From Leucoraja ocellata (taxonomy: Eukaryota): 40,188 nucleotides of DNA. A model generated the notes under the pieces. That model was not told where the DNA came from, made no database searches, and worked only from the letters and a program-made list of their open reading frames with translations. Both the position numbers and the translations under genes were made by a program. Below, piece by piece: positions 1 through 40,188 of the stretch. The DNA lies in assembly GCA_036785375.1 (NCBI GenBank), contig JAWMAR010000030.1:5890001-5930188 (forward strand). Reading direction: 5' to 3'. Numbering within the stretch: the first letter of the stretch is position 1; every line of letters begins with the position of its first letter.

Positions 1-1231
1 CAAATTAATAAACTTTTCCATGTCTTGGAGTTCATTGTTTTTACATAACATATTTAGTTGATTGTTTTTCTCAATAAAATACTTTGTCTGCACAGGGGTT
101 TGCCAATTGTATTCATGCTGATTCTTTTAATTATTATTGATATACGGAATTGCTTCAAAAAGGGAATACAACTATCCAACTTCTGAAAGCCAACAAAACT
201 GCAATCTCAGTCATACTTCCTGAAACTCAAATACTTTCAAGTTTCTTATTCTGAAATGGTGATGAAGTGATTATTGTAATTAAATTGCATTGAATAATGT
301 TATTCCATCCCATAGCCATGGAAGTAAATTGCTACTCATTTATTTTGTTTCACTAGCGATCTTTGAACTCCCTTCCTGACAACACTTGCAGTGCCTTCAC
401 AGGCAGCTTGGAGGCACTTACACATCACAAATTAACCCCGTCTACAGCAGGCCAGGGTTCAATACCACCACGTCAAGAGCAACAAACCAGTTTGGACACA
501 CTTACATACCACGAATTATTTTTTTTTAATCCAAAGGACACAAAAATTTTTACCAGTTATTGAAGGTTCAGCTTCATATATATCTGTAAATAAACCAAAT
601 AAAAATGTGGCGAATGGAGCAGTTACACAGAAGTCTCCCTTGAATTTCATGAGGATGGCAGTGGAAAACAAAGGCTTGGCCTGTGATTTTCTGAAAACTA
701 TAGTTCTTTAGCATCAATATGGTGGAGAATTTAAGAACATCAACTACCTCTTGAAATGTGTGTCTACTTACCTGACAATGCAAATGTAAGTTCAGTTGTT
801 TATGAAGATATTTATGAAGATATAACAGTAGGTTTTTTTTATTGAGAAGGCCACATCCTCAGAGGATTGTCATCTGGAGGCTTTGAACTATTTGGCATTT
901 CACACTTAATATTCTGTGATGGAGCGGACACCTCAGGGCAACGCTGCCAAAGTCAGAGAAGTCAGTAAACTGGAGTTGCAATTAAAACTGGAATTGACAA
1001 GGTTATTCTTCTAAAAGGAAAAACTGAAACAATTCCCAATGGAGAACAGCTGTGAAAGGCTGCTCGTTATGCCAAAAATTAATGTTCTTTATGGTTGAAG
1101 AAAGGAATTGAGCTGGATTGGGGAGTAAAGTGGTGAGACAAAAGAGAGAAATGTTCTCCTTAAATATGGAATTCAATTTGAACCTAATAGCTGGAAAAGC
1201 CCAAAATGGCATGTATAAGATAAGAGGTTTT

Positions 1232-2548
1232 TGCCCCATAGCTACGCCTTGGATTTGGAGGAAATGGGAGGAGTCAAAGGACGCACATGGGCCCGAGCTA
1301 TGCCTTCTTCTTTGTAGGGTACATCGAAAATCCTTGTTCGAGGCGTACCGTGGGCCTATCCCCGAACTCCACCTCCGCTACATTGACGACTGCATTGGTG
1401 CTACCTCCTGCGCCCATGCAGAACTCACTGACTTCATCCATTTCACCACTAACTTCCATCAAGCACTCAAATTTACCTGGACCATTTCCGACATCTCCCT
1501 CCCGTTTCTAGACCTTACCATCTCCATCGCAGGTAACAGACTACTGACCGACATCTACTACAAACCCACTGACTCCCACGGCTATCTGGACTACACTTCT
1601 TCCCACCCTGCTTCCTGTAAGGACACTATCCCTTACTCACAATTCCTCCGTCTACGCCGCATCTGCACCCAGGATGAGGTGTTCCAAACCAGGGCATCGG
1701 AGCGTCCTCATTCTTTAGGGAACGGGGGTTCCCCTCTTCGACTATAGATGACGCTCTCACCAGGGTCTCCTCTATATTCCGTAGCTCCATTTTCACACCC
1801 CATCCACCCCCCCCCCCTCATAACAAGGACAGAGTCCCCCTTGTCCTCACCTTCCACCCTACCAGCCGTCGCATAAAACACATAATCCTCCGACATTTTC
1901 GGTACCTCCAACGGGTTCCCACCACTGGCCACATCTTCCCATCTCCTCTCCTTTCTGCTTTCCGCAGAGACCGTTCCCTGGTCAATTCGTCCCTTCCCAC
2001 CCAAACCACCCCCTTTCCCTTGTACTTTCCCTTGCAACTGCAGGAAATGCTACACTTGTCGCTTTACCTCCCCCCTCGACTCCATCCAAGGACACAAGCA
2101 GCCTTTCCAGGTGAGGCAGAGGTTCACCTGCACCTCCTCCAACCTCATCATTTGCATCCGCTGTTCCAGGTGTAAACTGCTCTACATTGGTGAGGCTTGG
2201 CAATCTTGCAGGCTTGGCAATCGCTTCGCCCAACAGCTCCGCTCAGTTCGCAATAACAAAACTGATCTCCCGGTGGCTCAGCACTCCAACTCCCCCTCCC
2301 ATTCCGAATCTGACCTTTCTGTCCTGGGCATCCTCCAGGGCCAGAGTGAGTTCCACCACAAATTGGAGGTGTAGCACCTCATATTTTGCTTGGGTAGTTT
2401 ACACCCCAGCAGTATGAACATTGACTTCTCCAATTTCAGGTAGTCCTTGCTTTCTCCTTCCTTCCCCTCCCCGTCCCAGCTCTCCCACAGCCTATGCCTC
2501 TTCCTTTCTTTTTCCTTCCCGCCCCCCCCCCCCAGCATTTTGTCTACC
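1232..2548 (+). mobile_element. 5'-truncated, frameshifted Penelope-like retroelement (RT C-terminal half plus GIY-YIG endonuclease)
   Basis: RT motifs MGPSYA, LRYIDD, FLDL and YYKPTD (1287-1750). GIY-YIG-type NLIICIRCSRCKLLYIGE..RLGNRF (2111-2374), then a pyrimidine-rich tail and a terminal-repeat remnant CAGCATTTTGTCTACC. Confidence 0.92.
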
Positions 2549-4128
2549 ATCAGATTCAATAATCTGTTTCAGCAGGTCTAGTTGAGAAAAATATTGACTA
2601 GGAAATTTAGCAAACGCCCTCTGCTTCTTTGATAGTATGTCATCTGATTTTTCGGGTACCACTCAGCCATTCCGAAAGACCACATCAAAGTTAATCCGGC
2701 CTGTTCTCTGCCATGAGATGTCAGCCTAGTTCTTGTCAATCATCTTAAGTTGAAACAGTTGAGCCACAACTGAGATCTCAAATTATTGTGTATGCTAATT
2801 ACATTTACAACAGTTTTTCCCTCAATAGTTTATTGTGAACAGATTTAAAGTGCAGATAATGAAGTCTAGGTATTTCTTATTTTAATAGGCCAATAAAAAA
2901 GAAACATCAAATGTCTAAAGAGGGGGGGGGGGGGAATGTAGCCTTGCTATATATCTGTTAATTAAATGGAAATTAAGGTAGTTAAACATGCATTTCTCTC
3001 CCCAACCTGCTGAATTGAGCCCAACACATTTCACTGAGGAGCTTTGCTGTAACTTCTTGCAGGTTAGTTACCATACATTTGCATGCCAAATCACCCCACC
3101 TAACATGATATTGATTATAAATGTGGCAAGCAGCCCTGAAACTTTGTTCTTTGACCTAAGCAATGCGTGACACAGGATCACAAGTTGTATGAAACACGCT
3201 CATGTACGTTTTAAGATTAATTAAAAAATTGAACTCTGAATTTTGCAAAGTGGTTAAACAATTCGTTTGTGGCATTGTTCCAATTTGCATCTTGGCCAAT
3301 TTCCCCTCGTTTATATACCTCTCTTTTAATTTATATTTTTTGAGCACCTAGGTATACTGACAAGACCAGAATTTGTCTGTTCCCGTCACCTTTGAAATGT
3401 GCGTGTTGCTAGGCCATTTCAAAGCGTGCTTAATATTGGTAGGTCTGGAGGCATTTCAGGCCACACGGGTAAGGACAGCACATTTCTTCCCCTGACGTTG
3501 GTAAAGCACATAACTATTTCCGATAAGCTGATTGTTTTGTGATCATCGTTGATAGTTTTGCGATCAGCATTATCAAAATTCCACAACAACCATGGTTGAT
3601 TTGAATTCAAGGCTATGGATTATCAGTGAGATAACTTAATTGTCACGCCACAACTATTATTTGACCAATCCTGTGGGCTTCTAACTATTCTAAACGTATC
3701 GATCAGAATCATTGTAGTTCTAAAGGAGAACTGTGTTCTCTGAGCTGAAACGTAAACCAAGGCCGTGTCGGTGCTTAAATACCATGAAAAATATCTCCTC
3801 AGAATACTAAGGTTTTTTTGTAGTATCCTGGCTTACATTTGGATGTCAATTGACTCACTGATGATAATCGAACTGGTCATTCACCTAGTCCTAGTTGCGT
3901 GCAAATACTTGCCATCTTGCTCTGTGTAACAAGTGACTGCACTTTGAATGCGAAGAATGTTTGAGATCTTTATAAATGAAAGACAACTTTTTTTCTACTT
4001 GATCAGTGCAGTTCATCAATAAGCCCTCTTCACCGATCTCAATTCACAAAAGGGAAGGAGAAAAATGTTTTAACCTTTGGCACATTATCAGGATTAGATC
4101 AATGACTAGTATAAGCACATTTGGATAC

Positions 4129-6149
4129 TTTATTGCAAAAATATGAGTTGCATTTCCTAGCACTGCAATTAAATACCAATTGGTACATACATTTTCCAGT
4201 TCACATTTCATCGGCTGTAATAGCTGTACACATTTTAACAAGAATACATTAGCAATAATATCAAGCATTCTAAGCAGACAAGTATGAAAGTACAGTAAAA
4301 ATCTGTAAACCATTTTCTGCAATAAATTCTTCAACTCCACAAATGTACACCCGTAACTTTTAAATTCAGTAATCTTTACAAGATATACACAAGGGTGTGA
4401 ACAGCAGAAAATAACTTTCCTCTCACCGGTGGAACAGTTACTTCCATGTAACAGCAGACATTACAACAGCTTATATTAAGCATTGACTGCTGACACTTCA
4501 CATAGATCTTTAGCAGTTTGGAAAATTGGCAAGGCTTTACAAACTTCCGCAAAGCAGTATAATGCACATCATAAAAATAATAGATGAATAAGAGGAAATT
4601 GAAGGCAAGCTCCTCTGGGTCCAGCAGATTATTTTGGGCTGGAACCCGTTGAATATGGCCGTCTCATTGCCTTCTAACTTCCTGCTAATTATCCGATCTT
4701 CATACATCCAATCTCCTTTTCCACTATTTGTCACATCATCACACTCAAGCTCAATGTCCGAGAACACACACACTTCAATAATTACATTTAACCTCCATCC
4801 TTCATTATTCTGAGTGTACAGCAGCATCTTATCCCTGGTGGCCCTCTGTGAAACAATATCCATACCCTAACATTAGATCCAAAATCAAATAGAGTTTCTA
4901 TTATATACATTTCCACAAGACAGTGAATGTCAATGTGTTTTTGCTCTTACATGAGTGTTACAAAAATAAAAACTTGTTCACAATTGGCAAGAAACCAAGT
5001 ACGCAACCAAACAAATTAGGATTGCATTAAAGCTGGACAGAAAGCTGAATTTGCACACTGGTTGATCATTTAATACACTTCGAGTTCCAACATCTGAGAT
5101 TCCTGCATGTGAAGTTGATCAGTTGCTGCAGAAATACACACTGAAAGAACAACAGGGTTCAGATTCTACAGAACCTTGCTGATCCACCCAATTCCACGCT
5201 CCATTATTTGTAAAACCAGTAACCTAACAAATCAAATTTGCAAAACACCTTGGATAAATTAGAAAGAAAATGTAGATGAAAACATTAAACATCCATCGCC
5301 AGTACAGATGCTGGAGATACACAGTAGATCAGGCCACATCCAGTACAGACGCTGGAGATACACAGCAGATCAGACCACATCCAGTAAGTGGGAAACAAGA
5401 GTTAACAATTCAGACTGATGACCCAAATGTTACCCATTTTCTCTTCCCAGGTACTGCCTGACCTGGTGAGTATTTCTAGCATCCGGTATTTTATTTTAAA
5501 CATCCGGTAGCTAGATTTAAACTTTTAATATCATTTTTTTGAGGTTGAAACCATCAAGCCCTACATAGATTTTGAGGTTTATGTTAAGAAACATCACAAA
5601 GGTGGTCCTTGTACTTATTTTAATACAAAATATTTCAACAGTTAATTTTAATTTTAATTGGGCAAATTAAATTGTGTACTGTAAAATTTCTGGTACAACT
5701 TAACAACATGTAAACTATAAAATGCATTCAGATCATTCTACTGTAGTAGAGATGTTTCACATTTTACCTCAATGTAATGATCCAAATTATCAGTGTCTAG
5801 AGACTACTTGGTCAGATTACATTGCAGAATTGCAATAATTATGTACATCTGCAGGATAGCAGTGCAGTTGCTACATCCAGCATCAGAACTTCAAACTTAA
5901 TTTCTAAATAATAACCAAATATTTTTTATTTTATAATTTAAATAATTCTATCTCAAGCCTTCATCAGTTTTCATTTATACTAATCATTAAATGCACTATC
6001 AATTCTCAATATCACAGCTGATAAGTGATAACTTTTACAGAGTTACTATACATTCAGTTAGTAGCAATATCAGTTTTTAGTCCCAGCATTAGTCTACTTT
6101 AAGATAATTGCCGCGAAACCCATCATTGGTTTTGGCCTGATCACAAAGG
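4129..6149 (-). other. USP54: Probable USP54 3' UTR; candidate AATAAA signals at 5925-5930, 5490-5495 and 4129-4134
   Basis: AT-rich sequence downstream of the stop codon, with TTTATT on the plus strand at the listed positions. The true transcript end cannot be determined from sequence alone. Confidence 0.4.
5299..5490. mobile_element. Palindromic Penelope terminal-repeat-derived element with an internal 41-bp tandem duplication
   Basis: Imperfect inverted arms (ATGCTGGAGATACACAGCAGATCAG / CTGACCTGGTGAGTATTTCTAGCAT). Duplicated units at 5299-5339 and 5340-5380; central CTGATGA at 5415-5421. Confidence 0.7.
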
Positions 6150-6856
6150 TCAGTGTCGTTGTTTAAATCGTGCCATATACTGACTGCAGTTCTGGCAGTA
6201 GACCTCACCAGCATCTGTGAGAACCAGCTGGCATAGAGCACACGGGCGACCTCTGGTGGCAGGTCGTGAAGTAGTCTGTTCAGCTAATGGCCTCCTTGAA
6301 TACACACCAGTACCATTGGTCCTTGCAACAGTTCTGCTGGGCAAACACCTCCTATCACTGTTCTGAGACTGGGTGTAAACTGTCTTCCTCCAATCCTCAT
6401 CAGGAGGTACATCAAGACGAAGAGGACCTGAAACAGTGGACCGTGAAGACTTAAAGCAAGATTTCTGAGGTTCCAAAGTATTTGTCATGAAGTTGCCTTT
6501 TGGAGAAGTATTCTGGCCAATGCCATGCCTCAATCTGTAATTCCCAGGAAAAGTGTCAAAACTATCAGGCACCTCAGGTGTGGTTTGATATGGTGACCTG
6601 CTCAGTGTTGCCATGCTTGGTGGATCTTTGCAAAGTTGTTCGACCTTTGCCTTATCAGGAAGAACTGCTTGAGTAATTCTCTGCTTGATTATGTTTGCAA
6701 CATTAATCTGGTCTTTCCTGATGGGTCTCTGTCCTAAGGTTATTCTCTTCTCCGAGCGTGGCAAAGTACCATAGTTCACTGCAACACTCTGGTAGTTCTC
6801 GTGGTTGAGAGCTTCACCCCGGTCAAACACAGCCAGTAGTTTTTCGATGTTCTTGT
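6150..6856 (-). CDS. USP54: USP54 last coding exon (707 bp including TGA): KNIEKLLAVFDRG...VPPDEDWR...CALC...CQNC...KQRH*
   Basis: Within ORF 6150..6869. The first AG after the T-tract (6857-6858) is phase-1 compatible; DRG, NYxxLP and PPDxDWR motifs are shared with recalled human USP54. Confidence 0.88.
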
Positions 6857-7189
6857 CTATTTTCCACAAAAAACGTGTAAATTAAGATCATTATATTGAT
6901 CAGATCAAAACAGCAATAACAACATTCTACTCCAATTCTTCAGACTAATCCTTCAGTCATTTACCATAACTAATAGAGACCTTGATGAAATAAATACCAT
7001 TTGCACTGATGGGCTGAAGTGCACACGTTCCAATGCAAGGAGTGTTATGGGTAAGGGAGATGAATTTAGACCCTGGATTAGTGCATGGAATTGTGATATT
7101 CTGGCTTTTGCCCAGTTACTATATTTCAGACATGACTTAGGAGATAAAAGAAGAACCAAAGAGAATGTCACACTGAAGAACTCATCCAC

Positions 7190-7768
7190 TGAGGCAGTAT
7201 AGTAAGTCATGTTGCATCTTTATAAAACTTTGGTTTGAACACATTTGGTGTATTGCATGCAGTTCTAGTTTTCCCATTAAAGGAAGGATGTGGAGGCTTT
7301 GAAAAGGGTGTAAAAGAGTGCACCAGGGTATCGCCTGGACTAGAGAGTATTCGCTATAATGAGAGGATGAAGAAATCTGGATTATTTTCAAAAGGGTATC
7401 AACAACTAAGGGGAGCTAAGAGGAGATGTGATAGAATTTTATAAAATTATGAGAAACACAGATGGGGTAAAAATATCAAACACTGGAATGCAAATGTTTA
7501 AGATGGGGGGGGGGGGGGGAGAGTTTAAAAGACATATGCAGTGCAAGTTTTTTGTTACACAGAAATTGGAAGGTGCCTGGAACACAGTACCAGGGCGGGT
7601 TCTGGAAGCAGTCATGATAATGATGTTTAAAAGGCACATGAACATGCAGGGAAGGGAGGCATATGGATCACAGGCAGGCAGATAGGGTTAGTTTTAGTTG
7701 GCATCTTTGGTGGCAACAGACATTCTGAGATGAAGGGCCTATTAGTGCTTTCTGTTCTATGTTCTACA
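7190..7768 (+). mobile_element. Degenerate CR1-clade LINE 3' fragment
   Basis: Translations such as MIEFYKIMR and FFVTQKLEGAWNTVPGRVLEA resemble the CR1 ORF2 C-terminus; tail TTCTATGTTCTA. Confidence 0.8.
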
Positions 7769-7809
7769 TGGCTGTCCTAGCCAATCATTTGCTGAAATAA
7801 TATCAGATC

Positions 7810-7892
7810 ACAGGAATCACCACAGAATTTCCAACTGAACCCAGAACCTGTGAGGCAGCAACGCTAACTGTAGAGCCACTTTGCTGCCCTGT
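7810..7892 (-). mobile_element. tRNA-derived SINE head remnant
   Basis: Reverse complement GGGCAGCAAAGTGGCTCTACAGTTAGCGTTGCTGCCTCACAGGTTCTGGGTTCA resembles the head of the SINE at 38234. Confidence 0.55.
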
Positions 7893-8282
7893 GTGCTGCA
7901 ATACTGCAGTCATTCATGATCCATTGGATTTAATCCACAGCAAGACTGCATGTGTGTTTCTAGCTATTTAAACATTTTGAATCTTACTACAGAATAAAAA
8001 TAAATGGCACAAACATGTCAGAAATTATACAATTTTCCGATTTATTGGCATATGCTGAATGCCAGCAAATGATCAAACAAATCTTATGTTGCAAAATACA
8101 TGCGCGAATAGCACGGTGAACAGTTTAAACACATCCTAATTTGATATCTTAATACTGATATATATGTGAAATAGTACCATATGAAATTAGCACTAGCTAG
8201 ACAAGGGCTTTATAGACAAACGTTTGGACAAATGTACACTGAAAAAGACGTAAATGATAGTATTTTGTGCAAGCAGGATTAC

Positions 8283-8478
8283 CTGAAGCTCTGTTTGCAT
8301 CACCAGACATGTTGGGCTGAAGTGGATCAAACGAGAGGTGTTGTGGTAGGAAGGGATGATGTTGAGGGTAGGAGGCTAACACAAGAGGATCAGGGGAGGG
8401 GCCTTTGGTCACAGTCAATGAAGAGGAACTGACTGATCTGTTTTGAGGCTCCACTTGTTTTCTCACATTTGTTGTTTC
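8283..8478 (-). CDS. USP54: USP54 coding exon (196 bp): ETTNVRKQVEPQNRSVSSSSL...DANRAS
   Basis: Overlaps ORF 8197..8517; matches recalled human SNVRKPLE..SSSSSL. Weak acceptor TTGGAAG, donor CAG/GTAATC; phase 0/1. Confidence 0.8.
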
Positions 8479-8622
8479 CTTCCAACATAAGCGAACAATG
8501 ACAAAATGAAAAAACATTTCATGGAGACAAAGGAAATAAACTGGTTAAAATGTATTCAATTCACTATAGGCCAATTCAGACAGCCATTTTATGCCTTTGT
8601 TGCCGCAGGATGTTTTACTTAC

Positions 8623-8763
8623 GATACTGTGAGGAATAACCACAGGATTCTCTCTGTGGGCGAGGATGGTTCCACTCAGGCTGCGAGCAATACGACGGAA
8701 ATTCTCTGCACTGTAACTGTCATTTTCCAAGTTTTCTCTTGGAGAAAACTCATTGAAATGCAC
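8623..8763 (-). CDS. USP54: USP54 coding exon (141 bp): VHFNEF...YSAENFRRIARSLSGTIL...PHSI
   Basis: Overlaps ORF 8545..8838. Acceptor TTTTATAAG, donor GTAAGT; phase 0/0. Confidence 0.9.
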
Positions 8764-9184
8764 CTTATAAAATGAGATGTACACATAAATACATTTTAAA
8801 GTAAAAACTGGAAAACAGTTTAGGAAAAGTTCTAACATCTGTTAACTCATGCCCTAATTAATTTGACTAGCTGCTTTCCAATGATACAAATGCATACATA
8901 TTCTTCACTTGGACTCATTTCCCTTCAACATCAATGGCTATTTCTCGAGCAGCCTTAAAATGCATTCATTAGAAACAGCTTTATTTCCAATTTATTCATG
9001 AGAGTTCATTGACCTGAAGCATTAAATCTGTTTCTCTCTCCACAGATGCAGCTTGATTTGCTGAGTATTTTCAAGTCAACTCAAGTCAAGACAGTTTATT
9101 GTCATGTGTCCCAGATAGGACAATGAAATTCTTGCTTGCTGCAGCACAACAGAATATTGTGAGCAAAAATACAGAACAGTTCAG

Positions 9185-9270
9185 CTCCATAAATGCTGCT
9201 GCACCCAATGAGTTTCTCCAGCACTTTTGTCTACCTTCGATTTTCCAGCATCTGCAGTTCCTTCTTAAAC
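9185..9270 (+). mobile_element. Short Penelope terminal-repeat 3' fragment with a 10-bp flanking direct repeat
   Basis: Ends in CTACCTTCGATTTTCCAGCATCTGCAGTTCCTTCTTAAAC; AACAGTTCAG at 9175-9184 and 9268-9277. Confidence 0.8.
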
Positions 9271-9307
9271 AGTTCAGTTCAATATACACATAAATAAGCA
9301 GATATTT

Positions 9308-9778
9308 ACTAGAATGTTGCCTGGGTTTCAGCAACTAAGTTACAGAGAAAGGCTGAACAAGTTAGGTCTTTATTCTTTGGAGCGCAGAAGGTTAAGGGGG
9401 GGACTTGATAGAGGTCTTTAAAATGATGAGAGGGATAGACAGAGTTGACGTGGATAAGCTTTTCCCACTGAGAGTAGGGAAGATTCAAACAAGAGGACAT
9501 GACTTGAGAATTAAGGGACAGAAGTTTAGGGGTAACATGAGGGGGAACTTCTTTACTCAGAGAGTGGTAGCTGTGTGGAATGAGCTTCCAGTGAAGGTGG
9601 TGGAGGCAGGTTCGGTTTTATCATTTAAAAATAAATTGGATAGTTATATGGACGGGAAAGGAATAGAGGGTTATGGTCTGAGTGCAGGTAGATGGGACTA
9701 GGGGAGAATACGTGTTCGGCACGGACTAGAAGGGCCGAGATGGCCTGTTTCCGTGCTGTAATTGTTATATGGTTATAT
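9308..9778 (+). mobile_element. CR1-clade LINE 3' end (relatively young)
   Basis: ORF 9405..9701 (IEVFKMMRGIDRVD...TRGH...FFTQRVVAVWNELP); 3' GAAGGGCCGAGATGGCCTG stem and GTTATATG tail. Confidence 0.9.
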
Positions 9779-10470
9779 AAAGTGTAATAGGCTGTCACAG
9801 TTCAGAGTCTGTTTGTTGGCGAGTTTAATAGCCTGATGGCTGTGGGGAAGGAGCTGTTCCTGAACCTGGATGTAACAGATTTCAGGCTCCTGTACATTTC
9901 TGCCCGATGGTAGCGGAGAGATGAGTGCGAAGCCAGGATGGTGTGGGTCCTTGATGATGTTGGCTGCCTTTTTGAGGCAGCAACTGCAATAGATCCCTTC
10001 GATGGTGGGGAGGTCAGAGCCGATGATGGACTGGGCAGTGGTTACAACTTTCTGCATCTTTTTCAGCTCCTGGGAGCTTAAGTTGCCAAACCAAGCCACG
10101 ATGCAACCATTTATATTTCATTTGGATTATTCCACAGATTCTTCACGAGAAGATTGGCACAGTGTTTTAATTTGCCCGACAGAAGAATCATTTTGATAAA
10201 TCAAACTTTCTCTCAAAAGATCAAGATATATCTTTCAAAATGGTAACCAAAGACTTTAAGCTGTTAGATATGCACAATTTACCCTAATACACTATTTATT
10301 CGCACCATTAAACATGAACAGCCTGAGAGAAAGCAACAATTTAACATAAATAGTTGAACCTAGCACATTGCATCATATTTAAAAGCAGATTAAACTTCAA
10401 TTCAATTCAGAATGAAATTTATAACAAGTAAGGAACAATACGTGCCGTGTCTTACAAAGCTATCACGTAC

Positions 10471-10589
10471 CTTTGTGCTCACTGGTACAGCTGCTCGATA
10501 AGCACTGCGCTCAATCTCTGCAGTCGGAGTCTTTGATCGCCCTCTTTCAGGCGGAGAGAAGTGTTTTCTTGTAGCGTTTTGTGCAGAAA
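10471..10589 (-). CDS. USP54: USP54 coding exon (119 bp): SAQNATRKHFSPPERGRSKTPTAEIERSAYRAAVPVSTK
   Basis: Overlaps ORF 10402..10620; SKTPTAEIE resembles recalled human SKTSTAEME. Donor AAG/GTACGT; an in-frame alternative exon end lies at 10456. Confidence 0.85.
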
Positions 10590-12498
10590 CTATTGGCACA
10601 CACATCAGAAATATTAACATTTCCTTTATTTAAAGTATCCAAGTGTAGTTAGATTATTGATTTTAAATAAATTGGCCTCCAAAGGATGATCTACTATGTC
10701 ATAAAACACATACAGCTTCATTATGAAAGCACTGCATCCCCTAAACACTGCTGAAACATCAAAAAAGGTCCCAGATATTTCAACGGTGGTCCTAGGTCCT
10801 CTGGTAATTGTGCTCTTTTCTAGTGTTCCTCAACAAGAGGTCTGTGGACTAATGTCAGTCTGTAACATCAATGTTTGCCAGTCTATGTGAAATTAGATAA
10901 AAAGATAAATAAATGCAATAGTAATGTCAGAGATAGGGTTGGACATGTGGACAGGTGTGCATCCACAGCTGGGGATTGGCAACATGTGTCATGTATGCAG
11001 TTAAGATCTGGAGGTAGAGGTAACAGGGAGTATGACTGGGAAGGATGGTGATAATCCAGGAAGGAAGCAGTGTGCAACTTGCAGCTGCAGTAGAAATTGT
11101 TTTATGTGGGCCAAGGAACAGTTCAAGCTCATACGATCACCAAACTTCTTCATTCTACTCTGCAATTTTTATTAAGCTATTCGAGATTATAAATTGCTGT
11201 ACTCAATTCATTCCACTGAAGCAATGGTTATTTCATCCCCTTTACCAAGATGTACATGTTATACGTTACTTATAGTACAACCTTTCTATAAACTCAAGGA
11301 CAACCAACCAACTGGAAATCAAGCAGAAATAAATTCAAACTAAACTAAAGGTGGCATTATGTGTTAAAGATAGAAGTAGAGAGAAAAAAACAACAAAAAT
11401 TGCAAAAAGCCGTAAACTACATATTCAGGGAATCTGGAATAATGACAAAATACTGGAAATGCGTAGAAAGTCAATCTGCAGCTGTGAAGGAAGTAGCATT
11501 AACTGTTTCACCCTTCATATGTGCAGATTGGCTAGGTACTTTAAGGATGTACTGTTCATGTTCGTAACTGATAGGAAGAGAATCCAGCCCATCAAGTCTA
11601 CTCTGCCATTCAACCGCTGTTTTATCTTACAAACATTACCAACATAATGCACATGGTAAGGTATGTACATGTTAATGAATAATGTCATCAAGGGTTAAGA
11701 TACAGCTGAAGGTGATCAAAGGTCAACCCTCAGGGATTCCAAAATACCAGTTCAAAGACAGGAACGGTCACCTTTGCAAGATGGTGTATTACAATCAATA
11801 GGAAAATAATTGAAGATATGAGAAAAGAACAGTGATCCAAAGGCAATGATCGAAGGAGATATGCCTGGGCATTTATTGAAAATAGAGACTGACTAGGTTG
11901 CACAAGTGATTAATTGTGCTCATGGTCAAAATGGCATTGCTGATCATTGCTAAAACTGAATCAGGTATAAAAAGGGGATATGGATTTGGGTAGTGGCAAC
12001 GTGTTCAGCAACTTGAGGCAAAAGAGTTTAAAAATGAAACGGTAGTTTGCAAGAAAACAAGGTGGCCTTTGTGTTTGCTAGAAGTGCATATTGATAGCAG
12101 TTCATGCTACACAGGGTGGAAATAATAGGGGCCAGGAAGTAGAATGATGGTCAAACTAAATGTGGAGAATAAAAATCAAGAATTTTTCTTCTTTACCACA
12201 GTCAAGATCTATTTGAACGATTTGCAAACTCACCAAAATAGTGAAGCAGACAGGAGGATACCTAGTAATAATGAGATTTAATTATTAATCCAAATTTTAC
12301 TGTAATTTAGAAAAGTAATAGATCTTTCCTTCGTGCCTTCTCAGAAAACAAATTCTCAGATCCTACACGAGACTTTGAATGCTTGGGTAATTGATCATTA
12401 GCTACTGAATACCATAAACAGTACATCCAAACTCATGTCCCACTTTCCATAAAATATGCAGCAATATTTTTTGTTCACTACATGTTGCATCTTCTCAC

Positions 12499-13991
12499 CT
12501 GGTTTAACGCTACTTTGCCTGGTGACTTTCTCGGCCAATTGTCTACCTGGTAAGTATCTCCTATTATCCGAAGCTTGCAGACTTGCTTGATAGAGGGATT
12601 CCAGCTCTGAAAACTCCAGCTGTATGTCCTGATCTTTAGCATTAATCAGCTGCATGTGTTGCCCATGACCATGCGTGTTACTTTCTTGGCTGGGCTGTTT
12701 ACTATGCAGGTGTTGCTGTTCACTGTTTCGGCAATCTGACCGAGGCACATAATGTTTTCTTACATCATCAATCCAGTGGTCTACAGGTACAGGAGAACTT
12801 GTGGAATGTTCATGCTGCTGTCTAATCGGACCAGAGTTGTTGTTTAAACAGGTGTCTCCGAAAAGTGACTGGACAATACGTTGGTATTTTTGATCACATG
12901 TATCATCTGTTGGAGGGTCAGATAGAAAATCTGATGCACCAGAATGGCAGCTCAGATCTCTTGCAACAGTATTTGTCTTTGGTCTGTATGAAGGTACTGG
13001 TAGAGGAGCAGGTGCCTCAGTTTTACAATCTAATGGTGCATCTGAAACCTGGGAAGAATACAAGCTGTCAATAGGCCACTTTTCACTGTCCAACTGCTCC
13101 TTGCTCTGAAGAAATGCTACCTGTTGATTATTATTCAGAGGTAGCTGCAATACTTCCTGATCCATTTTCTTTGGCCGAGAATTGGAATGCACTCTTTTGT
13201 AATTAACATCTTCATTTCCCTGGCCCAGCGTTGCATTTAATCTTTGAATCGGTGCTGTTGTTGACTGTACATTACCCATATCAACTGTTGTCTTGATCTT
13301 TGGTGAATGGGTACCTTCAATCTTTGAGTTGAACTCCAAATTCAAAATTGCTTCAGGAGTAGAAGGTTGGTCAGAGGTCCACTTCAAGTTCGTGGACGAC
13401 AAAGTTGTAGATGGAGATATACTGGTATCAGTCGTGTTCAATTCAAGTTGCCTTGAATTGAAATACAGAGAATGAGGCTTGATCTTTGGATACAAATCTA
13501 TTTCATCTCTTGGTGTCAACACCTGACAGTGGGGAGATGGTGAGGAAAATGTGTGACTTATGTCTCCATATTCAGAAGTAAGCAAAGGCAAGGAGCCATG
13601 TTTGTTCATTTTCAGTTTGTAATTGTGTGGGTAACAGTCCAGTGACTCGTCCACTGGTTCATCATTATTTTTCACCTGACACATGTTCACTGCACCACTT
13701 ACACATTTCTCCTCCACCTTCTCCCCTTGAACCCAATTGCATTTGTGGAAAGACGGAAGCTCATTGGTATAGCTGGCAGATTGGTTCCATTTTAGTTCAG
13801 AAGTCGATGTAGCAGAAGCTTGGCCATGCGATTCGGAGTGAGGGCTGTGTAACTGGGATGCATGTTGGACTTGTAGCTGGTGATGGGAGGCTGGCAGGGC
13901 ACGGGAAGGTTTGGGCCTGTGGTCTGGCTCACTGATGGGTTCCATTACTCTCTCCGATGCTAACAGTATTTGGACCTGGCCAGCCTGCATA
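12499..13991 (-). CDS. USP54: USP54 large coding exon (1493 bp), low-complexity region with SELESLYQASLQAS near its end
   Basis: Within the 530-aa ORF 12398..13990. Acceptor TTATTTCAG, donor GTGAGA; phase 2/1. Confidence 0.9.
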
Positions 13992-14646
13992 CTGAAATAA
14001 AGAATGGTGTTACTTCCAAAATTTTATTGTGAATAATTTACAGTGGCCACACACAACACACATACTGCTTGCACATCTCCACCAACAAATACGTTTAATT
14101 AAACTGCACATTAAAATCCTATATCAGCATCCAATTTATTTCAAAAAGAGTAATTTTGCAGTAAACCTAAGAAATTGCTGAGGAAAAGGTTAAAATCAAT
14201 TCTTGTTCAAATTCATGAAGAAATGAAAACTACAGTGGAGTTGTTCACTGTGGAGCCTCCATGCACATTTCAAATTAACATTTGCAAATATTCTGATTAA
14301 ATGGATTAGAAATTATAACAAACCTCAAAGAAATGGCCTACACCACGCAGCCTTTGTTCAAATCACTTAAAATATGAATGCACATATGCACAAAATTTTG
14401 TTTTATTACAATTTTAGATTCAAAGAAGCAACCTCTTTTAATTCGTACAAGTGCCATAGCACTTCACAGGAGTTCTGCAAATTTCTCTTTTTAAATGGCA
14501 TCTTGAAAAAATGTTACTGTTGTGGTTTTTGTATATTTTGCTTAACTAAGGCTAACTTTCTATGTCTTATTTCACAGGATGGCTTCCTTTAAGCTCAAAC
14601 CTAATTCACCTGATATTTTGCCCCCTCTTAATCCTAAGGATACTAC

Positions 14647-14812
14647 CTTTTGCATTCAGTCACAGAGTCCCCAGTTGGTGGGGAGTGGGTGGATGGTTGC
14701 ATGCTCTCCTGCAGACTTCGAACCTTCTTCATGCAAATATGCAGCTTCTTATCAGCAAGGGCTCTGCTGTGTGTGATGGCACTGCCTTCATGCATAGCAA
14801 GTCTTAGTTTAG
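14647..14812 (-). CDS. USP54: USP54 coding exon (166 bp), MIT region part 2: [34 protein letters not shown]...TECK
   Basis: Overlaps ORF 14643..14846. Acceptor ATTTTAG, donor GTAGTA; phase 1/2. Confidence 0.9.
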
Positions 14813-15666
14813 CTAAAATGCAAAACAGCAGAAAAAAAATGCACACGCAGACTCAAACAACATGCAATTATAAAAGTATGAGAAACTCACAAAATGCTCT
14901 GATGCAATGTTAGCGGTGTTTGGAACAGCATTGTTATACTGCTTTAATTACAAAAATGATGGTTGTAAAGAAAATCATCAAAAGTCAGATCAAATGCAAA
15001 TGAGTCACATATCTTATTAAGGACACATATGGCTCCACACAGCTGAGCAAAAGCCAAATTAAAGTGAATGTGTGACACAAACATTACTCTTCAGTGAAAT
15101 TAGGCATGTTCAAAGACATAGAAATGATCAAAAGCATGAAAGAAATGTGAAATGAACTGCTAATTTGTAATACTGAGAATCTGTATTTTCAATGTACCAA
15201 ACAGTATAAATTTTAACTTATCAGTCAGATTAATTATTGTCAATATATTTTAAGAAAATAAATTAGTTTTGCACCTCCTTTATTTAAACCAAATGAGAAG
15301 TTAACATAAAATGTTTCTCATAAAAGAGCATTTTAGGATAAACATTATTTAAATAGCTTTCCATAGTTCTGAACAATTAAAAGAACAAGACTTTATTATG
15401 TATATTAAATTTGAAAATCCAGGTACTCAATTATCAATTCAAAACAAAAATTCTCCTTAAAGTATTCATGAAATGATTTCAAGACAACTTTTCCACATGT
15501 AGATTGTCCAATTGGGAATTTGACATGCACATAAAGGGAAAAAAAGTATAACTGGTTTAGGTTCCGTTTCTATCCAAGCGAAGAACAGATTATAGTGGGC
15601 AGGATTTCATAACTGGTTAGCACAGCATTTAGTCTGCGAGCAGCAGAGGCAGTTAGGGTTACTTAC

Positions 15667-15786
15667 ACACAGCTTCATTGCAGAGATTGAGCGCTGCAGC
15701 CAAGTCATCCTTCTGTTCAAGACGGAAAGACTGTTCTAATAGAGAGTCTACCTCCTGCAATGATCTCTCAAACTTGTCAGTCTTCC
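15667..15786 (-). CDS. USP54: USP54 coding exon (120 bp), MIT region part 1: [39 protein letters not shown]
   Basis: Translated by hand; matches recalled human FERSLQEAES...AAALALCNEAI. Acceptor CTCTGCAG, donor GTAAGT; phase 1/1. Confidence 0.93.
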
Positions 15787-16634
15787 CTGCAGAGGCAACA
15801 GCAGGGTTTTTTTTTTGCACATGCACTAAATTAAACATTTATTAAAATGCAATATCAAAACTTAACACTGGCAAAAATTTATTAAGAACTAATTCTTTCA
15901 AAATAAATGTTTTGCTTTGAACATTTATAAATTCATTTTTTTTATAGCTTTGAGGGCCTTAAAAGTTTCAAGCTGCAGTGCTTACCTGGTGAGAGACATT
16001 TATAATCACATTCCAATCTATCTTTCCCACACCAAAGTGCAATTAAATTCAGACCCAGCCCCTTGTTTATGAAGCCTTAAAAGGACAGGCGATGTTAAAT
16101 GAGTAAACCATTATGTGGTTTAATTACCTCTTGTTTGCAAAATTAGAAAGTCACAAGATCCGTAAGGAACCATCAGAGATGTGCTCCCTCTTGCAATCCA
16201 GGATAATACATTTAATTGAAGTGGAGACAAAGGGACCTTTGCACTTTTGGAGTAATAACCAGAGCAATAATGCAGCAGAATCTTAACAATGCATGGTCCA
16301 GAAAATAATTAGTGCTGGATGGGTGGATCACACCTCACTAAAAACACACCAACTCCAATCCTGCAATATATGCAGCTTTGCATTATTTTACTAGCTGTAA
16401 CATTGAAATAGCTCTACCAACACATAAACTGAAAAACACCAATGTGTTATGCAGTGACAATCAGATCAAATCCACTATAGGGCCAATTTGGGGGAAATAG
16501 GAAAGGGAGATTTGGAAGTGGTTGAAAATGAGGAAAATTAAAACATGGATTTATGTTAAAACAACATCTCATTCTAATTTAATCAATGCAATTAAAGTAT
16601 GACTAACTGCAATAAACCAATAAGCCAGGGGAAA

Positions 16635-16812
16635 TAGTAGAGGCAGTACAGTTACGTTTAAAAAACATTTGGATAGGCAGATGGATAGGAAATGTTCAGA
16701 GGGATATGGGCCAAAGACAGACTAATGGGATTAACATAGATAGGCATAATTGTCAATATGGACAAGAAAGGCCAAAAGGTCTGGTTCCATGCTGTATAAC
16801 TCTATGAATCTG
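16635..16812 (+). mobile_element. CR1-clade LINE 3' fragment
   Basis: GTAGAGGCAG..TTTAAAAAACATTTGGATAGG..GAGGGATATGGGCCAAA..GGCCAAAAGGTCTG, similar to the other CR1 ends in the window. Confidence 0.7.
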
Positions 16813-16844
16813 TGAACATGAGTAAATTTACTTTTGTAATTTAC

Positions 16845-17147
16845 CAGCCCCGACGTCGGACTGGTATCATCCCGGCGAGCGGTCCTGGACATCGAGCCGC
16901 CCGTAGCTGCAACTGCGGAGGGCTTGGGGAGACCCTGACCACGGGGAACAGTGGAGGAAAGAGACTGACTTTGGTGCCTTCCCACACAGTGGGAAACTTT
17001 GGTTCTGCTGTGTGGGGATGTTTTGTGTTGAATTCTATAGTGTGTTGAGTCCTGTTTATTTTTATTGTATGGCTGTATGGGAATTCATTTCACTGTGCCA
17101 TCTGGCACACGTGACAATTAAATTTATCTTGTATCTTGTATCTTGTA
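16845..17147 (+). mobile_element. Short non-autonomous retroposon or LINE 3' end with a (TATCTTG)3 tail
   Basis: GC/CpG-rich body contrasting with the AT-rich intron; ends GACAATTAAA followed by (TATCTTG)n. Confidence 0.6.
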
Positions 17148-18015
17148 ATAGTTTGAATGAAGCTAAGATAACATTGCCTTGATTACGGAGAGATTTCGCC
17201 AATTCCAAAACAAAACTTCTAATGTGTATAGACATAACCTTTGTAAAGCATCAAACTACATTACACTGACAAATGAAGCAGTCCTGTTCACCAATGTCCT
17301 TTATATAGATTGATATTTTTCCAACTTGCATGTATCTTATAACCACAAACTTTGATGGGGAGCACACAGATGGAAATATACAAGTTATTTCTCTGTGTTT
17401 CCTTTTAGCCATATTGGTGGATTTTGTTTTGCAAGCCAGTCATTCATATTTCAAAGCAAAACGGGTATTTATTGAGCAACTGAAGCTGGCTGCAAAGGTC
17501 TGTTATGTTGATTCAAGCTGAGCAAGCTCTTCTGTGAGGTAGTGCAAATTTGCCTTCCTCTGCTATTGCACACTATCTTTCAGACATTATTCATTTAATC
17601 GTTTTGTAGATCACATATTCTGACCAGACTAGCATAAAGCCAAATTGAGAAACCGGTGGGCATAAATATTATCATTCACACCAATCATTACCAGACTACT
17701 CAGCAACAATCCTTGGAGTCTATATGAACTTCTATGATGATGGTACCAAGAATATGGGGAGCACAATATTCTCAAAAGCTCACCAAAATGGAATAGGCAA
17801 ACACAGGGAACTGCAGAAGTCAACAGTTAGGTCAAACGATCTTCCACTTAAAGAGTGGAGACAGTATAAAACTGAAAGGATTGCCGGCATCAGATCTCTA
17901 CTGTGATAGTTTATTAGAGGCCTAGAGGTTTAGCCATAAATTCATTTCTGTTCATATTAACTTCAAATAAATGTGATATTACAGGTCACACACCAAGTGG
18001 CAGGGAAGCACTCAC

Positions 18016-18189
18016 CCTGATTTTGTAGTTCATCCAGGTCCATGAACTTGCTCGGTCGGGGATTAAATACCATTGCTGCTTCCTTATCCCTCAGTTTCTT
18101 TCTTCTCAGTTCCTCCTCTTTAGTTCTTCTTTTAATCTCCTCTTCCAGCTCATCCAACTCACTTCGCATGGGATTACTGTAATTTTCGT
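18016..18189 (-). CDS. USP54: USP54 coding exon (174 bp), coiled coil: [18 protein letters not shown]...[11 protein letters not shown]
   Basis: Overlaps ORF 17963..18169. Acceptor CATTTAG, donor GTGAGT; phase 1/1. Confidence 0.94.
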
Positions 18190-18929
18190 CTAAATGAACA
18201 AAATGTAAAATTTGTCATCATTATTATTGTCTCTCAAATCCGCCAAACTGATTGCTCTTATGACAGCCATCCTCTCCCAGCCCCAGCATTGAGGCTCTAA
18301 CACTCACTCAGTTTCCAGTGGCAGACCACATTGTGCACATCTTGACAGCAAGCTCCTGAACCAGGCACTCTATTCTGAGCACCGTCAAGGCAAGAGATTG
18401 CCAGATGAATAGAGAAAACAATTCAAGTATCTTTTCAAAGCTGCATTGAAAAGTATATCATACCACTGACTCATGGGAAAGCCTGGCAATGAAGAAGGAA
18501 TGTTTAACAGGAACAAATAATAGGTCCCTTGATTGGGAGCAAATGGAAGCTGATAAAGAAAAGTAGGAGCATAAACTACCAAACTACTCGCCCAATCTGT
18601 CAAGGACAAGCTGCATGCTTGCTAGTCCTTGGTTCCCACTTGGGCTTCATCAGCCACCTTAGAACTTTCAGAAATGCAGTAGAAGCAAATCATTCTTGAC
18701 CCAGAGGGATTGCCAATAAAGAAAATTAAATGTGATCTGGACCTCCTTCATTACACTGTGAAATTGAACTACACCTGACCATTTTATTTAGGATTTGGTC
18801 TTATTTTGTATAAAGTATCTATGTGCGAGCAGTATCTAACACTGTTTGACTGTTGTATGCTGTTGTTTCATTTCAAAATTCAATTATTTTTTATGAACAA
18901 AAGCAAAATATGCCAATTTTGGAAATTTG

Positions 18930-19135
18930 AAATAGAAACACAAAATTCTTATTACACCAGGTTAGGCAACATTTATGGAGGGGGAAATTGAGTTAGTGTT
19001 TCTTCAATTTAGTGCCCTTCATCAGAAACTCTCCAGAAATAAGATCTCTCATCTAAAACGTAACGATTTGTCTCTACATGGGTTTCTGCCTGACAGGCAA
19101 GGGGTAAATTCAGGCTGCTATTCAGGTTGCCAGAC
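18930..19135. mobile_element. Degenerate palindromic Penelope terminal-repeat element
   Basis: Arms CAGGTTAGGCAACATTTATGGAG / CTCTACATG..CTGCCTGAC; minus-strand CTGATGAAGGG...GAAAC at about 18996-19025. Confidence 0.5.
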
Positions 19136-19749
19136 AATTCTGACTAATTCTCACATTCAAAAATACACATGTTTGTAATGCAACCAACTTTACATTAGTA
19201 AGGGGGTATTGCTGATGGCATCTCCATTAAATTATTCCATCTCCATTAAATTATTGACTGGAAATCCAAAGGCTTGATAAACAACGAGGAGATGCAACTT
19301 TTAATATCACCATGATAAAGATGAAATTTAAATTGTGAATTAAATAATCTGGAATTTATAAAACAAATCTGACCTCAATAACAGAAACCACCCACATAGT
19401 TCAGAAATTGTTAGTTCAGAGTTAGAAAGGCAGCGTTAACAGTCTGGTTTATATGTGACTCTGGACCCAGTGCAATATTGTAGACTTAACTACCCATGAC
19501 ATTTATTTTGCTATAACCACTACGCTTATACAATGTAAGCATAGATCACCCAGCATCCACCTAGGCACCAAAATCAGATACAGCAAAGATGGTTCTAGTC
19601 CAGTCGATATTATAAAGTCTTCTTCGAACATCTGGGGACTTGTTTCTAATTTAAGCAGCTGTTCCACGGTCTAGTCAAGCAATGGTTTTGTATCCTAACA
19701 CTTTCAGAAACTTTCTATACAGTCAACATGCCAACCTCCTCCATTATGT

Positions 19750-19878
19750 TTGAGGCTTTTGGATAGGCGCATGGATGTGCAGTGAATGGAGGGATATGAA
19801 TGACATGCAGGCAGGGGAGATTAGTTTAATTTGGTATCATGTTCAGCACATTGTGAACTGAAGGGTCTGTTGTCTTGC
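19750..19878 (+). mobile_element. CR1-clade LINE 3' fragment
   Basis: TTTTGGATAGGCGCATGGATGTGCAG..GAGGGATATG..GCAGGCAG..GAAGGGTCTGTT. Confidence 0.65.
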
Positions 19879-20794
19879 CAGAGGTACAACACATCTCAGC
19901 TTTCCATCATCTCACACGCCAAGCTTCAGCCAATTCGATTCACTCTACTTGATATCTGAGAGATCCAACGGAATATGAATATCTTAACAGAATTATCCAA
20001 AGTTTTCATTGTTTAAATTAATAGATGAACAGCAAAAAGCATTATAAACTCACCAAAATCCAATATTGTGTCTAGACAACAGCAGATCACTAACTAATTT
20101 CACCCATCAATAGGCACGGTGCCAAGTTCAAATGTTAAGAGTATGTGGGGATGAACGAACTTGTGTTCTCATCAACTATACCAAGCATTTGTCAAAGACA
20201 GCTGCTATACTGCTCTTCCAGGAATACATTAACCATCAGACACTGAAGGTCAATGTTTCTACCATTCAGGGACATGAAAGCTTCCCAAAGTATATACACG
20301 GTACAAAACAGAACTGCAACATTCAGTGAGCTCATCGTAACATATTTAGCACTACACTTCAATTTCAATCTTGAATACAGTACATTTCTGAAATATAATT
20401 AAATCCAAGATGAGTCTATTTGCCTTTTGAAAAAATTAAAGATATATTGGTGAAATAAATTGTGCCAAATGCTATCCTGATCTAAAATAAACTGAGTTTC
20501 GCTCAGAAGGGGCTGTATAAAGAAAGACCTGAATTTATAGAGCCCTTCAATTGTTCATTACTCATCGGAACTTTACAGGATTGTTTATATTAATTCATTG
20601 CAGTATGATGGAAATATAGCAGCCAATTTCTACCAAGCACAACCCTACAAATAAAAATGCAACAACGGCCAGAGATTTACTGACATTAGTTGAGTGATAA
20701 TAGTAATTTTAAAAAACTTGAGAGTGTCCTGTTCTTGTTCAAAATTATATCATGAGGTCTTTTAAATCTACTTGAGCAGAATACCCAAACACTT

Positions 20795-21190
20795 CAACAT
20801 ACGTTTATTGTCATGTATTCAGATCTTTTAGTTGCATGCTATCCAGTCAGCGTAAAGATTATACATGATTACAACTGAGCCACCAACAGTGCACAGACAC
20901 AGGATTACGGGAATAATGTTTAGTGCAAGATAAAGTCCCGTAAAGTCCGATTAAAGGTAGCCCGAGGGTCTCCAATGAGATAGATGGTAGCTTAGGACCG
21001 CTCTCTAGTTGGTGATAGGATGGTTCAGTTGCCTGATAACAGCTGGGAAGAAACTGTCCCTGAATCTGGTGGTATTCGGATTCACACTTCTGCACCTTTT
21101 GCCTGATGGGAGAGGGGAGACGAGGAAGTGTCCGGGGAGAGACTGGTGCTTGATTATGCTGGTGGCCTTGCCGAGGCAGCGAGTCAACCA
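20795..21190 (-). mobile_element. Rex1/Babar-like LINE 3' fragment
   Basis: ORF 21005..21211 (RCLGKATSIIKHQSLPGH..LPSGKR...RFRDSFFPAVIRQLN); minus-strand GACAATAAA end near 20805. Confidence 0.82.
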
Positions 21191-21845
21191 CAGTAGCAAA
21201 TCTGAACTCATTTGCTTCTTTATATGGTCGAGCTGGGAACTGAGACAATGGTCCAGTCTTCAAATCTCTTTCTGTAAACCAGTATCTTTCTCTACAGTGG
21301 TTTAACATCTTTAGGTAAAATTTCAACAGCTGTCTACAGATCCAGATCTGGAGAGTTGCAGTGTTCAAATGATTTCATTCTTATTTTCAACTTCCAGGTC
21401 ATGCGAACAAACAGTACAAGTATTAAGTGCATGGTTTGTTCACCAAATATTTGATGAAAGTTGACTTTCATTATAACCAAGGAATTAAATAATGTATCAA
21501 CATGCAATGTTAAAACCTGTGATCCAAGTGGTCCACCTCAAATGCCATTTATTTAGCCATGAATCCACGTTCTTACAAACAATGGCCTTTCACAAAGACA
21601 GAGCTATCAAATTCCCACTCTGTGATACTCAGAGGCTGAAAAGTGGGCTCAATGAGAGAGAGAGTGAGGGAGAGAGAGTGGGTTCAATTAGTTCGGGAGA
21701 GGCGCCTGCCATAGCAATTTTCCTCCACAAGATGGTGTGAGAGTCTTCTGTTGTAAATTAACGACTTTTAAGCCATGGATAGCGAACAAGTGTTAAACAC
21801 CAACAAAAGCACCATCTAGAGAACTGGGAAAAGGTGAATAACTAA

Positions 21846-22285
21846 AGGGCCCGTCCCATTTGGATGACATTTGGGCAACATTCAGGGGACAGCCTAAAAA
21901 GAGTTTGTCTGGTCGTGACGCGCGGTGACGCGTGGTGATGCATGCAGTGACGCGCGGTAATGCGTGGTGCTTCCCTGTCGCCCCAGGATTTTGGAATGTT
22001 CAAAATCCTGCGGCGACATTTGGTTGTCTCATCATGTCGTGCGCCCTGTCACACGCTGGCGTATGCTGTCCTGTAGGTGACGCCCGGTTAGGGTTAGGGT
22101 TAGGGACCACAGCTGGGCTGTAAAATATTCTTCCTTCAATGCATGGATTTTAAACATTAATATATTAAAACCGGGCGTCACTCGCATGACAGCATACGTC
22201 AGTGTGTATGTCGTGCAATTTGACGGTTTTACGGGCGTCAGTCACTGACGCTCCGCAGTCGCCCAAATATCGCCAAACAGGCCCT
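21846..22285. mobile_element. PIF/Harbinger-type non-autonomous element (MITE)
   Basis: Imperfect terminal inverted repeats AGGGCCCGTCCCATTTGG..ATTTGGGC / GCCCAAATATCGCCAAACAGGCCCT. TAA on both sides (21843-21845, 22286-22288); internal GTGACGCG repeats. Confidence 0.75.
22088..22105 (+). repeat. Interstitial telomeric repeat (TTAGGG)3
   Basis: GGTTAGGGTTAGGGTTAGGG read directly at 22086-22105. Confidence 0.9.
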
Positions 22286-22494
22286 TAAGCAAGTCACCAT
22301 GGCACCAGAATGTTGTCTCTGTTCAGAGACAAGGGAGAATTAGTATAGCTATCTGTGACTGGACTCACCCTGTGTACGATGGGTGAATACAAAATACAGC
22401 CTTTATAATAAAAGAGAGAAACTGGTTATTGTTATGGTCAAATCTCATCTTTATAACGCGTGAGAATAAATTGCACTGTTTAATCACAATTTTA

Positions 22495-22840
22495 GTGTTT
22501 AAAGGTCATTTAAAAATGTACATGTAGAGGAAAGGTTTAGAGGAACATGGGCCAAACGCAGACAAATGGAATTAGCTCAGATATACTGTGTAGAAAGGAA
22601 CTGCCGATGCTGGTTTACATCAAAGATAGACCCAAAATGCTGGTGTAACTCAGCAGATCAGGCAGCATCTTTGGAGAAAAAGGATAGGCGACAAAACGCC
22701 ACCCACCCTTTTTCTCCAGAGATGCTGTCTGACCTGTTGACTACTCCAACACTTTGTGTCTAGCTTAGATATACATATTGGTTGGCAGGGACTAGTTGGG
22801 GGGAAAAAAGGCCTATTTTGTGCTGTACAACTATGACTTC
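22495..22840 (+). mobile_element. CR1 3' fragment interrupted by a palindromic Penelope terminal-repeat element (about 22588-22761)
   Basis: CR1-like text on both sides, with TAGCTCAGATATAC / TAGCTTAGATATAC repeated around the insert. The insert has inverted arms CAGGCAGCATCTTTGGAGAAAA / TTTTCTCCAGAGATGCTGTCTG. Confidence 0.75.
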
Positions 22841-24677
22841 GTTGCATATTAAAACAAAGTAACAGGATAAATTACATTTTGTTGTGAAAAGAAGAACATC
22901 AAAAGGTTGAAGGACATCATGAAGTTGACCAAAACAATTTCCTGAACAATAACTGAAACATCATTGCCTGAAAGCAGCTCCACTAAAACTGATTGTTCTT
23001 ATGCATGGTGGCTCAATTTGCTTTCCTGTAATCTGGCAATCAAATTAAAGTTAAATATGGGAGTTGGAACCAAATCAAGCAGTCAGTGTCCTGGCAGCAG
23101 GACAATTAATTGCACAAATTAAGCAGGAGCATAAAAATCAGGTCAGCTGGATAAATGACATGCATGCATCTTTCGAGCCAGCTGCATTAAATGGAAAACC
23201 TTTTTTTTTCAGAATATCTGTGGTGTGTAGGTGTTTAAAGTATTCACAATGGCAATAGTTTATGTTCATATTAATAAGATTCAGATTAATTTCAGTTGGC
23301 AACATTCTGTGGATCAACTGCAAAAAAAACACCTTTAAAAAATCACATTTATGAGGCTTAGCAGTGAAAACAGAGAACTGAAACAAAGGTATAATTGAAC
23401 AAGAAGAAAAATATTATTTTTTGGAGGAGGACTTCACAGAGGATAGTTGCTGTCCTCTGAAATAAATCTTTATTAGCCCAAAGTAAACAGACCTTAATGT
23501 CCAGTTACGGAATGTTCAATGTGTTTACTGAATTCAATCCATGGGAGTGTTCCTTAGCAACTACTGGTTATGAGTGTGTATTGGTTTAGCAAGCCATTGC
23601 AAGACTGTTGCAGAAAGACTGAAAATCGCTTGCTGCGACAAATAATAAGGGTTGAATAAATAGTAGCTAAATACAAGGTCAGCTGAACGTTGACGGAATT
23701 TCAGAATAAAATCGTGTCAGAACCTTCATCTCTCTCTTACGAAGCTGAATAATCGGATTCCTAATCAACAAGGGAGGCAGCATTAAATGTGCATGAAAGG
23801 ACAACCTCATTTAGAATTCTTGCTGTGGGAATGAGTTAGCGTTGGACTAGCACAGAAGATAACCAAAGGTTCAGGTTAAAGTCCACTACACCTATCAAGG
23901 CGGCACACTATATACTTTCACCTTAATGTTGCAGATCCAGTAGTGCTCAATACTGACCTAAAATGTGACAAGGAAGTCCCAATCGTCAATTTTGCAGTCC
24001 AACACAGCAACAATTTGGAGTTTGTTTCTGTCGCATCGGCCCAAGGGCATTTTGACTATTTTAAAGGATTGGATTTAAAAAGGCAAGATATGACTTGATC
24101 GTCGGTAGCCCATGGGATAGCTGCAATTAATAATAAACTGCATTGTCATCACGAGTGCTGGAGTTTGTTACCACCTCTGTTGCAGGCCTCCAGTTGCAAG
24201 GAAGGTGGCTCGATGCAATGTTCCATTGGATAAACTAGTGGACAAGATACTGAGTTCTGCTACTTCTGTGCAAAAATGAATTGACTACAATTACAGGATA
24301 CCAATTGCTGTACAAGCAGAAATATTACAAATAGATTTCCAAACAATTGTTGGGCATTAAAAATCCTTCACCAAAACTCAGTTGGCATGAATTGCTTAAA
24401 ATATATGCATTCACCCATTCCTATCATGTAGCAAACTTTAAAGATAAATTTAATAAAATCATATCTGTTTAATGACAGGTCGCGAAGAAATACTTCAAAG
24501 AAAGAATATTATTTTTAAGACATTCAGCTTCCATTTAGATCAGGATATTTTGGTGATACGCCAGCTCAAATTAATTCTACTCTTCTGGCCCCTGGTTAAT
24601 CCAGGTGAGCGTCAGATGTGACTGCACAAGTTTGACACTGGCCAATCCTTTAAAGTTAATGTAGTATTCCTAATCTG

Positions 24678-25165
24678 CAGGTGGAACACAGCAGGTCAAG
24701 CAGCATCTGTGAGGGGAAATGAACTGTTGACTTTTCAAGTTGAAACTCTGCATCAGGACTAAGAGTGCAGAGGAAAGATAGGTAATATCAAGGAGAGGGG
24801 GAGTGATGAGACAGGAGCCAGTGGGTGATTGTTGGACCAAGGGGGGGGTGAAGGGTGATGGGCCAAACTAGCCAGATAGAGAAGGGTAAAGAGTGGAGTT
24901 GGGAGGCAGACAGAGGTGGATGATAGATGCAGGCAGGCAAGTTCTGGGTCTCGCTTTCCAAAATGTACCGAGATCCACATTCTTCTAGCTCTCTGCTATT
25001 GACCAATCACCCACTGGCCTCTGTCTCATCACTCAACTTCTCCACTTTACACTGGCTATCTTCCTTCTCCATACTTAGTTGTCAAAATGTTGACAATTCC
25101 TTTCCCCCACAGGTGCTGCTCAACTTGCTGAGTTTCTCCAGGTTGTTTGTTGCTCCTGATGCCAG
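24678..25165. mobile_element. Long inverted-repeat Penelope terminal-region element
   Basis: Outer arms CAGCAGGTCAAGCAGCATCTGTGAGGGGAAA / TTTCCCCCACAGGTGCTGCTCAACTTGCTG; inner arms GAGTGATGAGACAGGAGCCAGTGGGTGATTG / CAATCACCCACTGGCCTCTGTCTCATCACTC. Confidence 0.75.
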
Positions 25166-25275
25166 AATTTCTTGTGTCTCCATTCCAAAGACATATTATG
25201 CATTGTTGAGGTCTTAGAATACTATTTTAAAAGAAAGTTGCATTAGTTTATAAAACCGTTACGTTTTCATCTACA

Positions 25276-25583
25276 TCACAGTTTAAGGATAAGGGGGAAA
25301 TCTTTTAGGACCGAGATGAGGAAAACTTTTTTCACACAGAGAGTGGTGAATCTCTGGAATTCTCTGCCGCAAAAGGTAGTTGAGGCCAGTTCATTGGCTA
25401 TATTTAAGAGGGAGTTAGATGTGGCCCTTGTGGCTAAAGGGATCAGGGGGTATGGAGAGAAGGCAGGTACAGGATACCGAGTTGGATGATCAGCCATGAT
25501 CATATTGAATGGCGGTGCAGGCTCGAAGGGCCGAATAGCCTACTCCTGCACCTATTTTCTATGTTCTATGTTTCTATGTTTCT
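25276..25583 (+). mobile_element. CR1-clade LINE 3' end (young; HER1-like)
   Basis: TTTTTCACACAGAGAGTGGTGAATCTCTGGAATTCTCTGCC (FFTQRVVNLWNSLP); GGCTCGAAGGGCCGAATAGCCTACTCC; (TATGTTTC)n tail. Confidence 0.92.
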
Positions 25584-25987
25584 GGGGACTTGAAAGGGAA
25601 TGAAATGAATGCATTCCAACACCGATTCTGATCAATGAGCTCGTCACAGCAAGTAAATGTGTTAACTTGATTACTACAAAAATGCCAAACAACCCACGGA
25701 AGGCACTTGCACACATCCCTTACATTGAAATTATTGTAACAGATTCCTTACAAAGTTATCTTACAAACACAGTCTATCAATAATAATTTTAACGTGGTTG
25801 CACGCATTTTCAAAAGAATTTATCCTGTTTAAATTTTAAAATTCTTGTAATGTAGGGAAAGTGATAACTCCAAGGTCATTTTTAATGATACAACATACAA
25901 GTGTGATATGCCAATTTTTAAATACATTTATCAGAGATCTAAACAAACATTCTGCATTATAATATAAAAGGTTGCAAGCTTTCTTAC

Positions 25988-26121
25988 TGGGAATCTGCTG
26001 CAAATGCACCCAGCTCTTGGCAGCTGCAGATGATTCTTGTTGTAAGGCACTGCTGCTCTTGGACTTGGGAACTGTTTTCCATGAAGGACCAGAAATGGTT
26101 GCTTTCTTAGTGCAAGTTTCC
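25988..26121 (-). CDS. USP54: USP54 coding exon (134 bp): ETCTKKATISGPSWKTVPKSKSSSALQQESSAAAKSWVHLQQIP
   Basis: Translated by hand; matches recalled human PSWRHIPKSHSSSIL. Acceptor TTTGAAG, donor GTAAGA; phase 2/1 restores the frame between the neighbouring exons. Confidence 0.88.
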
Positions 26122-26229
26122 CTTCAAACAAAAGACACGTAGCAACACAGAAATCAGCATTTATTGTGAACACTTGCTTCCCTTCAAACAGAAAGCACAA
26201 AAGCAACAGTGAAATCAACATTTATTGTA
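26118..26229. repeat. Two-copy tandem duplication, period about 60 bp, spanning a USP54 splice acceptor
   Basis: TTCCCTTCAAACA at 26118 and 26178; AGCAACA..GAAATCA(G/A)CATTTATTGT in both copies. Confidence 0.85.
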
Positions 26230-26533
26230 AGGCAACAGAAATATCCAAATGAGCAACAGGGTATATCAATTTCTGCATTGATAAAACAGAAAAATAAATA
26301 CATTGAGATATTTTCCTTAGCAAGGGTCATAAAAAGGAGAACAATGTATTTTCACATCTAATATGAGGTTCTACGCCCAATCAATTTTACTGGATTTTGT
26401 TTTAATTTCTCTATTAAAAGCAATGATATTATAGAAAATTAAGTAATAAAATATTGTTATAAGTAACTTCCTGATATATAACATTTCAAGCTCTCAAGCT
26501 CACGAGATACGTTAAATAAATAAGATAATTTAC

Positions 26534-27227
26534 CTGAAAGGATTGACAGCGGAATTCTGCACTCCACCTGGGAGCCCATCAGAAACAGACGTATCCAAAC
26601 TTACTGGACTGTTACTGTTGCGTTCACTGCTCTCGTAGCCAGATTCCATTCTCTGAATAAAACGTTCACTTTCTCCCAAACTTTGGATAGTAACTTGTTG
26701 CATGCCTTTGCCTAAACACCCAGTCTTCTCATATTTGTCGTTATTATTAATCTGAATGTCTTTTCCTTCATTTTTTGAATTGTCTAATGTCAAAGGAGCA
26801 CTTCCAACTCCTATTGAACTTTCAGTCTTATTGTGGTTAGAATCTTTAGCACCGTCTTCAGACAATGAAGCCATTTGTGGACTGGAGCCAGGCTTTTTTC
26901 TCTCTTTTGTGAAGATACTATCAATATTAAGAACCTCGCGTTTAGGTTTCCACAGGTAAGTCTTCGATCTGCTCGATGAACTTGATTTGGATTCACCACT
27001 CGTGCTCTCCATTTCCCAGTCTCGTGAGCGTCCAATTGACATTCGGAAATTTCCGTTATCTACAGAGTCCACCAATTTTGCAGGAATGGGTTTGTTGTTG
27101 CCCTGGTCTTGATTATGCAACGGTCGGTTATGAATAATGTTGCTCACAGTTTCTTTGAAGTCCTTCAATCGACTCGTAGCAGGTTTCGGTCCAGTTCTTG
27201 GGGCTTGTTTCTCTTTCAATGTTTCGC
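26534..27227 (-). CDS. USP54: USP54 coding exon (694 bp): ETLKEKQAPR...RMESGYESSERNSNSPVSLD...NPFR
   Basis: Overlaps ORF 26530..27252. Acceptor TTGTAG, donor GTAAAT; phase 1/2. Confidence 0.94.
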
Positions 27228-27383
27228 CTACAATTTTGGACATAAAGGACACAAAAGACTATAAAGCTTGCACAAGAGCAACAACTTCATTGTACACAAG
27301 CACACACAGCCACACCCATACCAATCTGCACTTCCAGGTTCATGACATTTCTGCAATGGCTCAAGTTAGATTTCCTTCCTCAC

Positions 27384-27539
27384 CTTCACTGTGATAACCA
27401 CAAATGGGAATTTCATCTGACTTCTCTGGTTTCCCGCGATTGTCAGGGCGCCTAGGTCGGCTGGAACTTCGCCTTCTATCCACAGAAATCCCTTTTTTGA
27501 AAGGAGGTCGTTGGTTAGATTCACTGTCTGTATGATGTC
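27384..27539 (-). CDS. USP54: USP54 coding exon (156 bp): GHHTDSESNQRPPFKKG...DEIPICGYHSEG
   Basis: Translated by hand; matches recalled human GHLTDSECNQ...GYHSEG. Acceptor TTTTGTCCCAG, donor GTGAGG; phase 1/1. Confidence 0.92.
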
Positions 27540-29074
27540 CTGGGACAAAATATCAATTTCTTAACATAAAATGAATTTTAATTTTAAGAAAATATGGCAC
27601 AGCCCAGTAAATGGGACATTGCAAGTCACTGCATATTCAAAAAGGCAGAAATTTTCTGTAGACCTACTTTAAAAATAAATCTCTATATTGAATGCTCACC
27701 AGTCCACAGATCTTGCATCATATTCACAAAGGAAAGCTGAAATAGACAGTCTGTTCTGAGCCTAGACTGTCTTTAACTGACTGGTTGACACAGTGGTGCC
27801 AACACTTTGTGATATTACCCATGATCCATAGTATAACACCAGTTATTATCAAGCAACAGCTTGTAGCTGACTGTAATTATGCTGCAGTCAGTGACTTCAT
27901 TATTCCAATCCTGTATAGAAATTTCCTCCCTATGTTAAAATATATATTTTCACAGCATTATGTCATTTATATGCTCAAGCTATTTTCCAAACCCCAAACA
28001 TGTAGTACCAAACTGCATAAAGGACCTTTATCTATCATCCCCTTCCTATTCTTGCATTTATCTTGCATGTGCAGTTCAACCAGTGGAAAAAATAAACCCC
28101 TCACTGAAATTATTTCTTAAACACCCAGCTGTGGGGAACTATGCAGGCTATTACAATTGCGCATTGAATGGTAGTTTATGAATTATTTCTTTCTGAAAAA
28201 CAAAATTATTTCCAGTAAAAAATCTGGATGTGTCAACATTTTTATTTTAAAAGGAAGATTATTTACATTATAAAATTTATAATTATAATTTACAATATAA
28301 CTTTATAATTGTACAAAGTATAATTTTTTTTTACATTATAAAAGCTAGGCATGAAACTTAAACATCCAACTCACACCACAAAAATTGAGAGATTGCTTTT
28401 CCTAAACCTTATTCATTGTTGTTTCTGTGTCTTGAACTCTATCACACATTCGACCAAATGATGTTCTGCTTTATTGTTCAGCTCGGTGCATTTAGCCTCA
28501 TTTGCTCACATCCCCACAGCTTTTGTAGTTCTTCCTGCTCATGTACTTTGCTCGCCATCCTCCAATTCCAACAATTGTCAACCATCTCTCAGCTCACCAT
28601 CCCCAGCTCTCTATCTATATCTTCCCTACTACAGCCCTTTCTAGTTTTGTTACATGGACCACTGCACCATAAAATCCCATCCAATCCAATATTCTCACCT
28701 TCTCCAATTTCCACCTCCAAAGTTCCTTTTTCTCCACCTTTCCAACTCATTTTTATAAACTTAGTTTCCCCAAAAACCCTAACTTCCCTTTTAAATTCAT
28801 ATTATTCTTTTAAGTATGCAGTAAGCACACACAGGTTACTTTCTGCACTGCTTGCATTGCGTAAAGGTTAATAACTTTCAGCATTCAGAAATACTGAACC
28901 TATTTTGCATACCTAAAATGGCATACAATTTACTTCTCAGGAGTGTTTAGAAAAGAAAGCAGCTCAAGGATCAAAGGGATTTCTAGAATTCACTTACATG
29001 TTGGTAGAATGGGATGGGTGTAAAAGTTCATGATTCACCCATATTTTGTACACATTGAATATAGACATACTGTA

Positions 29075-29278
29075 GAATAATATAGCACAGGAATATGCCT
29101 TTCAACACAAGATACCTTAACGATCAAGCCAATTTAAACTAATTCAATCTACCAGCACAATTTATATTCCTCCAACTTCTGCTATTTAAGTGTGTGTCTA
29201 AATGCCTCTTAAATGTTGCCATCTTATATACTTCCACCACCTTCCCTGGCACTGTATTCCAGGCCTCTATTGCCCTTG
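29075..29278 (-). mobile_element. CR1-clade LINE 3' fragment
   Basis: Tail of ORF 29139..29714: RAIEAWNTVPGKVVEV..MATFKRHLDTHLN. Confidence 0.75.
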
Positions 29279-29340
29279 GTTGTGGGGGGCCTGCAAATTG
29301 CCATCTTGGCCTGGCCCAGGAGCAAACCAACAGGGAGATT

Positions 29341-29431
29341 CCTCCCCTCCTCTCCCTCCTCTCCCTCCTCTCCCTCCCTCCTCTCCCTCCTCTCCCTCCT
29401 CTCCCTCCTCTCCCTCCTCTCCCTCCTCTCC
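29341..29431. repeat. (CCTCTCCCT)n 9-bp pyrimidine-only minisatellite, about 10 units
   Basis: Read directly; accounts for the low-complexity ORFs at this position. Confidence 0.95.
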
Positions 29432-29697
29432 AATCAGCCCTGAGAGTCAATTGTGATTGGAGCACAGTGAGTGGCATTGTGACATCATCATTTGAAGCTG
29501 CTGGAAAAAGACTCTGTGAGAAGCATTTTTTGGTTTTTTTATACTTTAATCGCGAATAACTTTTGAAATAGAGCATGAAATCTGTGGTGTACCTGATGAG
29601 ATCATGGAGGGGAGAAATGGAAGTAGGAACATGTAAAAGTTTAAGCATTCGAGCATATTGTTTTGAGGAAGATACATTGCATACAGACAGACAAGCG

Positions 29698-29718
29698 CAC
29701 ACACACACACACACACAA
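29698..29718. repeat. (CA)n microsatellite
   Basis: CACACACACACACACACACA read directly. Confidence 0.9.
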
Positions 29719-29914
29719 GATCAGACTTTTATAGGTATAGAGATGTTAAGCTTACATTCGACTCCCCAAAATGCAACATCTCACACTTGTTTGGATTAAA
29801 TTCCATAATCTCCACATTCTCCCCACTTTCCCATTAATGCCCCCTCAAATTCTACTTCTTACCTCCAAATTAGGAGGAGCAATTTATAGCATCCAGTTAA
29901 TGCACTCATTTACA

Positions 29915-30070
29915 AGTCTCTAAAATGCAGGAAGAAACAGGAGCACCTGGGAAAACCAACGTGCTCACAGGGAGAATATACAAACTGCACACTGACAGCA
30001 CAAGAGGCCATGATTGAAACTAATTTGCAGGAGCAGTAAGGAAACAGTTCTATTGGCTGCCATTTACTGC
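29915..30070 (-). mobile_element. Degenerate V-SINE/HE1-like fragment
   Basis: Reverse complement TGCTGTCAGTGTGCAGTTTGTATATTCTCCCTGTGAGCACGTTGGTTTTCCCAGGTGCTCCTGTTTCTTCC matches the body of the SINE at 38234. Confidence 0.7.
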
Positions 30071-30339
30071 AGCCAATAGAACTGAAATAAATCCCTTTCA
30101 TCAGATGTTCTCAGAAAATATTCTAATTCCCTACTTAAAGGTTCACATGTGGGGCCAAAAATTAATCAATATTGAATAATTAAATCTTTCTTTTCAGATT
30201 TTGTCTCACCAATTGTAAAATTAATTTTTTGAAAATGACAACCACAAAGTCTTAATTAACTCCATTATGCTGGGTTCTGCCATACCACGGACTGATTTTC
30301 AATTCTTGGAGTCACCAATCGTTTTACAATTTATAGTAC

Positions 30340-30510
30340 CTGTATCCCTGCTGCTTTGAGAAGCTGTGTCGTTTTCCATGTTGCAAATCACTGTACCCTG
30401 TGAATCAGATGAGAAATGGCTGACCATAGACTCTTGATGACTGTGCTTGTAATGGTAGCTCTCATTCGAAGAATCTGTTCTGCTGTCACTGGATATAGAT
30501 GGCTCCCTTC
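30340..30510 (-). CDS. USP54: USP54 coding exon (171 bp): [15 protein letters not shown]...SQSSRDTG
   Basis: Overlaps ORF 30299..30532. Acceptor TTTTACAG, donor GTACTA; phase 1/1. Confidence 0.94.
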
Positions 30511-32174
30511 CTGTAAAACCCCATAAAAACAAGTCTGAAAGACCATCTACACCACATCATATGTTCTAGACAACCACACCTGCCATCTAAATGGGTATTG
30601 GTGTGCCCAGTTTGGGTAAAGACATGTGTATGAGTGACATGCACGCCAGTATTTTCACTTTACACCAGAAAGGTTCCTGTGAATCATCTCACAATTGAAT
30701 ATGTTAATTGAACAGAAAACTCAATGACTTTTAATTAAATGCTCCATATAAATTTTTAACAAGCAGTTTTAAAAACAGACTATGCCAGTCTCCATTTAAC
30801 TAGACATTGTTTCCAAGGTAAACAAATAAATGCTGTCAAGCAAGTGCAAAGAAAATTTGTGTTTTTAGTCTGAATACATGGTTTTGCATTCTGACTCGAA
30901 ATGACACCCAGTGAAGAACTAATGAGCCGCAATTGGAGCTAGTAACTGAACAAATCCTCACATGCTTTCAATCCTTTCCATCTATAGCCCCAAACCCAAC
31001 ACCAAATTAAGTTCCAGACATGCAGCTGCCCACTGCACCCATATATCATTTGCAAGATAGTCACTCCTATTTAATTTATACTCACTAACAATTAGGCGTA
31101 GTTCCAATGTTTTCTTCAGCAAAATGTCTTTGGAGGAAAAAAGCAGGAATTCCATCCAGAAGCACAGACCAAAAAGACAGCCCAAGCAGCTTAACCGAGT
31201 TCTGCTAACACTCAAAAAACTGGAAACAAATCCTCAATGCTCACCTTCGTAGTAAACTGAGCAGTGCATTTACCAACGTTGCTTTTCTTTGTTGGTAATT
31301 AGCCCCAAATGGATAGATCACACCTGGATAATTTGCAAAATCTACAGTAATTGTAGATACTGTCACAGTTGTATAGGAACAAGTTGCAGAGCAAAGGATT
31401 TTAGCACCTCTGGCAATTATCCAGTGCATTGGGCAGTAACTTCAAGACTGTTTTATTGTCATATGTCCCAAACTTAAAACTGGGCCATTTATGGCTGAAA
31501 ACATATAAGGTTTTAAACATCTATGACAGTGGGCACCCCAGAAAAATACACATATGGCTGAGGATAGCAGCAAATGCCTGCTAGACTCCTCTGGACTAAG
31601 AAAAGTATGGTTCAAGAAGACTCCTCCACCCCATAAATTGCACATTGTCCATCTCTGTTTATAACTCAATGTGCTAGGACAGCATCACGATCAAAACCCT
31701 CTAAATGGAGACTTCATAACATAACATTTTGAATCAAAGAATGAATGGATACAGTGATTTAAAAGCATCGAAGCAAAACATACAATACACTGCTTGCATC
31801 CTGCAACTGCGCTACAGCTTTTCAACCTCAATCTAGATGATGCAAGGAAAACAAAATAGAAGCAACCTCACATTGAAATTGTAATTGAACCTCAAATTCA
31901 AGTGTAATTTTACTCAAAAAATTCTGAAACACAATTATGTAAAATGCTGGTAGCAATCTGTCAGAGCTTTGCTGACGAATTGCCTGAAGGAACATTCTAC
32001 TGAACTGGCATTGAACTGGGGATGGAATGCAAAAAGTTTAATCAAATAAATTAAATTGAACTCTTTCAATTCTATTGAAGCAAAATAAGATGCTCATACA
32101 GACTCTTTACTCAATCTGTTCACAATCAAATTCAGAGATACTAAATAAACCATGAATATAAAAACCATAATTAC

Positions 32175-32340
32175 CTGAATCTTCACTATCATAACAAGTT
32201 CGGCTGTACTGATGGGTGTCTGCTACGGGTAGATCTTGTGCAGATACAGGAGTGCCTCTTGGATCTGCATACAAAAGTAGTAATGGCTGATAATGGCTCT
32301 TAATGCATCTGGTCACAACGTCCTTCCACTTGGGTCCAAT
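32175..32340 (-). CDS. USP54: USP54 coding exon (166 bp), end of USP domain: [29 protein letters not shown]...CYDSEDS
   Basis: Overlaps ORF 32107..32316. Acceptor TTTAG, donor GTAATT; phase 0/1. Confidence 0.95.
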
Positions 32341-33151
32341 CTAAATTGGAAACATTTAGAATTACGACACTGATTATCACTATACAATTTCTACTGCATC
32401 ATCAGCAGTTAAAGTATCAATTGTCTTTAAACTAGATTTCTCAAATCAAATCAACATAGACATGGCCTTCTTAAATTGTAAATTGTGCTCAGCCTTGTTA
32501 CATGCAAACTTATTTGTAGCTAAGTGTGGTGAGGAAACTGAAGCTGTTTTATTCTGCAACAGTAGCAATCCAAAAACATCTATCTGATTGCATTGTGATC
32601 TGGGTTCTGGGAGAGAGACCTTTAATGAAAGAGAACAGGAAGCAGCACTTTGCTCATTTGGCAATCTGAACTTGGAACAGAATGCAGTGTTGAGGTGGAG
32701 AATGCACAAGTTACATACAAACAGTAAGAAAGGCTGCAATGTTACAGGCAAATTTGGATAACACTGCATATCTTAACATTTGTGACACTGCTCTGAATTG
32801 GACATTGTTGTTCGTAGAATTGCTGTTCTGACATCTCCACATTTAAAAGCTGCGTGGTCTCTTTAAAGAAAACCAAATTCAGAGTCTGGGGTATGTTTTT
32901 TTTTGAAAGATTCATTCAGATATGACAGTCAGAATACCCCAGTTCAAAACACCATTCTAAACCAAGTATGGAGGAAGCAAAGACATGAGCTAAGCATTAA
33001 AAATAATGCATATGAAATGGCTGTCAACATTATTCATGTGCTCATATTATTGCCTACCCTGAAGCAATCAGCCACTGAGGCCAGAAATAAGAATAACTCT
33101 TGGACTAGATTGCAGTGACAAGATGTGATATTTTAGGAAAAGATCACCTAC

Positions 33152-33301
33152 CTCTTTCACATGAGCATCATCAAAATACATCCATTTGCGAATTTTTGTT
33201 TGGAGGAAGAAGGTAGAATAGTGTTTTCCATAGTAACACACCATGCCGACCAAATAAAGCTCTGTATGCTTAGCTTTGTCATCCGTCACTCGATAGAATA
33301 G
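33152..33301 (-). CDS. USP54: USP54 coding exon (150 bp), His/Asp box: [50 protein letters not shown]
   Basis: Overlaps ORF 33068..33289. Acceptor TTTGACAG, donor GTAGGT; phase 0/0. Confidence 0.96.
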
Positions 33302-34571
33302 CTGTCAAATAAAAGGATATCCTTTGGCGCATGGAATTGTGACAGGCTATTTTTAAACCAGCCTCAGTTAACCACATTGAGAAAATTTCAAGTCATATTT
33401 TAAGTCAAGTTAATATCATGTTTTTTTTTAAGAAAACAAAGTGGTGTTCCTTATCAACAAGTTAAAGCTGCAAATATTGCTTAAATTATTTGAAGTCAAA
33501 CGAATTAGCCAGTTGCGTACAAATCAATGTGTACAGTGAAACCACATGGTGCTCTATTTGCTCTAGATGTGATCTTGTTAAATATGACGCCATATTATAT
33601 GTAAAAAGTTGTGCACGTTTTGGCAAAAGGATTTATCAGACATTATCAATTAATGAATTGTAACACACGTACATATATATATATATTGCAATGAAGAAAC
33701 ATTCCTTATTCCTTAAGAGGGAGAAGGAGGAGGGGGGAGGGAGGGGATAGCTGGAAATAAGTCGTCAAATCTGCAGTTAATAGTACATTTTTGTTATCTT
33801 TGGTATAGCATTGTTTTTCAAGTGTCTTAAAAGCCACAACAATCCCCACAAAAACATAGGCAGCTTTCTAGTTAATATCTAGTTTAATTCTAAAGATATC
33901 ACCATCTTCGGCGTTGTTAACACTGGTTCTTTTATCAATCGTAATGAAACCTTAAAGGACTGGGGTCTTTCTGGTCTCACCCTGCCTCAGATGTGAAGGG
34001 CCGTTTTTGCTGACTGCTTTAACATGGAATCAGGCAGCAAGATCCTCGCAGCGATAAAGCCTGACATTGTAAAAAGGCCTGGCCCACAGTTTAGCAGCTT
34101 TTAGCGCAAACAAATATAAGGGTACGTCTTCGTTCTGTGCAAGTCACTAATTGATATTTGTACCTTTTATATATTCTAACATTTTAAAAATTATGAAAAT
34201 GAAGCAAATAATTACATTTTTTTTAAATAAGGTTAATTCAAAACACACTAAAACAGTAAACTAATGTAAATTAATTTTGATAATTCACCTTTCTCTTTGT
34301 TTCCTAATCTGCAGGCAAAGATGAATGTGGTCTCTGATCCTATTCCATGACTGGCCTATATTTGAACCAAAGGGTGATTTTCCAAGTGCAATGCTAGGGA
34401 ATCTCAGCAAGACTGGATTCTACTGGTACCATTCATGGAAAATCCAGCCATGGAGCGTCATGACAACTGCAATGCCATCCGTCACTAAGTAAATCTAAGA
34501 CTGTTAATGGGTTTCTGTCATTGGAATGGCTGAAATGCTAGCGCTTCCAAAGATTCATCATAATATGGAGA

Positions 34572-34765
34572 CACATGGAACTGCAGATGTTGGAATCTTT
34601 AGTAAAACACAACGTGTTGGAGCAAGTCAGCGGGTCTGTGGAGGGAATGGGTAGGCAACGTTTCAGGTCAGGACCCTTCTGGTTATAACCCAAAACATCA
34701 GCTATACATTCCTTCCACAGATGCTGCCTGAACCATTGAGTTTCTTCAGTACTTTGTGTTTCACT
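34572..34765. mobile_element. Palindromic Penelope terminal-repeat element
   Basis: Arms TCTGTGGAGGGAATG / CATTCCTTCCACAGA and AAACACAACGTGTTGGAGCAAGTCAG / TGAGTTTCTTCAGTACTTTGTGTTT; minus-strand GAAGGGTCCTGACCTGAAACGTT. Confidence 0.78.
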
Positions 34766-36342
34766 TCATAATAATATGTTTGAATGAATGACAAACTTTG
34801 ATGGAAGTTGATATGAGTGGGCTGACATTACAGGGTAAGATATAAGTGTTGAGCTTATGTGTGATTTTACAGTGAATCCAACATCATAAAGATCACTTGG
34901 TATACAGAGCAGTGTATAATTAATTATATTTCAGTTTTTCATTAGTTTTCAGCCATTACAGGTTAACTGACAGTGGCCTCTGGAAAATATACACAAGAAA
35001 ATCACACTAACAGCTAAAAGGGAATAATTACCATGTCTAGGGGTGTGATTTTATTTTATTAATTTATCATTTATTTCCAAATTCCACCAGAAGAAAGCTC
35101 CAAGAGAAGTCTCATGCAATTCCAGACTTACAAGTTTCAGATCCATGTCACATGCCATCATTAATGCAACGGCAAGAACAAATATGTGCAACTGTGTGCA
35201 AAATAACTGAATACAATAATTCATTTTCCAAATACTGAATTGAAATTTGAAAGGAAAAGTGAAACAGCTTGAGATGCAAACCTCACGCTAAATCCAAATT
35301 GTATGCATAAGCAGTAAATCTCACTGTTCCAACTCTTTCCATGTTAGCTGAATTTTCGCCTTTAGTAATTCCTACATCAAACGCCAACTCACAGCAGTGC
35401 ATAATATTTTACAAATGTGATGCAGTGAATTTTGGCAAATAGCTGATGCATCAAATGGATTCACTATTTCACTCAATGTTTTGAAGCCTCCTGTTGCCAA
35501 AAGACTACTGTAGCTCAGGCCAACAGATCCATCATGTTTCTTATACTCCTTCACAGTGAACTCCACATTCACTAATTATCTTGTGCCTTTGTAACTTGCT
35601 GCTCCCATCCATGCAGCTTAGTCTCTGTCATTGCACACCTCAACATATAATTTTCTCCTCTTTCATCCATGTCATTAATACTCTTTCAAAATGTTGACAC
35701 CATAGGCTAAATACTTAGGCAATGTGGCACTTGTCACATCCAGAGTATTCTTTCTTTTTTTTTTAATTGCTATCTCTCACCCCCCAACCAGTCAACAAAG
35801 TTATGTCGAATTCCATGAACATTTATTTTTTGATAATCTCTCAACTTGGATCTTTGTCTGGAAGTCCATTACTTCAGATGTTCAAAAAACTATTGGGCAA
35901 CTGGCCTTTAGGCATGTTTCTTAAGACAAACATGGTCCACTTATTTCATGCCCATCGATTCTCTTTGTTCGTGCTTACTTGTCCTAGAATTCGGGTAATT
36001 TACTCACTGCATATAAAACATATTTTGCCAAGTTTGACTCTCCCTTCTTCAATATCTACAGTCAAAAATTTGAGTTTGGAGAGTTTTGGAAAATTATAAC
36101 CAAAATACCTTAAATTCACATGTTAGCTTCTTTGTGAGACCCAGTATTACAAATAAGTTAACAATTCCAATGCCATGCCGTGGAAGTTTGACTATTTTAT
36201 GTCTCTTATCACCACTTATTTTTTATTTTGTATGAGCATCTTGTACTGCTGGCATATTGCTCTTACTTCATTTTGCAAAGTGCATATGTCACAGGTATTG
36301 CATTTCATTTACATTCAGCAATAACACTAATAACCATCTTAC

Positions 36343-36489
36343 ATCTCCAAGTTTGAGGCATGTTCCAAGACTGTGAATAACATCTTCGGCAAGATCAGAA
36401 TGATCCGAGTCCCAGACCAGACCAATAGTGATTATCTCAGGAGAGTTCATCAATACTTTACGGATTCTAATCTTCTCACCGCAGTTGCT
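36343..36489 (-). CDS. USP54: USP54 coding exon (147 bp), USP domain: [49 protein letters not shown]
   Basis: Translated by hand (mostly absent from the ORF track). Acceptor TTTACAG, donor GTAAG; phase 0/0. Confidence 0.95.
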
Positions 36490-37628
36490 CTGTAAAGAAA
36501 ATTAGATTGTTATTAAAATAAATTATTTTAATGATACTGACAAAACTACCTAGTAATGCAGTCGGCAATGAAATCTCAAAGTGCAGTTCTAACTGCAGAT
36601 GAAAGCTTACTGTATATAACACGTTACGTCGCACAGCATTGTACTCAACAGGTGCAGCATCAATGCACTCAGCTGCCAAATTCAATGGTCATATGGTGAG
36701 TTCCCAATCACATCAATCAAGGATAAATGACAATGAACAGGCATGAAAGAGGAACATAGTCAAAGAAAAATATAATTTCCAGTTTTCCCTCTGCAAACTC
36801 ATTAATCTTTGGATTAAATCAATTAAAGATAGTTAAGTGATGTTCTGTTTAAACAACTGATATAATAAATAATGTAAAATATAATCTCTTTATTAAGCTT
36901 CATGAGGGTAGCAAAAAAAAAGTACTCCAGCAACTTAGTAAAGAACCGAGTTACGAAACCAGTAGAGAGCCATGTTCAACATTTAATTTGCCAAGTCAAC
37001 TGAGTGTAATAAATGGGATTGTATCCCTGTCTGACTGAGGGAGAGGAAATGCAGAAAATAGTCAGCCAGCCAAACTTGCTTTTAATCTCCAGCCAGAAAC
37101 TCCACTGGTGGCATTTCATTTGTGAAGCTTGAAGAAAAATTAAAAATAATCAGACTAATTAACAATAAATCTATAGTAACTTGCATTAATAAAAGATGAG
37201 TATCCCAAACTGCAATAAAAAAAATATTAGATACAGAATAGTTGGAAAACTTGCATAATTGCAATAATCAAAAAATATAAACATTGAAATGAACTATAAA
37301 TTTAAGCTCTGCTTTTATTTCAGATTGCTGGCATCTGCAGTTTTTAGCTTTTCAATGCAAATGTGTTATTTGTTTGTTTTCTGTAGTTCACAATATACTG
37401 GACTTATGTAAACAAGTAATAAAAGCTATCTCAAGTGCTATAGGTATAGCTTTGTTTGCTAGCGATTTATGCAGCGTGTTAAAAGCCAACACAACATTTT
37501 GTAGATTTAGGTTTATCATTGTAACGGAGTAAAAAATGGAAAAGAGCTCCAACTTTAAGTCTGAAACATTTAATAACTAAATTTGCAACTTCTACTGATC
37601 TGGTCACTGTGATCATTGATAGGATATT

Positions 37629-37756
37629 AGACAGAAATGCTGGAGAAACTCAGCGCTCGAGACCCATCTTCAGTCTGAGCTGCCTCACCCGCCTGAGTTT
37701 CTCCAGCAATTTTGTCTACCTTCGATTTTCCAGCATCTGCAGTTCCTTCTTAAACA
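37629..37756 (+). mobile_element. Short Penelope terminal-repeat element with a perfect 15-bp flanking direct repeat
   Basis: CATTGATAGGATATT at 37614-37628 and 37755-37769; inverted arms TGCTGGAGAAACTCAG / CTGAGTTTCTCCAGCA. Confidence 0.85.
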
Positions 37757-37911
37757 TTGATAGGATATTGTTCATCATGATATGCCAAAGACATGTTCAA
37801 CAGGAAATGGATATAGACATGACTTTTTTAAACAACCTTTCTAATTAATTAATGCCAATTATTGACCAGCAGTTAGGAGCAATTGAATGCAAAACACTAA
37901 TTTCACATTTA

Positions 37912-38068
37912 TAAACAGAAAATGTTAAAAACATTCAGCAGGTCAGGCAGCATCCGATGGAATAAGAAAGAGAGTTCTGATGAAGGCGCTTTGACCTGAA
38001 ACCTGACTTACTGAGTATTTTCAACATGTTCTGGCTTTAGTTTAGATTTGCAGCATCTGCAATTTTTC
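37912..38068 (+). mobile_element. Degenerate palindromic Penelope terminal-repeat element with a hammerhead core remnant
   Basis: CAGCAGGTCAGGCAGCATC / CTGACTTACTGAG..CAGCATCTGCA; CTGATGA-AGG-CGCTTTGA-CCT-GAAAC at 37977-38002. Confidence 0.72.
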
Positions 38069-38233
38069 TAATGTTCACACAATTTTCAGGATTTGGCATC
38101 TACTTAGCTAACCGCAAATTTATTCAAACATTTTGGATTTTTTTCCAATGTCCATTAAAATATATATCAAGAAATCTTCTGACACCCCCAGCTAGCATGA
38201 TCTAAAGCAAGGTCTCCATCATATACCATAAGT

Positions 38234-38510
38234 GGGTGGCACAGTGGGGCAACGGCAAAGTTGTTGCCTAATAGTGCCAGAGACCCAGGTTCGATCCTAA
38301 TTACGGATGCTGTCTGTACAGTTTGTACGTTCTCCCTATGACTGTCTGCGTTTCCACCGAGTGCTCTGGATTCCTTCCACACACCAAAGACTTATAGGTT
38401 TGTAGGTTAATTGGCATCGGTAAGTTGTAAAATTGGCCCTGGTGTGTGTAGGTTAGTGGACATGGTGATCGCTGGTTGACATGGAATTAGTGGGCCAAAG
38501 GGCCTGTTTT
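38234..38510 (+). mobile_element. tRNA-derived SINE (HE1/V-SINE type)
   Basis: A box TGGCACAGTGG (38237-38247), B box GGTTCGATCC (38288-38297), V-domain-like body and a CR1-derived tail GGGCCAAAGGGCCTGTTT. Confidence 0.85.
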
Positions 38511-39714
38511 TTCGCCAAAAATGGAATATTCCGATCACTGACGAGCAGAATATAAACCTTAGTCTGAAGTGTATTTAGTATCAAACTAACTCCCAGACCA
38601 GCATCAATTTTTTGTTAGTGCAAGAGAGATATTCAAAATGAGAGAAAAGAAAAAAAGTGAGATATCTGAAACTTAAACGATCACTTTCAAATGGTTTGCA
38701 AAGTTATTTTGGAAAAATCTTAATACTTTTGAAAAATTGACAATGAATATCTATTCAAAAAATGAAGCTCCCCAGTTAATTGTTTAAAATTAGGCTGAAA
38801 AGTAATTAAAAACACTTTTCCCACAAGGATAATACATGTATAGCTTTCCAGTACTAAAACTGCATTTGGATACTGAAACCACCTCAGTAATTTGAACAAA
38901 ATTAATAGGTCAGGTCCTATTTCTTTTATCATCACTCTTCCACTTTGGTCCAAGCAGCAGACGGAAATGGTTTGCAGCCACGGCTGAACTTTTCACTCCC
39001 AACAATAAACAGCAGTCATTGAGATTCTATTCACATTCTCATTCTGGCCTCCAATGGAAGCAAATATCACCATGGAGTTTTAACACAAAGGAGCACCTAC
39101 TCGCATTTAATTGAGTTTTGAACAGATTTTATAATAGCACAGTAACAAAGCAAAGATACTGTGACGCACGCAAACAAGATCATCTGAAATTGATTAAACT
39201 ATATTACAAAACAATAATTCTCTGGACATATTTTTATTTTTAAACACTCTTTGTTAATTTTTGTCCCATGTATTTAAAAAGTGATTTTTTTTCTTGCTCT
39301 CAAGCAAAGAAAAGTAAGACACTAAAGGTGCAGGCTAATCACCTGGATGTCGGTCTACAGTGCCGAGCCATTGAACTGAATGCCCCCAGGCCAAAAGTGG
39401 AATATTCTGATCACTGATTTGATCAGATCTGTCCAACCAACCATAAAGGACAAGCGACCAAATAGTAAGAAACAATTTTCAATCAACTCTGCAGAAGGAA
39501 ACCACCACTCACAGACTTGTTATTCATATTATAATCCACAGAGCTAGAAAAATTACTTTGCATTGTAGGAGTTTAGGGAAATAGAAGCATGATGAGAAGG
39601 GTGAATTTAGAACTATTATCACCTGCATCCTTAAGGTACAGACACCCAAGTATAGAATTCCTTTGAATTTAAGGCAGCATAACTAATGTTAAACAAGAAT
39701 GATTTGACACATAC

Positions 39715-39820
39715 CGGACAGTTCCTAAGATCACCCATTGTGCTTGCATTCTGCAGAAGCTCTCCAAACATGTCAGGCGTCGGTTTCTCACGTCTTTCCA
39801 TCATTCGAATCGCTTGATTA
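39715..39820 (-). CDS. USP54: USP54 coding exon (106 bp), USP domain: [35 protein letters not shown]
   Basis: Acceptor TTTAG at 39821-39822, donor GTATGT at 39714; near-identical to recalled vertebrate USP54. Confidence 0.95.
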
Positions 39821-40127
39821 CTAAACAAAGAGACAAAGAGGCTGGAATTGGTTCCCATGAAAGGCAACAAAGGCTCTGCAGGACAGCAGACATACTGACA
39901 AGTAAATACATTTATTTCCTGAAATGGGTAGATTAAGCTTCATCATGTATTAGACAATGCTATTCTAGTCCAATTAAAACCTGGGTAGGTGATGAGGGTC
40001 AAGCAACGTGCATTGGGATCCTTTGGGATCTGGGTACATTCAAGAAGCAATTGGAGTTAAGGCAGGTGCAAACCCTGGTTATACAGCCAGAGAATAAGAG
40101 GCAAGGGACGGATTGGGCGGGAATAGT

Positions 40128-40188
40128 GGAAGAGAAAAGCAGGGAGGTGAGGGCGAGAGAGAAAAGGAGAGGGCGAGAGAGAAGAGAG
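40128..40188. repeat. GA-rich low-complexity tract running off the window edge
   Basis: Read directly; GAGGGCGAGAGAGAA occurs twice. Confidence 0.8.

Follow-up and report, generated by a model that had tools for sequence, protein, structure and literature searches.

The USP54 protein of the skate Leucoraja ocellata ends in a four-cysteine finger whose residues are already present in RefSeq proteins; the finger itself is real and is an ancient, apparently undescribed domain. The motif was located in a window of 40,188 nucleotides, which is the whole stretch of DNA analysed. The C-terminal peptide, translated from positions 6881-6150 of the minus strand, is RPCALCQLVLTDAGEVYCQNCSQYMARFKQRH*. 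The four Cys codons run from 6242 (start of the first) to 6186 (end of the fourth), and across all six frames of the window the pattern C-x2-C-x11-C-x2-C is unique to this interval. Translation and the six-frame scan thus confirm the initial annotation, in which USP54 was proposed to end in a Cys4 finger with A20-type spacing. The host gene was assigned to USP54, from the same gene family as human USP54, human USP53 and Drosophila Echinus: the last exon shares 99% identity with RefSeq protein P0002 of Leucoraja erinacea, residues 168-1786 of P0002 align in order along the minus strand of the window (tblastn), and both an N-terminal USP domain orthologous to that of USP54 and the same exon order were found. 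The 5' start of the gene falls outside the window. The following features are relevant here.

6186..6242, minus strand: Cys4 core C-x-L-C-x11-C-x2-C of the C-terminal finger (translation, pattern scan, conservation)
6153..6185, minus strand: predicted helix after the fourth Cys with Y-M-x-R-F, then the C-terminus (AlphaFold, conservation)
6150..6856, minus strand: last USP54 exon, coding part, main frame (stop at 6152-6150, splice joint at 6856)
6390..6422, minus strand: anchor L-R-L-D-V-P-P-D-E-D-W (coordinates computed from the 57-residue distance)
6776..6856, minus strand: second frame of the last exon, 26 residues then a stop (open in the window)
6857..8282, minus strand: last intron, 1426 nt, GT..AG (contig joints)
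8283..8478, minus strand: penultimate exon, 196 nt, not a multiple of three (contig joints, translation)
8623..8766, minus strand: exon before the penultimate one, ending in phase 0 (contig joints, translation)
30338..39888, minus strand: exons for the C-terminal half of the USP catalytic domain, P0002 residues 168-437 (tblastn)

The helix at 6153..6185 belongs to the finger domain, although it lies outside the interval first assigned to the motif. No Pfam family model reaches its cut-off for the finger, so that its description as unannotated holds with respect to Pfam, and no paper describing it was found in a search of mainly open-access literature.

The finger exon is joined to the rest of the gene in assembled contigs. 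The in-frame joint 8283/6856 (CT..AC) is present in contigs from six of eight sequencing runs, originating from four studies, and splicing at 6856 preserves the frame of the finger. The eight runs are not on record as RNA; the contigs bearing the joint were taken as transcripts because the joint lacks the intron. The finger and the stop are covered without a break by contigs spanning 6053-6663, 5957-6460 and 6066-6419; among the contigs listed, none carries both the joint and the stop, and in two raw-read runs the depth on the last exon is near zero. The initial annotation had considered that transcripts might splice out before this segment; the joint found in six of the eight runs leads in frame into the finger. 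Contigs also continue for about 2 kb 3' of the stop (window 4150-6150, minus strand), close to an AATAAA at 4134-4129, which suggests that the USP54 3' UTR extends to about 4150.

The finger is a conserved island at the tip of a divergent tail of about 1400 residues. Over its 28 residues, ungapped identity to the skate is 68% in coelacanth, 57% in lungfish, 43% in amphioxus and 36% in bumblebee, compared to 4, 4, 11 and 14% in the same species over the 28 residues just upstream (also ungapped, so that indels lower the figures). Since identity over the finger is far above that of the adjoining residues, its conservation, as judged at the level of sequence, is not due to chance. The spacer between the second and third cysteines is 11 residues in 195 of 195 matches, with a pattern that allowed 8-16. 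In 102 unique fingers all four cysteines are invariant, in line with the cysteine conservation in non-mammalian orthologues on which the initial annotation relied; a Leu lies between the first two (98%) and a Tyr before the third (96%), and the fourth is followed by two variable residues, Tyr (99%), Met (92%), Ser or Ala, Arg (88%) and Phe (86%). The loop after the second Cys is basic in invertebrates (R/K-K-K/R) and polar in fish (Q-Q/L-V/L). The protein ends seven residues after the Y-M pair in 166 of the 195 matches, which would fit a role for a free helix at the C-terminus.

Invertebrate orthologues were retrieved with a catalytic-domain query restricted to proteins of 1860-5000 residues, which gave 89 matches, one from lamprey and 88 from invertebrates, mostly arthropods. 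The finger, in the form CxLC-x11-C-x2-C followed by YMxRF, stands at the end of 82 of the 88 long invertebrate orthologues, including those of two amphioxus, the annelid Owenia, the brachiopod Lingula, snails, a mussel, crustaceans and insects (echinus). The six models that lack it are from a mite, a psyllid and two Anopheles, together with two apparent fusion models; some of these are probably annotation faults, because other Anopheles do carry the finger. D. melanogaster Echinus (about 1700 aa) and other shorter orthologues fall below the length filter, and the Echinus proteins of Musca, Bactrocera and Stomoxys have the finger. With a profile built from fish fingers only, the 82 invertebrate fingers all reach 17.7-48 bits. 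The retrieved orthologues include no cnidarian, sponge, echinoderm or nematode. The suggestion that the finger is ancestral was therefore borne out, and its age has to be raised: the 82 invertebrate proteins make it bilaterian-wide rather than restricted to fish. On the evidence of these alignments the finger is an ancient module, spanning protostomes to lungfish, that predates the split of flies and fish. In a part of the echinus paper, homology to mammalian USP53/54 is placed essentially only in the USP domain (PMC1950886). Through the finger, insect echinus and fish USP54 are connected beyond that domain; tetrapod products lack it.

In vertebrates, the finger ends all 52 matches to the skate last exon, from sharks, rays, a chimaera, coelacanth and teleosts; the query exon contains the finger and the search is thus biased towards proteins that bear it. 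A second search with the coelacanth tail gave 558 matches, of which the best 120 were used, 106 of them new. Among the matches listed, lungfish and gar carry the finger, two coelacanth models stop early and the finger is found in none of 102 rows from frogs, birds, turtles, crocodilians, squamates and tuatara; these tetrapod rows are protein records and included no named mammal and no salamander. An upstream anchor, L-R-L-D-V-P-P-D-E-D-W, is common to amphioxus, lamprey, fish and tetrapods. It is retained in 101 of the 102 finger-less tetrapod rows, and these rows are therefore not merely incomplete. Tetrapod proteins stop 55-58 residues after the D-V/M-P-P of the anchor, and fish fingers start 43-73 residues after it. 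The finger is likewise absent from 91 additional members of nine tetrapod clusters, and from a caecilian and a snake in a representative search with a turtle tail (56 matches). Two fragments, P0467 and P0473, end 50 residues past the anchor without a finger; we take them to be mammal-like from the end of human USP54 and not from the names of the records. Past the tetrapod stop, no hidden finger was found in the three longer records, P0452, P0337 and P0059. As a separate observation, the American crow model P0257 ends in R-Q-C-S-L-W-Q, like the first knuckle of the fish finger; this may be a chance likeness or a relic lying 3' of the bird stop. Of 99 additional fish cluster members, the finger is present in 59; the other 40 are shorter or frame-switched forms.

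The lungfish is sister to the tetrapod rows in a tree (80/80), in which tetrapods form a group at 99/96; catalytic domains group by species, and vertebrate rows fall together. Judged from these protein records, the simplest explanation is that the finger was lost once, by truncation, on the tetrapod stem, because the lungfish has it and frogs, the caecilian and all examined sauropsids do not. The initial annotation had the finger lost or spliced away in mammals. Its absence from higher vertebrates stands, but a loss in mammals is rejected, the finger being already missing in frogs, the caecilian, the snake and sauropsids, and is moved back to the tetrapod stem. Splicing away applies only in another sense, as annotated frame-switch isoforms of fish and sauropsids omit the finger end. 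In lamprey, the finger is found in none of the 10 members of the cluster of the USP54-like protein P0161, and a separate loss is possible there; P0161 also has the D-V-P-P anchor in two copies. The finger is apparently missing from the skate USP53 product as well, on the basis of finger-profile scores of at most 9.8 bits in the 160 kb surrounding the USP53-like paralogue. With two finger queries, no second finger-bearing gene was found in the skate. Skate matches L003 and L021-L023 (E 2-4) were dismissed, as no Cys4 finger is present there.

The fold of the finger was modelled with AlphaFold, with a mean pLDDT of 73 from the fish alignment and 82 from the wide alignment. The models have short strands and a helix from the third Cys on; a helix following the fourth Cys, as the initial annotation anticipated, is predicted in both. 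The conserved non-Cys residues lie on the knuckle and the helix (L3, Y15, Y22, M23, R25 and F26). With VIA-align, 32 and 34 chains were retrieved at Z of at least 2 and none at 5 (best Z 3.1 and 2.9), mostly zinc modules such as CRIPT, ribosomal proteins, B-box, GATA, RING and FYVE; with Foldseek against the PDB, the best E values were 6.2 and 3.9. PDB sequence profiles gave only partial C2H2, ZZ, CRIPT, L37e and Spt4 matches to the finger, and the two best rows were discounted as summed C2H2 half-matches. Queries of the ESM Atlas with the skate and bumblebee fingers gave no usable match, which shows nothing either way. The fold comparison proposed in the initial annotation thus yielded a treble-clef-like model, but with weak matches throughout (Foldseek E of at least 3.9). 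The model fits a generic treble clef and proves no family. The C-terminal finger is predicted to fold as a one-zinc treble clef, and the four invariant cysteines alone point to zinc binding.

The relation to A20-type fingers (PF01754) was analysed in sequence and in structure. Both share C-x2-C-x11-C-x2-C, an aromatic residue before the third Cys and a helix, predicted in USP54, after the fourth, and both are found on enzymes of the ubiquitin pathway. In contrast to A20, the USP54 finger has no G-F/Y-F/Y-G after the second Cys and no Gly two residues before the third, it has an invariant Leu between the first two cysteines, and its helix carries Tyr at +3, Met at +4 and Phe at +7, shifted from the aromatics of A20. 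Residues Y614 and F615 of A20 have a role in ubiquitin binding. Their numbering places them at +2/+3 after the second Cys (in a part of PMC12948199). At +2 and +3 an aromatic, and at +4 a Gly, occur in 0, 0 and 1 of 97 unique USP54 fingers, compared to 9, 10 and 9 of 13 skate A20 fingers; the loop equivalent to that of the A20 aromatic pair is basic or polar and variable in USP54 fingers. An aromatic directly after the fourth Cys is present in 11 of the 13 skate A20 fingers and in one of the 97 USP54 fingers. The reservation in the initial annotation, that the CGF(F/Y)G signature of A20 is absent, was well founded, as it is absent in 97 of 97.

Profile searches gave a similar picture. The zf-A20 model (Pfam cut-off 21.6 bits) is not among the matches of the skate finger at E up to 10, and the zf-A20 profile has at least 11 matches in the skate genome, none of them at USP54 (150 of 254 candidates scored). 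On the USP54-finger profile, the 13 skate A20 fingers score 1-12 bits, against at least 48 for its own members; 11 of them fall within their Cys-fixed shuffles, and the other two, at 11-12 bits, exceed theirs (2 and 3 of about 200). The model overlays the ubiquitin-bound A20 fingers 2l00, 3vux, 3oj3 and 2c7m at rmsd 1.9-2.1 over 31-33 residues (Z 2.0-2.7). Fragments of Cas9, ribosomal proteins and CRIPT reach equal Z, and one A20 row is at 4.6 A; in one VIA-align run the A20 domain of ZNF216 is the row of lowest rmsd (1.8 over 33). Combined, the absence of the aromatic signature and of any zf-A20 match speaks against A20 membership: the USP54 finger is A20-like in shape but is not an A20 finger.

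The commonest sub-threshold Pfam match was Cript (6 of 19 and 15 of 30 members, best E 0.002), ranked among the best 25 of 30 and the best 25 of 41 families. The central finger of CRIPT (PF10235; PDB 7dvq chain 0) gives an ungapped 22-residue match to the USP54 finger; it is the top row of the wide-alignment VIA-align run (Z 2.9), and in Foldseek it aligns at rmsd 1.4 over 26 columns (E 6.7). However, CRIPT is a stand-alone protein of 101 residues, the USP54 finger matches only part of its model and the skate finger scores 15 bits, under the Pfam cut-off of 25.5. The likeness to CRIPT probably reflects a common fold and spacing, not family membership.

The last exon is also open in a second frame, which reads W-L-C-L-T-G-V-K-L-S at 6835-6806 (minus strand). 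Inclusion of exon 8283-8478 keeps the finger frame; skipping it would shift the frame and omit the finger, because 196 nt is not a multiple of three. Second-frame isoforms are annotated in two sharks, gar, salmonids, birds, a turtle and lizards (21 proteins, picked by the pattern W-x-C-x-T) and come from annotation models of other species; in the skate, no exon-skip joint is among the joints listed in the eight runs, whose contigs drop rare forms. Codons 2-11 were compared in 10 rows, comprising the skate DNA and nine of 10 species pairs with close kin included (Pogona was dropped because the pattern failed). All 10 residues are invariant in the second frame and five of 10 vary in the main frame; main-frame third positions vary at none of the 10 codons, two first positions being undetermined. 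In four of five later rows, the final three residues of the second frame diverge. The opening of the last exon, where the second frame looks the more constrained of the two in sharks, ray-fins and sauropsids, is likely a dual-coding region whose second-frame use would omit the finger, and an RNA-level element could contribute to the codon constraint. Alternatively spliced dual-coding terminal exons have been described in vertebrates, many of them as old as jawed vertebrates, and as in USP54 the frame, and with it the C-terminus, depends on splicing further upstream (from a part of bioRxiv 10.64898/2026.05.28.727796). USP54 differs from them in that one frame carries a finger; it does not appear in the main text of that work, nor in eight supplementary files of PMC13160074.

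What the finger does was considered in the light of these properties. The reading that we favour, and to which we would give an even chance, is that it is a docking tip for a partner protein other than ubiquitin. The last 30 residues would constitute an ancient, family-specific four-cysteine module, predicted to be a one-zinc treble clef, whose Y-M-x-R-F helix would bind a conserved partner and so place the deubiquitinase at its site of action; in jawed fish the tip would be switchable, as skipping one exon shifts the last exon to its conserved second frame. A binding module is suggested because the folded tip stays constant on a diverging tail and the invariant residues lie on one helix. We infer that the invariant non-Cys residues form a binding face, that its partner is a protein distinct from ubiquitin and that truncation removed the finger from tetrapods. 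Against docking, the invariant Tyr, Met and Phe could simply be the core of the finger, and the finger is dispensable in tetrapods and lamprey. In Drosophila, echinus can be rescued by splice forms that lack the catalytic Cys, and L792-Stop abolishes function only in part (reported in a part of PMC1950886), and non-catalytic parts of the protein therefore matter; these alleles do not isolate the finger, as L792-Stop removes over half of the protein.

The main rival is ubiquitin binding via a non-A20 surface. A terminal zinc finger on a deubiquitinase carries a fair prior of ubiquitin binding, as in OTUD7A/B, which favours this alternative. The finger would then read ubiquitin, for example K63 chains, by its helix face and recruit a K63-directed enzyme to ubiquitinated cargo. 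The catalytic domains of human USP53/USP54 do cleave K63 chains, and the host is a K63-directed deubiquitinase with a weakened S1 site (both from a part of bioRxiv 10.1101/2024.07.07.602376). The helix of A20 ZnF7 contacts the Ile36 patch of ubiquitin (in a part of PMC5135002), the four ubiquitin-bound A20 fingers are among the overlays of lowest rmsd, and an unchanging ubiquitin would suit an unchanging finger face. Those overlays reach only Z 2.0-2.7, however, a level shared by CRIPT, by ribosomal proteins and by fragments of Cas9; the USP54 helix residues are in a register other than that of A20, and tetrapods lost the finger though ubiquitin stayed constant. We consider this alternative rather unlikely, though a serious one.

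It is improbable that the finger works within USP54 itself, by dimerising or by folding back on the catalytic domain, a tail motif or the MIT domain predicted in the USP54/USP53 family (in a part of PMC9477494), and thereby tunes activity. A role of this kind would agree with the position of the finger, which is always at the extreme end of the same protein and matched no second skate gene, and with the existence of isoforms with and without it. By a coarse comparison, however, the catalytic domain has three conservative tetrapod-specific positions against four and two in finger-keeping controls, and an equally coarse search for 5-residue words shared between invertebrate and vertebrate tails returned nothing beyond three weak words and low-complexity stretches. 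A genuine A20-type finger, diverged but binding ubiquitin like Rabex-5, ZNF216 or A20 ZnF4 would explain the exact spacing, the aromatic before the third Cys and the low rmsd of ZNF216, and is nevertheless highly improbable given the +2/+3 aromatics in 0 of 97, the lack of a zf-A20 match at USP54 and profiles that do not cross-match. Binding of nucleic acid or an acidic lipid, as by ribosomal, GATA or FYVE-type treble clefs, is suggested by the invertebrate basic triplet after the second Cys and by such proteins among the fold neighbours, but is just as improbable, as the basic patch is not kept in fish and the invariant residues are hydrophobic.

We tentatively propose a broader history, one that is less likely than not to be correct: an unnamed finger reading ubiquitin or a substrate would date from the ancestor of flies and fish, jawed fish would drop it by a conserved splice switch and tetrapods permanently, at the transition to land, and the human enzyme would operate without an ancestral targeting module that is retained in flies and zebrafish-type fish. 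The activity of USP53/USP54 was shown only recently, in work that rests on isolated human catalytic domains. The finger is a small, sharply defined and testable domain that is invisible from human sequences and bears on how long tails aim enzymes; fish and flies used as models differ from tetrapods in having it. It could account for the catalysis-independent role observed in the fly eye; should it turn out to read ubiquitin, it would represent a new ubiquitin-binding surface on an A20-like fold.

Several further features of the gene and the locus were noted. In the last 350 residues, a word K/R-x-V-S/T/G-F, similar to a PP1-docking motif, occurs in 26 of the 89 long proteins (P0160-P0248), in none of 13 cartilaginous fish and in none of 38 teleosts. 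The start of the large exon (window 13991-13960, minus strand) has a second frame ending R-L-A-R-S-K-Y-C-stop, and isoforms of 800-870 residues ending in this or a similar sequence are annotated in skates, sharks, a chimaera, teleosts, a bird and a caecilian; decay of these transcripts is possible because the stop lies in an internal exon. Window positions 1112-2374 and 9000-10100 contain fragments of retrotransposon-type reading frames, with reverse-transcriptase and GIY-YIG-like words, as well as an element of high copy number to which many reads map. The USP54 locus is present a second time, in inverted orientation, 1.5 Mb off (L002, G000:C30 7.41-7.44 Mb; 99.3% identical over 3129 bases); this copy is more likely an uncollapsed haplotype than a true duplicate, because other genes are also found twice in the assembly.
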